From Candidatus Nomurabacteria bacterium (GTDB lineage Bacteria > Patescibacteriota > Minisyncoccia > Phycocordibacterales > UBA918): a DNA stretch of 64,000 nt. The position numbers and the translations under genes were made by a program. Shown in pieces: positions 1 through 64,000 of this stretch. The DNA is taken from assembly GCA_020632015.1 (NCBI GenBank), contig JACKGI010000001.1, forward strand, positions 23,574 through 87,573. Reading direction: 5' to 3'. The notes under the pieces were generated by a model, which ran no database searches, had not been told where the DNA came from, and was given only the letters and a program-made list of their open reading frames with translations. Within the stretch, counting starts at the first letter, position 1, and the number at the start of each line of letters is the position of its first letter.

Positions 1-182
1 CGGCCAATATGAGCAATCACAATCGTCCTTGCTCCCTGTTCATGCAAATAACGTAAAGTTGGGAGGGCACGTTCGAGCCTAAATTTATTCCTAACCTTTC
101 CATCTTTTAAGGGTATATTCAAAGACGAACGTAGTAATACATATTTGCCTTTTAAATTTCCGGCTTCTGTGATTTTTCTCAT
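1..182 (-). CDS. pgk: phosphoglycerate kinase, N-terminal 61 codons (truncated by window edge)
   Basis: My own minus-strand translation from the ATG at 182-180 gives MRKITEAGNLKGKYVLLRSSLNIPLKDGKVRNKFRLERALPTLRYLHEQGARTIVIAHIGR. This follows the conserved PGK N-terminus (LKGKxVLxRxxxNxP..DG, R...ALPT, xHxGR). It starts 3 nt after the tpiA stop. It is absent from the ORF track because it is open at the window edge. Confidence 0.85.
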   Translation of the reverse strand, partial: MRKITEAGNLKGKYVLLRSSLNIPLKDGKVRNKFRLERALPTLRYLHEQGARTIVIAHIG

Positions 183-185
183 AGA

Positions 186-962
186 TTAACTTACAGCTTT
201 TATAATTGCAGTAAAATCATCTGCTTTCAGACTTGCACCACCAACCAAAAATCCATTCATATTGCCTTCCTCATGAAGTTCTTTTGCGTTATTTGGTTTT
301 ACCGAACCACCATAAAGCAATCTAGTATTTTTCGCAGTTGACCTGTCGTAGACTTTTGTCAAAACACTTTCAATAAATAACTGCATTTCTCTTACATCAT
401 CTGCTGTAGCAGTATTGCCAGTACCAATCGCCCAAATTGGTTCATAGGCAATAACTATCTTCTTCATTTGGGCAGAAGATAGAACTTTGGCCAAACAGCG
501 AATTTGTTTTTCGACGAAGGAAAAGAAGTGCCCTTGTTCATCACGTTCTCTTTCACCAATACAAACAATTGGAATTAAACGATGTTTTATAGTCATTAAA
601 ACTTTTTGTTGAACATCTTCGTCAGTTTCACCCATCGCTCTTCGCTCTGAATGGCCAATAATGACAAATTCAACTCCCAAATCCTTTAATTGAAGAATGG
701 AAATTTCACCAGTATGAGCACCGATATTTTTGAAATAAACATCTTGAGCAGCTAGTGACACGCTACTCTTCTTAGTTTTCTTTCCGACTTCAGATAAATA
801 AACAAAAGGTGGAGCAACAGAAACGTATGGAACTTCAGCTTTTTTTTGTTTACTCGCTACTTGTATAGCCAATTTTACTGCATCATCCAAAGTAACTGGA
901 TTTAACTTCCAGTTTCCGACAATTAAAGGTATGGTTTTTTTCATATTTTGAAATTGTATCAT
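186..962 (-). CDS. tpiA: triosephosphate isomerase
   Basis: 258 aa with NWKLN near the N-terminus, GHSERR and the AYEPIWAIGTG signature. Adjacent to pgk. Confidence 0.95.
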   Translation of the reverse strand: MIQFQNMKKTIPLIVGNWKLNPVTLDDAVKLAIQVASKQKKAEVPYVSVAPPFVYLSEVGKKTKKSSVSLAAQDVYFKNIGAHTGEISILQLKDLGVEFVIIGHSERRAMGETDEDVQQKVLMTIKHRLIPIVCIGERERDEQGHFFSFVEKQIRCLAKVLSSAQMKKIVIAYEPIWAIGTGNTATADDVREMQLFIESVLTKVYDRSTAKNTRLLYGGSVKPNNAKELHEEGNMNGFLVGGASLKADDFTAIIKAVS

Positions 963-1116
963 GGTTAAAAATAGCGAAATGATTTTAAAAGCAAATCAAA
1001 ATCCTCGACAGACGTGCCAAAAGTTTAGAGTTAAATCATACTTATTACCTTGTTCTAGGACAGCGGAAATTCCTCACTTTCTTTCGGACCAGATAAAAAG
1101 CAAAGCTGTTTGCTTT

Positions 1117-2583
1117 TTATCCCTCTTGTTGCCACGAATCAAATATATAAACATCTGAGGTTTCTGGAGTCATCGGTGGTGGACTATCTACCTGATTACT
1201 GTCGAAAGAGGTAATACGATTTTGAAAACCAGATACTGTAACTCCACTACTTGTCCATTGTGTACCCACTCTTCCATTTGAGATAACACTGCCGTACCTA
1301 GTAAGAGTTCCCCTTAGAACATATGGATCGAGTGAACCAGGTAGTCCGTAGTTAGTCCCCCACCAACCACCAGAAGTACAAGAAGTACAATAGTGGTTAC
1401 GGCCAAATCTACCATTTTGAGCAACAAAGATTCCGTTAGCGGTCATATTGTTTGGAACAACTAGTCCAACGTCTACATCATCCTCAGCAATAGCCAAAAG
1501 CCCAGCATCAACTCCAGATGCATAGGTTATGTCATCATTAATAACTATATTTGTTTGAGAACCAGAGCTTAAGTTGGCGGCCGCTAGGGTAACTTTTTGA
1601 GAGACCTCTCCTTCCAACCAAACTTTGTCTTCAAAATACAGAAGCGGGCAATCACTATTTATGGTTTCATTAGCCAAAAAGGAGGTTGAATTAATCACGT
1701 TTCGTTCAGTGTTGTGCCAGCCCTCTTCTGATGAATACGCCCAATATGAGGTTGTTGAATTAACTCTTCGCACAGTCACCGTACCATCTCCATTAAATAT
1801 AACTCGATATCCTGAAGCACCAGAAGGGCCATAGTATATACCGCCATAAGTTGGGTCTTGAGCCCGCGTTTTCATTTCACTTAAATCAATAGTGAGTCCT
1901 GCAAAATCAACTGGAGAAATTGGGAAGGAAAATAATCCTGGATTAGCATTGGCAGTTGTTGTAAAAACTCCGTTAACTGTTGGATTACCGGAACAACCAA
2001 ATGAACTAGTACAGGTCCAACTAGCTTGACCGCTTCCAACAAAAGAGTTGTGTGACCCATCCATTCTGATTCCTTGATTTGAATGAACTGGACCAGTAAT
2101 CACTCGGTCATCACCATACCAAACTGCCCCATTAGTAATAAAAGAATATTCAGCTACAGTCGGTCGAGCATATCTGGCATTAATAACGCTAACTGCTTCA
2201 GGATTAACATAAGTATGTCCAGTTGAAGTTACCTCTACTGAGGATACACTTCCACAATATGTACTGCTGGCAATATCTAAAGAAAACTCTCCAATCGGAC
2301 CATCTTCTGGATCGTTATAAACATGAACATATGGTCCTGGCAAACCAGTTCCGTCTGTTACGTCATCAGGAAAATGGGCAAGATACCAACGATAGTAATT
2401 AAGACCCGCTTCTGCGATTTCGGTAGCTCTTTGTTGTTCGTGTCTAAAGTTCACGACTTGATCCTGTGAGATTATGTACCCTACAAACGAACTAACGATT
2501 ACCAAGAAAATACTTCCAAAAACTAAAACTAAAACCAGCAGATAACCTGATACTTTTTTATTAATGTGTGATAGTTGTTGCAT
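1117..2583 (-). CDS. large pilus-associated protein with N-terminal anchor helix (role inferred from context)
   Basis: 488 aa. An N-terminal hydrophobic helix (SGYLLVLVLVFGSIFLVIV, no Glu at +5) is followed by a Gly/Ser/Thr/Asn-rich domain. It is the last gene of the pilB-pilC-pseudopilin string, 4 nt after the upstream pilin-like gene. Confidence 0.5.
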   Translation of the reverse strand: MQQLSHINKKVSGYLLVLVLVFGSIFLVIVSSFVGYIISQDQVVNFRHEQQRATEIAEAGLNYYRWYLAHFPDDVTDGTGLPGPYVHVYNDPEDGPIGEFSLDIASSTYCGSVSSVEVTSTGHTYVNPEAVSVINARYARPTVAEYSFITNGAVWYGDDRVITGPVHSNQGIRMDGSHNSFVGSGQASWTCTSSFGCSGNPTVNGVFTTTANANPGLFSFPISPVDFAGLTIDLSEMKTRAQDPTYGGIYYGPSGASGYRVIFNGDGTVTVRRVNSTTSYWAYSSEEGWHNTERNVINSTSFLANETINSDCPLLYFEDKVWLEGEVSQKVTLAAANLSSGSQTNIVINDDITYASGVDAGLLAIAEDDVDVGLVVPNNMTANGIFVAQNGRFGRNHYCTSCTSGGWWGTNYGLPGSLDPYVLRGTLTRYGSVISNGRVGTQWTSSGVTVSGFQNRITSFDSNQVDSPPPMTPETSDVYIFDSWQQEG

Positions 2584-2587
2584 GTAC

Positions 2588-3202
2588 TTATAGATTATCC
2601 TTCAGATTTCTTGGGGCAAGACTAGACCTGAGCATAAACTCCCCCGGTGAACGAACTGGGTCAATGTTCACAATGAGTTGTGCCTTTATATACTTTACAT
2701 CAATAATTGGAGAAGTTGAGCTTAGTTGTGTACCTGCGTTATCAAAGTAAAAAAAAGTTGAGGTTCCTTGATTAATATTTTGCACATACAAAGAAAGGAT
2801 TTTTTCAGTGTCTGGAGAAGTCAGGTCATATACGGCCGGTGAACCGCTTGGATTATATGTGTACTTAGTTAGAGTGGTCGTAGCTAACACATACTCAACA
2901 TACTCAACAGCATCATCCTGGTCTGTGTCACTATAGTAACCAAAACGGTGCTCGTCTATTACTTTCACCGGATAATTTCCGTCTTCGGCTGTTGTCATTT
3001 CTTTTGCGTCTCTGTTCCACTCAGTCATACCTCTTCTGGCATTATCAATTTCACCAGCTTGCGCAATGGTGTATGCATTGAGTCTATACAACTCTGCAAT
3101 AGAGCCAGTAATGACTAACAGTAGAACTGTATAGATACCAATAATTACCACCAACTCAACTAGAGTCATACCGGCTTTAGATTGTCTTGGTGATAAGTAC
3201 AT
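2588..3202 (-). CDS. type IV pilin-like protein (prepilin-type N-terminal cleavage/methylation motif)
   Basis: 204 aa. The N-terminus KAG/MTLVELVVIIGIYTVLLLV has Gly at -1 and Glu at +5 followed by a hydrophobic helix. The gap to the upstream gene is 1 nt. Confidence 0.8.
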   Translation of the reverse strand: MYLSPRQSKAGMTLVELVVIIGIYTVLLLVITGSIAELYRLNAYTIAQAGEIDNARRGMTEWNRDAKEMTTAEDGNYPVKVIDEHRFGYYSDTDQDDAVEYVEYVLATTTLTKYTYNPSGSPAVYDLTSPDTEKILSLYVQNINQGTSTFFYFDNAGTQLSSTSPIIDVKYIKAQLIVNIDPVRSPGEFMLRSSLAPRNLKDNL

Positions 3203-3203
3203 A

Positions 3204-4961
3204 TTATTCAGTAAGGGTTATTGTGGTAGCCGTATCAGCATTCACCTCAAAGAGCGTGACTGTCTCGTCTGTATAACCAGTTGCACTAACATCAATTGTG
3301 TAATCAGTGTTTGCACTCACTCCGGCAGAGAAGAACACTTGGCCACAACCATCCGTAATATGTGTCACATCATAACCAGAGCGAGTAAGGTTGACCGAAA
3401 CTCCAGGTAGCGTTTGCCCAGACGCATCTACCACAGTGACCCTAAGTGTATCTGTAGAATCTGCCGTTAAAACAAAATCTAGTTCACCGTCTTCCCCAGC
3501 AATTTGCGTATAAGGATTTGCCGGACAAGCGCTGGCAATATCATAACCACCCAGAAAATCAAAGGTGTAATCATCGAACTCTAAATCACTGATTGTCAAA
3601 ACCCCAGAACCATTTGTCGAAAGTGAGTCTAAGTATTTATAAATTGGTTGAGCAGAAGCATCGGTACCAATTGTCTTACTACCATGAACATCAAAAGACA
3701 TATTTGGTAAAAAGGTTTCACTCTGACGATAGAATACATTTACTTCATCTATTTCTGGGGTCACACTAGTGTCAGTAGTATTTAACGTAATTCCAATGTA
3801 AATGGTTGGGTAAGCAAGTGGCTCCAAGATAGAAAGATCAACAATGTTTCCAGTAAAACCTATATTGTTTCCCGGCAAATCAACTTCGGGAATTAAATCG
3901 TATATATCTGGAGCCGAACTAGTGTAAAACTGAACACTGTGTGAAGTATTTGTCGGAATATCTGTTGCTATACGGAGACTATTCCAATCGACTAATGAAG
4001 TTGGTGTAATAGGTCCTAAATACACGTAGCCAGTACTATCATAAACACCTAAATTATTCTCCAAGACTAAATTGCCACTAGTCACCGACACATCAGAACT
4101 TGAAGCGACAGAAAGTAAGTCAGTAAAATCTTCAGTGAAAATCTGATCATCAACTGCTGAGAATGTTCTTATGTTCAAATCACTTAGTTCTCCAATTTGA
4201 AAAGTTAGTGTTGAGACATCAGATTCAACAACTGAAAATGGCGCAACGATTGGATTTGGATTCGATGTAGTTGCAACATAGGTTTGTGCAGTTGAGTAAT
4301 CTTGACCAGAAATATTTGCAGTGACTTCAACCTGATATCCACTGTCTGCTGGGATGTTAAATAGCGACGCTCCACTAGCGTCTGTAAACGTGGTTACATC
4401 ATAAGCAAAAGTAGAACTAGAACTAAAAAGTCTTACGCTTGCACCTGGCAATAATGAAGAGTCAGAATCTAGAACGTTAATCCTAGCTGTTCCACCTCCT
4501 GCAGTTGTTTCTATTGAACGAGGAACGATATTAGTAACCAGCTGAATACTACTCGTTGCTCCGTTGATTTCCCAAGTGTACTCCAGCCTGACTTTTTTAT
4601 AATCAAGAATAATTCCATTTGAGTCTGCTCCTGCAGTACCGTCAGCATCATCGTCAACGTAATCCACTCTGACTCTTTCGATGAACTCAATTCCGTTTAG
4701 TGTCGTTGTGCTATTTTGCGGAATGGTCCCAGCTGGATATCCGGCCACTACACCAACATCATCATAAGGAAGCGAACGGAAGTATTCCATTCTGTCATTT
4801 GCCACCGACAATGCACTAAGCTTTGCTCTTGAGTGATTAATCAGTTCTAAAGAAAATTTAAAGGAATACATCAAAGTACCAAATACCAAAGTAGTTAGAG
4901 CAGCTACTATAATTACTTCAACCAGCGACAGACCTTTTGGTTGTACTTTGTGGAGTTTCAT
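3204..4961 (-). CDS. giant pseudopilin (prepilin-type N-terminus, 585 aa)
   Basis: The N-terminus PKG/LSLVEVIIVAALTTLVFG has Gly -1 and Glu +5. The long Thr/Ser/Asp/Val-rich beta-type remainder includes segments resembling carboxypeptidase-regulatory-like folds (e.g. ARINVLDSDSSLLPGASVRLF, LRVTVVDASGQTLPGVSVNL). Confidence 0.75.
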   Translation of the reverse strand: MKLHKVQPKGLSLVEVIIVAALTTLVFGTLMYSFKFSLELINHSRAKLSALSVANDRMEYFRSLPYDDVGVVAGYPAGTIPQNSTTTLNGIEFIERVRVDYVDDDADGTAGADSNGIILDYKKVRLEYTWEINGATSSIQLVTNIVPRSIETTAGGGTARINVLDSDSSLLPGASVRLFSSSSTFAYDVTTFTDASGASLFNIPADSGYQVEVTANISGQDYSTAQTYVATTSNPNPIVAPFSVVESDVSTLTFQIGELSDLNIRTFSAVDDQIFTEDFTDLLSVASSSDVSVTSGNLVLENNLGVYDSTGYVYLGPITPTSLVDWNSLRIATDIPTNTSHSVQFYTSSAPDIYDLIPEVDLPGNNIGFTGNIVDLSILEPLAYPTIYIGITLNTTDTSVTPEIDEVNVFYRQSETFLPNMSFDVHGSKTIGTDASAQPIYKYLDSLSTNGSGVLTISDLEFDDYTFDFLGGYDIASACPANPYTQIAGEDGELDFVLTADSTDTLRVTVVDASGQTLPGVSVNLTRSGYDVTHITDGCGQVFFSAGVSANTDYTIDVSATGYTDETVTLFEVNADTATTITLTE

Positions 4962-4965
4962 ATTT

Positions 4966-6195
4966 TTAACTCATTCCATCTGAGATCGAGTAAATCGGAG
5001 CAATCAAGGCGAGAGCGAAAAAACCAACACCTCCACCAATCACAACCATAAGTAGCGGTTCAATAATAGTTGAGAGGTCTTTAGTCTTTCTCTCTACTTC
5101 TGTTTCATAAAATATAGCCAACTCACCAAGCATACCGGCAATCTGCCCAGTTTCTTCTCCTACCAAAATCATTTCTCCTACCAAAACTGGGTACAAATCT
5201 TTTCGCTCAATAAAAACTTCAGATAGAGCAGTTCCCTTTTCTACTCGCTTAGCTGCTTCACGGAGAATTTCTTTGTAAAAAGTATTTTGCAAAACTTCTT
5301 CGGTAATCTCAATTGATTGAATTACATCTACTCCAGAGTTCAGAAGTGAAGAAAGTGTTCTAGCTGTTCTGGCAGAATTAGTTTCTTTGGCCAAGGTACC
5401 AATCACTGGCAATCGTACAATCACCCAAGCGCTAGCGATCCTCCCCCATTTTGTTTTTAGGGCATAAATAAAACCTGAAATTGAAGCTATCATTCCACCA
5501 ATAACCAGAAATGTATGTGCCACCATAAAATCACTGGCTCCAATTAAAAATCTGGTTGTGATAGGAAGCTCCTTATCCATCCCTTTAAACACTCCAGTAA
5601 TTTGAGGCATTACATAAATCATCATAAGTACTGCAATCACCACCATCACAGTGATTACAATAGTGGGATAAATCATGGCTCCCTTAACTTTTTTAATCAA
5701 ATTATTTGAACGCTCCATTTGAATAGCCAATGTTTGGAGTGCTTCAGCTAAGTTACCACTTTCTTCTCCTGCCTTAATCATCGCTACATATAAATCATCA
5801 AATACATCAGGAAATTCTTTTAGCGATTCATAGAAAGGGTCACCTTGGTTGATTTTCTCTACCATCCTCTTAGTAACCCCTTTCATTTTTGGGTTTGTGC
5901 TCTGTCTTTCAATAACCGAAAGGGCTCGGGTAACAGTAAGACCAGCAGTAAGCATCGAACCAAGGTTTCTGGTCACCATCACCAACTCATCCGTCTTTAC
6001 TCGACTTAGGAAGAAGTTTATTTTCTCTACATTTAGAAGTCGTTTTATGTCGTACTTTGAAGATTCTTCAATCGAAGCGACGGTGTGACCTTGGTCTCGA
6101 GCTACCGCATATACACCAAAACGATCATCGGCAGTTACCGTATTTTTTACTGGCTTCCCTTCACTATCCTCACCAGTGTATGTAAAAGTTGGCAT
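4966..6195 (-). CDS. pilC: type IV pilus / type II secretion platform protein PilC/GspF
   Basis: 409 aa polytopic protein with two GspF-type repeats (e.g. LSSLLNSGVDVIQSIEI, YETEVERKTKDLSTIIEPLLMVVIGGGVG). It lies directly downstream of pilB. Confidence 0.9.
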   Translation of the reverse strand: MPTFTYTGEDSEGKPVKNTVTADDRFGVYAVARDQGHTVASIEESSKYDIKRLLNVEKINFFLSRVKTDELVMVTRNLGSMLTAGLTVTRALSVIERQSTNPKMKGVTKRMVEKINQGDPFYESLKEFPDVFDDLYVAMIKAGEESGNLAEALQTLAIQMERSNNLIKKVKGAMIYPTIVITVMVVIAVLMMIYVMPQITGVFKGMDKELPITTRFLIGASDFMVAHTFLVIGGMIASISGFIYALKTKWGRIASAWVIVRLPVIGTLAKETNSARTARTLSSLLNSGVDVIQSIEITEEVLQNTFYKEILREAAKRVEKGTALSEVFIERKDLYPVLVGEMILVGEETGQIAGMLGELAIFYETEVERKTKDLSTIIEPLLMVVIGGGVGFFALALIAPIYSISDGMS

Positions 6196-6198
6196 ATA

Positions 6199-7950
6199 TT
6201 ATTCGTTAATAACTCGTAATACTTCTTCGATACTTGTCAGACCTTGAGCAGCTTTAAAAATACCGTCCTCTATCATTGTGAGCATTCCCTCCTTTTGAGC
6301 CTGAGCCTGAATCTCATCGCCGGTTTTGTCAGACATCACCATTTCTTTTAGAGTCGGAGAAATTTCAAGAACTTCGTGAATACCCATTCTGCCCTTGTAG
6401 CCATCTTCAGTTTCACCCTTTTCTTTTGGATGATAGAAAGGAATATCGTTCCAAGTTGCATCTTTTTTAACGATTCCTTCTTCCTGCAGTGTCTTTAGTA
6501 CCAAATCGAGGTTTACCTTCTCAGCCAAATCATCTCTTTCGGCTTTAGTTAGAATGTACGGTAATTTATCGTCAGACAACTTACGAACCAGACGCTGACC
6601 AATAGCAACTCGTAGAGTAGAAACAAGCAAAAATGATTCCGCTCCCATATCAACCAAACGAGCAATTGTGCCTGACGCTGAGTTGGTGTGAATCGTCGCC
6701 AACACTAAGTGACCAGTAAGAGCAGCGTTGATGGCCAAACTCGCTGTCTCCTGATCACGAATTTCTCCCACCATGATTACGTCCGGATCCTGACGCATAA
6801 GCGACCGAAGACCAGCGGCAAACGTAAAACCAATGTCTGGTTTTACTTGAGATTGATTAACTCGAGCCATTTGGTACTCGATTGGATCTTCAATGGTAGA
6901 AATATTTACCTCAGGAGTATTTAAAAGGTCCAAGATTGTATAAAGTGTAGTTGATTTACCAGAACCAGTTGGACCTGTCACTAAGATAATTCCAGTAGTG
7001 GCTCGAGTGGCTCGATGAATTCGGTCTAAAGTACTGCCGTGAAAACCTATCCCTTCTAGTGAAAATCCACTTCGGTTTTCTCGCAAAAGACGCATCACGA
7101 CCTTCTCGCCAAAGAAGACTGGAAGCATAGAAACACGGAAGGCTACTTTCTGACCGTCCATCTCCATTTTGAATCGACCGTCTTGTGGTAGACGCTTTTG
7201 GTCGAGTTTTAGGTTAGAAAGAACCTTTAGTCTAGCCACGATACTACCAGCAGCGATTTTCGGAAGCTTCATCGCATCGTTCAAAATACCATCGATACGA
7301 TAACGCACGAGCACCTCTTCTTCCATTGGTTCTATATGAATATCTGAAGCTCCTTGAATAATGGCGTGTCTCAGTAGAGTGTCTACAATACGAACTACAG
7401 GCAAATCTTCTGCCGCCTTCTTCAAATCACTTTCACTCATTTGCTCCCCACCTTCTTCTTGCAACACCTTGAGCTGTGAAGCATCCTTCATGATAAGGTC
7501 GCCAAACTCATCTTTTAGTGTTTTTTGGTACTGACGCAATGCCCCACGCATAGAGTCTGTATCAGTCAGGCGTGGTTGGATTTTGAGTCCTACTTTCTTT
7601 TTGACAAAGTCGATAGCTGGTAAGTCAGCTGTATCTAGCATAGCCACCTCAAGAGTATCGTCAGTTTTCTTGTAAGCGATAATATTGTGAGTTCTGGCGA
7701 CAGGTTCAGGGATTAGGGTCAACACATCAAAATCAATCTTTTGTTCTTTTAGTGAAACAAAAGGAATCCCGAGAACATAGGATTCAACCCTACGCATATC
7801 ATCTTCGGTCATGTGACCATGAGCAATCAGAGCTTCACTTAAAGTGCGCTTTTCTTCTTTAGCGATTTTTTCAGCCGCAGCAATGTCGGACTTAGTTATA
7901 AGCCCTGCATCAAGGATAAAACGCTTGAGTTGTTCGTCTTGAATACGCAC
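6199..7950 (-). CDS. pilB: type IV pilus assembly ATPase PilB/GspE
   Basis: 583 aa with Walker A VTGPTGSGKSTT, a Walker B region IMVGEIRD, a His box ATIHTN and an N-terminal GspE_N-like region. Confidence 0.92.
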   Translation of the reverse strand: MRIQDEQLKRFILDAGLITKSDIAAAEKIAKEEKRTLSEALIAHGHMTEDDMRRVESYVLGIPFVSLKEQKIDFDVLTLIPEPVARTHNIIAYKKTDDTLEVAMLDTADLPAIDFVKKKVGLKIQPRLTDTDSMRGALRQYQKTLKDEFGDLIMKDASQLKVLQEEGGEQMSESDLKKAAEDLPVVRIVDTLLRHAIIQGASDIHIEPMEEEVLVRYRIDGILNDAMKLPKIAAGSIVARLKVLSNLKLDQKRLPQDGRFKMEMDGQKVAFRVSMLPVFFGEKVVMRLLRENRSGFSLEGIGFHGSTLDRIHRATRATTGIILVTGPTGSGKSTTLYTILDLLNTPEVNISTIEDPIEYQMARVNQSQVKPDIGFTFAAGLRSLMRQDPDVIMVGEIRDQETASLAINAALTGHLVLATIHTNSASGTIARLVDMGAESFLLVSTLRVAIGQRLVRKLSDDKLPYILTKAERDDLAEKVNLDLVLKTLQEEGIVKKDATWNDIPFYHPKEKGETEDGYKGRMGIHEVLEISPTLKEMVMSDKTGDEIQAQAQKEGMLTMIEDGIFKAAQGLTSIEEVLRVINE

Positions 7951-8040
7951 AATAAAATGAACAAAACCATTACCTCCGGTACTTGTTGCTTACATTATAT
8001 CATTATAAAAAAGTGAAACGAAAAGATGTTCACGACTTTA

Positions 8041-8074
8041 AAAATAAAAAACCGGCACATATTTTGTGCCGGTA
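8041..8074 (-). terminator. rho-independent terminator after the ParB-like gene
   Basis: ACCGGCACA (8051-8059) pairs with TGTGCCGGT (8066-8074) around a 6-nt loop. The A-run at 8041-8050 gives a U-tract on the minus strand. Confidence 0.75.
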
Positions 8075-8091
8075 AAAGTTAAATCCACAAA

Positions 8092-9375
8092 TCAAATCCT
8101 CTCTGCAAGATTTACAAGTTTGCGGGACATGGCGTGAAGGTTGCTCCTTATTGAACTACGCGTCTCATCATCAATCGGTAAGGAAACGTAGGTCAAATCA
8201 GGAACCTTCAACAATGAGTCTAAGGTGTCCCAAGTTTTATTTACAAACATGTTCAACCTACTTCGAGTGTGAACTGGGCCTTGTATTTTATATTTCCTTC
8301 GAGCTGGAGCTTCAATTCCCTCCTCTTCTAAAAGTGACTGGATATACCTGTCTGCAGACTTACTTGTCATGTCAGGGTGAGACACCAAATGCTTGGCTGC
8401 TTTCTTCTGCAAATCTGGATTGTCCTTAATCAAGTCTGCAAGCAACATCGCTATGCCTATTTTAAGCGGTTTTTTATATTCATCGCTTTCCATAAGCATT
8501 TTTTGCACTTCTGGAACAAGATCTAACAGCTTGAGACGTTGATACACCCATACTTCTGATTTGGCATACGAGGAAGCAATCTCAGCAACCGAAAGGTTAA
8601 ACTCCTCTCGCATAAACCTGATTGCCATCGCCTCCTCGAGAGGAGTATGGTCCTCGCGACCAAAGTTAGCGATTGCAGAAATCGCAAACTGGGTAGCTTT
8701 ATTAGGTATATCTAAAATGATTGCCCTGATTTCAGTCTTGTGAACAACCTTACACGCTCGCCATCTACGCTCACCGTCGACCAGCTCATACTGACACTTT
8801 CCTCCGTTCGCGCTAATTTCCTCCTTAGTAAGTCGGCGGACAAAAACAGGCATTATTTGTACAACTTTTAGTGACTCTCCCAACTCTATTAATGACGATT
8901 TGTTGAAAGACAGTCTGGGTTGATCAGCAAAGCGCTGAATAGAATCTGCCATTAAATCGCAAGGTGGCTCAGCCGTCGACATTACTTGCTGAAGTACATC
9001 GTTTAAAGACTTAACAATTTTTTTCTTTTCGGGTGGACTTGCCTCACCATTCTTTCCTCTGCCCCTTCCTCGAGTAGCCTTGTCCAACTTTTCAAGTTCT
9101 GAAGCATGCATGAAACACAAATTTGTGTCTTTGTTAATTTGTGTCTCCTGCGAAGAGACATTGCCACCTGTTATACAAAAATCGCATGCCCTCCACAGTG
9201 ATGCGCAGTTTGTGTTTTTACAAACAATATTATTGTCTGGGTTTGAGCTCAGCGCTCGGCAAACCTCTGCACTGACAGATGGTTTGTTGACGGCACATTT
9301 GTAGAGAGAGTTTCGTTTGTAACCAGGAGTATTCCTGACAGTAATATGGAGCCTGCTTTCCTTCACCTTGGCCAT
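8092..9375 (-). CDS. ParB/Spo0J-like DNA-binding protein with N-terminal Cys-rich extension
   Basis: 427 aa. The core has the ParB N-domain motif ELVDGERRWRA and an HTH segment LSVAEIASSYAKSEVWVYQRLKLLDLVPEVQKML. About 150 extra N-terminal residues carry CX4C ... CX2C (CKNTNC, CDFC) and an RGRGRGK linker. No ParA-type gene is adjacent. Confidence 0.7.
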   Translation of the reverse strand: MAKVKESRLHITVRNTPGYKRNSLYKCAVNKPSVSAEVCRALSSNPDNNIVCKNTNCASLWRACDFCITGGNVSSQETQINKDTNLCFMHASELEKLDKATRGRGRGKNGEASPPEKKKIVKSLNDVLQQVMSTAEPPCDLMADSIQRFADQPRLSFNKSSLIELGESLKVVQIMPVFVRRLTKEEISANGGKCQYELVDGERRWRACKVVHKTEIRAIILDIPNKATQFAISAIANFGREDHTPLEEAMAIRFMREEFNLSVAEIASSYAKSEVWVYQRLKLLDLVPEVQKMLMESDEYKKPLKIGIAMLLADLIKDNPDLQKKAAKHLVSHPDMTSKSADRYIQSLLEEEGIEAPARRKYKIQGPVHTRSRLNMFVNKTWDTLDSLLKVPDLTYVSLPIDDETRSSIRSNLHAMSRKLVNLAERI

Positions 9376-9485
9376 CTTAATAACTCCGCTTTGATTAGAT
9401 TTTTTGGATTTTAAACAACAGTTAAAGAACAGCTAACTTAGTGAGCAGTATAGATAGTCTCATATTAATGTCAATTGAATACATT

Positions 9486-9514
9486 TTGACTTTTTGGGTA
9501 AGTGGGCGTATAGT
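9486..9514 (+). promoter_or_regulatory. sigma70-type promoter (TTGACT-17 nt-TATAGT) upstream of nusA
   Basis: The -35 TTGACT is at 9486-9491, the spacer is 17 nt, and the -10 TATAGT is at 9509-9514. Read directly from the sequence. Confidence 0.6.
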
Positions 9515-9535
9515 TTTCTCATCTGACGAATGACT

Positions 9536-9563
9536 GCTCGGCCTCTTGGCCGAGCTTTCTTTT
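9536..9563 (+). terminator. promoter-proximal intrinsic terminator (possible attenuator) in the nusA leader
   Basis: GCTCGGCC (9536-9543), loop TCTT, GGCCGAGC (9548-9555), then TTTCTTTT. It lies about 20 nt after the predicted transcription start and about 70 nt before the nusA start. Confidence 0.6.
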
Positions 9564-9627
9564 AAGGAGTACAACTTAATAACTGCGAGGCCGATGTCAT
9601 AATTGACCCCGTTTCGCGTAATAAAAA

Positions 9628-11079
9628 TTGAACATGTTTGATCTAAAAGTAATTAACTCTGTATTAACAGAGATGGAAGAGGAGCGAGGAATCCCTCGTG
9701 AAAAAATGCTTGATGCTATTGAGCAATCACTAGCAACAGCCTACAAAAAAGAATTTGGAAAACGAGGACAAATCATCACTTGTTCTTTCGATATGGACAC
9801 TGGAACAACAAACTTTAACCAAATTAAGATTGTTGTTGATGAATCAATGCTGAAACCAGAACCTGAATTAGATGAAGAAGGAAATCCTATCGAAGAGGAA
9901 GAACCTGAAGAAGAGGATGAAGAAAACAAGAAAGTGCGTTTTGATGAAGAAAAACACATCATGATTAGTACTGCCAAGATGATCAAGAAGGATGTAGAAC
10001 TTGGTGAAGAACTTGTTTTCCCTCTAGAACCAAAAGACGACTTCGGTCGAATTGCTGCTCAAACAGCTAAGCAGGTCATCATGCAGAAAATCCGAGAAGC
10101 TGAAAAAGAATCTGCGTTAGCAGAATTCGGTCAGAAGGCTGGAGACATCGTCATTGGTCACGCACAACGATTTGAGCGAGGAAATCTATACGTAGATTTG
10201 GGACGAGTAACCGCTATCATGCCTTACGAAGAACAAATTCCGGGGGAAAGATTCAAACCAGGAGAAAGAATTCGAGCTATTCTTTTGGCTGTAGAAGAAA
10301 CCCCTCGAGGAATTTTCTTGAAACTTTCTCGTTCACACCCTGATTTCTTAACTGCCCTATTTGCTATCGAAGCGCCAGAGCTACAAACCGGTGCAGTAGA
10401 AGTAAAAGCTGTGGCTCGAGAAGCTGGTGCCCGATCAAAAATCGCAGTTCATGCAGTTGACGAACACATCGATCCAGTTGGTTCACTAGTTGGACAAAGA
10501 GGTGTACGAGTTTCTACTGTTATGAGTGAATTAGGAGGAGAAAAAATTGATATTATTGAATGGTCTCCTGTCATTAACGAATTCATCGAGGACGCTCTAT
10601 CTCCAGCCCAAGTGATGGAAATACGAATTGAAACAGAACCAAATGAAGAAGAAGGGGAAAGGGGTCACGCAATTGCTGAAGTAGCTGGTGACCAACAATC
10701 TTTGGCTATCGGACGAGGAGGACAAAACGTTCGTCTAGCAGCCAAGCTAACTGGTTGGAAGATTGATATCGTTTCTGCAAAAACAGGTGAAGAATTGGCC
10801 GAGGCAGACGCTGAAGGAAACGTTGAGTTAGAAGCTCCGTCTGATACAGATGCTGGCAAGGATGATGAAGTTCTTGAAAGCGAAGACGCAACTACAACCG
10901 AGCCGGATTTGGAAGAAGTGCTTGAAGAAGAAGATGACACAAAAGACCGAGACATGACTGAGGGTGCGGAAGCAGAAGGAGAAGACGAAATAGACACGCC
11001 AGAAGAAGCTGAAGACGAACTTGCTCCAGCTATCGACGAAGAAGTCGCAAAAGAATTGGAGGAAGAAGAAACTAAGTAA
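9628..11079 (+). CDS. nusA: transcription termination/antitermination factor NusA
   Basis: It has a NusA NTD (IPREKMLDAIEQSLATAYKK), an S1 domain (GDIVIGHAQRFERGNLYVDLG) and two KH GxxG motifs (VGQRGVRV, IGRGGQNVRLA). There is an acidic insert after the NTD and an acidic tail of about 100 aa. The ATG at 9634 is a more likely start than the TTG at 9628. Confidence 0.93.
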   Translation: MNMFDLKVINSVLTEMEEERGIPREKMLDAIEQSLATAYKKEFGKRGQIITCSFDMDTGTTNFNQIKIVVDESMLKPEPELDEEGNPIEEEEPEEEDEENKKVRFDEEKHIMISTAKMIKKDVELGEELVFPLEPKDDFGRIAAQTAKQVIMQKIREAEKESALAEFGQKAGDIVIGHAQRFERGNLYVDLGRVTAIMPYEEQIPGERFKPGERIRAILLAVEETPRGIFLKLSRSHPDFLTALFAIEAPELQTGAVEVKAVAREAGARSKIAVHAVDEHIDPVGSLVGQRGVRVSTVMSELGGEKIDIIEWSPVINEFIEDALSPAQVMEIRIETEPNEEEGERGHAIAEVAGDQQSLAIGRGGQNVRLAAKLTGWKIDIVSAKTGEELAEADAEGNVELEAPSDTDAGKDDEVLESEDATTTEPDLEEVLEEEDDTKDRDMTEGAEAEGEDEIDTPEEAEDELAPAIDEEVAKELEEEETK

Positions 11080-11093
11080 TTTAGTTTAGAAAA

Positions 11094-11127
11094 GGCCGGC
11101 GCCCAAGGGCGCCGGCCTTTTTCTTTT
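11094..11127 (+). terminator. rho-independent terminator after nusA
   Basis: GGCCGGCGCC, loop CAAG, GGCGCCGGCC, followed by TTTTTCTTTT. Confidence 0.85.
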
Positions 11128-11177
11128 CCCAAAAACGGGTAGAATACAAACTATCTTATTTATATATTTAAATTGTT

Positions 11178-11702
11178 ATGAACTTACTTCACGATATCCC
11201 AGCTGGAACAGCCGACGAAATGAACGTTATTATTGAAATTCCAAAATTCTCTAAGAATAAATACGAAGTCGACAAGGAGACAGGAATCATTGCCCTAGAT
11301 AGAGTAATGCACACAGCTCAGGATTACCCTTTTGACTATGGTTTTGTGCCACAAACTCTTTTCGATGATGGTGACGCATTAGACGTGGTGTTGGTTACCA
11401 CCTATCCACTCGCCCCAGGCATTCTAGTTAAAGCTCGTCCAATCGGAATTATGGAGATGGTAGACGGAGGAGAGCGCGATGACAAAGTAGTAGCTGTCCC
11501 AGTAGAAGATCCCCGTTTTGATGATGTGAAGGATATCTCTGATCTATACTCACACTTTAAGAAGGAAATGTCTCACTTTTTTGAGACTTACAAGAAGGTT
11601 CAAAATAAAGAAGTTTCTATCGGTGAGTGGCACGGAGCCGACAAAGCCAAGGAAGCTTTTGAAAAAAGTTGCGAGATGTACAAGTCAGATAAAAACAAGT
11701 AG
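11178..11702 (+). CDS. ppa: inorganic pyrophosphatase (family I)
   Basis: 174 aa with DYGFVPQT and DGDALDV metal-binding motifs and typical length. Confidence 0.93.
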   Translation: MNLLHDIPAGTADEMNVIIEIPKFSKNKYEVDKETGIIALDRVMHTAQDYPFDYGFVPQTLFDDGDALDVVLVTTYPLAPGILVKARPIGIMEMVDGGERDDKVVAVPVEDPRFDDVKDISDLYSHFKKEMSHFFETYKKVQNKEVSIGEWHGADKAKEAFEKSCEMYKSDKNK

Positions 11703-11724
11703 GACATACTTATTTTTCACTGTG

Positions 11725-11762
11725 TATAACGCCGTTCTAGGTTAACCTAGAACGGCGTTATA
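11725..11762 (+). terminator. perfect palindrome hairpin after ppa (probable terminator)
   Basis: TATAACGCCGTTCTAGGTTAACCTAGAACGGCGTTATA. The trailing T-tract is weak. Confidence 0.5.
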
Positions 11763-11804
11763 CTTTGTACACCTAATAAAGTTAATTAATATTTTATCTA
11801 TTTT

Positions 11805-12542
11805 ATGAAAACCCTTTCCAATATACTTATCAGTCATCTGTTTTTCCTTTCATTGTTTGGACTTGCTACTTATGCCTTTGCAGAAGAAGACACAGCCGTT
11901 GAAGCAGAAGCTACTATAAGTGCTGAAGCAACGATTGAAACTACTCCAGAGGAACGACCCGCAGGAACAGAAGCTGTCAGAGAAAAAATACAAGAGCGAG
12001 AAGCAATCAGCGAAGAGAGGCAAGCGGAACGCGAGGCAAATCAAGAAGAAAGAGTGGAGACTCGTGAGTCCTTAGCTGAAGAAAGACAAATTATACGTGA
12101 TGAAAGAAGAGTAGTTCTTCAAGCAGAGGCACAAGCAAGAATCACAAACCTCGCTGCAAATATTAGCAATCGTATCGACGCAGCAATTGTTAGAATGCAG
12201 AACATTATAGATAGAATTGAAACAAGAATAGATAAATTAGAAGAAAGAGGAGTTGACACCTCTGCTGCAGCCAGTGCTCTAGCCGAAGCACAAATATCAG
12301 TTGATGCAGCAAAATTATCCGTCGCAAACATCGATGCAGAGGTTGCCCTTGCACTAAGCTCGGAAGACGTTCGATCCACTTGGTCAACTGTTAAGACTAG
12401 CTTTGGAACTATACGAGATTTACTAAAAGACGCTCACGCCAACCTACGCGTTTGTGTATCAGAATTGAAAAAAGCAGTTACTGAATTCCAAGAGGATTAT
12501 GTAGCCGCCGAAGCAGAACTAGAAGCTGCAACGTCTGAATAA
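11805..12542 (+). CDS. secreted Glu/Ala-rich coiled-coil protein, unknown function
   Basis: 245 aa with an N-terminal signal-like helix (LFFLSLFGLATYAFA) followed by E/A/R-rich heptad-like sequence. Confidence 0.6.
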   Translation: MKTLSNILISHLFFLSLFGLATYAFAEEDTAVEAEATISAEATIETTPEERPAGTEAVREKIQEREAISEERQAEREANQEERVETRESLAEERQIIRDERRVVLQAEAQARITNLAANISNRIDAAIVRMQNIIDRIETRIDKLEERGVDTSAAASALAEAQISVDAAKLSVANIDAEVALALSSEDVRSTWSTVKTSFGTIRDLLKDAHANLRVCVSELKKAVTEFQEDYVAAEAELEAATSE

Positions 12543-12567
12543 TTATTAATCAATTACTTTATTTAAT

Positions 12568-12978
12568 ATGAACGAAGAAACAAACGAGGTAAAGGTGCCA
12601 AATTTTGAAGGAGAAGAAATGAAAATGCCTGAAAATACTGACGCCCAAATTGCTACCGAAGAAAGCTCAAGTGTTATAAATGGTCCCCTATTGTTCTCAT
12701 TAGCGATTCTACTGATTGTCATCCTTGGTGGTATGTATTTTTGGTTTAACTCACTTGATACTACCCCAGCTCCTACCGTTACTAGCGAGCGTCCTTCTGC
12801 TGAAGAAAATAACGAACCGGAAAGCACGACTGCCGAAGCACAAACAGATACCATGCTTACCACTAGCACTTCAGATGAGATTAGTGCCATCGAAGCAGAC
12901 ATTGAAGCTACAAACCTTGAGAGCTTAGATGCTGAACTTGACGCAATTGACGCAGAGCTAGAAGCTGCTGTCGAATAG
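12568..12978 (+). CDS. single-pass membrane protein with acidic tails, unknown function
   Basis: 136 aa with a central TM helix (LLFSLAILLIVILGGMYFWF) and acidic, Thr/Glu-rich flanks. Confidence 0.55.
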   Translation: MNEETNEVKVPNFEGEEMKMPENTDAQIATEESSSVINGPLLFSLAILLIVILGGMYFWFNSLDTTPAPTVTSERPSAEENNEPESTTAEAQTDTMLTTSTSDEISAIEADIEATNLESLDAELDAIDAELEAAVE

Positions 12979-12995
12979 ACTTGTAGACCAAGACC

Positions 12996-13025
12996 AAAAA
13001 AGGCGCACTATGCGCCTTTTTATTT
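12996..13025. terminator. bidirectional terminator between convergent genes
   Basis: GGCGCA, loop CTA, TGCGCC, flanked by an A-run upstream and a T-run downstream. Confidence 0.7.
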
Positions 13026-13048
13026 TAAATACAAAAAAGCCCCTGTGT

Positions 13049-13312
13049 TTATACTGACGGGGCATACTTCAGTTCTTCAATTGTTATTTTTTCATATTCC
13101 TTTGGTATGTCTCCTCCGTAAAAGAACGACAGCTCCTTAAAGTTGGAAGCAATCACTACTTCGACTTTTTTTAAATCTAAATCTGGAAAATCCTTTTTAA
13201 GGTAATCGGCCATTAGCACAACGATGTGCGTAGGTATATTATCGCCAAAAGCAACAATTCTTATTTTAGGCAGACGACCTTTCTTTAAAACACACAGTGT
13301 TTTAATAAACAT
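13049..13312 (-). CDS. hypothetical protein (87 aa)
   Basis: An ORF with a GAGGA Shine-Dalgarno about 8 nt upstream of the ATG. I recognise no motif. Confidence 0.5.
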   Translation of the reverse strand: MFIKTLCVLKKGRLPKIRIVAFGDNIPTHIVVLMADYLKKDFPDLDLKKVEVVIASNFKELSFFYGGDIPKEYEKITIEELKYAPSV

Positions 13313-13367
13313 CTTCTTTTTCCTCTATTAGTGGTGAAGTGTTCAGAATTTACCACATGTACGACAA

Positions 13368-14552
13368 ATGTCTACTAAAGTGAACGTAGCGGTTGCAATT
13401 TCCTCAGAGTTTCGTACACTGGCGGGCACTATGTCACATTCACATTCTGTAGATTTTAAAAGCGCTTTTACAGTAGAGGAGTTGCCAGATTCACAAGTAA
13501 AAATTTCTGGCGAATTACCATACGCTGAATTACAAAGCGAACGTACTGCCGCTCTTGTAGCTCTCGGGAAAAACGTTGAGCTAGATGGCTTTCGAAAAGG
13601 TCATGTTCCAACCCCGGTACTAGAAAAACACCTTGGAGAGATGAACATCTTGGCAGAAATGGCCGAAAGAGCCATTTCACATGCTTACCCTCATATAGTA
13701 GAAGAGCACAAACTTGAAGTTATTGGTCACCCACAGATTGAAGTTAAGAAGATTGCTCCTGACAACCCTCTAGCTTTTAGTATTACTGTAGCTGTTGTAC
13801 CAACCTTCGAACTTCCTGACTACAAAGATATTGCAAAGGAAGCAAACAAGAATCGTCCAAGTGACGAGGTGACTGATGAGGAACTAGCAGAAAAGATAAA
13901 GGAAATTCAGAAGTCAAAGCAAGCATACGAGCGTATGCAAGAGTTGTCACAGAAAAATGCTGAGAACTCTGAAGATGGAAACACACCAGACTTACCCACT
14001 CCAGAAGAAGCTGAAGAAAAGCCACTTCCAGAACTAACTGATGAGTACGTAAAAACTCTCGGTCAGCCTGGCCAATTCGAAACTGTAGATGACTTTAAAG
14101 CCAAGCTTCGTGAACACTTAGAAATTGAAAAGAAACAAGAAAATGTTGCTAAGCATAGAGCTGACATAACTGACGGAATCATCGACAAAACAACAATCAA
14201 CCTCCCACAAATCCTAATAGATTCTGAAATCAACCAAATGTTTGCCCAAATGCAGGAAGATTTGGACCGAGCAAACCTAAAGATGGATGACTACTTGTCT
14301 CACATCAAGAAGACTAAGGAAGAACTAAAAACTGAATGGACTCCTGCAGCCGAAAAGAGAGCAAAGCTTCAACTTGTCTTAAACGAAATTGCTAAAAAAG
14401 AAGAAATCGTACCAGATGCTACGAAAGTAGAAGAGCAAACAAAGGAGCTACTTGAGCGCTTCAAAGATGCCGACGAACACCGAGTAAGACTTTATGTCGC
14501 TTCTGTACTACTGAATGAAGAAGTGATGAAGTCGTTAGAAGGATTGGAATAA
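13368..14552 (+). CDS. tig: trigger factor lacking the FKBP/PPIase domain
   Basis: It has the N-terminal ribosome-binding domain with the GFRKGHVP signature. The C-terminal arm domain starts at LPELTDEYVKTLG. Between them only an acidic linker of about 60 aa replaces the roughly 100-aa PPIase domain. The true start may be the internal ATG at about 13431 (MSHSHSV). Confidence 0.85.
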   Translation: MSTKVNVAVAISSEFRTLAGTMSHSHSVDFKSAFTVEELPDSQVKISGELPYAELQSERTAALVALGKNVELDGFRKGHVPTPVLEKHLGEMNILAEMAERAISHAYPHIVEEHKLEVIGHPQIEVKKIAPDNPLAFSITVAVVPTFELPDYKDIAKEANKNRPSDEVTDEELAEKIKEIQKSKQAYERMQELSQKNAENSEDGNTPDLPTPEEAEEKPLPELTDEYVKTLGQPGQFETVDDFKAKLREHLEIEKKQENVAKHRADITDGIIDKTTINLPQILIDSEINQMFAQMQEDLDRANLKMDDYLSHIKKTKEELKTEWTPAAEKRAKLQLVLNEIAKKEEIVPDATKVEEQTKELLERFKDADEHRVRLYVASVLLNEEVMKSLEGLE

Positions 14553-14580
14553 GTACTAAACAAACCTAAAAACAAAATTA

Positions 14581-14612
14581 GCGCTATCCCTTTTGGGATT
14601 GCGCTATTTTTA
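14581..14612 (+). terminator. rho-independent terminator after tig
   Basis: GCGCTATCCC, loop TTTT, GGGATTGCGC (one mismatch), followed by TATTTTTA. Confidence 0.7.
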
Positions 14613-14638
14613 TGTTTATGATTTCACTTTCCATCTCT

Positions 14639-14707
14639 TTGAAGATTCGATCCTAGATTCAAATCCTCAAAAGATAGGGCGAGGAGGAGTAAACACTCAA
14701 CTCGCCC
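14639..14707 (-). repeat. two-hairpin structured repeat, copy 1
   Basis: About 90% identical to 16038-16113. Hairpin A is GGGCGAG (14677-14683) paired with CTCGCCC (14701-14707) around a 17-nt loop. Hairpin B is TTGAAGATTCGA (14639-14650) paired with TTCAAATCCTCAA (14658-14670). It lies 188 nt downstream (minus sense) of the 14896 ORF stop. Confidence 0.7.
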
Positions 14708-14895
14708 AGGTAACCACGTACCACGCCCGGTTTACGGCGGAATAGTCTAAGCATATCTATTCATGAGCTTTGATGAGGGTTTCAGTCTTTTATACCTCCC
14801 ATCTCACCTGTATGTCGTTTATCGCTGTCGTCATGCTTTCGCAAAGCATGACCGCTCACCGTCACCAGATATCCTTGTTAATTTATTACACGCAG

Positions 14896-15558
14896 TCAGA
14901 CCAAGGTCTGCGTGGGATTGATGTCCGGGAGACTCATCTCAAACTCCTTGAAGAAGGCCGTAATTCTCTCAGATGTAAAGAGAGAGGGCTCGACTTGGAG
15001 TTCCAGTTTCTTTTCCTCCTCATATATATAAGCATCGTGTCCATAGTAACCTGACCTACTATTAACAGAATCAAAACGCTTACGATAATATGAGACATCT
15101 AAGAAACAACCGCTAGGATCCTTGTCAGTAACCAAATATACAGCATAGTATTGGTTAAGGACTTCCCTGCGATAGACACCACCTGAGCCTGAGCTCATGT
15201 TGCGGTCTTCCCAAACTCGACTAATGCTAACCATGATCTTAGTCAATTCCCAGTTTTTCAACTGGTCATTACGTCGATCAAACTGGTCAGTGATCACTCG
15301 TCTATCAATCTCCTGCCGCTTACCTCCACTTGTCACAGCGTAGAGGACCACACTTTTCGCCAATCCACCCGTAGAGCCATAATTGCTTTCTCGGGTCATG
15401 ACGTATGTGGTGTCGTTGTACGGGACATGAACCATGTCCAGTACATTTGACCAAGCAGCCAACTCCGTATGTCCATAGACTTTGCCAGCGGCATCTGTGG
15501 GAGTATACGTGTTGTACTCAAAACTCTTTTTGATATTGTCCATGGTAATCTCCCACAC
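14896..15558 (-). CDS. hypothetical protein, islet gene A (215-220 aa)
   Basis: A long ORF. The ATG at 15543 is preceded by GGGAG with a 6-nt spacing, so it is more plausible than the GTG at 15558. I recognise no family motif. Confidence 0.65.
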   Translation of the reverse strand: MWEITMDNIKKSFEYNTYTPTDAAGKVYGHTELAAWSNVLDMVHVPYNDTTYVMTRESNYGSTGGLAKSVVLYAVTSGGKRQEIDRRVITDQFDRRNDQLKNWELTKIMVSISRVWEDRNMSSGSGGVYRREVLNQYYAVYLVTDKDPSGCFLDVSYYRKRFDSVNSRSGYYGHDAYIYEEEKKLELQVEPSLFTSERITAFFKEFEMSLPDINPTQTLV

Positions 15559-15598
15559 CTTACTTTCGTTACTCTTATGAGTCGATCAAGTGGTGCTC

Positions 15599-15649
15599 CT
15601 GTATTCAGGAAAGAAAGTATCAATTCGACACACTCTTTCCTGAATACAG
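15599..15649. promoter_or_regulatory. 16-bp perfect inverted repeat in the leader/promoter region of islet gene A
   Basis: CTGTATTCAGGAAAGA (15599-15614) and TCTTTCCTGAATACAG (15634-15649) are separated by 19 nt. The repeat lies 41-90 nt upstream of the gene A start. Confidence 0.6.
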
Positions 15650-15955
15650 TCATGGACTTTGTAAAGAACTTTTGTTTCGCTCTTTTGAGCTCATCAGGAC
15701 AAGTACACACTTGCCTACAAAGGAGAGTTTTGCGAGGTCTCCGGCTCGGCCTCATCCCGAAGGATATGAGGACTTTGTGTAAAAGAGAGATGTCACTGCA
15801 GTGACTTTAATGATCAAATAGATATGCACCCTGAAAGGTGGATCCATTCAATACATTTGGGCACGCCTCCGTCGAGGTCAACAATGAGCCTAACCATTGT
15901 TGATATGTGCTTTTGGATGAAGTGCCCTTCATCATCGGCTTACAGGTAATCTCTC

Positions 15956-16020
15956 AAATCACCCGCACAAACATAAGCATTTGTATAAACACACATATTT
16001 GTGCGGGTGATTTATTTTTA
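15956..16020 (+). terminator. long hairpin followed by a T-tract (plus-strand terminator-like)
   Basis: AAATCACCCGCACAAA (15956-15971) pairs with TTTGTGCGGGTGATTT (15998-16013) around a 26-nt loop, followed by TATTTTTA. Confidence 0.55.
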
Positions 16021-16037
16021 AAGAACAAACTATCATG

Positions 16038-16113
16038 TTGAAGATTCGAACCATGTTTACTGTTTCAAATCCTCAAAAGATAGGACGAGGAGTAGTAAAC
16101 ACTCAACTCGTCC
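16038..16113 (-). repeat. two-hairpin structured repeat, copy 2
   Basis: Hairpin A is GGACGAG (16083-16089) paired with CTCGTCC (16107-16113). Both arms are changed relative to copy 1, and pairing is kept. Hairpin B is 16038-16050 paired with 16064-16076. It starts 12 nt after the stop of the 81-aa ORF (minus sense). Confidence 0.7.
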
Positions 16114-16125
16114 AAAAAGTACTGC

Positions 16126-16371
16126 CTATGGTCCCTTACAAGGAATTCCTCTTTTTAGAAGGAAATCCTTGAGACCTTCGTGAGCAAAACTTTTGACAAC
16201 ACCCACTTCTATTACCTCAAACCACATTGCGTGAACATATGGGCAAGGATTAGTCAGCGAGAATCTCATATCAAGCTCTTCTGCGAGACTTTCTGCACGA
16301 GACAGATCGTCTTCTAAAGCTATGATATCTGTACCAGTGCCGAACCCTCTGTACGCAACTGCATATTTCAT
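16126..16371 (-). CDS. hypothetical protein, islet gene B (81 aa)
   Basis: An ORF with an AGGAGA Shine-Dalgarno 5 nt upstream of the ATG. No recognisable motif. Confidence 0.6.
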   Translation of the reverse strand: MKYAVAYRGFGTGTDIIALEDDLSRAESLAEELDMRFSLTNPCPYVHAMWFEVIEVGVVKSFAHEGLKDFLLKRGIPCKGP

Positions 16372-16621
16372 GTCATTCTCCTACCCACAGAAACCCGAGG
16401 CGCGGTTGCGAAATATTCGCGGTGTTTGTTTCGATGTACTGAATGAACTGTGCAAGATAATACACGAGACTTTACACTTTGTCAATATTACTGTCTATCT
16501 TTATGACGTTATATGCTGTTATTATTGCCAATTTAGCCTTATTTATATGGATTTATGATAAAACTGTTTTGAATTTGTCAAAATTATTGACTATTTTATT
16601 AGAGTATGAAACAATAAGCAC

Positions 16622-17407
16622 ATGGATGACATAATCAAGCAACTAAAGAATCTGAACCTGACTGACAAAGAGGCCCGGGTGTACCTTACCCTACTTGAGC
16701 TAGGGCCTTCTACTCCATACAAAATCGCCAAGCGTTCTAGACTTAAGCGCCCTACCGCTTATGTGATAGCAGAAGAATTGGTTGAAAAAGGTTTGATTAT
16801 CCAAGTGACAGGAGAAAAAAATAAGCTTTATATAGCCCGTTCCCCCGAGGCCTATTTTGAAGACGCCGAGGAAAGACTCTCAAACGCTAAGAAAATACTC
16901 CCAGAATTGCTTGCTTTACAAAAGAAAACTAGTGAAAAACCAACGATTCTATACTTCGAAGGCACTGACGGTATTAAGCAGGCCTATGATTATAGACTTA
17001 AGGAATTTCACAACAAAGAAATTGTTGGTTTTTTTGCTCGAGGTACCGAAATCTCAGACGACCTGACTGAAAATGTGTTTTTACCTTGGAATGATTACAA
17101 GAAAGAACACAACATTAACGTCCGTGGCTTTACAACAGATGACGCCAGTCTGCAGGTATATGAGCAATACTTCAGCACATCTGACGGAGACGGCAAAATT
17201 CTGGCTCGTTTCTTGCCCGAAAGCCTTTACACTGCCGATACTTCCTTCGAAATCTTCGATTGGGGAGTTCGTATCGTTATTATGGACTCAAAACAAGCCC
17301 TAATTATGGAAAGTGAAAAATTCGCGCATGCCATGAAAGAAATCTTCGAGTTATTGTGGTCAAAGACTGAAGGAGAGTTTAATAAGCCAAAGAAAATTAA
17401 AATTTAA
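16622..17407 (+). CDS. TrmB-family transcriptional regulator
   Basis: 261 aa with the N-terminal winged-HTH typical of TrmB (LTDKEARVYLTLLELGPSTPYKIAKRSRLKRPTAYVIAEELVEKGLI) and a TrmB-like C-terminal domain. Confidence 0.8.
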   Translation: MDDIIKQLKNLNLTDKEARVYLTLLELGPSTPYKIAKRSRLKRPTAYVIAEELVEKGLIIQVTGEKNKLYIARSPEAYFEDAEERLSNAKKILPELLALQKKTSEKPTILYFEGTDGIKQAYDYRLKEFHNKEIVGFFARGTEISDDLTENVFLPWNDYKKEHNINVRGFTTDDASLQVYEQYFSTSDGDGKILARFLPESLYTADTSFEIFDWGVRIVIMDSKQALIMESEKFAHAMKEIFELLWSKTEGEFNKPKKIKI

Positions 17408-17437
17408 TAATTATCAAAATAACCATAAAAATAAAGG

Positions 17438-17470
17438 CGGTGTGGTCCCAAGGGACCACACCGGTTTTTT
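17438..17470. terminator. bidirectional terminator
   Basis: CGGTGTGGTCCC pairs with GGGACCACACCG, followed by TTTTTT. An A-rich tract lies upstream. It sits between convergent genes. Confidence 0.8.
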
Positions 17471-17478
17471 GACACTAC

Positions 17479-17940
17479 TCACCACATAAGATCAAACTCA
17501 TCTTCTGTTGAGTAGTATTCGGAGCTTTCATCGTACTCATCATCAACATCAATTAGTTGAGCAGTTTTTAAACCTGATTGAATAAGTGTTTCAATGGTAC
17601 CGTGATTATCGGGGCTCGTAATCACTATGAACACTCCGGTGCGTTTAGCTTTCTTTTCAAGACTACGAAGAAAGGCAATGATAGGTCCATTTCGGTCACC
17701 AGGTTTTGCTAATACCTTATTTTTAAATTGATGTGCATGCAGAATGTTATTACAAACCACGTCTGCACATTCTTGTGAAACACCGATGCCAGAAGTAATG
17801 ACTAATACTGGTGAGCCCTCGATAATTTTTCTTATCTTGACTGCAGTTTCTGCGGTTTCATAACGCGCACTATCGGTCATCTTACGCTTTCCTGACTCTG
17901 TGTAAGTTTCTCCGTAACATATGGTAAAGAACTTTGGCAT
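17479..17940 (-). CDS. hypothetical protein with acidic C-terminal tail
   Basis: 153 aa. There is a weak, unverified resemblance to SixA/histidine-phosphatase topology (FTICYGET where RHGE/D is expected; VLVITS; VFIVITSP). The tail is DVDDEYDESSEYYSTEDEFDLMW. Confidence 0.5.
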   Translation of the reverse strand: MPKFFTICYGETYTESGKRKMTDSARYETAETAVKIRKIIEGSPVLVITSGIGVSQECADVVCNNILHAHQFKNKVLAKPGDRNGPIIAFLRSLEKKAKRTGVFIVITSPDNHGTIETLIQSGLKTAQLIDVDDEYDESSEYYSTEDEFDLMW

Positions 17941-18089
17941 TACTATCTCCTTTGAAGGACAAAATGACGACAGAATAGTACCACATATGTTTTGTTTGTA
18001 AATATTTTTGCTTATCCAGCATTTTTTGTGTACGATTGGGTTCTGCTTAATACCTTTACGACCAGCAGAATTAAACTTGAATTTATATT

Positions 18090-18695
18090 ATGAAATCTGA
18101 ACAAACAAAACACGAAAGCAACTACCTAGTGCCGACTGTAATCGAAAAAGTACAAGGTGGGGAAAGAGCTTTTGATATTTACTCTCGCCTTCTTAAGGAA
18201 CGAATTATTTTCGTGACTGGTCCAATTGAGGATCATATGGCAAATCTTATTGTCGCCCAATTACTTTTCTTGGAAGCAGACGACCCAAAGAAAGATATAT
18301 TCTTATATGTAAACTCCCCTGGTGGTAGCGTGACCGCTGGCCTTTCTATTATCGACACAATGCACCACATCAAGCCAGAGATAGCGACTGTGTGTGTTGG
18401 TCTAGCGGCTTCTATGGGTTCACTTATCCTCTCACAAGGAGAAAAAGGTAAGAGATTCATTCTTCCAAATGCCGAGGTAATGATTCACCAGCCTTCAGGC
18501 GGAGCTTACGGACAAGCTTCTGATATAGACATTACTGCCAAGCACATCCTGAAAACCCGAGAAAGGTTGAACAAGATGTTAGCCAAAGCTACTGGTCAAA
18601 AGATTGAGAAAATCAACCAAGATGTTGACCGAGACTTCTTCATGGATGCCGAAGAAGCTAAGAAATACGGCATCGTTGATAAGGTGTATAAGTAG
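18090..18695 (+). CDS. clpP: ATP-dependent Clp protease proteolytic subunit
   Basis: 201 aa with [17 protein letters not shown], the catalytic Ser context GLAASMGS and MIHQPSGG. Confidence 0.95.
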
Positions 18696-18711
18696 ACCTT
18701 CTCTCTAGAGA

Positions 18712-18802
18712 AAAACCCCAACTTTGATAAGGCCTTGCGGAAACAGTCTCCTAAACTGTTGAGCAGAGAACTTGATTCGTGTCTTATCAAAGTAGGGGTT
18801 TT
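18712..18802 (+). other. long-stem structured element between clpP and rny (elaborate terminator or ncRNA)
   Basis: AAAACCCCAACTTTGATAAG (18712-18731) pairs 19/20 with CTTATCAAAGTAGGGGTTTT (18783-18802). The stem encloses 51 nt containing an inner AACAGT/ACTGTT hairpin and is followed by GTGATTTC. Confidence 0.5.
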
Positions 18803-18893
18803 GTGATTTCTATCACTCGTTTACAAACCACCATTTCTCTAGTACAGTGCTGATACACAGTTACGGAGGATTATTTAATAAAGAAGTATTGTC

Positions 18894-20423
18894 ATGCCAC
18901 CATTAGCATTTACGGTTGCGTTAGGCTTGGCTCTATTTCTCGGTATTGGAGCAGGATATTTTGTACGCTATCTACACGCGCAATCAAAGAAAAACTCAAT
19001 TGAGTTGTTACTGAAGGAGCGTGAAATAAAAGCAGAAAAGAAAGCGTTAACTATTATTGAAGAGGCAGAAGCGAAAGCTGAACGTATCGAGAAAGAGGCA
19101 AAAGCTGCACAAAAACACTTAGAGGAAAAACTGGAACAAAAGGAAGAAAGGCTTGGAAAAAAAGAAGAAATTCTAGACGAAAGACAAATCGATATCGAGT
19201 CACAAAAAGAGGACTTACGAGGAAAAGTAGAACAAATTAAGTCTATAAAAGCTCAGTTGGATAGCAGGAAGGAAGAGGCTGACCAAAAACTAGCTGAAGT
19301 AGCGGGTCTGTCTAAGGAAGAGGCTTTTGAAAAAATCATTGCCAAAGTAGAATCAGAAAGATCAGAAGACATCTACTCTAGGTTACAAAAAATAGAGAGA
19401 GCGGGGGAAGAACAATATGAAGAGAAAGCTCAGAATCTACTTCTGGCTGCTATTCATCGTGTCGGCAATACCCTTGCGCCGAGTCTTATGACTGCTCATG
19501 TTGAAATACCAAGTGATGATCTGAAAGGAAAAGTGATTGGTAAGGAAGGAAGAAACGTAAGAGCTTTTGAAAGAGCTACTGGGGTAGATGTTTTGATAGA
19601 CGAGTCTCCTGGATACATCGTACTATCTTCATTCGATCCTATTCGACGAGAAATTGCACGTGTGGCATTAGAATCACTATTAAAAGACGGGAGAATCCAA
19701 CCAGCAAAGATTGAAGAAGAAGTTGAAAAAGCACGAGGAGAAGTTGCAAAGATTGTTCGTAAGATGGGAGAGAAGGCCGCTTATGACGCAAACGTACCTA
19801 ACTTGCACCCTGACCTTCTAACTATTCTCGGTCGCCTACACTTCCGAACAAGCTATGGCCAAAACGTTTTGTGGCACTCAGTTGAAATGGCGAACATAGC
19901 CGGAATCATTGCAGAAGAAGTGGGAGCTGATGTTTCGGTAGCTAGAGCTGGTGCCCTACTACACGATATTGGTAAGACAGTAAGCCATGAAGTGGCCGGT
20001 ACTCACGTTGAAATCGGAATTAGGATTCTTGAAAAATATGGTGTAAGCCAAGACGTTATTTTGGCCATGCGTGCTCACCATGAAGAATATCCATACGAAA
20101 CACCCGAGTCTATTATCGTGCAAGTGGCCGACTCCATTTCAGGAGGTCGTCCAGGAGCACGGCGTGATTCGATGGAGAATTATATTAAACGTCTGTCAGA
20201 CCTAGAAAACATTGCAACAAAGATTTCAGGTGTTGAAAAAGCTTTTGCTATCGCGGCCGGAAGAGAAATACGAGTGATTGTAAATCCTGCTGCACTCAAC
20301 GACTTAGAATCTAATAATCTTGCTAGAATTATTGCTACAAATATTGAGGCTCAGCTTCGATACCCAGGGGAAATTAAGGTACATGTAATTCGTGAAACGA
20401 GAGTAATTAGTTACGCTAGATAG
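18894..20423 (+). CDS. rny: ribonuclease Y
   Basis: 509 aa with an N-terminal TM helix, a coiled coil, a KH domain (GKVIGKEGRNVRAFE) and an HD domain (LLHDIGK). Confidence 0.93.
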   Translation: MPPLAFTVALGLALFLGIGAGYFVRYLHAQSKKNSIELLLKEREIKAEKKALTIIEEAEAKAERIEKEAKAAQKHLEEKLEQKEERLGKKEEILDERQIDIESQKEDLRGKVEQIKSIKAQLDSRKEEADQKLAEVAGLSKEEAFEKIIAKVESERSEDIYSRLQKIERAGEEQYEEKAQNLLLAAIHRVGNTLAPSLMTAHVEIPSDDLKGKVIGKEGRNVRAFERATGVDVLIDESPGYIVLSSFDPIRREIARVALESLLKDGRIQPAKIEEEVEKARGEVAKIVRKMGEKAAYDANVPNLHPDLLTILGRLHFRTSYGQNVLWHSVEMANIAGIIAEEVGADVSVARAGALLHDIGKTVSHEVAGTHVEIGIRILEKYGVSQDVILAMRAHHEEYPYETPESIIVQVADSISGGRPGARRDSMENYIKRLSDLENIATKISGVEKAFAIAAGREIRVIVNPAALNDLESNNLARIIATNIEAQLRYPGEIKVHVIRETRVISYAR

Positions 20424-20436
20424 ATAAAAAACCACA

Positions 20437-20475
20437 AAAAAGGCGAGGGCCACTGTGTGACCCTCGCCTTTTAAA
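20437..20475 (+). terminator. rho-independent terminator after rny
   Basis: GGCGAGGG pairs with CCCTCGCC around an 11-nt loop, followed by TTTT. Confidence 0.7.
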
Positions 20476-20634
20476 ATTTGACCAAAAAACATTACACCAT
20501 ACAAAAAGCTCTTGTGTAGTCGTTGCAGTACATATACGTTGCTATATAATGTTTTGTAAGCCATAACGGCATCGTGCTTGAGTTATCGCTCACCACAATT
20601 TTTTAATCGCTCTTAGAATATTAATCTCAGATCT

Positions 20635-20907
20635 ATGAATAAAGCAGACATCATCAGCAAAGTGCATGAAGTACTAGACACTACAAAAGCTGACGCAGAA
20701 CGAGCAGTTGACGCAGTATTTGGTAGCATCGAATCAGCAATGAAAGATGGTACACAAGTATCAGTAGCAGGTTTCGGAATCTTCGAAGCTAAAATGCGAG
20801 CAGCTCGAGAAGCACGTAACCCACGAACTGGTGAAACTGTACAAGTACCAGCAATGCGAGTACCAAAGTTCCGAGCAGCTAAGGCTCTAAAGGATGCAGT
20901 AAAGTAG
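20635..20907 (+). CDS. hup: DNA-binding protein HU
   Basis: 90 aa with MNKADII, the GFGIFE beta-arm and RNPRTGE. Confidence 0.93.
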   Translation: MNKADIISKVHEVLDTTKADAERAVDAVFGSIESAMKDGTQVSVAGFGIFEAKMRAAREARNPRTGETVQVPAMRVPKFRAAKALKDAVK

Positions 20908-20926
20908 GCAACTACTATTCTCCATG

Positions 20927-20968
20927 AAAGGCCGGTGAAGACGTTTGTCTTCCCCGGCCTTTCTCTTA
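20927..20968 (+). terminator. rho-independent terminator after hup
   Basis: AAAGGCCGGTGAAGAC pairs with GTCTTCCCCGGCCTTT (one mismatch), followed by CTCTT. Confidence 0.7.
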
Positions 20969-20992
20969 CCTAATCTCTATATACCGGTTTCT

Positions 20993-21078
20993 CTAGCAAC
21001 ATATTTTGAGCGTCCGCGGGGACTAATCGCTTACTATTCAGACGAACACATCGGAGCGTGTGAAAAATATGTTGCTAG
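20993..21078. repeat. 15-bp inverted repeat enclosing 56 nt
   Basis: CTAGCAACATATTTT (20993-21007) and AAAATATGTTGCTAG (21064-21078). Confidence 0.5.
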
Positions 21079-21120
21079 GTAAATAGTTCAACGTTTTCTA
21101 TTTCTCACAAAATTTAACTA

Positions 21121-21232
21121 TGATATAATTTAGGAGTAACGGAGGTAATAATCGTTACGCGGAAATATAAGGAGCAATCCTTGTATCTCCCACCACATTC
21201 GGAAGTCCCCTAGCCTGGGGACTTTCGTTTAT
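21121..21232 (+). ncRNA. candidate small transcript (extended -10 promoter, two hairpins, terminator-like hairpin); family unknown
   Basis: TGATATAAT lies at 21121-21129. Hairpins are GTAACG/CGTTAC (21136-21158) and AAGTCCCC/GGGGACTT (21203-21224), the latter followed by TCGTTTAT. There is no ATG-initiated ORF. Confidence 0.3.
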
Positions 21233-21402
21233 CTGATTGAAATATCGTTTGTTTATGATAGGATGTTGTGACTTCAGATTTCTGGAGTGCGCAGAAGACT
21301 GAAAGCAAGCACTCAATCTTCATTGCGGTTGTATCCTAACGATACATCCGCTGCGCTCGTAAGGCTCATGCTCGAGCAAGCTCGGCATAATCTTACTCGC
21401 TT

Positions 21403-21473
21403 GCGGGTGTAGTTTAGTGGTAAAACGACTGCCTTCCAAGCAGTAGTCGGGAGTTCGATTCTTCTCACCCGCA
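21403..21473 (+). tRNA. tRNA-Gly (anticodon UCC)
   Basis: Manual cloverleaf: acceptor GCGGGTG/CACCCGC, anticodon arm ACTGC-CTTCCAA-GCAGT, T arm GGGAG-TTCGATT-CTTCT. CCA is not encoded; the discriminator A is followed by CAA. Confidence 0.9.
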
Positions 21474-21529
21474 CAATTCAGAGCCGGAGACAACGCGTCT
21501 TGGCACCCTTAAAAACGTAATTTTATAGT

Positions 21530-21949
21530 ATGAAAGAAATACCAGAATGTTTTTATCGTGTCAGCGTAAAGGCTCTAATCCTTAACGAAGCTAAGGATAA
21601 ATTTTTAATCTGTGAAGAAGACAGTGGCAAATGGGAGCTCCCTGGCGGAGGTCTTGACTGGGGTGAAATTCCACAACAAGGTATACCTAGAGAAATATCA
21701 GAAGAGATGGGCTTGAAAGTATTGGAAGTTGCTGAGCATCCAGCTTATTTCCTAACTGGACAAATGAGTAAAGGAGATTGGGCAGTCAATGTCTTGTACG
21801 AGACCAAAGTTGAACATTTAAACTTCACGCCATCAGATGAATGTGTGAATATCAGATTCGTAAATAAAGAAGACGTCCAAGGCATGGAAGTCTTCCCTAC
21901 TATTCAAAAATTAGCAGAGATGTTTAATCCTGAAATGCATTTACGATAA
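21530..21949 (+). CDS. Nudix hydrolase
   Basis: 139 aa with the Nudix box GGGLDWGEIPQQGIPREISEEMGL. Confidence 0.85.
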   Translation: MKEIPECFYRVSVKALILNEAKDKFLICEEDSGKWELPGGGLDWGEIPQQGIPREISEEMGLKVLEVAEHPAYFLTGQMSKGDWAVNVLYETKVEHLNFTPSDECVNIRFVNKEDVQGMEVFPTIQKLAEMFNPEMHLR

Positions 21950-21987
21950 TTCGGTCAAAACATCATACTGAATACCCAGAAATAGCT

Positions 21988-22010
21988 AAACCCTCCGTTA
22001 CGGAGGGTTT
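21988..22010. terminator. bidirectional terminator between convergent genes
   Basis: AAACCCTCCG, loop TTA, CGGAGGGTTT. Confidence 0.7.
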
Positions 22011-22014
22011 GGAG

Positions 22015-22317
22015 TTAGGTTTTTAGTATAAAAAACTCTTCTTCTGACATAGGCAAGTGATATTTTTCTTGTCTAAGCAAGTGTCTTTCAGCACCATCAC
22101 AATATTCGATTGATTCTGTTCCATTAACAACATCACATTCTCCCGGAGCCCTCAAACAGTTACAACTTATACAATCTGTACCAACCAAAGTCATGTAGCT
22201 GTATGCCCAGTCACTTCCGTCACATCTTCCACCACCTATCCGATGAGGAAATTTGTAAGCAGAACATTTGCAGGTAACTTGTCTATCGCGTTTTTTTGAC
22301 ACAAATAATACTCCCAA
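22015..22317 (-). CDS. small Cys/His-rich protein (putative metal-binding), unknown function
   Basis: It has 9 Cys in about 70 aa (CKCSAYKFPHRIGGGRC ... CISCNC ... GEC ... YC). The track start is a TTG. The GTG at 22302 preceded by GGGAG is more plausible and gives about 95 aa. Confidence 0.55.
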   Translation of the reverse strand: MGVLFVSKKRDRQVTCKCSAYKFPHRIGGGRCDGSDWAYSYMTLVGTDCISCNCLRAPGECDVVNGTESIEYCDGAERHLLRQEKYHLPMSEEEFFILKT

Positions 22318-22374
22318 ATAATTTTCTTTTCCAAGAAAAGAATACGGCAGTGCGAATAGATGTCAAGATAAACG

Positions 22375-22638
22375 TTACTTCCCTTGATTCCATCTCTGAT
22401 AACCAACCATTAGCCACAAGAGGCCATTTGCGACACTTACAAATGCAGTAGCAGAAGAGAGAAATGAACCACCAACACCCAAAACTATCAAGGCCAGTCC
22501 AGTAAGTACACTGGCTTGAACTGGCGGTTTTTGTTTATCAAAAATCATTAAGATTATGGTGTAAGCAAAAAACAACTGAACCAAGACACCTGTCCAATCT
22601 TCAATCAGCCAACTAATTAATGAATCAAACATTTTCAA
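22375..22638 (-). CDS. small three-TM membrane protein
   Basis: 85-87 aa with three hydrophobic helices. The ATG at 22632 is the likely start. Confidence 0.55.
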   Translation of the reverse strand: MKMFDSLISWLIEDWTGVLVQLFFAYTIILMIFDKQKPPVQASVLTGLALIVLGVGGSFLSSATAFVSVANGLLWLMVGYQRWNQGK

Positions 22639-22746
22639 ATTCTAACACTAAACTTTACAAAATATTTATTTCAAATATAGTATTTTGTTGTAGCCAATAT
22701 TTGGTAGATCACAATCCAAAAACCGTAATCTAAAAGGAGATTATTC

Positions 22747-22995
22747 ATGTCTTACGGACCAAGAAGAACCACTGTGGGCCACACACGAGCAAAACAAGAC
22801 CTGGAGGCTGTCGAACGAAGAGTTGCTGAATACAACCAACGTGAGAAAAACCGTTTGGATGCAGAAAAGCAAAGCCGGAACAAGGCGTTGAAAAATTTCG
22901 TCAACGGCAACATCGGCACCGAAGGTTTCAAGCAGGCTGTAAACCGTTACAAGAAAGAAGGCGTGATGACTTTCACCCCAACCCTTCCGGAGTAA
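22747..22995 (+). CDS. small basic hypothetical protein
   Basis: 82 aa with an AAGGAG Shine-Dalgarno upstream and its own terminator downstream. Confidence 0.6.
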   Translation: MSYGPRRTTVGHTRAKQDLEAVERRVAEYNQREKNRLDAEKQSRNKALKNFVNGNIGTEGFKQAVNRYKKEGVMTFTPTLPE

Positions 22996-23012
22996 CTTAG
23001 GTTCTCCTGTCT

Positions 23013-23040
23013 ACCCAGCATTTTTATGCTGGGTTTTTTA
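23013..23040 (+). terminator. rho-independent terminator
   Basis: ACCCAGCA pairs with TGCTGGGT, followed by TTTTTT. Confidence 0.8.
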
Positions 23041-23074
23041 ATTTGAGATATTCTCAATGTTATACTAGGCAAAC

Positions 23075-24166
23075 ATGCAACTACTAACCGATATATTAGT
23101 AAGTATTCTAGCGAGTTATTTGGCCTTTACTAATTTCTTAGCAGATAATATAGAAGATCTACTCAGTAGTGAAATCGAATCTGAAATAGTAATTAACGAA
23201 GCTTCTCTAGAGATAGAAAACGTCATATCCTCTTTACCAAGTAAGAGAGAACATGCGATACCTGACGTTCTTCTACGAAGTACAAAGTACCAATCTGCGG
23301 CCATATCTAGCAGTGCAGGACTAACTGGCGCCACCACAAAGGATCCTTTTGATGCCATTGTTAATGTTTTCTGCACTCTTAAAACAAAAGATTCCATTAG
23401 AACTACTACCGGTTCTGGTTTTTTCATTGACCCAGATGGAGTCATCATGACCAATGCTCACGTAGCACAATTTCTACTTCTAGAAGAGACCGATACATTT
23501 GGCGAAGCCGAATGTACAATTCGTGACGGCAATCCAGCTTCGCCAAAATATAAGGCTGAATTACTATATATATCCCCTGCTTGGATACAAGAAAACGCAG
23601 GAGTAATGAGCGCCACTGTTCCTATGGGTACTGGTGAGCGAGATTATGCTCTTTTGTATGTAAGTGAACAAATTGACGGTAGTCCTCTCCCGGCCACCTT
23701 CCCCGCCCTTGGCTTCGACACATCGTTACTTCCACTATCAACTCGGAACGACCAAGTCCTAGCGGCCGGCTACCCCGCAAAACCACTACTTGAAAACGGA
23801 CCAAGTGCAGACCTAATACCTCGCAAAGCAACAACTACAGTTTCCGAACTTTATACATTTGGCTCAAATCATGCAGACGTTTTCTCTATTCGTGGGAGTG
23901 AGGTTGGCACAGAAGGCTCTTCTGGCGGTCCTGTACTCAACAGCCAAGGCGATGTTATTGGTATTATCGTGACCCGTGGCGACGATGCTTCAGACGGACA
24001 AGGTAGCCTAAGAGCAATTACTCTTTCCCATATTCAAGAAACCATTCTTCAGGAAACCAGGTTTGATTTAGAACGAAACTTAGGAGGAAACTTAGCTTTT
24101 CGTTCGCAAATTTTTGCAGAAACCATGACCCCTTTCCTACTTACTATCTTGCAACAAGCTAATTAG
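23075..24166 (+). CDS. membrane-anchored trypsin-like (S1/HtrA-type) serine protease without PDZ
   Basis: 363 aa. The catalytic triad contexts are TNAHV, DYALLYV and GSSGGPVLN. An N-terminal hydrophobic anchor is present. Confidence 0.8.
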   Translation: MQLLTDILVSILASYLAFTNFLADNIEDLLSSEIESEIVINEASLEIENVISSLPSKREHAIPDVLLRSTKYQSAAISSSAGLTGATTKDPFDAIVNVFCTLKTKDSIRTTTGSGFFIDPDGVIMTNAHVAQFLLLEETDTFGEAECTIRDGNPASPKYKAELLYISPAWIQENAGVMSATVPMGTGERDYALLYVSEQIDGSPLPATFPALGFDTSLLPLSTRNDQVLAAGYPAKPLLENGPSADLIPRKATTTVSELYTFGSNHADVFSIRGSEVGTEGSSGGPVLNSQGDVIGIIVTRGDDASDGQGSLRAITLSHIQETILQETRFDLERNLGGNLAFRSQIFAETMTPFLLTILQQAN

Positions 24167-25271
24167 AGCTTTTGGTATAAATCGTTTGGGTTGGGTATGC
24201 AAATTCAATACCTAGCTCAGCAAACTGTTTCATCAAATCAAAGTTGAAGGATTGTTGAATATTTAGATACTGAGCATATTCAGACGATTCTACAAAGTAA
24301 ACTATTTCAAAGATTAGAGCAGAGTCACCAAAACTAGTGAAGTGAACTCTATCCAATCTCCCGCCTTCTAGTGATTCAAAAATACGAGTGACAATACCCG
24401 GTACATTGTGTACCAAATCCTGAGGAGTCTCATAGGTAATACCAAACTTTGTCACAATTCTACGTTCACGCATTTTTTTGAAATTTTGTACTCGAGCAGT
24501 TGTAAGTTCTGCATTAGAAATTACCAATTCTTCTCCCTGTAAAGTTCTAATTCGGGTTGTTTTAATACCGATTCTTTCAACTGTTCCTGAGTCTGTTCCA
24601 ATCACAATAAAATCACCAATCCTAAACGGTTTGTCAAAATAAATTGAGAAAGACGCAAACAAATCACTAAGAACCCCTTGTAGAGCAAAAGCGATAGCGA
24701 TACCTCCAATACCTAAGCCAGCCAAGAGTGAGGTTACTTCGATACCTAGATTGGATAAAACAAATAGAATACCTAATGACCAGAGAAGTATTCGAGAAAT
24801 CAACGAAACTAAATTTGAAGCATTGGCCGAATTTGGGTCTATTTTTCCATCACCATCCTCATCTTTTTCAAGAAAGTTAGTGGCAAAGTAATTTACTAAA
24901 CCAGTGATTATTTCAATTGTTTGCCACACTATTGAAAACAAGAAGACAAAAGTGAATACCTTGTCGACAAGGTCAGAAAATGTAAAAAATTGTAGTGAGG
25001 CATACAAGGCAACCAGCGTATACACCCACGCTCTTACATTCTCTACCGCTCCAACCAACACATCATCAAAATCCCCTTTTGTTTTGCTAGCTAGTGACTT
25101 GATTCTATGCAAAATAACAATTCTCAATAGCCAAAACAAAAAAGTTAGTGACAGAAACACTACCAGAGCTGCTGCTGGTTTCAGTAAATTTACTTCTCCC
25201 AAAAACGGTAAAGTATAAGTCATTGCTGGTAATAAATCAGTAATTGCCGTGGCAGAAAAATAGTCAAACAT
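24159..25271 (-). CDS. mechanosensitive ion channel (MscS family)
   Basis: 370 aa with TM helices, then GIGGIAIAFALQGVLSDLFASF and the beta-domain PFRIGDFIVIG..GTVERIGIKTTRIRTLQGEELVISNAEL. Confidence 0.88.
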   Translation of the reverse strand: MFDYFSATAITDLLPAMTYTLPFLGEVNLLKPAAALVVFLSLTFLFWLLRIVILHRIKSLASKTKGDFDDVLVGAVENVRAWVYTLVALYASLQFFTFSDLVDKVFTFVFLFSIVWQTIEIITGLVNYFATNFLEKDEDGDGKIDPNSANASNLVSLISRILLWSLGILFVLSNLGIEVTSLLAGLGIGGIAIAFALQGVLSDLFASFSIYFDKPFRIGDFIVIGTDSGTVERIGIKTTRIRTLQGEELVISNAELTTARVQNFKKMRERRIVTKFGITYETPQDLVHNVPGIVTRIFESLEGGRLDRVHFTSFGDSALIFEIVYFVESSEYAQYLNIQQSFNFDLMKQFAELGIEFAYPTQTIYTKSSN

Positions 25272-25451
25272 AGGTAATAGTTATCTAATACGTTGTTACC
25301 CTAACAAATTTACCCACTTGGCTCAATGTTCACACCCATCGGCTTCTCAAAACCAGGACTCACCAGTATTATGTTCATTCCTCGATTGCATTGTAATGCT
25401 TTCGAGTGGAATGTTCTTTTGAATTAACGTTAATTCCCAATTATTTGGAGA

Positions 25452-25479
25452 AAGCCGCATGGGTGGGACCATGCGGCTT
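25452..25479 (-). terminator. hairpin after the GATase gene (probable terminator)
   Basis: AAGCCGCATGG pairs with CCATGCGGCTT around a 6-nt loop, 14 nt downstream of the stop. Confidence 0.5.
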
Positions 25480-25492
25480 TTCTCTATCTAGA

Positions 25493-26263
25493 TTAATCAA
25501 CACTGACCTGAGTATCTGCTTTCATTGCAACAAATTTACTAAAATTTTGCAAAATTGTATTTGAATGTATGTCATCTTTAAAAATCTCTTCAAAAACAGA
25601 ACCTTCTGGCAGATAACCCGGTGAATTTTTAATACGGATTACCATGTCCTCAAAATTCATTTCTGGATGAAACTGAGTGGTGAAAATATTATTTTTATAT
25701 CGTAGTGCAGAAACCTTACATTTATCTCCACCGCACATTATCAACTTCGCTCCCTCAGGCACTCGGTCCAAAGCGTCTTTGTGGCCATAATGAGCTTGAA
25801 ATGAATCAGGTAAGTTTGAGAATAGAAAATGGTCTTCTTTGTCTACCACAAGCTTTACTTCGTGCGAACATGTCTTCTTTTGTACTACATCATATTTAAC
25901 TTGAGCGCCTTTGAAGTAACCAAGAAGCTGGTGACCATAGCATATACCTAGAGTAGGGACGTCTTCCTCGAACAAGTAACAAAAAAGGGCGTCCAACCTA
26001 TCGACAAACTCAAAGGTTGTCATCTTTGCAGGATCGTCTGCCTCTCTATTGCCATCAAAATCAAATTCTCCTGACCCACCAAGTATTAGTCCACTGTATT
26101 CAGACATAAGTTCAGCAGGAGCGTTCCAGTTTATGGTCAGGTCTGTTGCACTTATAAAGTCTACATCTGTGTAGACCCCTGCTTCCCGCTCTATACTTGC
26201 CTGTTCTTGTTCAACAGAATTTTTATTATTACGAAATTGAATACAAAGGATTTTTGGTCTCAT
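25493..26263 (-). CDS. class I glutamine amidotransferase-like protein
   Basis: 256 aa with the nucleophile elbow LGICYGHQLL and a C-terminal FHPE histidine motif. Confidence 0.75.
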   Translation of the reverse strand: MRPKILCIQFRNNKNSVEQEQASIEREAGVYTDVDFISATDLTINWNAPAELMSEYSGLILGGSGEFDFDGNREADDPAKMTTFEFVDRLDALFCYLFEEDVPTLGICYGHQLLGYFKGAQVKYDVVQKKTCSHEVKLVVDKEDHFLFSNLPDSFQAHYGHKDALDRVPEGAKLIMCGGDKCKVSALRYKNNIFTTQFHPEMNFEDMVIRIKNSPGYLPEGSVFEEIFKDDIHSNTILQNFSKFVAMKADTQVSVD

Positions 26264-26403
26264 GATTTATACACTACATTTTATTCAGCGCTCAAATAAG
26301 AAAGTATTCCAATCTGAGAACTAAAGGCAGACACGGAGTCTGCCAAGGACTCTTACGAGCCAGAAGTATCTGGTTGACGATATACGCCTCACAGAAAAGA
26401 TTA

Positions 26404-27069
26404 TCACGCACTAAGTAGGATTTGGTCGCTTTTACATGAATCTCTCAGTACATCGAACCACGTGGACACGGCATCATTGACTCCAAAACTACAGCCAATG
26501 ACCCATGACTTCTCTAAGGCTAAATCAATCCTTAAACTGATTTCAAAGATTCCTCTAAAACCAGATTGTTGAATTTTTCTAACCAGGCCATCTGATGACC
26601 GGCGACAATGTACGAGCTGATGTTCAGTGAAGAGGTTTACCTCTTCGCCATCAAGCTCATACCCGCCCAAGAGATAAGCGTTCATTTCATCAGTACAGTA
26701 GATTGCGCCTCCATCTAAACAACCGACCGTAGCCTGAACCAGATACTCATCCAAGTTCTTCCATGAACTGGAAAGCATGGTCTCCTTAAGTTCTGTAAAA
26801 GATTTGGTCAATACCGAGTCTCCATCTCCGGTCTTTAGCCAACACGGTTTGTTGCCAAGTACTGGCCAAATGTATTCTGGAACAATGGTTGAAAGTGATG
26901 AATTCTTAACAATGATTGATTGCGGTATATTACAAAACCTACCCCACGTTTTCTTCAGCTCTATCTTGTTCTCGAAAGTTGAAATGATTTCACTATCGAC
27001 AACACACGATGATTCGAAACATTCCAAACCACGTGTTAGAGCTTCGTGCCCCATTACTATATCCATCAT
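26404..27069 (-). CDS. hypothetical protein (221 aa)
   Basis: A long ORF. The C-terminal part is only vaguely reminiscent of an ATP-grasp fold (GFRGIFEISLRID). Not supportable as a family call. Confidence 0.5.
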   Translation of the reverse strand: MMDIVMGHEALTRGLECFESSCVVDSEIISTFENKIELKKTWGRFCNIPQSIIVKNSSLSTIVPEYIWPVLGNKPCWLKTGDGDSVLTKSFTELKETMLSSSWKNLDEYLVQATVGCLDGGAIYCTDEMNAYLLGGYELDGEEVNLFTEHQLVHCRRSSDGLVRKIQQSGFRGIFEISLRIDLALEKSWVIGCSFGVNDAVSTWFDVLRDSCKSDQILLSA

Positions 27070-27133
27070 GATACTCCTATGGTTTTAATGAACATGTCAG
27101 GCCATCCCAAGCTGGGTCCTGATCGGCTTAGAT

Positions 27134-27173
27134 GGCCGGCGGAGGAATTGGAGACTCAATTCCTCCGCCGGCC
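27134..27173. repeat. 17-bp GC-rich perfect hairpin
   Basis: GGCCGGCGGAGGAATTG (27134-27150), loop GAGACT, CAATTCCTCCGCCGGCC (27157-27173). There is no adjacent U-tract on either strand. Confidence 0.6.
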
Positions 27174-27187
27174 ACCCAAGTTTGCAA

Positions 27188-27219
27188 ACAAAAAACCGGC
27201 CCGCTTTTGCGGGCCGGTT
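27188..27219 (-). terminator. rho-independent terminator after the anti-sigma-like gene
   Basis: AACCGGCCCGC, loop TTTT, GCGGGCCGGTT. The A-run at 27188-27195 becomes a U-tract on the minus strand. Confidence 0.8.
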
Positions 27220-27363
27220 TGGTGTTCTACATAACTTAAACCCCAACCAATCCGCTAAAAGCGAAAAATGTAAAAGTAAACCATGCAAACCAATAGTAGA
27301 TTGCTAAATTGACTTTTACGGCTATGGTTTTTGCTACTTGCATAAATTCAGTATATGCCAATC

Positions 27364-28821
27364 TTATAAGCTGTCAACAATATCCTCTGCTCCTAGACTG
27401 ACTGTAGTTGTAGACCCTACTGATTCAGATGTTGTTGTAGAAACCTCACCTTCTTCCTCTGATGTAACTGTTGAAGATGCTGTTTCGTTTTCTGTTTTTA
27501 CTTCTTCTGTAGTAGTACTGGTAGACGTGGAAACTGCTGAAGGTAAAGTAATTTGTTCAAGGTTTAGGATTTTAAATACATCTTCAGCAAGAGCAGTTGC
27601 TTCATTAGTCATAATCTTAAATTCCTCAAAACTATCGACTGTGCTCATTTTTTCTAATGTTTCACTGATTTGGTCTTGCGCAAAATTAACTTTTGCTTTT
27701 ATTTCTGAATTAGTAACTTGTACAGACAAATCATCAATCATCTTTAGTTTATTTGTTAATTCAGTAGTCAAATCTTTTCTTTGTGATTCTTTTTCTTCGG
27801 GAGTCAAAACAACCGGAATAAGTGTTTCAATGTCTATCGTCTTAATAACTTCTAATTCAGTCATGTACACAATAAGACGTTGAGTCCTCTGAATAACGGA
27901 AACCAATTGATGTCTAGCCACTAATTCATCAGACGAAACTGTTTCTGTTGCTTCTTGAATTGCACGGTTTATATCCTCTGCCCTTCGTTTAACATCAACC
28001 AGTTCTTCAGCTGGAGCAACTTTTTCAAGTGCAGACAAAAGTTCATAAATTCTAGTAGTGTTCTCCTCAACCCGAGCCATCAGTTTTGCGTAGGCTGGTG
28101 GAGTTGAAGAAGAAACAGATTCCTCTGGCTTAGTTCTAGACTCATCTATTGCACTAGCAATAAGATTTATCGGACGATTGTCATTGTCGATTGATTCGCT
28201 AGAAAGTAACAAAGCTACATCATCTTCCCCCTTTAGAGATGATGACTGTAACTCAAGTGTAGTATCGAGTGCAATCGCCGCAATAGTGGCCGCATCTTCA
28301 TCCTCATTTCGAAGTTCAGCAATTTCTCTTTGTGCATTAGCAGAGTGAACTCTGACCGCTTCAGCTACGTCTGCCTCCGCCTCTTCAGTTAGACGTCCTT
28401 CGCTAGCCAAAAGACGAGCTTCGGCGATTCGGCGATTCAAGCGTTCTGTTTCCCACTCAACTTTTTGGTAAGTATCAAAAGTAAGGGTACTTCTTAATTC
28501 TTCGTTAAACTGAACCTTTACCGCATAAAGTGCATCTCCTGGCACCGCTCGCTCAGCCACAAAAGGAATAACCACTAAAAATAGTGCTGCTGTAACAGCT
28601 GAATATTTAAATATTGCAGTAAACGGAATCTTGAAAGTAGCAAAAGGTTCGGCTGTTTGTACTGGTACTTTATTGACTGAATTATTAGTTTCTTTCATTG
28701 AAGCCGGCAAAGGATGATACTCCATATACGAAACAACCCGCTCTCGCAGTTCACGCTTTTCCTCTGCCCGTAGTTTTACAGACTGAGCTCGTGTATTTAG
28801 TTGTTCGCTAAATTTTTTCAT
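27364..28821 (-). CDS. membrane protein, putative anti-sigma factor (context-based)
   Basis: 485 aa. Its start overlaps the sigma-factor stop by 4 nt. It has a short cytoplasmic N-terminus, one TM helix (YSAVTAALFLVVIPFV), a long helical extracytoplasmic domain and a Ser/Thr-rich tail. Confidence 0.5.
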   Translation of the reverse strand: MKKFSEQLNTRAQSVKLRAEEKRELRERVVSYMEYHPLPASMKETNNSVNKVPVQTAEPFATFKIPFTAIFKYSAVTAALFLVVIPFVAERAVPGDALYAVKVQFNEELRSTLTFDTYQKVEWETERLNRRIAEARLLASEGRLTEEAEADVAEAVRVHSANAQREIAELRNEDEDAATIAAIALDTTLELQSSSLKGEDDVALLLSSESIDNDNRPINLIASAIDESRTKPEESVSSSTPPAYAKLMARVEENTTRIYELLSALEKVAPAEELVDVKRRAEDINRAIQEATETVSSDELVARHQLVSVIQRTQRLIVYMTELEVIKTIDIETLIPVVLTPEEKESQRKDLTTELTNKLKMIDDLSVQVTNSEIKAKVNFAQDQISETLEKMSTVDSFEEFKIMTNEATALAEDVFKILNLEQITLPSAVSTSTSTTTEEVKTENETASSTVTSEEEGEVSTTTSESVGSTTTVSLGAEDIVDSL

Positions 28822-29465
28822 GTTTTTGTTTGGTTCTTTGCGTTGGCTTTCCTTTTTACCTCTGCATATTCATCTTGGGCTTCAATCTTTTGTCTAAGTA
28901 ACTTTAGTCCGCGATGTATCCTAACTGAGACTATATTTTCGCTTTCCTCTATCAGGTCACTGATTTCTTTTGGCCCCAACTGATCAACGAACCGAAGGAT
29001 AATCACCTCTCGGTACTGGTCTGGCAGTTCCTGAAGCAGGTCAAAGGCTTTTTTACCATCAATTGTGGCTGCCAAGACCTCGGCTGTGCTTTCTGTTAGG
29101 TCATCGAACGAACCTTCGTCTACTCCTTCTTTTTCCATCAGGGCATCCAATGAAGTTTCCTTCCGTTTACGATATTCATCAATAATAAGATTATTGAGAA
29201 CTTTGTATAAAAATGGACGAAAAGAATCTATTTCATACCCTTCTCTGATATATGACCAAACCTTGGTAAAGGCGTCATGCACCAAATCGATGGCCTTTTC
29301 ACGGTTACTCACACGAATTAACGCGTGCCTAAACAAGGCATCGTTATATTCCTCGAAAGCTTTCAAAAAACGCGTTTCGTGGTCACTTACGTTGTCAGTC
29401 GTTTCCTTTCCCGCCATGTAAGAACCATTATATACGTAGACGAACGAAACAGCACATTCTTTCAC
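28818..29465 (-). CDS. ECF-type RNA polymerase sigma-70 family factor
   Basis: Region 2 is FRHALIRVSNREKAIDLVHDAFTKVW and region 4 is LPDQYREVIILRFVDQLGPKEISDLIEESENIVSVRIHRGLKLLR. The likely start is the internal Met (MAGKETT, about 29417). Confidence 0.88.
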   Translation of the reverse strand: MKECAVSFVYVYNGSYMAGKETTDNVSDHETRFLKAFEEYNDALFRHALIRVSNREKAIDLVHDAFTKVWSYIREGYEIDSFRPFLYKVLNNLIIDEYRKRKETSLDALMEKEGVDEGSFDDLTESTAEVLAATIDGKKAFDLLQELPDQYREVIILRFVDQLGPKEISDLIEESENIVSVRIHRGLKLLRQKIEAQDEYAEVKRKANAKNQTKT

Positions 29466-29483
29466 AGGATATTATGGTCAAAT

Positions 29484-30119
29484 CTATAATTCCTTGATTA
29501 TTTTCAATAGTTCTGGGAATTCTTCAATTAAAAAGTGGTTTTTATCCTCAAAAGTAACGAATTCTGCCTCTGACAAAGCCTTACTTAAAGCCACGCCATG
29601 CTCATATGGCACAACTGGGTCATCTTCCGAATGAATAATTATTATTCTAAAACCCTTTTCTTGCGCAACGCGTACTTCTTCTGGTGTAATTAAAAAATCC
29701 TTACAATCCTTATCTGGAAAGTCGGGTAAACCGTAAGCTCCAGCCATCAAAATCACTGCTTTGGGCTTAAAAGGTAAATTATAATTACTCAAATATTTAG
29801 CCAAAAACATTGCTCCCAGTGAACAACCAATCAATATTGCTCCTTCCTCTAAATACTCAAAATGTCGCTCAAACCATATCTTCCACTCTTCAAACTTGGC
29901 ATTTTGCTTGTTTGGCATTGGGGGCATCACTACTTCATAGCCTTCGCCAAGGTCTTCTCCTAATGAACTTGTCCATTTTTTATTTAAATTATCTGATCCT
30001 GTGGGCAGATGCCACAACGAAGCGGTTCTTAGTCTTTCTAAAAAATCATCATGATTCTCAAAAGACTCTCCCCCATGAATATAGAATACTTGTTGTTTTT
30101 CCATACTAGAACCACTCAT
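29484..30119 (-). CDS. alpha/beta-fold serine hydrolase (YdeN/RBBP9-like)
   Basis: 211 aa with the nucleophile elbow GCSLG, an acidic SEDDPVVP segment and a C-terminal KNHF histidine. Confidence 0.7.
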   Translation of the reverse strand: MSGSSMEKQQVFYIHGGESFENHDDFLERLRTASLWHLPTGSDNLNKKWTSSLGEDLGEGYEVVMPPMPNKQNAKFEEWKIWFERHFEYLEEGAILIGCSLGAMFLAKYLSNYNLPFKPKAVILMAGAYGLPDFPDKDCKDFLITPEEVRVAQEKGFRIIIIHSEDDPVVPYEHGVALSKALSEAEFVTFEDKNHFLIEEFPELLKIIKEL

Positions 30120-31035
30120 TTCGCTTAAAGTACCAAACCATTAAACCAACAGCCACTATCACGACCCCAACCACTATCTCAAAAGCATAAACGCTTCCAG
30201 CAAATGGCAAAGGTACGTTCATTCCATACAATGAAGAAATAACCATCGGAATGGTGAGCAAGATAGTAAGAACAGTAAGGGTTTTAATACGATTGTTTAG
30301 GTTGTTTGCCAAAATTGCTTCCGATGCACTTCGTACGTTTTGGATTGTCTTCAGAAGAATTCTGGCTGAATCTACTACCTGATCATTATCAATCCTCAAG
30401 TCATCAATTAATTCCCTATCATCATCAAAAATCTGCATATGATGACCAGACATTATTTGTTGCAAAGCAACGTTTGTCGGCAATACAGCCGCCACCATGT
30501 CGTTTAGTTTGTGCTCGTGGTTTACAAATCTAACAATCTCTTGGTTACTTATTTTCCTCAGTTTGACTCTGTCTCTCTGTACTGCACGTCGCAAAGAAAT
30601 CAACTGGCGTTCAAATGATTCGGTAATCATTTCCATCATCTGGATAAACAACTTTGTCTTTTGAGTCGTGTAGGCAATAATTTTACCGTTAATAAATGAC
30701 TCAAATTGTGGCACTGGTCGTTGAGCAATTGTCATCACAAACGCCTCCCCCATCACTATCAGCAAAGGAGCAGTATCTATATCTTCTTCTTGTTCATTAA
30801 ATGGATATCTAGTAAAGAAGTAAGTCATGCCCCCTGCTCTCTCCAGACGAGGGACCTCAAAAAAGTCTTGCGCATCTTCAAGAATATTACTATCTAGTAA
30901 TAATCTGTTAGTCAAAGATGTTAGCTCCTCTTCTGTCGGAGACTCGACATGAATCCAGACTCCATTTCTGATATCAGAGATTTTTTTAAGTTCTGTATCC
31001 TTAACTGTTCTAAAATAATAGGTAATCATGCTCAA
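30106..31035 (-). CDS. corA: CorA-family magnesium/cobalt transporter
   Basis: 309 aa with the YGMNV signature between two C-terminal TM helices. Confidence 0.9.
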   Translation of the reverse strand: MSMITYYFRTVKDTELKKISDIRNGVWIHVESPTEEELTSLTNRLLLDSNILEDAQDFFEVPRLERAGGMTYFFTRYPFNEQEEDIDTAPLLIVMGEAFVMTIAQRPVPQFESFINGKIIAYTTQKTKLFIQMMEMITESFERQLISLRRAVQRDRVKLRKISNQEIVRFVNHEHKLNDMVAAVLPTNVALQQIMSGHHMQIFDDDRELIDDLRIDNDQVVDSARILLKTIQNVRSASEAILANNLNNRIKTLTVLTILLTIPMVISSLYGMNVPLPFAGSVYAFEIVVGVVIVAVGLMVWYFKRNEWF

Positions 31036-31248
31036 TAATTATTGTTGCTAGTATAACATCTACAATATAAGTACTCGCATTTTTTTACTTAAGATGGTAT
31101 ATTTTGCGGACTTTGATTGCGTTTGAGTAATCAAATGTAAGTTAGTTAACGCAAGGTGGAATTTCAAGTTACGAGGTTGTAAGCATAAGCTTTCAACTCT
31201 CATTCAGAACCAAAACGGAAAAGTAAACTTTTTTATTTGTTCTTCATT

Positions 31249-31319
31249 CGGGGTGTAGCATAGTGGTAGTGTGTTCGGTTTGGGACCGAGTGGTCCGGGT
31301 TCGATTCCCGGCTCCCCGA
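31249..31319 (+). tRNA. tRNA-Pro (anticodon UGG)
   Basis: Manual cloverleaf: acceptor CGGGGTG/CTCCCCG (one T-T mismatch at 6:67), anticodon arm TTCGG-TTTGGGA-CCGAG, T arm CCGGG-TTCGATT-CCCGG. CCA is not encoded; the discriminator A is followed by CAA. Confidence 0.85.
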
Positions 31320-31330
31320 CAATAATAAAA

Positions 31331-31362
31331 AGATCTGATAGCTAGTCAGGTCTTTTTATTTT
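31331..31362 (+). terminator. rho-independent terminator after tRNA-Pro
   Basis: AGATCTGA, loop TAGCTAG, TCAGGTCT, followed by TTTTTATTTT. Confidence 0.75.
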
Positions 31363-31481
31363 ACATATCCAACTTCTATACACTCTAGATATGACGAACG
31401 CAGAATCTTTTGACAGATTAGTGTTTCACGTGGCACACTTCTATATTGTTACACATGGAACGTGCTCCATAAGCTTAAAGC

Positions 31482-31907
31482 TTAGTCAAAAATAACATTC
31501 GGTATATATTTAACACTGGCAAACCTTTCACGTGGAACCATCCTAACCGCAACGACATCAATTTCCCACTCTCCGTCATAATTATTTTCTATAATCCAGC
31601 TCTCAATCGCTCTATTCAACCTACTGATCTTAGAATAATGAACATTTTCTTCTGGTCTCCAAGTTCCACGTGAAATAGCAAACTCTAAATCATGTTTTGT
31701 TTCATATGAAACAGCTTTTACCTCAATAAACCTCACAATTTGACCAGATTCCTTTGTTTCATGTGTAACAATATCTATTTCACCCCATTTTTTAAGATAA
31801 TTTGTATCAAGTATTGAAAAACCCTTATTTTTTAAATAATTTACTGCAATCTGTTCGCCAAATGCACCAATTTTATTTTTTAAACCTTTTTTATCAGTTT
31901 GTTTCAT
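31482..31907 (-). CDS. yraN: YraN-family (UPF0102) endonuclease-like protein
   Basis: 141 aa with GAFGEQIAVNYLKNKGFSILDTNY..WGEIDIV...IRFIEVKA. Three parS-like sites lie inside the CDS and one covers the start codon. Confidence 0.85.
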   Translation of the reverse strand: MKQTDKKGLKNKIGAFGEQIAVNYLKNKGFSILDTNYLKKWGEIDIVTHETKESGQIVRFIEVKAVSYETKHDLEFAISRGTWRPEENVHYSKISRLNRAIESWIIENNYDGEWEIDVVAVRMVPRERFASVKYIPNVIFD

Positions 31908-31923
31908 GTGTAACTAAGCTAAT

Positions 31924-31939
31924 TGTTCCACGTGAAACA
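31924..31939. other. perfect consensus parS site
   Basis: TGTTCCACGTGAAACA is identical to the widely conserved chromosomal parS consensus. Confidence 0.85.
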
Positions 31940-31954
31940 TAATTTTGTTTCATG

Positions 31955-32010
31955 TGAAATATAGTCTTTATTATAACACTATAATATAAAAGACATTTGG
32001 TTTTGATATC
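31955..32010. other. AT-rich tract (about 80% A+T by my count), possible DNA-unwinding element
   Basis: TGAAATATAGTCTTTATTATAACACTATAATATAAAAGACATTTGGTTTTGATATC has 11 G/C in 56 nt. It lies between the parS array and the DnaA-box cluster. Confidence 0.4.
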
Positions 32011-32052
32011 TGTGGATTGTCCTTTATCCACCTATCCACTTAGTTATCCCCA
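32011..32052. promoter_or_regulatory. cluster of four DnaA-box-like 9-mers
   Basis: TGTGGATTG at 32011-32019 (inverted orientation, 7/9), TTATCCACC at 32024-32032 (8/9), CTATCCACT at 32032-32040 (7/9) and TTATCCCCA at 32044-32052 (8/9), each compared with TTATCCACA. Confidence 0.5.
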
Positions 32053-32061
32053 TAATTTATA

Positions 32062-32092
32062 CAAACTAAAACACCTGCAAAGCAGGTGTTTT
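32062..32092 (-). terminator. terminator after tRNA-Gly(GCC)
   Basis: AACACCTGC, loop AAA, GCAGGTGTT. On the minus strand it is followed by TTTAGTTTG. Confidence 0.65.
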
Positions 32093-32112
32093 AAACATAG
32101 GTAGTAGATTTG

Positions 32113-32183
32113 TGCGGCTTGGGAGAATCGAACTCCCGACTAATCCTTGGCAAGGACTCATTATACCACTTAACCAAAGCCGC
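32113..32183 (-). tRNA. tRNA-Gly (anticodon GCC)
   Basis: Manual cloverleaf on the minus strand: acceptor GCGGCTT/AAGCCGC, anticodon arm AGTCC-TTGCCAA-GGATT, T arm GGGAG-TTCGATT-CTCCC. CCA is not encoded; the discriminator A is followed by CAA. Confidence 0.9.
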
Positions 32184-32195
32184 ATTATTTAATTC

Positions 32196-32855
32196 CTACC
32201 ATAATTTTTTAGCCATGCGTAGCCACGCTTTTAGCTTTTGTTTATGATATGTGCTGCCGATTATAGTATTTCCAACGCCATCATGCAATCTTTTCTGACT
32301 GCCTTTATTCACAAACTGACACTTATAGAACTGGTGCAAGGGAAGAGTGCTTACTTTAGACCATTTTCTCATTGCTTTTTCTTCTTCTGAATCAGGATAT
32401 AGTTGTAGCCAAATATGAATTGATTGTTTTTCAGCCCCTAGATAATCAACACAAAACCTAACGAAGAGACGGTGTAAATCTGGTGTTTTGTGGCTAAACC
32501 TAACCAATCTATCATCCTGTTGGTCTCCAGAAGTCAGGTAAGCAACGAGTCCAGTCATAAACAGCTGATCATCTTTGTAGTGGTTGAATTCAACCTTGGC
32601 GGACCGCTCAGCGTCTGCGTAGCGCTTCTCGCGCTCATGAGTGCGAGTTTTTGCGATTAACGCAAGCCTTTTTGCATTTTCTTGACCTGCTCGTTTTGTA
32701 TTTTGCTTTGTTACCTGTGCCGAAAAAGCTTTATTTTTCAACCATACTGAGGCCGTTGATTTTGAAATATCACAATATTTAGCAATCTCTTCTAAGGTAA
32801 AGCCTCGCTTGCGCAAACCAATGGCTTGTTGATATTTTTCCTCATCTCGAACCAT
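32196..32855 (-). CDS. HTH-domain protein, unknown function
   Basis: 219 aa with an N-terminal helix-turn-helix (GFTLEEIAKYCDISKSTASVWLKN). The C-terminal domain is unassigned. A LAGLIDADG-like reading of GLVAYLTSGD is too weak to call. Confidence 0.55.
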   Translation of the reverse strand: MVRDEEKYQQAIGLRKRGFTLEEIAKYCDISKSTASVWLKNKAFSAQVTKQNTKRAGQENAKRLALIAKTRTHEREKRYADAERSAKVEFNHYKDDQLFMTGLVAYLTSGDQQDDRLVRFSHKTPDLHRLFVRFCVDYLGAEKQSIHIWLQLYPDSEEEKAMRKWSKVSTLPLHQFYKCQFVNKGSQKRLHDGVGNTIIGSTYHKQKLKAWLRMAKKLW

Positions 32856-32926
32856 ATTGTATGTATATTATATACTAAATACAATTGTTCGATTACAATT
32901 ATTCACAACTCTGATAGACTATTGGT

Positions 32927-33634
32927 ATGAGTCTTCCTGATGAAGTAAATGTAACTGAGCAAATGGTTGATATTTCGTCGCTAACAAAGAAGCAGACGAA
33001 TTACTACAAGCACTTAGCAAGGGAATTGGAGGATAAATACAATGAAATTGGCAAAGGCAGACAAGTTTTTACCCTAAGTGGTCCAGCGGGTTCAGGTAAA
33101 TCAGTAGTTTCAGCAATACTAAATCACCTTTATTCCCTCGAGGCTTCTTTTATTTTTGTAAACATTGGATTAGATGCGTTTCACTTTGAAAATGCTTATC
33201 TGGCAGATAAGAAGCTTCTGGATGCAAAAGGGAGGTTTGATACTTACGACACGGTAAAGCTTTTTGACAAAATGTTGACCTTCAAGGCAGGTCAACCCGT
33301 TTTATTTCCATACTACTCCCGTGAAATACATAATCCTATTGAAGACACTCTCCAAGTAACTAAGTCTAATGTGTTATTACTTTTGGAAGGCCAGTGGTTA
33401 CTTCGTGACAGTGATGATTGGAGCAAGGTACGTGAGCTATCTTCTTTTAACCTATATGTGCAAGGCTCGATTGAGGATATGCGGGAAAATGTAATTCGCC
33501 GTCACATCGTCGGGGGTAGGACAACTGACGAAGCGATGAATTTCTATGCTCAAAACGATTTATCTAACACCGAGCTGGTAATGAGCTCTAGTGTTACTCC
33601 TGATAAGAAAGTATTATTTTACAAGGATATTTAG
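32927..33634 (+). CDS. P-loop kinase, uridine kinase/PRK-like family
   Basis: 235 aa with Walker A LSGPAGSGKSVVS and an overall PRK/YggC-like layout (LLLLEGQWLL as the Walker B-like strand). Confidence 0.65.
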   Translation: MSLPDEVNVTEQMVDISSLTKKQTNYYKHLARELEDKYNEIGKGRQVFTLSGPAGSGKSVVSAILNHLYSLEASFIFVNIGLDAFHFENAYLADKKLLDAKGRFDTYDTVKLFDKMLTFKAGQPVLFPYYSREIHNPIEDTLQVTKSNVLLLLEGQWLLRDSDDWSKVRELSSFNLYVQGSIEDMRENVIRRHIVGGRTTDEAMNFYAQNDLSNTELVMSSSVTPDKKVLFYKDI

Positions 33635-33915
33635 GAATCTCCTGAAACCTCCTCACCTACAATCACAATCCAACCCAGGGGACCAACTACAGCAGAATGT
33701 GGGGTGTTTGGTGGTATATCAAAGCGTCTTGGAGCAATAATCTCTTTCTTCTCACCCTCAAAATCGAAGGCGATTGAACCGTCGGTTACAAATAGTGATA
33801 CTTTTCCGTGGTGTGAGTGTTTAGGATATACTGTTCCAGCTGGATCCTGATGCTCATACACACTAACAAAACCTTCGTCTTCAAATTTTTGTATATATCG
33901 TTCAGATAGTTCCAT
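33631..33915 (-). CDS. cupin-domain protein
   Basis: 94 aa with His-rich cupin motifs (YPKHSHHGKVSLFV; PPNTPHSAV). Confidence 0.7.
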   Translation of the reverse strand: MELSERYIQKFEDEGFVSVYEHQDPAGTVYPKHSHHGKVSLFVTDGSIAFDFEGEKKEIIAPRRFDIPPNTPHSAVVGPLGWIVIVGEEVSGDS

Positions 33916-33999
33916 GGGTATTAAGACTATAATACAATCACAGTATAACTATTGCAAAAACTGACTTTTCGACGTATGATGTTGCGCACCGAAGAAGAT

Positions 34000-34074
34000 G
34001 CACCTATAGTGAAATGGATATCACAACTGACTTCGGATCAGTTATTCTGGGTTCGAGTCCTGGTGGGTGCACCA
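34000..34074 (+). tRNA. tRNA-Arg (anticodon UCG), CCA encoded
   Basis: Manual cloverleaf: acceptor GCACCTA/TGGGTGC, D arm GTGA/TCAC, anticodon arm ACTGA-CTTCGGA-TCAGT, T arm CTGGG-TTCGAGT-CCTGG, 3-prime ACCA. The 137-aa minus-strand ORF across it is spurious. Confidence 0.9.
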
Positions 34075-34084
34075 AGGAAAAAAT

Positions 34085-34117
34085 AAACAGCCGGTATATA
34101 CCGGCTGTTTATTTTTA
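34085..34117 (+). terminator. rho-independent terminator after tRNA-Arg
   Basis: The palindrome AAACAGCCGGTATATACCGGCTGTTT is followed by ATTTTT. Confidence 0.8.
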
Positions 34118-34120
34118 GGA

Positions 34121-34234
34121 AGCAAACTGCTTTGCTTTCGACCTTGGTGCAAGGCGGAGACATGTTTTCTCTCCTACCTAGGGAGAAAACAGTCGAATCG
34201 GGGTCGAAAGTACTTACTAGAATCAGAGCAAAGC
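34121..34234 (+). ncRNA. candidate structured RNA / leader element upstream of cca (family unknown)
   Basis: The nested helices are: GCTTTGCT (34129-34136) with AGCAAAGC (34227-34234); CTTTCGACC (34135-34143) with GGTCGAAAG (34202-34210); hairpin CCTTG-GTG-CAAGG (34142-34154); and hairpin TGTTTTCTCTC / GGGAGAAAACA (34163-34191). There are competing alternative pairings. Confidence 0.35.
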
Positions 34235-34305
34235 GAATGATTATAGTTAGTAACTTGTGACCACACCTTATGCACCTAGTGATAACTCTGATAAAATAAC
34301 CAGAC

Positions 34306-35778
34306 ATGCAGATTAAATCATCTGACATACCAAAAGAAGTAAAGAATGTAGCAGAAACCCTTGAAAATAAGGGTTTTGAAGCATATATAGTGGGTGGCTG
34401 TACTAGAGATTTATTTTTAAACAAAACCCCAAAGGACTGGGACCTAACCACAAACGCTCATCCCGAACAAATTCAAGAATTATTTCCAGAACATTATGCA
34501 AATAACGACTTTGGTACCATTGGTGTCAAAACTGAATCTGAAGACGAAAAACTTAAAATAATTGAAGTAACTCCATATCGTTCAGAGAGTGGGTACAGTG
34601 ACGCCAGACGGCCAGATGAGGTCACTTTCGGAGTATCTCTAGAAGAAGACTTACAGCGAAGGGATTTTACTGTTAACGCTTTGGCTTATAGAATCTCTAA
34701 TGATACATTGGTCGATCTTTTCAACGGCACTGGGGATTTGAAGGCAAAACGATTAAAGGCTGTTGGTAATGCCAACGACCGCTTTGCTGAAGATGCTTTA
34801 CGTATGATGAGAGCTGTTCGGCTTGCTGCTGAGTTAGATTTTGTTATTGAGAGTGAAACGATGGCTGCGATAATCAATAATAACAAGCAATTAAGCCGTA
34901 TTTCTATAGAAAGAGTATCTCACGAATTCATCAGAACCGTAAATTCGCAAACTCCAATGCAAGGAATTGTGTTTATGGAAAAACTTGGCCTTTTGGAGCA
35001 ATTTCTTCCTGAATTAATAATTGGTATTGGGGTAGAACAAGGTGGAATACACCAATATGACGTATACGAACACAATTTGCGAGTAATGCAGGCGGCGGCA
35101 GACAAAGAGTACTCACTGGCTTTACGTCTAGCGGGCTTGTTTCATGATATCGCTAAGCCTCAAACACGCCGAACTGGTGGCAAAAATAAACAATATACCT
35201 TCTTTGGTCACGAAGTAGTGGGAGCAAGAATGACTAAGGAAATCCTAGCTAGACTGAAGCTTCCACGTGAACTTATAGATGAAGTTGTGTCACTTGTGAG
35301 GTGGCATATGTTTTTTGCCGACCCTGACGAAATCACTCTTTCAGCTGTTCGTCGGACAATAGTAAGAATAGGGGAAGATCATATCGACGACCTACTAAAC
35401 CTTCGTGTTTGCGACCGAATTGGCATGGGTAGACCAAAAGAACAGCCTTTTAGGTTCCGAAAGTACAAAGCAATGGTTGATGAGGCTTTACGCGACCCAA
35501 TTTCAGTCAAAATGTTGAAAATAAATGGCGACACAATTATGGAAATCTCAAACGAGAAACCAGGTCGTAAATTAGGCTATGTTCTACACGCTCTTTTAGA
35601 GGAAGCTTTGGAAGAACCAACCAAAAATACTGTTGATTATATGGAAAGTAGGGCTCTAGAACTACTTAAATTACCCGAAAATGAGCTTCAGATACTAGCA
35701 GAAGCAGGTAAGAGGAAGCAGGCTGAAGAAGAAGCCAAAGCTATAAAGGACATAGAAAGAGAGCATAAAGTAGGATAA
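34306..35778 (+). CDS. cca: CCA-adding enzyme (tRNA nucleotidyltransferase) with HD domain
   Basis: 490 aa with GGCTRDLFLNKTPKDWDLTT (class II NTase motif), RRDFTVNA and the HD region LFHDIAKP. Confidence 0.9.
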   Translation: MQIKSSDIPKEVKNVAETLENKGFEAYIVGGCTRDLFLNKTPKDWDLTTNAHPEQIQELFPEHYANNDFGTIGVKTESEDEKLKIIEVTPYRSESGYSDARRPDEVTFGVSLEEDLQRRDFTVNALAYRISNDTLVDLFNGTGDLKAKRLKAVGNANDRFAEDALRMMRAVRLAAELDFVIESETMAAIINNNKQLSRISIERVSHEFIRTVNSQTPMQGIVFMEKLGLLEQFLPELIIGIGVEQGGIHQYDVYEHNLRVMQAAADKEYSLALRLAGLFHDIAKPQTRRTGGKNKQYTFFGHEVVGARMTKEILARLKLPRELIDEVVSLVRWHMFFADPDEITLSAVRRTIVRIGEDHIDDLLNLRVCDRIGMGRPKEQPFRFRKYKAMVDEALRDPISVKMLKINGDTIMEISNEKPGRKLGYVLHALLEEALEEPTKNTVDYMESRALELLKLPENELQILAEAGKRKQAEEEAKAIKDIEREHKVG

Positions 35779-36651
35779 AGGACAAGTATTCTACTTTGTT
35801 TAGGGTAGTAGGGTAGCGTAGATACAGTATCTATTACCATGATAGCCCTTTTTATTTTCTTGAGTGAAGTTCGAGAGAATCGAGAAAATGCGAGGAAGGT
35901 GTGTGGGGTATTCTCTGACCACAATATTGGGTCTAGGGGAGCCTAATGCAGCCCGCTACCATCATATTCTCCCCTTGGAGGGGGTCGAATCTGATGAAGC
36001 GTCTGACTATTTTCGCAATATGCCCCTAAAGGCATTTGCTCAAACAAAAAAAGGCCTGAAGGAATCGGGAGCCAATCTTGTGGTGGATTGATCAGCTGCC
36101 GGTGCCTTCAGGCCTTATGGTGTGAGCTTTTACTTTGGAGGATTATGGTAATCCTAGATGGCGCTTATTAATGAAGCTAACCAGTTCCGAAGCTCTACGT
36201 TGTAAGAGATTACTTTTTGTGACTTCGCTATCTAGTTGATTGCAATGTCTGAATCTCTATTAGGGTGGGATGTTATGAACGTTTTGAGTGTAAGGATATT
36301 GCTATCCTTGGAGGTAATACTCAATTGTGTTTTGGAAGATCTCTTTAAGGGTTACTCTCAGGGTTTTATTAGGAAACTTTTCTGAACAAAACTCTGAGAG
36401 TGACTGCTCGCCCTTTCTGGGCCTACCAATAATATACTCCTTCTCAAGGACATGGTAAAGGACACACATGTGAATAACTGGGGATAAGTGTCTTTTATAA
36501 ATTATGTTTGACAATATCGACTTTCGTGTTATTACCATGCACAATATATTATCTATTACACGGCCTAAAATAACATTATTTCTACAGATTACAAAAAGCC
36601 TCACGTAGTATTTTGTGAGGCTTTACATTTTTGAAAAGTGTTTTATTTATT

Positions 36652-37464
36652 TTACAGCTTTAGGCTGAGCTCAACTGAGACGGGGCAATGGTCTGAGCCC
36701 ATTACACTAGAATGTATTTTCGCACTCTTTAAAACTGAAGTGAGCGATTCGGAAATCATGACGTAATCAATCCGCCAGCCCACATTTCTTTCTCGCGCTC
36801 CGCCAAAGTGACTCCACCATGTATAAAGTTCTGGAGTACTAGGGTGTAGGTGGCGGAGCGAATCCACGAACCCTTTTTTAATCATTGCATCGATTCCTGC
36901 CCGCTCTTCACTAGTGAATCCCTTTTTGCCAACATTTGGTTTTGGTCGAGCCAAGTCAATTTCATTATGGGCGACATTAAAGTCACCACAAAATATAACG
37001 GGTTTTTCTTTTTGGAGCCTGTCCATGTACTCAAGATATGCAGGATCCCATTGTTGGCGCATAGGGATTCTAGACAAATCATCTTTGGCATTTGGTGTAT
37101 ATACTGTACTTATATAAAATGGCTCAAACTCTGCTGTTATTACACGACCCTCCTTTGTCGTGTCTCCGTAGCTGTCAGAAAGCTTATATTTAGCCTTGAT
37201 GTCCTCTGGAAGACCATTGACTACATCAATTGGAGAGTGTTTGGTGAAAATAGCCGTGCTAGAGTAGCCTTTTTTCTCAGCAGAATGCCAATATTGCTCA
37301 TATTCTGGAAATAATGCTTCCATTTCCTCAGCTACCTGCTCTGGCTGAGCCTTAGTTTCCTGAATACACAGCACATCCGGCTTGTGTTTGGACATAAATG
37401 GCTCTAATAAACCCTTTTTCTGTACCGCTCGAATACCATTAACATTCCATGAGTATATTTTCAT
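36652..37464 (-). CDS. xth: exodeoxyribonuclease III
   Basis: 270 aa with MKIYSWNVNGIRA, CIQETK, GDFNVAH and SDHCPV. Confidence 0.93.
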   Translation of the reverse strand: MKIYSWNVNGIRAVQKKGLLEPFMSKHKPDVLCIQETKAQPEQVAEEMEALFPEYEQYWHSAEKKGYSSTAIFTKHSPIDVVNGLPEDIKAKYKLSDSYGDTTKEGRVITAEFEPFYISTVYTPNAKDDLSRIPMRQQWDPAYLEYMDRLQKEKPVIFCGDFNVAHNEIDLARPKPNVGKKGFTSEERAGIDAMIKKGFVDSLRHLHPSTPELYTWWSHFGGARERNVGWRIDYVMISESLTSVLKSAKIHSSVMGSDHCPVSVELSLKL

Positions 37465-37914
37465 GCTTTATAGTCTACCTGATTCCCAAAATAGTTCGAG
37501 CCCAAGAGGGCTAGTAATATATTTAAAGCTTATTTTTAAACGTACAAAGTCGGTACCCGGCTAGGATGTAAAACTTTTACTTGCTTTTCAAGATAGTTTT
37601 AGTAGTATTTGATTTGGACGAGAAACGGAGATTGGATGAAGCTGCTGGCGTGCTCGACACGCAACAAAGAAATTTGTGCAGTCGCTTGGGTTCGAATCCC
37701 TTGATCCGGTTTTTGAAATAGCTCATTTTGCGTAGATCATAAAGGTAACGCCGAGTTTGTCTGGTAACAGGACTAGAATATTCCCTTGGTATTCCCAGGT
37801 GGGAGACAGTGAAGTAATCTTTCCGGAGATTATGGAGTCAACCCTGAAACACCACCCACTATGAGTGAACATATTACTTTCGTTGAGACTGCATACTGTT
37901 CAAAAACCTTGTCC

Positions 37915-37945
37915 CCCTTCCCGTAAAACGGAAGGGTTTTTATTT
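37915..37945 (+). terminator. rho-independent terminator closing the non-coding region upstream of the GH gene
   Basis: CCCTTCC(C)G, loop TAAAA, CGGAAGGG, followed by TTTTTATTTATT. Confidence 0.75.
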
Positions 37946-38023
37946 ATTCATATTCAAAAAAGTCCAACTTCGTCCCAGCTGCTAGATAAAAGGACACATG
38001 GGTAAAATGATACAATCTCTTGT

Positions 38024-39001
38024 ATGGATAAATACTCGGATAATTATTCTCCAACTGGAAGATTGCTATGGGACTCTTGGTTTATAAACAGAAAAGATGA
38101 ATGTCATGTTTTTCATCTACAATCAAGATCAAAGATAAATCCCATAGAGAGGCACACGCGTGGCGCATCGATTGGACACGCTATCTCGAAAGACTATATG
38201 AATTGGCAAGAACAACCAACGGCACTAATCCGAGGGGAAAGAGGGGAATGGGACGATAAAGATTTGTGGTCTGGGAGTGTGGCTGAGAAAGATGGTGTTT
38301 ACTACCTATACTATGGCGGAACGAACAGCGCGCCGAAGATGGAAAATATTCAAAAGATTGGTTTGGCTACCTCAAAAGACTTACATACATGGGTCAAGCA
38401 TCCTCAAAACCCCATACTGGAAGTCGATTCTCGGTATTACCAACTAGATAATGAAAGAAATGCTATCGGAAAAATCGGAGCTTGGCGTGACCCGTTTGTA
38501 TTTAAGGACCCTAATTCAGAAAAAAGATACATGACTATTTCGGCTCGAGTTAAAGGCGAAAGTAGGGAATACAATGCTTGTGTTGCCCTGGCTGAGTCTG
38601 ACAACATGACTAATTGGAAAGTGTTGCCACCAATATTTAGTCCTGGTGTATATGACGAAATCGAAGTCTCCCGAGTAATATTTCATTCCGGTCTGTATTA
38701 TTTGTTTTTTACTACCCATGCAGGTAATTACAAACCAGACTTTGCCCAAAAACACGGCGCCCATGAAGGTTTGCATTGTTACTACTCTGAAAATTTGTTT
38801 GGTGGTTATAAACCAGTTAATGGAAACGGGGTAGTTTCTAGTAACGGTGACGAAATTTACGATATCAGGGTTCTTCATATAGTAGACAACGACTTCATCG
38901 GCATCGGGTGGTTAAATCATGATGAGGAAGGTAAATTTATTGGCAAACTTTCACATCCGATGAAAATCCGAATTGAAGGCGACAGAGTATATGAAATATA
39001 G
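38024..39001 (+). CDS. glycoside hydrolase, GH68/GH32-clan five-bladed propeller (fructosidase/levansucrase-like)
   Basis: 325 aa with LWDSWF (nucleophile motif), WRDPFVF (RDP motif) and DEIEVSR (DEIER-like acid/base motif). Confidence 0.65.
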   Translation: MDKYSDNYSPTGRLLWDSWFINRKDECHVFHLQSRSKINPIERHTRGASIGHAISKDYMNWQEQPTALIRGERGEWDDKDLWSGSVAEKDGVYYLYYGGTNSAPKMENIQKIGLATSKDLHTWVKHPQNPILEVDSRYYQLDNERNAIGKIGAWRDPFVFKDPNSEKRYMTISARVKGESREYNACVALAESDNMTNWKVLPPIFSPGVYDEIEVSRVIFHSGLYYLFFTTHAGNYKPDFAQKHGAHEGLHCYYSENLFGGYKPVNGNGVVSSNGDEIYDIRVLHIVDNDFIGIGWLNHDEEGKFIGKLSHPMKIRIEGDRVYEI

Positions 39002-39108
39002 ATACATACAGTAAATCTATTTGTTTAAAATATAATTGACACGACTCAGGATAAAATGTATTTTTCAAAAGAACGTTCTTCCGCACTTTTTTACAAAGGG
39101 AAACCAAA

Positions 39109-39357
39109 ATGCGTAATTTTACAACCGTCATCATCCGTAACGAACATCTTCCAAAAATTGAAGAAGATCCTCACTTCGGTCGACAACTCGCAAGTGCCAT
39201 TAGGTCACTCAAAGACGAGCCGGAACAGACATTGGACGTTCCAGCAAATGGATACGATCAGTCAACTCCAGATGCAGCTACTGTGATTTGTCAGTTCGAC
39301 TCAGAGGACACAAAAAGGATTGTGTTTACTGGAGACAGCGCCAGACTTTTGCCTTAA
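39109..39357 (+). CDS. hypothetical protein (82 aa)
   Basis: An ORF with an AGGGA about 7 nt upstream of the ATG. No motif recognised. Confidence 0.45.
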   Translation: MRNFTTVIIRNEHLPKIEEDPHFGRQLASAIRSLKDEPEQTLDVPANGYDQSTPDAATVICQFDSEDTKRIVFTGDSARLLP

Positions 39358-39454
39358 CAGTTGACCTCACCCATCTTCCATCCGTCAGCACTATTATATG
39401 TGTTGGCGGATTTTATTATTTATCAATATATTTAAGTGTTGATATACTATATAT

Positions 39455-40408
39455 ATGTATACGAAAAAAATTCTTTTGGGCAGTTTATTAATATTATTGA
39501 GTATTATTGTCTTTCTGTTTGTGTTTGAAGCGCTGACTATAAATAACAATGATAAAACTACACCTCCAAACTCAGACGTAGAGACAGAACAAATATTGTC
39601 TTCAGACACAAAGAATATTACCCTCCTAATCAGTGGTGAGCCAATCACCCTGCAAAACGGGGTATCAGAAATGGACATTGCTGACGACTCAGAAAGCACA
39701 AGAGTTGTGCGCTATTTTGGTAACGAAGTCGAACAAGATATTGATAACGATGGTGATTTGGATAAAGTTTTTCTAATAACTGAAAATACTGGTGGAAGCG
39801 GGACTTTCTTTTATGCGGTTGGAGCAATTAATGATGACGAACACTACTCCGGAACAAACGCTATGTTTTTGGGCGACCGAATTGCACCCCAAACTACTGA
39901 AACAGCCGATAACGGAGAAGTGATTGTAAATTATGCCGAGCGACTACCGGCCGAACCAATGACTACTCCGCCTTCGGTAGGAAAAAGTATGTGGTTGAAG
40001 TACGACGTTGAAAGCAACAGCTTTGGGGAAGTGGTGCAAGATTTTGAGGGAGAAGCCGCTACTAACGCTCCAGAAAAGGCTGACTTAATACAAGTTACTA
40101 CCCCTGAAATAGGGAGCACGGTAAGTAGTCCAATAATAGTGGCTGGTGAGGCTCGGGGTTATTGGTTTTTTGAAGGATCATTTCCAATTAATGTTGTTGA
40201 TTGGGATGGGCGAATAATCGGTGAAGGCTTTGCTACAGCAGAAAATGATTGGATGACTGAGGATTTCGTTTCCTTTACCGGAACCATTGAATACGACCTG
40301 TCAGCCGATACGCCTTATAAAAGGGGGGCTATTATTTTCAAAAAAGATAATCCATCTGGTTTACCAGAGCATGATGACGCACTGGAGATACCTGTAATGT
40401 TGGAGTAA
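39455..40408 (+). CDS. membrane-anchored protein with C-terminal Gmad2-like immunoglobulin-like domain
   Basis: 317 aa with an N-terminal TM helix. The C-terminus VSSPIIVAGEARGYWFFEGSFPINVVDWDGRIIGEGFATAENDWMTEDFVSFTGTIEY fits the Gmad2 Ig-like pattern. Confidence 0.6.
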   Translation: MYTKKILLGSLLILLSIIVFLFVFEALTINNNDKTTPPNSDVETEQILSSDTKNITLLISGEPITLQNGVSEMDIADDSESTRVVRYFGNEVEQDIDNDGDLDKVFLITENTGGSGTFFYAVGAINDDEHYSGTNAMFLGDRIAPQTTETADNGEVIVNYAERLPAEPMTTPPSVGKSMWLKYDVESNSFGEVVQDFEGEAATNAPEKADLIQVTTPEIGSTVSSPIIVAGEARGYWFFEGSFPINVVDWDGRIIGEGFATAENDWMTEDFVSFTGTIEYDLSADTPYKRGAIIFKKDNPSGLPEHDDALEIPVMLE

Positions 40409-40561
40409 TACTAGTGAACAGCCACCAATTCTTCTCTTTGTAGCTTGTGTTTATTACTGTGTGTGCTTTAATGCAAGTACGAAACGAAGCTCCTCTTGAA
40501 GTTTGAGAAGACGAGAAAGGCGCAGTGAAGTTTTGTAGTTAAAAAAATAAAGCAAAATAAT

Positions 40562-40819
40562 ATGAAAGGTTCAATCGTACGAAAGCGAGACGAAGGTTAT
40601 GGATTTATCAAGCCAGTTGATGGAGATAAAGATGTATTCTTCCACGCTTCTGCACTAGTAGATATCGATTTCGATTCTCTAAACGAAGGTGACATGGTTA
40701 CTTTTGACATTGAAGAAGGTCCAAAAGGTCCTGCTGCAGGAAACGTACAACGAGCTTCAGATGACGCCTCAGCTCCAGCAGCTGACGACACTGCAACTGA
40801 AGACGAAGCTGCTGCGTAA
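40562..40819 (+). CDS. cold-shock domain protein with acidic Ala-rich tail
   Basis: 85 aa with RNP1-like GYGFI and RNP2-like VFFHAS. The 5-prime UTR is long (about 150 nt). Confidence 0.88.
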
Positions 40820-40840
40820 TTAATTTACGTCAGTTATATA

Positions 40841-40879
40841 AAAGAGGTGCGAGCTTTAGCTCGCACCTCTTTTATTTTG
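40841..40879 (+). terminator. rho-independent terminator after csp
   Basis: AAAGAGGTGCGAGC, loop TTTA, GCTCGCACCTCTTT, followed by TATTTT. Confidence 0.85.
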
Positions 40880-40929
40880 TTTAATTAAATAGCCAAGTCT
40901 AGAAACTACTCTGATATAATGTCTTTACT

Positions 40930-41319
40930 ATGCTCTTTCTTTCAATAGTGCAAAACTATTTACTTTGGCATTATTCCCGTGCCTTTAAAGAAATTTTTCA
41001 TGTTTGGCTAAACTTCATTTGGTTTACACTACATTTTTTTTCAATCCCACAACTAATGCGTTCTTGGCTTTCTCCATGGAAAAGAATTACTGAAAGTCGA
41101 GGAAATAAATGGAGCTTCGAAGACCTAGCTGGTTTTATTATCATTGGTTTTATTTCTAGGATAATTGGTTTTATTCTACGCACTTCAGTTATAGTTGTCG
41201 GTCTAGTCTCACTTTCAGTAGTTGTCTTAATCGGTCTTGGAACTTTTGTTTTCTGGATTTTTGCACCGCTAATCATCATCGCCATGCTTGTCTTTGGAAT
41301 AACCTTAGTAATTTCTTAG
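40930..41319 (+). CDS. small polytopic membrane protein upstream of the Clp-type ATPase
   Basis: 129 aa with several hydrophobic helices, 13 nt upstream of the next gene. Confidence 0.6.
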   Translation: MLFLSIVQNYLLWHYSRAFKEIFHVWLNFIWFTLHFFSIPQLMRSWLSPWKRITESRGNKWSFEDLAGFIIIGFISRIIGFILRTSVIVVGLVSLSVVVLIGLGTFVFWIFAPLIIIAMLVFGITLVIS

Positions 41320-41332
41320 TTATTACATATAT

Positions 41333-43774
41333 ATGAATACACTTGAAAAAAGTATTAAGGAATATGAACCAGCAATCAAGCTAGCGTCAATGACCAGCCG
41401 GAAAGTATTATCTTTTATCAGAAAATTTTCTTTTACCGGTCTTTCTATTAGTAGTTTTGGGGCATTGATTGATTATTATTACCTAGACTTAGGTTACGCC
41501 ACAACTCTACTCGGGACATCCCTAATCTTTGGAGCGGTTTGGCTTGAACAAATGTTGGTTTACTCCTTTCACAATAGTTACTATTTCCGCGGACTTAATT
41601 CTCTAATTGGGTTAGAAGAAGAATCTATCGAAGGAGCCACTTATGATATAGCTGAGACATTAATCAAACATCCGGAAGATACGACACTAGCTTTTTGTTC
41701 TTCCTTACTTGGCTCAAACGCCCTGATGAGAAGTGGTCTATCTCCAGAATCAATTGATTCCTACCTTAGTTCGCCACGAAAAAAAATTCCGGCCAATACT
41801 GTAACTCTGCCTGAAGATGAAATTTTCAGTTTAATTGGTTTAGGAAAATACCTACTAATGCATGACATTGGTTTTAATGATTTAGTAAAATCAGCAGGAG
41901 TATCAGAAGATGTTTTTATTGGCTCTTTGCGTTGGGTAATTGGTTCTTATCACCAAGAAAAAAGACGAGCCAGATGGTGGAGCAAAGATAATCTTTCGCG
42001 CACAACTGGTATTGGTAGGGAGTGGACCTACGGGACAGCCTTTTTGCTTGAAAAATTCTCTAGAGACATTCGAACCAGTGCGGTCTTTTCAACCCTAACC
42101 TTAGACAGTAGTTTTGGTAAAGAAAAAATATCTGAAATAGAATCAGCCTTAGCCCGAACCCAATCATCAAATGTTTTAATTATTGGAGAAGCTGGTGTTG
42201 GAAAAATAGACTTGGTCATGGAAGTTTCTCGTCGGATGAGACTGGGCAAATCCTTGGATGCGATATCTGGAAAACAAATAATCGTTCTCGACACAACGAG
42301 ACTATTTGCCCTCAATAAAGATAAGCAGTCTTTAGAACTTACTCTAATCAACATGTTTGACGAAGCCACAATGGCAGGAAACATAATAGTGGTCATAGAA
42401 AATATAAGTAAGTTTATTCGTGAAGCAGAATCAATGGGGGTATTTATTCCTGAACTCCTCGACCAATATTTGGCTTTGCCTCAAATTCAAATTGTTGCCA
42501 CTGAAACACCAAGTGAATATCATACCCACCTTGAAACTCTTGGTTCTTTTGCCCGTCGTTTCGCAGAAGTACTAATAGATAGTCCAGATTTATCGGCCAC
42601 TACCCGAATTTTACAGAATATTGCTGTAGAGAATGAATTTAGATACAAAATATTTTTTACCTATGGTTCCCTAAAGGCTATCACCACTTCTGCTGATAGA
42701 TATATAGTAGAAGGTGTTATGCCAGATAAGGCAGTGGAACTCCTAGTTGATATCGCCACCAAAGCAAACGAAACGAAAACTCAAGTAATCACAGAAGACT
42801 TCGTCTATGAAGTCGTGGGGAATAAAACCGGCGTACCGGCTGGACCAATTCAAGACACAGAACGTGACCTACTACTACACCTAGAGGACCGACTCCATCA
42901 ACAGGTGATTGGACAAAACAGCGCACTCAGCGCAATCGCAAGAGCAATGCGTAGAGCCAGAGCGGGTATTCAATCATCAGAAAAACCAATCGGGTCTTTC
43001 TTATTCCTTGGTCCAACAGGAGTAGGTAAAACTGAAACAGCCAAAGCTCTGGCAAATATATTCTTTGGGGGAGAAGGAAAAATGCAAAGATTAGACATGT
43101 CCGAATATAGTGGCTCTGATGCTTTGGAAAGATTATTGGGAACCGGGGAAGATGTTGGCACCTTGCCAACCCTGCTTCGTGAACACCCATATTGCGTTCT
43201 TCTTCTGGACGAACTTGAAAAAGCATCTCAAGCTGTACATGATGTTTTCCTGCAAGTTTTAGATGAAGGAGTTTTTACTGATGCAAGAGGTATAAAGATT
43301 AATGCTCGTAACACTATTATCATCGCAACTTCAAACGCCGGTAGTAATCTTATTCTCAAAACGGTTCAGTTAAGGAAAGAGTTGTCACATCTAGCGCAGG
43401 AAATAATTGACAGCATTGTTCGCGAGGGGGTTTATCGACCAGAACTAATAAACCGTTTTGACAGTACGATTATATTTGAACCTCTGACAGTAGAGCAACA
43501 AACAGAAGTGGCCAGCTTGATGATAAAAGATTTATATAAACGAGTCGAAGACAAAGGGTATGAACTAGATGTAAGTAATGATGTATTAGAGATTTTAGCC
43601 GAAAAAAGTTATCATCCTGAGTTTGGGGCCAGACCAATGCGTCGTGTCCTTCAAGATGTTATTGAGGAAAAGGTGGCTCAAAAAATTATTTCTGGGTCAG
43701 TAAAAAAAGGTGACGTAATTCGTCTTGGCCTAGAGGATTTCACCAACGAAGAATTTGAGATTCAGGGCACTTAA
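41333..43774 (+). CDS. membrane-anchored ClpA/B/C-family AAA+ ATPase with degenerate first nucleotide-binding domain
   Basis: 813 aa. The N-terminus has two predicted TM helices followed by Clp_N-like repeats. D1 Walker A reads GEAGVGKID (Ile where Thr/Ser is expected) and Walker B reads IIVVIEN (no DE). D2 is canonical: GPTGVGKTETAKALA, VLLLDELEKA, ATSNAGS, GARPMRR. Confidence 0.8.
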   Translation: MNTLEKSIKEYEPAIKLASMTSRKVLSFIRKFSFTGLSISSFGALIDYYYLDLGYATTLLGTSLIFGAVWLEQMLVYSFHNSYYFRGLNSLIGLEEESIEGATYDIAETLIKHPEDTTLAFCSSLLGSNALMRSGLSPESIDSYLSSPRKKIPANTVTLPEDEIFSLIGLGKYLLMHDIGFNDLVKSAGVSEDVFIGSLRWVIGSYHQEKRRARWWSKDNLSRTTGIGREWTYGTAFLLEKFSRDIRTSAVFSTLTLDSSFGKEKISEIESALARTQSSNVLIIGEAGVGKIDLVMEVSRRMRLGKSLDAISGKQIIVLDTTRLFALNKDKQSLELTLINMFDEATMAGNIIVVIENISKFIREAESMGVFIPELLDQYLALPQIQIVATETPSEYHTHLETLGSFARRFAEVLIDSPDLSATTRILQNIAVENEFRYKIFFTYGSLKAITTSADRYIVEGVMPDKAVELLVDIATKANETKTQVITEDFVYEVVGNKTGVPAGPIQDTERDLLLHLEDRLHQQVIGQNSALSAIARAMRRARAGIQSSEKPIGSFLFLGPTGVGKTETAKALANIFFGGEGKMQRLDMSEYSGSDALERLLGTGEDVGTLPTLLREHPYCVLLLDELEKASQAVHDVFLQVLDEGVFTDARGIKINARNTIIIATSNAGSNLILKTVQLRKELSHLAQEIIDSIVREGVYRPELINRFDSTIIFEPLTVEQQTEVASLMIKDLYKRVEDKGYELDVSNDVLEILAEKSYHPEFGARPMRRVLQDVIEEKVAQKIISGSVKKGDVIRLGLEDFTNEEFEIQGT

Positions 43775-43801
43775 TTAAATTAATTTGCTCTAGTTAATCA
43801 T

Positions 43802-43836
43802 AAAGGAGCCGAAGCTACCGCTTCGGCTCCTTTTAT
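43802..43836 (+). terminator. rho-independent terminator
   Basis: GGAGCCGAAGC pairs with GCTTCGGCTCC, followed by TTTT. Confidence 0.85.
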
Positions 43837-43897
43837 AATCTAATCAGAGCTTTATTTTAGCCATATTAGCCAACTTGCTTAGACTGGAATACAATAT

Positions 43898-44791
43898 ATG
43901 TATATGAATTCAAAAAATATTGTTGTTGTAGTTTTGGTACTGGTGCTAATCGGCGCAGTGTCATATTTATTACTAAATAAGGGAGGTGACACAGTAGTGG
44001 TCGTGGAACGACCAGAAGCTGAAGAAATATCACCAGTCGAACCAGACGGAGGAATTGGTGACGGTGCTGAACCAATTGAAGAAGTGGACATGATGGAGCG
44101 TGGAGACGAAAGTGTTATTGGTACATCTGTAGAAGGGGACGAGATTGTGGCTTATCACATTGGGAACGGAGATAATGAAGTTCTTCTAATTGGAGGTGTT
44201 CATGGTAGCTATTCACCAAATACCTCAGCCCTAGCTGATGAGGCGATAAAATATTACACAGATAATCCTGACATGGTTCCAGGGGGAGTTATGCTAACAA
44301 TTATTCCTAACCTAAACCCAGACGGTCTAGCGATGACAGGAACCCAAGGTAGATTCAACTCAAACAATGTTGACCTAAACAGAAACTTTGATTGTGAATG
44401 GTCAGCTGAAGGCGTGTGGCGAGACCAAAAAGTTAGTGGCGGTAGAGAAGTTTTCTCAGAACCTGAAGCCAAAGCACTACGTGACTATGTAGAAACATAC
44501 GATCCTAAAGCAGCGATTGTTCTATTCAGTGCTGAAGGAAAGGTTTACCCTTCAGCTTGTGATGGAACCCCAAGCAATGCTTCTGTTAAGCTAGCCGCAA
44601 CTTACGCAACAGCAGCAGGGTATCCAGCAGCAGCTGAGTTTAATGCTTACGCAATTACTGGAGACATGGTCAACTGGATGGCAAAACAAGGAATTCCTTC
44701 TATCAGCGTACTCCTTTCAGATCACAAAAGCACAGAGTGGAGTAAAAATAAGGCAGGTATAGAGGCAGTGCTAAACACCTACGTTGAATAA
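43898..44791 (+). CDS. M14-like zinc carboxypeptidase family protein, paralog 1
   Basis: 297 aa with an N-terminal TM helix, then IIPNLNPDGL and NVDLNRNF. The first zinc motif reads GGVHGSYSPN, with no Glu in the HxxE position. Confidence 0.65.
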   Translation: MYMNSKNIVVVVLVLVLIGAVSYLLLNKGGDTVVVVERPEAEEISPVEPDGGIGDGAEPIEEVDMMERGDESVIGTSVEGDEIVAYHIGNGDNEVLLIGGVHGSYSPNTSALADEAIKYYTDNPDMVPGGVMLTIIPNLNPDGLAMTGTQGRFNSNNVDLNRNFDCEWSAEGVWRDQKVSGGREVFSEPEAKALRDYVETYDPKAAIVLFSAEGKVYPSACDGTPSNASVKLAATYATAAGYPAAAEFNAYAITGDMVNWMAKQGIPSISVLLSDHKSTEWSKNKAGIEAVLNTYVE

Positions 44792-45690
44792 TGCCAAACA
44801 AAACTCACATAGCTCTTGCGTTAGTAATCGTTGGGCTACTTGTAGGCGGATTTCTGTTTCTTCATGACGGGGCAGAGCCTGCTGTGGAGGAAGTACCAAT
44901 TGTTGTAGAGGAGGAAGTGATTGAAACAATCAGCGCGCCAGTTGAATCTCGTGTTGTTGTTGGAAACTCTGTTGAAGGTAGGGAGATAGAAGCCTACTCA
45001 ATTGGAACTGGGGAAGACGATCTACTTTTTGTCGGAGGTATTCATGGTGGATATGAGTGGAATAGTATTTTACTAGCCTACGAGATGATTGATTACTTCA
45101 AAAACAATATTGACGTAATTCCTGAAAACATAACTGTTCACATAATTCCTAACCTAAATCCCGACGGACTCTTCTTAGCAACTGGGCTAGAGGGTAAATT
45201 CTCCGCTGAAAGCATTACTTCAAATGCCATGCACGCTTCTGGAGAAGGTCGCTTCAATGCAAATGATGTAGATTTAAATCGAAACTTTGATTGTAAGTGG
45301 GCACCAGAAAGTACTTGGCGTGGCAAAGTAGTAAGTGCTGGAACAGAAGTCTTTTCTGAGCCTGAGGCAATTGCACTAAGAGATTATGTCGCAACAATAT
45401 CACCAAAAGCTGTTGTCTTCTGGCACAGTCAAGCCAATAATGTCTATGCCTCAGAATGTGAAAACGGTGTACTTCCAGAAACACTAGCCATCATGAACGC
45501 TTACTCTAGTGCTGGTAGTTACGGAGCTGTTCCAGTTTTTGACGCGTACCCTATCACTGGTGACGCTGAAGGATGGTTAGCTTCGATTGGAATTCCAGCA
45601 ATAACTGTAGAGTTGGAAACACGCACCAGTATCGAGTGGACAAGAAACTTAGCTGGTGTAAATGCACTATTGAATCAGTTTGGAAAATAA
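44791..45690 (+). CDS. M14-like zinc carboxypeptidase family protein, paralog 2
   Basis: 299 aa with the same layout: IIPNLNPDGL and DVDLNRNF. The first motif reads GGIHGGYEWN, with the Glu shifted by one residue. The start overlaps the upstream stop (TAATG). Confidence 0.65.
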   Translation: MPNKTHIALALVIVGLLVGGFLFLHDGAEPAVEEVPIVVEEEVIETISAPVESRVVVGNSVEGREIEAYSIGTGEDDLLFVGGIHGGYEWNSILLAYEMIDYFKNNIDVIPENITVHIIPNLNPDGLFLATGLEGKFSAESITSNAMHASGEGRFNANDVDLNRNFDCKWAPESTWRGKVVSAGTEVFSEPEAIALRDYVATISPKAVVFWHSQANNVYASECENGVLPETLAIMNAYSSAGSYGAVPVFDAYPITGDAEGWLASIGIPAITVELETRTSIEWTRNLAGVNALLNQFGK

Positions 45691-45707
45691 CAAACCAAAA
45701 ATAAATG

Positions 45708-45743
45708 AATCAGCGTGGCCTTTCGGCCACGCTGATTTTATTA
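45708..45743 (+). terminator. rho-independent terminator
   Basis: AATCAGCGTGGCC, loop TTTC, GGCCACGCTGATT, followed by TTATT. Confidence 0.85.
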
Positions 45744-45779
45744 GTGATACAATATTTATAAATAAGTTAAGTACATTTT

Positions 45780-46793
45780 ATGCCATCATTTTTACATAAT
45801 AAATATATACGTTTTGCTGGAACGGGAATATTAATTCTAGTTGGAATCTTTGTAGTGTTCGTAGTTCTAGCTTCACTAAACTCTGCCCGTAGCACCATAG
45901 GAATGAGTGGGGACTCCCTTCCTTATAACACTCTTTCTCCAAGCTTTTCGCCTCCAGTGGAGATGAACGCCTATCGGGCCAATACCGAAATGGCAACAGA
46001 CGGACTATCGTATTACCCACCCCAACCAAACACAGGCAACTACACAGCTGACTTAGAAAACTTTGAAACTACTACTTACAACATAACTGGAAAAACAAGA
46101 CAATTTGATGAAGTTTGTGCAGTAATTAAAAATTTGAAAAATGATGATGAGATACATTTCAAAAATTTAAATGAGTCAACAAACTCGTGTTCTTCTGTCT
46201 TTTTTGTTGAAGAAAACAAATCGGAAGAAATACTTAGTCTTATAAATTCCTACAAAGGAGTTGAATACCTGAGGAGAACTTCTTCGGTTACTCGATACAA
46301 ACAACAACTTCAAAGCCAAACAGATATACTGCAACAACAACTAGGTAACGTTCAAAAATCACTCTACACAGCAGAAACACAATTAAACAACCTGACAAAT
46401 TTCTACTTAACAAGTGAAGACGTTGGAACATTATCAAAAAGAGTAAACGAGAGCCTACAATTAATAGACCAACTGACACAAAGAAAAATAAATATTAATC
46501 GTCAACTAGACAGCCTCTTCCAGCAATCTGCTGACTTGGAAGCTAGGATGGGAGTTGTAGAATTTTCTGTAAACATAAATCGATCAAATCCTATTTATCC
46601 AAACAAGAATTCTAATAAATGGGAACGAGCTTGGGGTGAACTAAATGAAACTTTTACAGACACATTAATTGGTCTTACTGCTTTCTTTGGAATTTTCCTA
46701 CTTTGGGTATTTCGATTAACCATCTATGGAATTGTCTTACTGATTGTTATGAGAGCTATCTGGAAACTTATAAAATTCTTGTGGACTAAATAA
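45780..46793 (+). CDS. membrane protein, DUF4349-like architecture (tentative)
   Basis: 337 aa with an N-terminal TM helix, a central Gln/Leu-rich coiled coil and two C-terminal TM helices. Confidence 0.5.
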   Translation: MPSFLHNKYIRFAGTGILILVGIFVVFVVLASLNSARSTIGMSGDSLPYNTLSPSFSPPVEMNAYRANTEMATDGLSYYPPQPNTGNYTADLENFETTTYNITGKTRQFDEVCAVIKNLKNDDEIHFKNLNESTNSCSSVFFVEENKSEEILSLINSYKGVEYLRRTSSVTRYKQQLQSQTDILQQQLGNVQKSLYTAETQLNNLTNFYLTSEDVGTLSKRVNESLQLIDQLTQRKININRQLDSLFQQSADLEARMGVVEFSVNINRSNPIYPNKNSNKWERAWGELNETFTDTLIGLTAFFGIFLLWVFRLTIYGIVLLIVMRAIWKLIKFLWTK

Positions 46794-46794
46794 T

Positions 46795-46828
46795 AAAAAA
46801 GCGCCGGACAAAGTCCGGCGCTTTTTTA
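46795..46828. terminator. bidirectional terminator
   Basis: GCGCCGGAC, loop AAA, GTCCGGCGC, flanked by an A-run and a T-run. Confidence 0.85.
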
Positions 46829-47806
46829 TTTAACACTCACATACTTTCTATGCAGGGAGTTACGTTTCCAAATTATACTTTCAATATAATAATGAAACAC
46901 TGAAACAGTAGCCAGAATAGAAAAATAAATTTTCGGATCAGTCACCGTCTCTCGGAAAAATACACCCATGAATACGGCAAAAGCAGGTACAAAAATAATA
47001 AGTGACATTGGAACTAGGGGAACTGCTTTATATATCAGATTATTTATTTTAAATTTATTTCTGTTAACTTCGTGAGAAATATAAAACATAAATGCTGGAA
47101 CATCATGCAAAAATCTAATTACAAGAATGGCCAAAAAAACATAACCAAAATTAGTTAGAGTAAAACTAGTTACAACCATTAGGTAGGTTAAAAAAACAAA
47201 AATCTTTCCTTGTAACTCTTTGGTTTTTTGTATAAGCAAATAACTCACTAAGCCAGCTAAGGCAAAGGTGACATTGAAAAGATATTGTGCAGACTTAATA
47301 ACAGAATCGAGCGCTCCCACCTGAACCGTAGTCAAATACATAATCGATACGGCAATTATCAAAGACCAGTTCCACCAAATGAACCAGTTATTTTTCGGAA
47401 CACCATACATAAGAGATATTCCGGTCTGCTGTCTTATAACGTGATACACCGTTGCAATCAGAAAAAGGGAAACGGCCAAGTTGTAATTAAAACTAATAAT
47501 AAACTGGAGGAGTAAAAATAATATTGGAAAAAAAATTATTAAATGTTTTTTATAGTGTGAAAAATATTCTTTATCAAAAAAACTAAATAAGCTGGCCAAT
47601 ATATGTGGCAAACCAAAAATTAAAAGGTAGAGGGGGAGATACAGAGTGTCGATACCCAAAACCGGAAGAAGGGCTTGGTCATTATAATTCCAGTCCCAAA
47701 AACCAAAAAAGGCAACTAGTGGCACAATTAAAAAAACGCTCATTATCCAAGACTTTTTAAGTACTAACATTTCTTGATTATTTTCCATGGAATTTTTTAT
47801 GAACAT
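46826..47806 (-). CDS. polytopic integral membrane protein with conserved His residues, unknown function
   Basis: About 310-326 aa and about 9 TM helices, with His-containing motifs YHVIRQQTG, FLHDVPAF and VFHYYIESIIWK. The track start overlaps the xer gene; an internal Met at about 47770 is a more likely start. Confidence 0.6.
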   Translation of the reverse strand: MFIKNSMENNQEMLVLKKSWIMSVFLIVPLVAFFGFWDWNYNDQALLPVLGIDTLYLPLYLLIFGLPHILASLFSFFDKEYFSHYKKHLIIFFPILFLLLQFIISFNYNLAVSLFLIATVYHVIRQQTGISLMYGVPKNNWFIWWNWSLIIAVSIMYLTTVQVGALDSVIKSAQYLFNVTFALAGLVSYLLIQKTKELQGKIFVFLTYLMVVTSFTLTNFGYVFLAILVIRFLHDVPAFMFYISHEVNRNKFKINNLIYKAVPLVPMSLIIFVPAFAVFMGVFFRETVTDPKIYFSILATVSVFHYYIESIIWKRNSLHRKYVSVK

Positions 47807-48689
47807 CTCGAAGATGCTTGTCAGTTACGTGTGTGTAAACTTGAGTTGTTCCGATATTAGCATGACCCAGAAGAGCTTGGACTGAACGCAAATCTGCACC
47901 GTTACTTAGAAGGTCTGTAGCAAAACTGTGTCGAATCACGTGAGGTGTTACCTTGCGAGTAATGCCAGCTTCTGTTGCGTATTTTTTAAGAAGTCTCTGT
48001 ACTGCTCTTGGCGAGAGTCGTAAGTCACCCCCATCATTAACTTTTCTTCCGTAACGAACGAACATCGCATCGTCCATATCTTTTCGATTTTTTAGATAAT
48101 CTTGAAGTGATGCTCTTGCAGTATCAGAAAGAAAAACAACTCGTACCTTATCTCCTTTTCCACGTACAGAAAATTCATCTCGAGTTAAATCAACATCATC
48201 AATTGAAAGTCCGCACAATTCAGAAATACGAAGTCCCGTCGAAAACAAAAGTTCCAAAATTGCTCTGTCTCTTTTGCCCTCAAGTGATTTTTTGTCTGGT
48301 GCATTCATTAGACGCCTAAGCTCTGTGGGGGAGATGAGGTCGAGTGAACGTTCGGGAACTTTGGCTAGCTCAATTCTTTCTGGATTCAGTGACTCGATTC
48401 CACGCTTACGCAAAAACTTGAGAAACGCTCGAAGAGCAATCAAGTAATAATTCTGAGTACGACGTTTCATGGGCTCCATCCGACCACCAACTTTCGTCCC
48501 AGGTTGTCGGTTTAAGTACAAACGAAATTCTCTAATCTGTTCCTCAGTTAAATCCTTTGGGAGTTTAACTTTAGCAAAATCAAAGAACCTCTCTAGATAT
48601 CTGTCATAGTTTTCTACAGTCTTCACACTCCTCCCCCTCTCGATTTCTAGGTACTCTAAAAATTGACGTTTCAGTTCTGCAAGTTGCAT
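47778..48689 (-). CDS. tyrosine recombinase, XerC/XerD family
   Basis: 303 aa with an N-terminal SAM-like domain and a catalytic domain containing RHSFATDLL and LLGHANIGTTQVYTHV. Confidence 0.9.
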   Translation of the reverse strand: MQLAELKRQFLEYLEIERGRSVKTVENYDRYLERFFDFAKVKLPKDLTEEQIREFRLYLNRQPGTKVGGRMEPMKRRTQNYYLIALRAFLKFLRKRGIESLNPERIELAKVPERSLDLISPTELRRLMNAPDKKSLEGKRDRAILELLFSTGLRISELCGLSIDDVDLTRDEFSVRGKGDKVRVVFLSDTARASLQDYLKNRKDMDDAMFVRYGRKVNDGGDLRLSPRAVQRLLKKYATEAGITRKVTPHVIRHSFATDLLSNGADLRSVQALLGHANIGTTQVYTHVTDKHLRDVHKKFHGK

Positions 48690-48882
48690 AATGCTTTCAG
48701 TATACCAATTGTAAAAACCTGTTACACGTAGGCGTGTAACAAAATAAGCTTGATTTTTTAATAATTTGTGCTATTATTGCCGGAACCTTCGCAGGTTATT
48801 ATTCCGCACCAAGCGGTGCCACCGATAACATTGTTATATGAGTGGGCATCTACACTGCTAGTCGCGTAAACAAATACATACT

Positions 48883-49149
48883 ATGTTATCAAAGCGAATA
48901 AAAGAAAATACTCTAAAGAACACTCGTCGTCACGACAATGACACCGGTTCTCCAGAAGCACAAGTTGCTCTATTGACCCGACAAATTGAAGAGTTGTCTA
49001 CGCATCTTCGGAAGCACAAAAAAGACTTCCACTCTAGACGCGGTCTTCTACAAATGGTTGCTGACAGACGAAAGCACCTAAAGTATCTTCAAAAGAAAGA
49101 TGAAAAAGCATACGATGCTCTCATCAAGAAACTAGGTCTCAAAAGATAA
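48883..49149 (+). CDS. rpsO: 30S ribosomal protein S15
   Basis: 88 aa with [38 protein letters not shown]. Confidence 0.95.
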
Positions 49150-49158
49150 GTTTTAATA

Positions 49159-49196
49159 CAATCGCTTCACATATGTGGAGCGATTGTGCGTTTCAC
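49159..49196 (+). terminator. hairpin after rpsO (probable terminator, weak U-tract)
   Basis: CAATCGCTTCAC, loop ATAT, GTGGAGCGATTG (12 bp including one G-U), followed by TGCGTTTC. Confidence 0.5.
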
Positions 49197-49422
49197 GGTA
49201 TAGTGTAACTAAGGTACTTTTAACAGAAAGGCGCCCATCCTCTCAATCGACCCTCGACTCGTACGCACCTTGCACGCCCCAGCCAAACCCACCCGTGCAT
49301 ATTCGCTACTCGCTGAGTGCCAATTGAAAAGACCGGCTTCTACTTACAACAAAAGCCATGCGAGGGTTTAGATGTTTTACAAAAGACCAGAACAAATTTT
49401 AAATAATTAATATACATATTAT

Positions 49423-50040
49423 ATGGGAGTAATCCGACACCCTGACCAAAGAGTCGCGGTAATCATAGATACACAAAACTTGTATCATAGTGCAAAAAAT
49501 TTATACAAATCAAAAGTTAACTTCGCCGCAGTGGTGGACGCAGCTGTTCAAGGTAGAAAATTAATTAGAGCTGTTTCATATGTGGTAAACACCGAAGGAG
49601 GTGAAGAGTCAGCATTCTTCGAAGCGCTTGAGAAAGTAGGAATTGAAATAAAAACTAAAGATCTGCAAATCTTCTACGGAGGAGAAAAGAAGGCCGACTG
49701 GGATGTCGGGATGGCGGTCGACGCAATTAAAATTGCTCACAAGGTAGACGCTATTGTTTTCGCTACCGGTGATGGAGATTTCATTCCGGCTGTAGAATAC
49801 ATCCAAAGTCTCGGCTGCCAAGTTGAAGCAATTACTTTTGGTCGCTCTGCATCGAGTGGACTAAAATCAGCTGTCGATGATTTTATAGATCTAGGGGAAG
49901 ACCCAAAGAAGTTTCTGATTGGTTACCGTCCATCAAAAAAAAGAGCTGGAGCAAAAACTAAGAAATCTTCTGCCAAAAAAACTTCGCAGTCTAGCACAAC
50001 AAAAGTTGTTGGCTCAGACACAGATGGTCTCTTAGATTAA
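49423..50040 (+). CDS. NYN-domain (LabA-like) protein with Lys/Ser-rich tail
   Basis: 205 aa with RVAVIIDTQNLYHSAK and FATGDGDFIPAVEYIQSLGCQVEAITFG. The C-terminal tail is basic. Confidence 0.8.
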   Translation: MGVIRHPDQRVAVIIDTQNLYHSAKNLYKSKVNFAAVVDAAVQGRKLIRAVSYVVNTEGGEESAFFEALEKVGIEIKTKDLQIFYGGEKKADWDVGMAVDAIKIAHKVDAIVFATGDGDFIPAVEYIQSLGCQVEAITFGRSASSGLKSAVDDFIDLGEDPKKFLIGYRPSKKRAGAKTKKSSAKKTSQSSTTKVVGSDTDGLLD

Positions 50041-50046
50041 ATTAAT

Positions 50047-50080
50047 AAACAGCCGGACTAAAAGGTCCGGCTGTTTTTGT
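50047..50080 (+). terminator. rho-independent terminator
   Basis: AAACAGCCGGAC, loop TAAAAG, GTCCGGCTGTTT, followed by TTGT. Confidence 0.8.
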
Positions 50081-50198
50081 CTCTGGAGGTTTCCCTAATA
50101 TTTTGTTATTCTCAATTTATTACAAACTGAGTTGTGCGCGACAGGATATTTGAGAAAATTTCAAATGTCTCATCGCTCACATCTCATAAATTATTTTT

Positions 50199-52325
50199 AT
50201 GAAATCACAATCTTTTTCTTTAGACCTTGCCGGCAAAACTTTGACCGCAGAGTTTAACGATTTAACATCACAAGCTAATGGCTCAGTACTTTTAAAGTTT
50301 GGTGAAACAGCGATTCTGGTTACCGCAGTTATGGGTGATCGCGAAAATTCTGGCATGAATTATTTTCCTCTCTCAGTTGAGTTCGAAGAAAAATTTTATG
50401 CGGCCGGAGCAATTCTAGGTAGTAGATTTATGCGACGAGAAGGTAGACCTAGTGATGAAGCGATTCTTTCTGCAAGAATTGTTGATCGTACGATTCGTCC
50501 ACTTTTTAATCACCACATACGACGCGATGTTCAAGTTGTAATTACAGTACTTGCTATGGGAGAAGATGATCCTGATGTACTTGGTGTCATTGGTGCCTCA
50601 CTAGCTCTCTCTGTTTCTGATATTCCTTGGGCGGGTCCAGTTGGGGCTGTACGTATCGGCCGAAAGAAAGAAACTGGGGAAGTGGTTATAAACCCAACTT
50701 ACCTCGAAAGAGCTGAGGGTCTTCTGGATTTTGAAGTATTGGCCTGCGGTAAAGACAACACTATCAACATGATAGAAACAGCTGCACATGAAGTTAGCGA
50801 AGGTGACCTTGCTTCAATCTTAGAAGCTTCAACCAAACTACACCAACAACTAGAAGAATGGCAAAAAGAAATTGTTGCCAAACTTGGTAAAGAAAAACAA
50901 CCTCAACCAGTCCAAGAAATTTCAGCTGAGCTAAAAGAATTTTTTGAAAATAATTTTAAAGCAAAATTAAGCAAAGTCCTTTTTAGCAATCGTGCCGGTA
51001 AGTCTCATATATATGAGCTAAAATCTGAATTTCTTTCTGCCGTCTCTGAGGCAGAATTAGATGAAAAAGCTGCTAGTGACTACTTCGAAGATATGATTGA
51101 CGCAGAACTACATCGCGGAGCTTTGGAAGATAACAAGCGAGCAGATGGTCGTGGGATGGATGAGGTGCGTGAAATTTATGCAAAAGCAGGTGGTGTTTCT
51201 CCAGTACTTCATGGTTCAGGAATTTTCTATAGAGGCGGTACTCACATATTTTCTGCCCTCACCCTTGGTGGCCCAGATTCAGCCCAAATGATAGACACGA
51301 TTGAATCACAAGATTACAAAAAACGATTCTTACACCACTACAACTTTCCACCATTTTCAGTTGGTGAAACTGGACGTGTTGGCGGATTTAACCGGCGCAT
51401 GATTGGTCATGGTGCACTTGCAGAAAAAGCACTACTTCCGGTAATTCCTTCTCAGGCTGATTTTCCTTACACTATTCGTTTAGTGTCTGAAACTCTTTCA
51501 AGTAATGGCTCTAGTTCAATGGGATCAGTTTGTGGCTCTACTCTTGCTCTTATGGACGGAGGAGTTCCAATCAAAAGACCAGTAGCAGGAATAGCTTCTG
51601 GAGTAATGATGGGTGAAAACAAATACGCACTACTAACTGACATACAAGGTCCTGAAGATGAATTTGGTGACATGGATTTTAAAGTAGCCGGAACAACCGA
51701 GGGAGTTACAGCAGTACAAATGGATGTGAAAGTTGACGGTGTACCTCTTCAAGTACTTGTCGAGGCTCTAGAAAAAGCACGTTTAGCACGTCTGCATATA
51801 CTTGAAATTATGAACAAAGAAATTTCTGAACCCAGAAAGGAAATCTCACCTAGAGCTCCACAAATCATCACCCTTAAAATATTGCCAGACCAAATCGGTC
51901 TTGTTATCGGGGGAGGAGGCAAGACAATCAACGGTATTAAAGATACTACTGGCGTAGAAGAAATTACCATCGAGGAAGATGGGACCATCTTTATTTCTGG
52001 GAAAGCTGGTTCGGCTGAGTTAGCAGCAGATAAAATCAAAGCACTAACAAAGGTTTATGTGGTGGGAGAAAAGGTGGATGTAACTATTGTTAAGATAGCT
52101 ACTTTTGGCGCTTTCGCTAAACTAGATGCCTTCAATGAGGGCTTAATTCATATTTCTGAGATAGCTCCATTTAGAATTGAATCCCTAGACGGCCTCCTAA
52201 AAGAAGGGGATATTGTGCCAGTAGTAGTGTCAAAGGTAGAAGATGGCAAAATTGGACTCTCTATTAAACAAGTAGACCCTGATTTTGCTAAAAATAAAGG
52301 TTTTGAAGCTCCAAACAAAGGATAA
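50199..52325 (+). CDS. pnp: polyribonucleotide nucleotidyltransferase (PNPase)
   Basis: 708 aa with two RNase PH domains (RADGRGMDEVREI; GETGRVGGFNRRMIGHGALAEKAL), a KH domain (GGGGKTINGI) and a C-terminal S1 domain. Confidence 0.95.
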   Translation: MKSQSFSLDLAGKTLTAEFNDLTSQANGSVLLKFGETAILVTAVMGDRENSGMNYFPLSVEFEEKFYAAGAILGSRFMRREGRPSDEAILSARIVDRTIRPLFNHHIRRDVQVVITVLAMGEDDPDVLGVIGASLALSVSDIPWAGPVGAVRIGRKKETGEVVINPTYLERAEGLLDFEVLACGKDNTINMIETAAHEVSEGDLASILEASTKLHQQLEEWQKEIVAKLGKEKQPQPVQEISAELKEFFENNFKAKLSKVLFSNRAGKSHIYELKSEFLSAVSEAELDEKAASDYFEDMIDAELHRGALEDNKRADGRGMDEVREIYAKAGGVSPVLHGSGIFYRGGTHIFSALTLGGPDSAQMIDTIESQDYKKRFLHHYNFPPFSVGETGRVGGFNRRMIGHGALAEKALLPVIPSQADFPYTIRLVSETLSSNGSSSMGSVCGSTLALMDGGVPIKRPVAGIASGVMMGENKYALLTDIQGPEDEFGDMDFKVAGTTEGVTAVQMDVKVDGVPLQVLVEALEKARLARLHILEIMNKEISEPRKEISPRAPQIITLKILPDQIGLVIGGGGKTINGIKDTTGVEEITIEEDGTIFISGKAGSAELAADKIKALTKVYVVGEKVDVTIVKIATFGAFAKLDAFNEGLIHISEIAPFRIESLDGLLKEGDIVPVVVSKVEDGKIGLSIKQVDPDFAKNKGFEAPNKG

Positions 52326-52388
52326 GAAGCCCACAGTCAGGGAAAAAACCTCCTAACAAAACCTTAAAATCATGCGATACTAGAAGTA

Positions 52389-54074
52389 ATGACCGACATC
52401 TCCAAAAAAATCACTCCCAGAATCCGTACGTTTGCTGGAGATTTGGAAGAGCACAGGAAAAACCGAACAGAAAATCCAGAAAATAAAACTGGCTCTGAGA
52501 CTACAGACTCGAATATAAAAACTGAACGAGCTCCTGCTAAACCTATCGAACCAAAACCAACTCCAGTACCAAAACCAGTACGTGAAGAGCCTATTATTGT
52601 TGCTGAAAAAACTCATGTTGAAAAACCAAAAAAGATTCCGGCTTTTCACGAGCTACAAAAAAGTGTTAACCATATACAGGCTAAACCAGAGAAGAAGAAA
52701 TTCAAAAAAACAAAATTTAAGAAGCACCATGAAAAAAAGTCTTCTAATGAGAATAGGCCAAATATTGGTTATGATGCCACAATAATTACTGACACAAAGA
52801 AAAATAAAACCAGTTTGATATCATCGGTGATTTCTTCTATTGGTCTTTGGTTCAAAGAAATTACTAAGCCAAAGAAAAAGAAAGCACCCAAATATACTGT
52901 GCCTGAAGCTAGTCGAAGAAAGGGTGTTATCCAAAAGGCCACTACTAAAACAGGTTCTATTTTTACTGCCGACAGTGAAACTCTGAGAGAACAAATTCGG
53001 TTGCGCCAACAACAAGAAAAAGACGGAACGCATGATGATGAGGCAGAAACTATTTGGTCACCATATACAGACAGCGGCTACAACCTACTCAATGCGCCAG
53101 ATACAACACAGAATGTGAAACTTGAATTCAAGAAGCAAGTCAAACCACCGACAGAAGCGCGACCAGTCATACCACCTCCACCTATACCAAAAGTCGAAGA
53201 AAGCTTTGATGATGGTGCGACTGAATTACTAAAGGCTAGGGAAGAGCTAGACAAAAAATCAGCGTCCCAACAAACGGAAGCGGTTCCTGTTGTTGAACCT
53301 ACACCAAAAGAGATTGAGACAGAACCCGTTGAAGATACTGTGCCTGTAGAAGAAGATAACGATAACCTACCTCAAGTAGAAAGTGACGACTCTGATTCTG
53401 TATTTGAAAAAACAGACACTAACACGCTTACAGTGATAACTCTTATTACAATAATTGGTATCGTAATTGTGATTATTGTTTCGAGACTGTTGTTTCAGTT
53501 CATTACAAATCAAATCACCTCTGAGGCAGTTTCCGTAAATACCATCGAGACGATTCTAAACGACTCGAGCATAGAGACGATAGAAATCAATGCAGACAAT
53601 CTATCGTTAGTTCCTAGCTTGGTTGATAATGCACTAGAACAAATAACTGAAGGTTTGGTGGAGGTCGCGATTGTCTCTCCTGCAGGCGACGAAGTTAGTC
53701 CTACATACTTATTCGAATTGTTGGGCTTCCAAGCAAATCTGGCACTGAAGCAAGCCTTGACCAGCTCAAGATTCATAAGCATCGATAACTCTAACGAGAT
53801 GTTGCTGCTTAAATTCGTTGATGAAACTAGTGTAAGAGGAGGCCTGCTGTCTTGGGAAAAAACACTAGCAAATGACTTTGCAGAGATTTATGGTATTTCA
53901 AACAATCTAGAAGATGAGTTTCAAGATAAAAAAATATCTGGACACGATGTGAGAACACTAAAACACGACGAAAAGACTATTCTGGTGTATTCAATAATTA
54001 ACGAAAACTCAGCAATTATAGCTAGCAACGAAGCTGAGTTGGCCAGAATAATTGAATTAGAATTTAATAAATAA
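52389..54074 (+). CDS. Lys/Pro/Glu-rich single-pass membrane protein, unknown function
   Basis: 561 aa. A long low-complexity N-terminal half is followed by a TM helix (LTVITLITIIGIVIVIIVSRLLF) and a C-terminal domain of about 190 aa. Confidence 0.6.
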   Translation: MTDISKKITPRIRTFAGDLEEHRKNRTENPENKTGSETTDSNIKTERAPAKPIEPKPTPVPKPVREEPIIVAEKTHVEKPKKIPAFHELQKSVNHIQAKPEKKKFKKTKFKKHHEKKSSNENRPNIGYDATIITDTKKNKTSLISSVISSIGLWFKEITKPKKKKAPKYTVPEASRRKGVIQKATTKTGSIFTADSETLREQIRLRQQQEKDGTHDDEAETIWSPYTDSGYNLLNAPDTTQNVKLEFKKQVKPPTEARPVIPPPPIPKVEESFDDGATELLKAREELDKKSASQQTEAVPVVEPTPKEIETEPVEDTVPVEEDNDNLPQVESDDSDSVFEKTDTNTLTVITLITIIGIVIVIIVSRLLFQFITNQITSEAVSVNTIETILNDSSIETIEINADNLSLVPSLVDNALEQITEGLVEVAIVSPAGDEVSPTYLFELLGFQANLALKQALTSSRFISIDNSNEMLLLKFVDETSVRGGLLSWEKTLANDFAEIYGISNNLEDEFQDKKISGHDVRTLKHDEKTILVYSIINENSAIIASNEAELARIIELEFNK

Positions 54075-54087
54075 TAAGCAAGCAACC

Positions 54088-54462
54088 ATGTCGAGCCACG
54101 ATGATCTAAAAGTTATTCTTGAAAATGAATTAGAGAAGATAACTAACGAACTAAAGACCATAGCAGTTAAGACTCCTGATTCTGATGACTGGGTTGCCTT
54201 ACCAGTAGCAGAAGACTTAGTAACAGCAGACCCAAACTCAGAAGCAGACGCTGTTGAGGAGTGGAATCAAAGAAGGGCTCTTCTGGTTCAGCTTGAAATA
54301 CGTTACAGAAATATTAAACGTGCTATCGACAAGTTTGATTCGGGCAAATACGGAATCTGTGAAATAAGTGGTACTCCGATTGAAATTGAGAGACTCCAAG
54401 CAAATCCCGCAGCTCGCACAAACCTCGCAAACATGGATAGGGAATCTGAACTTCCACTGTAA
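54088..54462 (+). CDS. DksA/TraR-like protein lacking the C4 zinc finger
   Basis: 124 aa with a coiled-coil N-terminus. The C-terminal segment GKYGICEISGTPIEIERLQANPAARTNL aligns with CxxCGxxIxxxRLxAxPxxxxCxxC, but only one Cys is retained. Confidence 0.6.
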   Translation: MSSHDDLKVILENELEKITNELKTIAVKTPDSDDWVALPVAEDLVTADPNSEADAVEEWNQRRALLVQLEIRYRNIKRAIDKFDSGKYGICEISGTPIEIERLQANPAARTNLANMDRESELPL

Positions 54463-54465
54463 GAC

Positions 54466-55980
54466 ATGGCTATTGCACGTGTACACACTGTTCAACCCGA
54501 TATTCTCAAGGGAGATGTGGTCAACATTGAAGCGGATATATCTCGTGGGTTACACTCTTTTTCTGTTGTTGGTTTGGCCGGCAAGGCTGTCGATGAATCA
54601 AAAGATAGGGTAGGGAGTGCGATAAAGCATTCTGGATACGCATCACCCAAGACAAAGAATCAGAAAATTGTAATCTCCCTTTCTCCCGCTGACCTGAAAA
54701 AGGAGGGGCCTCTTTTTGATTTACCGATTGCTATTGCCTACCTGATAGCTTCCGGAGAAATTGAGAGTGATGATGTAAAAAGAATTTATATTGGTGAACT
54801 TAGTTTAGACGGAACACTTCGTCCAGTTAAAGGTTCCTTGAACGCCGTGCGAGCTGCTAAGGAAGCAGGCTACACAGAAATAATTGTCCCTACCGAAAAC
54901 GCTGAGGAGTCTGCACTTATAGACGGGATTTCTATCTATCCAGCTGATACTTTGCTACAGGTAATCAACCACATAAAACCAGCAGATGATAACGTCTCAA
55001 AGCTTATTCAACAACCCTTAACAACCGTTAGTGACGATTGGTATGAAAGTGCTGTAAACCTTGAGGATATAAAAGGGCAGGAAAGTGCAAAACGAGGACT
55101 TATTATTGCTGCCGCCGGTAGACACAACGTGATGTTGGTTGGCCCACCCGGAACCGGCAAGACCATGCTTGCTCGAGCACTAAGATCACTTTTGCCACCG
55201 CTCACCAGAGAAGAATCATTGGAAGTAACAGCTATCCACTCGGTTGCAAGCAATGACTTCTCAATTAGCACTAGACCACCCTTTAGAAGTCCGCATCACA
55301 CAGCTTCTCACACTTCTTTGGTTGGCGGCGGAACACACCCTAAACCAGGAGAGGTTACTCTTGCACATCATGGTGTTCTCTTCATGGATGAGTTTCCAGA
55401 GTTTGAAAGACGCTCGCTTGATGCTCTGCGTCAACCACTTGAAGATCGTGTTGTCTCAATTTCTAGAATTCAAAGCACGGCCGAATTTCCAGCTGATTTT
55501 ATTTTAGTGGCCGCCCTAAATCCTTACCGAGGAACAGAAGATGGTACAACTGATTTGGCTCGCGCTATGCAGGAAACATACAAAAATAAAGTGTCAGGCC
55601 CAATTATTGACCGTATAGATTTATGGTTAGAGGTTCCGCATGTTCCTTACGACACCCTTACTGCTCTTCCTAGTAAAGTAGATGAAACCACCTCCGCTAG
55701 AGAACAAATACTCGCCGCTAGACAGCTTCAAGCTAGTAGATTTTCTAAAACAAAAACCAACACAAACTCTGGGATGTCAGCCCGTGATATCGAACAACAT
55801 ATCGTATTAAAGGATGAGGTTAAAGATTTGCTGAAAATATCAAGTGAACGATTAAACTTATCACCTCGTAGTTATCATAGACTGATTAAGGTTGCGCGTA
55901 CCATTGCAGATTTAGACAATAGTAAAAACATCGAGACCTCACACTTACTCGAAGCTTTGCAATACCGGGTTTCGATATAA
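54466..55980 (+). CDS. comM: YifB/ComM-family Mg-chelatase-like AAA+ ATPase
   Basis: 504 aa with an N-terminal Lon-protease-like domain, Walker A LVGPPGTGKTMLA and Walker B VLFMDEFPEF. Confidence 0.9.
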   Translation: MAIARVHTVQPDILKGDVVNIEADISRGLHSFSVVGLAGKAVDESKDRVGSAIKHSGYASPKTKNQKIVISLSPADLKKEGPLFDLPIAIAYLIASGEIESDDVKRIYIGELSLDGTLRPVKGSLNAVRAAKEAGYTEIIVPTENAEESALIDGISIYPADTLLQVINHIKPADDNVSKLIQQPLTTVSDDWYESAVNLEDIKGQESAKRGLIIAAAGRHNVMLVGPPGTGKTMLARALRSLLPPLTREESLEVTAIHSVASNDFSISTRPPFRSPHHTASHTSLVGGGTHPKPGEVTLAHHGVLFMDEFPEFERRSLDALRQPLEDRVVSISRIQSTAEFPADFILVAALNPYRGTEDGTTDLARAMQETYKNKVSGPIIDRIDLWLEVPHVPYDTLTALPSKVDETTSAREQILAARQLQASRFSKTKTNTNSGMSARDIEQHIVLKDEVKDLLKISSERLNLSPRSYHRLIKVARTIADLDNSKNIETSHLLEALQYRVSI

Positions 55981-55984
55981 AAAT

Positions 55985-56014
55985 AAAAGGCCGGCGCTTC
56001 GCGCCGGCCTTTTA
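55985..56014. terminator. bidirectional terminator
   Basis: GGCCGGCGC, loop TTC, GCGCCGGCC, flanked by A-run and T-run. Confidence 0.85.
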
Positions 56015-56025
56015 TAAATATTTTA

Positions 56026-57054
56026 TTAAAATGGATTCCTTGCTCCTCGGACCTCAAAGTGAAGGTGCGTTCCGGTTGACTTACCTGTACTTCCCATTGC
56101 TCCAATAGCTTCTCCTGCTGAAACATAAGCTCCTACTCCTACGTAGTTTTGTGACAAGTGAGCATAAAGTGTTTGTGTACCGTTTGGATGCTTGACTACA
56201 ATATACTGTCCGTATCCTCCGTTCCATCCAGAGCTCTTTGAGATAATCACCTCACCACCTGCTGCCGCCCTAATTGTAGACCCAAATGCTCCAGCCAAGT
56301 CAACACCATTGTATCCATGTACACCCTGACTTCGTACAGATCCAGGAGCAGGGTGGACAAAACCAGCAGCTGAAGCAGTTGTACCTCCTGAGACACTTAC
56401 CGGACGTGCCTGTGTAGACACTCTAACTGGCGCAGACTGCATTGCTCCACCAGGAATAATTATTGTATCTCCAACCGTTAGTTCATCAGCTGAAGCTAGT
56501 TGGTTATAAGAAAGAATTTCTTCAGCTTCTCCCTCGTATTTTTTTGCAATAGTACTAATTGTGTCGCCTTTTTTAACAACATGTCGCACTCCTGCAATTG
56601 GAAGAATAACCAGAGTATCACCCGGTTGAATTTGAGTGGCTTTGGTTAGATCATTTGCCCACATAATAGTATTGGTGGTTACATCAAACATTTCTGCCAC
56701 TTGAGATAGTGAATCTCCTTCACGAACTGTATAAACTCGAATCTCTCCTAATCCACTTTTTTGTTCAGCAATAACATCAGCTCCAACTGGACCAGTTGAA
56801 ACTAAAACGTTCTCATCTACGATTATTTCTGCTCCTCCTCGTGCACCCATCGGATTTGGGTTCTGTAGGGTAGTCAATAGGGGAATATCAATTCCACTTT
56901 GTGTAACAGTTGGAGCTTCAGTAGAAGCAATTGTTTCTTCCGCTAAAAATAGTTTGGAGAAGAAACCTGCATGAACAGAAACAGGTACCATAATTACGAT
57001 ACCTAATAGAATAAGTTCACTCACCACCCTTGTTCGAGTAGTGATCTTTGTCAT
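56026..57054 (-). CDS. LysM-repeat M23-family peptidoglycan endopeptidase
   Basis: 342 aa with an N-terminal TM/signal segment, LysM repeats (YTVREGDSLSQVAEMF; HVVKKGDTISTIAKKY) and M23 motifs (HGYNGVDLA; GTHLHFEVR). Confidence 0.9.
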   Translation of the reverse strand: MTKITTRTRVVSELILLGIVIMVPVSVHAGFFSKLFLAEETIASTEAPTVTQSGIDIPLLTTLQNPNPMGARGGAEIIVDENVLVSTGPVGADVIAEQKSGLGEIRVYTVREGDSLSQVAEMFDVTTNTIMWANDLTKATQIQPGDTLVILPIAGVRHVVKKGDTISTIAKKYEGEAEEILSYNQLASADELTVGDTIIIPGGAMQSAPVRVSTQARPVSVSGGTTASAAGFVHPAPGSVRSQGVHGYNGVDLAGAFGSTIRAAAGGEVIISKSSGWNGGYGQYIVVKHPNGTQTLYAHLSQNYVGVGAYVSAGEAIGAMGSTGKSTGTHLHFEVRGARNPF

Positions 57055-57389
57055 TGAGTATTTTTGCTGATGACTGGATATCCCAGAATTGTCATCAGTG
57101 TCTTTAGAGTTGGGTTTTATATGCTGTTGTTTAGGTCTCGCCGCCAGTCAGTCATTACTTCCGTACTTAGAAATGAAAAAGAGCACTGAATGCTCCCATT
57201 CGCACCAACAACTTGGTACGCCCACCATTCTACTAAAGCTCATCCACATAGCAATTGACGAAATCCACTTTTCTCGTTAACTAATTCATTCTCCAAACAG
57301 GCTTTTAAATAGGCCGTGTTTCAGCTGTTGACAAAGAAATTTATGGTGTTGAAGTTAGTGAAATCTTATTATGCTATAGTGTCAGTCAC

Positions 57390-59348
57390 ATGTCTGAAGC
57401 ACCTTATCTTGTCGGTTTAAATGAACCACAAAAACAATCTGTTTTACATACCGATGGACCTTTAATGATTTTGGCTGGCGCTGGCTCGGGCAAAACTCGT
57501 GTCATTACTCATCGAATAGTTCACATCATTCACGAAGGTACAGCGCCTCATAATATTTTGGCCGTAACCTTCACCAACAAAGCAGCCAAGGAAATGCGTG
57601 AACGAGTAACTGACTTAACCAAAAAATATTTTCCTTCTGACCGAGCGGTTATAGACAGCTCTCCTTTAGTTACAACCTTCCACTCGCTTGGTGTCCGTAT
57701 CTTACGCGAGTTTCACGATACGCTTGGCCTACGTAGACACTTCACTATATATGACAGGAGCGATAGCCAAAAAGCTGTAAAAAAAGCGATAGAAGATGCG
57801 GGCTACAACCCAAAGGAGTTTGAGCCAAGAAAAATACTTGGAATGATTTCGCGTGCTAAAGGTGACGCTATGACTCCGCTTGAATACAAAGACGCTGCCA
57901 GCTCCTTTCCTGAACAGGTCACAGCTGAAGTCTGGGAAAAGTATGAAGACACATTGAAAGCAGAACATGCCTTAGACTTTGATGACCTTTTAGCCAAAAC
58001 ATTATTTTTACTAAAAACCTATGGGCCGGTCCGAGAGACTTTGCAAAATCGTTTTAAGTTTATTCATGTAGATGAGTTCCAAGATACCAACCGTGTTCAG
58101 TTTGAAATCATGGAACTTTTGGTTGGCGAATCGCAAAACATTTGTGTAGTGGGGGACATAGACCAAAATATTTATTCTTGGCGTGGAGCAGACATTAAGA
58201 ATGTTCTACAGTTTGAAAAACACTTCCCTCGAGCCACCACGATATTACTTGAAGAAAATTACCGATCTACCCAAACCATCATTGCTGCCAGCAACGATAT
58301 CATTAAGAAAAACCAAAACCGAGTGGAAAAAAACGTTTTCACAAATAATCATGAGGGTGAAAAAATCACTTTATACGCTGGCATGACAGGCTATGACGAA
58401 GCTGAGTACGTAGCCATGAAAGCCCAATCATTGATTGCTGACGGAGCTGATCCGTCTTCTATAGCAGTGCTTTACCGGACCAACTTCCAGTCACGTTCAC
58501 TAGAAGAAGCTTTTTTGAATTTCGAAGTACCTTATCAACTTCTTGGTACCAAATTCTTTGAACGAAAAGAAGTCAAGGATGTTTTGTCATATTTACGTCT
58601 TGCACTTAACCCTGGCAGTAACGCTGATTTAACAAGAGTTATCAATACGCCAGCTAGAGGTATTGGGAAGGTGACCATGCTCAAGGTGGTCGAAGGTAAG
58701 CGAGCAGACCTAAACGCTGGCGCAGCTGCCAAAGTGAAGGTGTTTGATGACATAATGACCGACATAGCTAAATGTGCTGTCGAAAAACCTCTGTCTGACA
58801 CTATAAAATTCATCATGAAGCGAACTGGGTTAGAAGACAGCTTGAAAGAAGAGGGAACAGAAGAAGCCTTGGAGAGAATCGAAAACTTGCGTGAGTTAGT
58901 TACCCTAGCTAGTCGCTTCAATGAGGTTGAACCAAGTGAAGCTGTTGAGCAACTTTTAGAAACAGCTGCTCTACAAAGTGATCAAGATGAACTCAAAGAA
59001 AAAGAAGAGCAAAACGCTGTACGACTAATGACAATTCACGCTGCTAAGGGTCTGGAATTTTCTTACGTGTTTATTACTGGTCTTGAAGAAGGACTTTTTC
59101 CGCACGAACGACTTGATGATGGGCGCACTGACCAAGAAGAAGAGCGGAGACTTTTTTATGTTGCTTTAACTCGTGCAGAAAAAAAAGTATTTCTCACTTA
59201 CGCCCATATGCGCACTATCTTCGGAAGCCAACGTGTCAACATGCCATCATCGTTTTTAAATGATATTAGTCGAGAACACGTTGAAAATGCAGAGCCTGAG
59301 GAGGGTGGAGGAAAGAGTGGCTACGAAACTACAATTTATTTGGACTAG
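57390..59348 (+). CDS. pcrA: UvrD/PcrA-family ATP-dependent DNA helicase
   Basis: 652 aa with motif I AGAGSGKTRVITHRI, motif II VDEFQDTN, YRSTQ and TIHAAKGLEF. Confidence 0.9.
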   Translation: MSEAPYLVGLNEPQKQSVLHTDGPLMILAGAGSGKTRVITHRIVHIIHEGTAPHNILAVTFTNKAAKEMRERVTDLTKKYFPSDRAVIDSSPLVTTFHSLGVRILREFHDTLGLRRHFTIYDRSDSQKAVKKAIEDAGYNPKEFEPRKILGMISRAKGDAMTPLEYKDAASSFPEQVTAEVWEKYEDTLKAEHALDFDDLLAKTLFLLKTYGPVRETLQNRFKFIHVDEFQDTNRVQFEIMELLVGESQNICVVGDIDQNIYSWRGADIKNVLQFEKHFPRATTILLEENYRSTQTIIAASNDIIKKNQNRVEKNVFTNNHEGEKITLYAGMTGYDEAEYVAMKAQSLIADGADPSSIAVLYRTNFQSRSLEEAFLNFEVPYQLLGTKFFERKEVKDVLSYLRLALNPGSNADLTRVINTPARGIGKVTMLKVVEGKRADLNAGAAAKVKVFDDIMTDIAKCAVEKPLSDTIKFIMKRTGLEDSLKEEGTEEALERIENLRELVTLASRFNEVEPSEAVEQLLETAALQSDQDELKEKEEQNAVRLMTIHAAKGLEFSYVFITGLEEGLFPHERLDDGRTDQEEERRLFYVALTRAEKKVFLTYAHMRTIFGSQRVNMPSSFLNDISREHVENAEPEEGGGKSGYETTIYLD

Positions 59349-59384
59349 ATATTATAAAAACCGGCCAAACGACTGATAGGGCTC

Positions 59385-60332
59385 GTGTATACTCAAACAT
59401 ATATGAGCAACATTGGTGACAAGGAAATTGAGCAAGCAGTTATAATAAGTGGACTATCTGGTTACACAGGAAAGTACAAAGAGTTGGGAGGTGGTGAAAT
59501 TAATGACACCTTCAAACTTGAACTGGAAGACCGTTCAGTAATTCTACGGATATCTAAACACAAAGACCAAAATTCCTTGTATCGTGAAGCCCGTGTCCTT
59601 TCTAAAATTAACCACAACCGAATACCAAAACTAATATTTTTCGATACTGAGAAAACCATTCTTGACCGACAATGGATAGTTGAAGATTATATTGCAGGCG
59701 AAGCCGTAAAGCGATTAAACAAAAAACAGTTTGAGAGCTTGGGTGAGCTACTAGCTGTAGTGCACGAGACAGAGTCTCGTGGTACAGACAACAATCTCTG
59801 GGAGACACTACTATCAAACTGTAAGACTTTTGGTGATGAGGAGTTTCACCTTAATCACCCTAGTCTAAAGTTAAAAACTTTAGTTCATAAAATGAGGGCG
59901 TATTGTAATGACTGGCAACCTAAATTTGCAGACGTACCTTCTGTTCTGGTTCATGGTGACGCAACCCCAAGCAATGTATTGGTTCAAGGTGACGACACCG
60001 CTCTCATTGACTGGGAACTAACAAGCTATAGAGATGCGATGTCGGAATTCTCTACAATTTACTATGAGGACATGGAATTCAATCAAGGAAAGTGGCGTAT
60101 CCAGATTAGACCTGAAGAGAAACAGGCTTTATTTGAGGGGTATATTGCCGGTGGGGGAATTATCGATGAAGACCGTATCACATTTTGGATGAATCACGAC
60201 AAAATGGGAGCTGCGCTATTTTTATATTGGCGCATCCATGATTCCGGACGAGCGGCAGATTCCGAACAGATGCAGCAGTATCAACTTGATCTAGATAATC
60301 TTATTCTTTCCCTAGAAAAAAACTTGGCCTAA
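59385..60332 (+). CDS. aminoglycoside phosphotransferase/choline-kinase-family protein kinase-like enzyme
   Basis: It has the Brenner motif LVHGDATPSNVLV followed by LIDWE. The ATG at 59403 is a more likely start than the GTG at 59385. Confidence 0.75.
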   Translation: MYTQTYMSNIGDKEIEQAVIISGLSGYTGKYKELGGGEINDTFKLELEDRSVILRISKHKDQNSLYREARVLSKINHNRIPKLIFFDTEKTILDRQWIVEDYIAGEAVKRLNKKQFESLGELLAVVHETESRGTDNNLWETLLSNCKTFGDEEFHLNHPSLKLKTLVHKMRAYCNDWQPKFADVPSVLVHGDATPSNVLVQGDDTALIDWELTSYRDAMSEFSTIYYEDMEFNQGKWRIQIRPEEKQALFEGYIAGGGIIDEDRITFWMNHDKMGAALFLYWRIHDSGRAADSEQMQQYQLDLDNLILSLEKNLA

Positions 60333-60376
60333 TTTTTCTTGTGTCTTAACTAAAACTCAAGTAGTCTAAGTTTCAC

Positions 60377-61174
60377 ATGACTGAAAAATTTGAACACAAA
60401 AAAAGTCTCGGGCAGCATTTTCTCAACAGCGACTATGTACCGAAGAAAATGTGTGACGCTGGCAATATTCAGAAAGGCGACATCGTGCTGGAGATTGGAC
60501 CAGGGACCGGGATTCTAACTCGGGAGCTTTTGGAGCGCGGGGCAGAGGTGGTGGCAGTAGAAGCTGATGCACGGGCGATTTCTTCTCTCGAAGAAACATT
60601 TCCTGAAGAAATCGCCCGCCACCAACTCACCATTCACCACCACGACGCCCGTAAGCTCAACCCTTCACAGTTTAACCTTGAAAAACAAGGCTATAAAGTT
60701 GTATCTAATATTCCATATTATCTTTCTGGCCTACTCTTTCGTAGTCTGCTTGATACTGAGTGCCAACCAAACACGTTGGTTTTTCTTATTCAAAAAGAAG
60801 TAGCGGAGCGTATTGCTCGAGATAAAAAAGAATCTTTACTTTCGCTCTCTGTAAAAATCTTCGGTAATCCTACATATATATGTACAGTGAAGAGGGGACA
60901 CTTCACTCCACCACCCAAAATTGACTCAGCAATCGTAGCTGTAAATGAGGTTGGTAGACAAAAACTTTCTTCAATTACCAGTGAACAATTTTTTAATATT
61001 ATTCATCTTGGTTTCGCTCAGAAAAGAAAACAATTGCTTGGTAACTTAAGCGGTGAATTTCCCCGCCCTAATCTGGAGCTAATCTTTCAAGAGTTGTCTC
61101 TTCCTTTAGATATAAGAGCTGAGGATATTCCGCTAGAAAATTGGATTAAATTAACCGAAAAGCTTTATTTATAG
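60377..61174 (+). CDS. rsmA: 16S rRNA (adenine1518/1519-N6)-dimethyltransferase
   Basis: 265 aa with LGQHFL, the SAM motif EIGPGTGILT and SNIPYY. Confidence 0.93.
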   Translation: MTEKFEHKKSLGQHFLNSDYVPKKMCDAGNIQKGDIVLEIGPGTGILTRELLERGAEVVAVEADARAISSLEETFPEEIARHQLTIHHHDARKLNPSQFNLEKQGYKVVSNIPYYLSGLLFRSLLDTECQPNTLVFLIQKEVAERIARDKKESLLSLSVKIFGNPTYICTVKRGHFTPPPKIDSAIVAVNEVGRQKLSSITSEQFFNIIHLGFAQKRKQLLGNLSGEFPRPNLELIFQELSLPLDIRAEDIPLENWIKLTEKLYL

Positions 61175-61286
61175 TCTTAAAGAGCAAATAATCCACCGAC
61201 AATCAACAGGTTGTACCCAAGCTAGTGCACAGATGTGTGTAACTAAGACACAAGTGACGCAATTGGACTGCTATACTTAGCTTTAT

Positions 61287-62186
61287 ATGGAGGGTCAAAT
61301 TAACTCCAAGATTGTCGGCGCAACTGTAATTGGTTTTGCGTTGGTAGCTGGTGCATATACCATCAGCAATTTTGGTGAATCAACTTTCCCTGAACCCCAA
61401 CCAGCCAACATCCAGGCCACAACTCCACAACAAAGACCGGTTATCGAGGTCACTGATAGTGACCAAAATGGTATCGAGGATTGGCGTGATGTTTTTGTTG
61501 ATACAGGCACGTTTTCTGCCCCAAAAACTGACGAACCATACACCCCGCCAACTACTGTCACCGGAAAAACCGGAATCAAATTCATGGAAGGGATGATTAA
61601 TTCTCGCCTGTACGCTCCTTTTTCCAAGACTCAAGAGGAGGTCGTGACGAATACTGTTGACTCCTTGGATGAAGTTCTTGATTTTAAGATTCTTGAAATA
61701 ACAGATCTAGACATAATGGAAGAGTGGGACGACCAAGATATAGTCAACTACGCCAACACCGTTGCTGCCACCATAATCCGACACAACGATGAAAATGTTG
61801 AGAACGAACTACTTGTTCTAAATGACATTCTCTTAAGAAATAATACAAACAGAGTACCTGAACTAGAGGCGAACGTACAAATCTACAAAAACCTTGCCGA
61901 AGATACCCAAAAAATACCCGTACCACAAATCTTCGCCAAACAACACTTAGATTTAATTAACTCGTACCAAGCTCTACAAAGTGATGTCTCTGCTATGATT
62001 GAAATAGTTGAGGACCCACTTTTATCTTTTGTTTACATCAAACATTACCCGACAGACTTGGAAGGTCTAATGCTTTCTTTAGAAAATATTTATCTAGCCC
62101 TAGAAGAATACACTGACTTATTTACCATAGAAGATCCAGCTGTACTTTTTGTTAATTTTAGTCCTGATTATAAACGTAACTATTAG
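61287..62186 (+). CDS. membrane-anchored hypothetical protein
   Basis: 299 aa with an N-terminal TM helix (IVGATVIGFALVAGAY) and an acidic extracytoplasmic domain. It is the first of three tightly spaced genes. Confidence 0.6.
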   Translation: MEGQINSKIVGATVIGFALVAGAYTISNFGESTFPEPQPANIQATTPQQRPVIEVTDSDQNGIEDWRDVFVDTGTFSAPKTDEPYTPPTTVTGKTGIKFMEGMINSRLYAPFSKTQEEVVTNTVDSLDEVLDFKILEITDLDIMEEWDDQDIVNYANTVAATIIRHNDENVENELLVLNDILLRNNTNRVPELEANVQIYKNLAEDTQKIPVPQIFAKQHLDLINSYQALQSDVSAMIEIVEDPLLSFVYIKHYPTDLEGLMLSLENIYLALEEYTDLFTIEDPAVLFVNFSPDYKRNY

Positions 62187-62189
62187 CTT

Positions 62190-63128
62190 ATGGATGCATT
62201 TTTTACACTAATTAAAAAAAGTTTGGTTGCCACAATGTTTGTGACCTTTGGGCTAATGGCGACTTACGTCCCAATACCGCACACGAACAATGTAAATCAG
62301 GCTGAAGCTCAGTGGGCAGTATTTGATGCCTCCAATGCAATAAAGCAAGGGTTGGATTATGTACAACAGAAACTCATAGAGGGTTGGAACTGGGCTATAG
62401 CAAATAAAGAAATGTTCCTTGATGGTATAGCTTGGAAAGCTACCAAAATGGTTGTGGCTGGTATGCTGGACAGCATTAGAGCGTGGGCCAGAAATGGTTT
62501 TGAGGGCAGACCAATGTTTGTTGAAGATATCGAGGGATTTTTGCGCGAAAGTGCCGACCGTGCTTTTGGTGAATACATTCAAGAACTCGGTAGTGTTGGC
62601 TCGTTTTTGTGTGACCCGTTCAAATTAGATTTTCAGATTGCTTTAACGGCTCTCTATGCCAGAGACAGAATAAACCAACCAGTTACTTGTACCTTGACTG
62701 GCATTATCGATAACCTCGATGGATTCTTAAGTGGTACCAGAGGAAGCTTTGCTCAAGGTGGCTGGAATGATTGGTTTGATATTACAGCCGACCCAATGAC
62801 ATACACTCCAGTAGGAGCACTTGTCACGGCTGACCAAGTAGCACAGGCAAGAATTGTAAACGCCAGAGGAGTAGTAGCCAAGGAGCTCGACTACGGTAAC
62901 AGCTGGTTGTCTCAGAAAGACTGCGAGACCGTTGAAGAGGGAGGAGTAGAAAAAACCTTCTGTAGTATTATCTCTCCCGGCAAGACTCTTCAGGAGGCTG
63001 TTACCTTTAACATCGACGGAGAACGACAAGCTCTCATCACAGCCGATGAGTTCAATGAGGCGGTGGTAGAAATAGGAGGCGCGCTAGCGACCAAGATATT
63101 TGCTGATAACGGCGGACTACTGAGATAG
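62190..63128 (+). CDS. membrane-anchored hypothetical protein
   Basis: 312 aa with an N-terminal TM helix, 3 nt after the previous gene. Confidence 0.6.
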   Translation: MDAFFTLIKKSLVATMFVTFGLMATYVPIPHTNNVNQAEAQWAVFDASNAIKQGLDYVQQKLIEGWNWAIANKEMFLDGIAWKATKMVVAGMLDSIRAWARNGFEGRPMFVEDIEGFLRESADRAFGEYIQELGSVGSFLCDPFKLDFQIALTALYARDRINQPVTCTLTGIIDNLDGFLSGTRGSFAQGGWNDWFDITADPMTYTPVGALVTADQVAQARIVNARGVVAKELDYGNSWLSQKDCETVEEGGVEKTFCSIISPGKTLQEAVTFNIDGERQALITADEFNEAVVEIGGALATKIFADNGGLLR

Positions 63129-63144
63129 TCAAAAAATATTAACC

Positions 63145-64000
63145 ATGAAAACACTTACAAACAACTTAACAAAATTCCTACCATCTATTTGTGTATTGTT
63201 TGTTCTTTTGTTGGTACCAGATTTTGCTTTTGCAATGGACGGCTTTCAACAAGTCATGTGGGGGGTAGTATCTACAGTATTTGGTTCAATTGCTGGCTGG
63301 GCCGGAAAACTACTAAACCTAGGAATAAACGACTTTGTCATCGGCTTCGGTACTATGTACACCACCGGTGGAGTGGGGGCGGCCGTCGACCTAGCTTGGG
63401 TTAGTGTACGTGACATGTTCAATATCACTTTTATCTTCGGTTTGGTCTACATTGGTTTCAAAATGATTCTCAACAGCGACGACTCAAATACTAGGCGCTG
63501 GCTAATCAATCTGATTATGGCTGCTATCTTAGTTAACTTCAGCCTTTACTTCACTAAGTTTGTGGTGGACATGAGCAACATCATTGCAACAGAAGTTGCT
63601 TTGTCTGGATTCAACACTGACCCAAAGGTCACAGACCGTTCGGAAGTTTTGGTGTCTGACACCTTTGCTGACGCAATTGGTCTAGTTTCACTTTTTGGTA
63701 ATGGGGATACAGTTTCGGTCAACGGTCAGTCACAAAAAATAACAGATGTAGTTGCTGATAAGGGTGCTTGGAGCTATATATTCGGCACCATGATGTTTTT
63801 GATAGTGGCTGCTTTTGTGTTTGCGGCGGGAGGTATTTTACTCATCATTCGAGCTGTGGTTCTGTGTATCTACATGGTGCTTTCACCACTAATGTTTATT
63901 GGTTGGGTGTTCCCTCAACTACAACGCTACACCTCCGAATATTGGAGTGGTTTTTTGGGCCGAGCTTTCTTTGCCCCTCTTTACATACTTCTTCTTTATC
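63145..64000 (+). CDS. polytopic membrane protein, TrbL/VirB6-like (tentative), truncated by window end
   Basis: My own translation from the ATG at 63145 stays open to the window end (285 codons). It has a signal peptide ending FAFA followed by at least 5 hydrophobic helices (e.g. RRWLINLIMAAILVNFSLYF, WSYIFGTMMFLIVAAFVFAAGGILLIIRAVVLCIYMVL). It is absent from the ORF track because there is no stop in the window. Confidence 0.55.
   Translation, partial: MKTLTNNLTKFLPSICVLFVLLLVPDFAFAMDGFQQVMWGVVSTVFGSIAGWAGKLLNLGINDFVIGFGTMYTTGGVGAAVDLAWVSVRDMFNITFIFGLVYIGFKMILNSDDSNTRRWLINLIMAAILVNFSLYFTKFVVDMSNIIATEVALSGFNTDPKVTDRSEVLVSDTFADAIGLVSLFGNGDTVSVNGQSQKITDVVADKGAWSYIFGTMMFLIVAAFVFAAGGILLIIRAVVLCIYMVLSPLMFIGWVFPQLQRYTSEYWSGFLGRAFFAPLYILLLY

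Follow-up and report, generated by a model that had tools for sequence, protein, structure and literature searches.

Small gene modules bounded by repeated recombination sites are known from Xer-dependent elements, such as IMEX at dif and the pdif modules of Acinetobacter plasmids, in which the site is restored upon tandem insertion and the substrate can be a single strand in folded form, as with the attP hairpin of CTX phage. Hairpin repeats that are transcribed at the 3' ends of genes are represented by the REP/BIME elements of enterobacteria and the Correia elements of Neisseria. These act as stabilisers of the mRNA upstream, as transcription terminators or as RNase III substrates; they are also recombination hot spots and occur in tens to hundreds of dispersed copies per genome. 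CPR bacteria (Patescibacteria) have tiny genomes with few recognised mobile elements. Integrons, whose published definition we used for the architectural comparison below, are reported to be absent from very small genomes (PMC4889954). Hammerhead ribozymes that flank single genes of a prophage transcript are believed to divide long RNAs into mRNAs of the length of one gene (PMC3088659). In the literature, we found no paper that connects CPR bacteria with integrons, attC sites or hammerheads as this locus does.

We analysed a 64-kb stretch of DNA (the window) from an uncultured Paceibacteria-type CPR bacterium, in which an initial annotation had pointed out two copies of a ~70-nt element. Both copies of this element, which we call E, are present on the minus strand where they had been placed, and they align in a 51-nt block (14658-14708 versus 16064-16114) with 94% identity and a 15-nt block (14639-14653 versus 16038-16052) with 93% identity. 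Between the two blocks, the apical loop of hairpin B carries a 7-nt indel, as had been described. Judging from sequence comparison, E is the junction module of a small, strain-variable array of swappable, co-oriented gene cassettes, the features of which are collected in Table 1.

Table 1. Features of the cassette array and its borders, in window coordinates.
Feature	Position	Strand	Description
TrmB-family wHTH gene	16622..17407	+	divergent from array; proximal edge of the variable region
Array promoter candidate	16457..16485	-	TTGACA-17-TATTAT, 11/12 matches, upstream of 81-aa gene
81-aa gene	16126..16371	-	first array gene, near-ORFan; orthologues come first in the L015 and L017 arrays
Element E copy 2	16020..16113	-	internal junction, 81-aa cassette / 215-aa cassette
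Hairpin A, copy 2	16083..16113	-	GGACGAG, 17-nt loop with inner 5-bp stem, CUCGUCC
Hairpin B, copy 2	16031..16082	-	5' arm UAUCUUUUGAGGAUUUGAA, loop 13 nt, 3' arm UUCGAAUCUUCAA..GAUA
3' motif, copy 2	16020..16030	-	GUUUGUUCUUU, conserved; absent from array-terminal copy 1
Type III hammerhead ribozyme	15669..15723	-	in 480-nt leader of 215-aa gene
Conserved leader hairpin	15599..15649	-	23-nt arms, AAGUUCUUUACAAAG just before; homologous leaders in L144 and L150
215-aa gene	14896..15543	-	coding part of second cassette, near-ORFan, one 93%-identical relative
Structured-RNA module, ~200 nt	14708..14925	-	overlaps 215-aa stop codon, fills 188-nt 3' UTR, ends in hairpin A
Element E copy 1	14632..14707	-	array-terminal, after 215-aa unit
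Hairpin A, copy 1	14677..14707	-	GGGCGAG..CUCGCCC
Hairpin B, copy 1	14632..14676	-	loop UCUAGGA
tig intrinsic terminator	14580..14611	+	convergent with array, distal edge; sequence AGCGCUAUCCCUUUUGGGAUUGCGCUAUUUUU

Each window copy of E consists of a GC-rich hairpin A that abuts a hairpin B of ~19 bp, with a linker of 0 nt between the two. The 17-nt loop of hairpin A, the compensatory change in its stem (GGGCGAG/CTCGCCC versus GGACGAG/CTCGTCC), the G-U pairs in hairpin B and the distances of 12 nt from the 81-aa stop codon and 188 nt from the 215-aa stop codon had all been read correctly from the sequence. The cores of the two copies had likewise been placed correctly, but their ends had been drawn too short, the two-hairpin spans being 14632-14707 and 16031-16113. 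Hairpin B is present as well, but not with the 11-13 bp stem first assigned to it: the UAUC right after hairpin A pairs with GAUA/GAUG, which brings the stem to ~19 bp. This stem has a 1-nt bulge, a single-base bulge being found in some copies of E. A 29-nt core pattern of E matches the window twice, against 0.00 matches expected from shuffles. The minus-strand folds of the two copies have energies of -31.3 and -30.6 kcal/mol (z of -5.0 and -6.0), and the plus-strand folds are weaker, at -26.1 and -20.7 kcal/mol (z of -4.1 and -3.0).

A covariance model of E scores copy 2 at 72.2 bits (E-value 6e-16) and copy 1 at 68.3 bits; across copies, it gives 65-88 bits on the sense strand versus about 22 bits on the antisense strand. 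Hairpin A ends directly before UAUC in 16 of the 16 printed distinct folded copies, which come from several species backgrounds, and a long hairpin B starting at this UAUC is found in the minimum free energy fold of all distinct copies but one (L069 3690). The spacing of the hairpin B arms differs among copies (loops of 4, 6, 7-8 or 13 nt; range 4-14 nt), and the boundaries of E are sharp and reproducible. In copy 2, UAUCUUUU lies directly 3' of hairpin A, and the two together look like a terminator. This reading of hairpin A had been offered in the initial annotation, and the pattern, a GC-rich stem-loop followed by the U-rich tract UAUCUUUU 3' of a gene, recurs in all 16 folded copies. A simple terminator scanner missed the hairpin A copies of the window, whose 17-nt loop exceeds its 8-nt limit. 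Copy 1 has no GUUCUUU motif; next to it come AAAGUGAAAUCAU and then the convergent tig terminator, which lies 30 nt from E and is unrelated to it. The terminal E copies of L015, L144 and L150 have the loop UCUAGGR and the flank UGAAAUCAU in common.

The initial annotation had proposed that further copies be collected and tested for covariation. In a MAFFT alignment of hairpin B, 93.4% of the cells are paired, compared with 38-61% in slid registers, and 5 pairs carry changes on both sides. A larger alignment, of related sequences and fitted to the model, comprises 16 distinct copies taken from contigs of relatives; in it, 92.8% of the cells are paired (36-62% in slid registers), changes on both sides occur at 8 of the 19 pairs (23 cells), and the covariation score was reached by 0 of 500 shuffles. 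One pair appears as G-C, C-G and A-U, and another changes from A-U to C-G. Stem A shows a comparable series across copies, from G-C through G-U to A-U; the hairpin A of the L015 orthologue, GGGCGAG/CUCGUCC, is a G-U intermediate of the copy-2 stem. Within hairpin B, 226 cells are Watson-Crick pairs, 43 are G-U and only 3 are A-C, indicating that the fold belongs to the gene-sense (minus) strand. The structure of hairpin B is selected on the sense strand, and the earlier claim of a selected, strand-specific structure rather than a plain DNA repeat holds on both counts, covariation and the excess of G-U over A-C. The wobble pairs and the strand asymmetry fit RNA folding and folding of the same strand as ssDNA equally well, since folded ssDNA tolerates G-T. 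Hairpin B also carries a fixed U-G wobble, and its 5' arm is invariant in sequence among type-1 copies. This invariance goes beyond the needs of pairing and could equally point to a recombinase or another protein that reads DNA.

The array has the content 81-215 in the window (numbers give the length of each product), and 81-93-69-93'-75, 81''-69-93 or 81'-90 in other strains and species; thus, one first gene is followed by differing next cassettes. E is found at almost every array junction, and the array genes are all co-oriented with it. One sigma-70-like promoter candidate (11/12) lies upstream of the first array gene and is divergent from the TrmB-like gene; L144 and L150 have counterparts with the sequences TTGACA-17-TATTCT/TATTAT. 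The units measure 0.3-1.4 kb and include ORFan genes, small secreted or membrane proteins, a hammerhead ribozyme, unknown structured RNAs and a small protein family linked to CARF domains.

Exchange between arrays is seen with the 69-aa cassette: over 366 nt, the L012 sequence matches that of the L040/L017 background at 100% identity, the flanks being only 73-78% identical between these two species. The identity begins exactly at the junction of hairpins A and B, at C|UAUCUUUU, and the same join is present in two independent assemblies. The hairpin B variant segregates with the gene that lies downstream of E, hairpin A with the one that lies upstream; both window copies have an 81-type hairpin A and differ in their hairpin B loops. 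Copy 2 of the window and the first E of L015 share hairpin B and diverge after GUUCUU, and other pairs of E diverge 5' of the hairpin B loop. The breakpoints are at no single fixed nucleotide, which fits homologous exchange. The initial annotation was right about a selected structure and its strand, but the idea of E as a private 3' UTR signal of two genes gives way to that of a repeated cassette-array junction. It had also considered that the copies might be ends of a recognised mobile element; the exchange breakpoints in E come close to this, yet no recognised mobile element matches.

We found essentially no homologues of the 81-aa and 215-aa proteins among 5.8 billion proteins. Comparison of the cassette proteins with Pfam, PHROGs and PADLOC was empty with the exception of one L069 cassette, which matches a small protein 'sometimes fused to CARF'. 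Within the clade, the TrmB-family gene belongs to the conserved core, and it is also present where no E was found. A neighbouring 153-aa protein with an HAH motif was considered as an HUH/IS200-like transposase and rejected: it has no Pfam, PHROG or PADLOC match and is not conserved beside the arrays of other genomes. The sole tyrosine recombinase in the 64 kb is encoded by an Xer-like, housekeeping-like gene at 47778-48689, 31 kb from the array. No recombinase adjoins the array in the window, L015, L144 or L150; in L069, an Xer orthologue is found at the distal array end.

The hammerhead in the leader of the 215-aa gene is predicted to cleave after A15716 (GUA|G). It has the core CUGAUGAG-CUCAAAAGAGC-GAAAC, a stem I of 7 bp, a stem III of 5 bp and the triplet GUA, and shows the features of type III, namely a CUGANGA...GAAA core, three stems of which I and II are closed, and an N-U-H triplet. 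Type III relatives with the same core number 20, from the window, L069, L150 and 17 viral contigs; their stems I differ in sequence and are fully paired over 6-7 bp, and H is never G. The score with Rfam RF00008 is only 23.4 bits, the gathering threshold being 48.5. Given its core and its relatives, we regard the hammerhead as a genuine, bona fide type III ribozyme. In L150, a hammerhead forms the junction between two units, which speaks for the use of RNA processing in these arrays. The structured-RNA module of ~200 nt at the other end of the 215-aa gene is conserved as well, with homologues in L056, L149, L147 and L150.

We also determined how widely E is distributed. Searches of the 64-kb window with nhmmer and the covariance model returned no third copy, the best other match scoring 15.5 bits (E-value 0.32). 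Among GTDB representatives, a 20-mer of E occurs only at this array locus, in two genomes. E is absent from the viral contigs of IMG/VR, where all 15 pattern matches are due to chance, and megablast of positions 13300-17500 against 50,697 phage records returned no match; on these two results, a phage or prophage origin of E was rejected. Four runs against Rfam 15, including a permissive mode, placed no family at its gathering threshold over E, in agreement with the earlier statement that it could not be assigned to a known family, and the sub-threshold matches are meaningless (e.g. SSRC38, 27.8 bits versus 80). ARAGORN found 4 tRNAs elsewhere in the window and none at E, which together with the Rfam result rules out a tRNA or tmRNA fragment or a tRNA-borne att site; the T-loop likeness of TTCAAATCC / TTCGAATC is superficial and comes without a T-stem. 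No promoter was detected by the scanner within the window copies of E, and a promoter inside E was rejected by eye as well, candidate -35/-10 pairs lying at inconstant spacing across a loop of varying length. An RNase III signature was found nowhere in the 64-kb window, which is a fraction of the genome.

On balance, and with slightly more confidence than doubt, we favour the explanation that E is an RNA terminator plus a processing or stability hairpin that insulates the cassettes, and that its invariant core doubles as the point of exchange. The array would be transcribed from one promoter that adjoins the conserved TrmB-like gene, with E after every unit. In the transcript, hairpin A and UAUCUUUU would stop or pause the upstream cistron and cap its 3' end, and hairpin B would give the downstream cistron a structure for processing and/or 5' protection, the leader of this cistron starting with a conserved GAUAnUUnGUUCUUU. 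Carrying its own RNA 'insulation', each cassette could then work in any position, and the hammerhead may do the same insulating job at another junction. At the level of DNA, the same 40-70 nt on both sides of a cassette would provide homology or a site for exchange, such that cassettes could be gained, lost, duplicated and passed between species at E repeats. We judge homologous recombination after DNA uptake more likely as the mechanism than a dedicated recombinase. Some points count against this explanation. Exchange that depends on RecA would have only a short homology, of 20-70 nt, to work with, and an efficient terminator at hairpin A, with no promoter in E, would leave downstream cassettes poorly expressed. 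As the U-tract UAUCUUUU is interrupted, read-through is plausible.

The resemblance of E to known RNA signals is partial. As in intrinsic terminators, the GC-rich stem of hairpin A has 6-10 bp, is directly followed by UAUCUUUU and lies 7-400 nt past a stop codon. Unlike in intrinsic terminators, the interrupted U-tract doubles as the 5' arm of a conserved 19-bp hairpin, and the whole is repeated in near-identical form behind unrelated genes. A long imperfect hairpin between the cistrons of one transcript is also a property of the RNase III hairpins of phage T7 early genes, and in L150 a hammerhead, the kind of ribozyme that flanks single genes in prophage transcripts (PMC3088659), occupies an equivalent junction. 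However, E has no similarity to known RNase III sites or to the ribozymes of Rfam, and processing at E is putative. An RNA element and nothing else, an unusual terminator or a 3'-end stability signal inherited with each gene, was the view of the initial annotation; the differences between arrays would then be ordinary indels independent of E. The presence of hairpin A and the U-tract in all copies and the covariation on the sense strand speak for it. We consider it improbable, since the identity of the interspecies cassette begins exactly at E, the two hairpins segregate with different neighbouring genes, the same cassettes occur in different orders, and E, with 2 copies in 64 kb, is found in the variable array alone, other terminators doing without it.

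A structure-specific recombination site that acts as folded ssDNA, like the integron attC site or the CTX-phage attP hairpin, is the main rival, a possible but unlikely one. Cassettes would be excised as circles with one E and go back into a resident E through a recombinase whose gene lies elsewhere, such as the single Xer-like tyrosine recombinase, and RNA effects of E would be secondary, if there are any. The layout is indeed that of integron arrays and CALIN, with one promoter feeding small ORFs of unknown function that share an orientation and mostly lack promoters of their own, a strand-specifically folded hairpin site after each ORF, sites that are chimeric between neighbours, and cassettes that vary in content and order and are shuffled, duplicated and common to different genomes. 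A breakpoint at the A|B junction of an identical interspecies cassette would suit such a site; the occurrence of the 81-type hairpin A twice with differing B loops is the outcome expected of a Campbell-type circle insertion, an invariant 5' arm beside a covarying stem is what a folded site read by a protein would look like, and strand asymmetry suits a single recombinogenic strand. The Xer orthologue in L069 points the same way. Xer modules, too, are small gene modules between repeated sites. In the window, however, the one Xer-like gene is 31 kb away, and no recombinase adjoins the array there or in the three other arrays named above. E also lacks the R'' (RYYYAAC) and R' (GTTRRRY) core sites of attC, for which reason we rejected its identity with an integron attC or CALIN; the pattern RYYYAAC-N40-130-GTTRRRY has no match on either strand of window positions 14500-16700, L012, the L069 array or L077. 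CALIN lack IntI by definition and still need attC sites, and a complete integron would have an IntI by the array, where we found no tyrosine-recombinase motif. Moreover, attC is one imperfect hairpin, has extrahelical bases and a central spacer that is left unpaired, is conserved in structure only and recombines at its 3' end, whereas E is two abutting hairpins of highly conserved sequence, has its exchange point at the A|B border or within the 5' arm of hairpin B, and resides in a CPR genome of roughly 1 Mb. Nor do the arms, 4-14 nt apart, resemble Xer/dif or lox-type cores; dif sites have a fixed 6-8 nt between ~11-nt inverted arms, and we recognised no dif-like 28-nt core among the E sites, which are all in direct orientation. 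Breakpoints at no one position and a U-tract that always follows hairpin A, for which a DNA site has no need, also argue against it. The proposal can be extended, doubtfully, to an undescribed IntI-independent, integron-like gene-capture system of CPR bacteria, in which circles with one two-hairpin site would be recognised in folded, single-stranded form by the Xer of the host or another enzyme and insert between hairpins A and B of a resident site; each would bring its own terminator and 5' hairpin and hence be expressed in any position, some cassettes being only a ribozyme or structured RNA. Far less probable is a double-stranded operator, an imperfect palindrome through which the TrmB-like wHTH protein or another dimeric protein would control each cassette. 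The TrmB-family gene is always beside the array, the arms form an inverted repeat, CTATCTTTTGA..TCAAAGAGATAG, and the 5' arm is invariant, but a dimer on B-DNA would not tolerate half-site spacing that varies by 10 nt, a fixed protein would not favour changes on both sides that keep complementarity, dsDNA is insensible to an asymmetry of 43 G-U against 3 A-C, and the TrmB-like core gene also occurs where no E was found. We give almost no credence to a duplication without function, be it tandem or segmental, or to a MITE-like repeat in decay, which is what two copies 1.4 kb apart and about 90% identical might suggest from the window. At least 16 distinct copies with compensatory changes exist in several species, and the covariation strongly disfavours such a repeat, as do the sharp boundaries. 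Unlike REP/BIME and Correia elements, E occurs in one array per genome and has no TA or other target duplication and no terminal inverted repeats; with 2 copies in the 64 kb, both in the array, a dispersed repeat of the REP/BIME, Correia or MITE kind is ruled out.

On the chromosome, this locus is a conserved hot spot that lies next to a core regulator. Its interchangeable units are bounded by one covarying, strand-specific two-hairpin module, and two species have at least one of these units in identical form. If E acts as RNA, it would be a naturally occurring 'insulator part' through which genes become portable inside an operon; if it is a recombination site, the array would be an independently evolved analogue of the integron. 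On either reading, the array is a concrete case of accessory-gene exchange among ultra-small symbionts, and the covariance model of E is a handle by which such arrays can be found in metagenomes. A metagenome scan with a 19-mer of E returned 80 loci, of which only about 8 are real and the remainder are due to chance; among the chance matches are L021 and L068, where the 19-mer comes after a tRNA and is complementary to the T-arm of that tRNA.

The two roughly 70-nt repeats proposed in the initial annotation are real: a 51-nt block (94% identical) and a 15-nt block (93%) flank a 7-nt loop indel, the repeat ends are sharp on both sides, and the 29-nt core pattern has two matches against 0.00 expected. 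No third copy was found within the 64-kb window. The two-hairpin minus-strand fold described for each copy was likewise recovered, at -31.3 and -30.6 kcal/mol (z = -5.0 and -6.0), and beats that of the plus strand. All of its reported details hold, except that the extent of hairpin B had been understated, as UAUC after hairpin A pairs with GAUA to give a stem of about 19 bp that abuts hairpin A with no linker. Copy 2 has an extra conserved 3' motif, GUUUGUUCUUU. We call this module E, and we conclude with high confidence, as a description, that it serves as the junction module in a mobile cassette array located at a hot spot beside a conserved TrmB-like gene.

The window is part of the chromosome of a CPR bacterium, with the gene order nusA, ppa, tig, two minus-strand genes (the cassette genes for 81-aa and 215-aa products), the TrmB-like gene, clpP, rny and hupA; the same locus is present in NCBI GCA_020428855.1, 'Candidatus Kaiserbacteria bacterium'. 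The TrmB-like gene has 213 homologues, and the region adjoining it is variable in every genome inspected. All array genes share the orientation of E, and a single strong sigma-70-like promoter (TTGACA-17-TATTAT) lies ahead of the first gene, an arrangement that can also be read in the sequences of two related contigs, L144 and L150. Just downstream of E copy 2 in the gene sense, an inverted repeat (19-nt arms, 95% complementary; 20-nt loop) opens the 215-aa cassette; on the plus strand, a T-run follows it.

Coordinates of E and associated features in the window and in related contigs (L handles)
Feature	Source	Position	Strand
E copy 1	window	14632-14707	minus
E copy 2	window	16020-16113	minus
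Array promoter	window	16485-16457	minus
Inverted repeat	window	15956-16013	
Type III hammerhead	window	15669-15723	minus
Leader module	window	15599-15675	minus
Leader module	L144	~5700-5800	minus
Leader module	L150	1735-1815	
3' UTR RNA candidate	window	14708-14925	minus
3' UTR candidate homologue	L056	530-800	
3' UTR candidate homologue	L149	5240-5515	
3' UTR candidate homologue	L147	3480-3760	
3' UTR candidate homologue	L150	2490-2660	
93-aa cassette, non-coding	L012	686-1100	
The same stretch	L077	1930-1520	minus
Part of that stretch	L150	1400-1480	
Unit without called gene	L150	2745-3010	
Second-type E	L069	4802	
106-aa cassette protein	L069	5326-5646	
Xer-like gene	window	47778-48689	minus
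Xer-like orthologue	L069	6752-7297	minus
Intein-bearing helicase	L147	8546-11581	
tRNA-linked 19-mer	L021	6560-6800	
tRNA-linked 19-mer	L068	~6800-6870	minus

Exact-protein look-ups for the products of 81 and 215 aa gave the window locus in several assemblies, plus one variant, L012, where other small genes (93 and 69 aa), each trailed by an E-type element, come after the same 81-aa gene. A 20-mer scan of GTDB species representatives placed E in only two other genomes, solely at this locus: L015 ('Ca. Nomurabacteria'), where TrmB is followed by 81' - E - 90-aa secreted protein - E - ... - tig, and L017, where it is followed by a diverged 81'' - E - 69-aa cassette as in L012. Of 80 loci from a 19-mer scan of JGI metagenomes, about 8 were real, and further arrays were reached through TrmB orthologues and the 215-aa protein's sole homologue; all relatives are metagenomic. 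With genes named by protein length and primes marking variants, the array orders are 81 - 215 - end (window), 81 - 93 - 69 - 93' - 75(TM) - end (L012/L077), 81'' - 69 - 93 (L040/L017), 81' - 90 - end (L015) and 87 - 90(93-like) - [hammerhead] - 215 - ORF-less unit - end (L150), and L069 has at least five units. The ORF-less unit, about 265 nt between an internal and the terminal E with a longest ORF of 19 codons, suggests that cassettes can be RNA-only. The sole cassette product with a family match is the L069 106-aa protein, which matches PADLOC 'Unk_01, unknown small protein, sometimes fused to CARF' (E = 3.5e-27) as well as two PHROGs, both of unknown function.

On the gene-sense strand, which is the minus strand in the window, a stop codon and 7-400 nt precede hairpin A, whose GC-rich 6-10 bp stem is mostly GGRYGAS/STCRYCC but also GCAGGAAC/GUUCCUGC and others. 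There follow the invariant (C)UAUCUUUUGAGGAUUU(G/C)AA, a 4-13 nt loop, the 3' arm (UUCG)AAUCYUCA, (AAGA)GAUA, nUUnGUUCUUU, a long leader or 20-40 nt, and the RBS with the next gene. Array-terminal copies (window copy 1, L015 E2, L150 E3; diverged in L144 and L077) have the loop UCUAGGR and flank UGAAAUCAU and are without GUUCUUU. A second, diverged type (UCUUUAUACAGUUUYUAA..UUAGAGAYU..GUUCYUU), found in L149 and L069, differs in its arm sequences and retains the fold.

This fold bears the marks of selection in a sample of 16-19 related copies from a few lineages. When 14 distinct copies were aligned with MAFFT, 93.4% of cells were paired, compared with 38-61% with slid partners; both sides had changed at 5 pairs, and the covariation score was reached by 0 of 500 shuffles. 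The stem A position for which a compensatory change had been claimed is A-U (4), G-C (2) or G-U (1) across copies. In a covariance-model alignment of 16 distinct copies, with the caveat that this alignment was itself fitted to that model, 92.8% of cells were paired and both sides had changed at 8 of 19 pairs (23 cells), one pair being G-C in 8 copies, C-G in 5 and A-U in 3. Stem B contains 226 Watson-Crick and 43 G-U cells but only 3 A-C cells, and one U-G is kept in 16/16 copies; the fold is therefore that of the gene-sense strand, either as RNA or as the same DNA strand when single-stranded.

Evidence for exchange comes from the 69-aa cassette, of which 366 nt are 100% identical between L040/L017 and L012, while the 81-aa gene and TrmB region of L040/L017 share only 73-78% identity with the window species. 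The identical stretch starts with the C preceding UAUCUUUU, at the junction of hairpins A and B. The L017 and L040 sequences come from independent assemblies and agree across 1046 nt, and we infer that a chimeric assembly is unlikely because only about 19 nt are common across the junction. The hairpin B variant tracks the downstream gene, with one B preceding the 69-aa gene behind two different upstream genes and likewise one B preceding the 93-aa gene, and hairpin A tracks the upstream gene. Breakpoints also occur elsewhere: window copy 2 and L015 E1 have a common hairpin B and diverge only past GUUCUU, and two units in L150 are joined by a hammerhead, not by E.

We lean, by a modest degree, towards a dual role for E, as an insulating RNA element in the transcript and an exchange point in DNA. 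In the transcript, hairpin A with its U-tract would act as a leaky terminator and 3' cap, and hairpin B would be a processing and/or 5'-protective helix, so that each cassette would be insulated; in DNA, exchange would take place at the repeated module, probably by homologous recombination. The main rival, a single-strand recombination site of attC-like or CTX-attP-like type, would use the same folded strand as DNA; we consider it improbable, the attC core sites being absent from E and no recombinase having been found flanking the array. Lesser rivals are an RNA-only element; an operator, of which the form of a duplex palindrome bound by protein is ruled out by the G-U/A-C asymmetry of stem B; and a functionless repeat.

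The array is functionally like an integron or CALIN as defined in PMC4889954, but the defining attC and IntI tests were negative, and it is thus not a member of that class. E is neither a dispersed repeat of the REP or Correia type nor a dif-type site. No tRNA or tmRNA was found at E, no Rfam family matched it even in permissive mode, it has no phage similarity, and no promoter-like site lies within it. We found no published description of such an element or array. We rate the cassette array as a known kind of system and its junction element as new, in a lineage not known to have such systems. The sole tyrosine recombinase in the window is an Xer-like gene 31 kb from the array, and a close orthologue lies immediately past the distal end of the L069 array.

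Other RNA features occur in these arrays. The leader of the 215-aa gene holds a type III hammerhead, CCUUUGUA|GGCAAGU-GUGU-ACUUGUC-CUGAUGAG-CUCAAAAGAGC-GAAAC-AAAAG, with an Rfam score of only 23.4 bits. Its core is identical in L069, L150 and, among 30 IMG/VR matches, most of the viral contigs examined; in related hammerheads stems I and III differ yet are fully paired, a GUH triplet is present, and the position is usually just 5' of an RBS and start codon. That hammerheads occupy equivalent places speaks for RNA processing as an element of the array design (PMC3088659). The leader module, (A)AGUUCUU(U/C)ACAAA and then a long hairpin CUGUAUUCAGGAAAGAGUGUGUC...UUUCUUUCCUGAAUACAG, is conserved; it lies behind the hammerhead in the window and L150 but straight after the promoter in L144; its GUUCUUU box also occurs 3' of hairpin B in internal E copies.

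A conserved structured-RNA candidate, without an Rfam entry, makes up the '188-nt 3' UTR' of the 215-aa gene. A hairpin CACGCAGACC..GGUCUGACUGCGUG spans the stop codon, boxes AUAAAAGACUGAAACCC and GAUAYGCUUAGACUA are present, and hairpin A lies at the end; RNAalifold on 4 sequences gave 34 pairs, 9 with compensatory changes. In other genomes the candidate trails unrelated genes, such as a radical-SAM gene in L147. About 400 nt of the 93-aa cassette are non-coding, hairpin-rich and partly kept in L150 (GGGGUUCUGAAAGAUCCUCGAAAGCAUAGACCAAG); no Rfam match was found for this stretch, which may be another structured RNA. In L021 and L068, an unrelated metagenome contig, two tRNA genes each have the same 19-mer, UAUCUUUUGAGGAUUUGAA, about 17 nt past CCA, and this is complementary to the T-arm of the tRNA itself (GGUUCAAAUCCUC); this is probably coincidental as regards E, though odd in itself. 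Finally, a UvrD-family helicase near the TrmB orthologue of L147 holds an intein (1011 aa vs 650 aa in L149).
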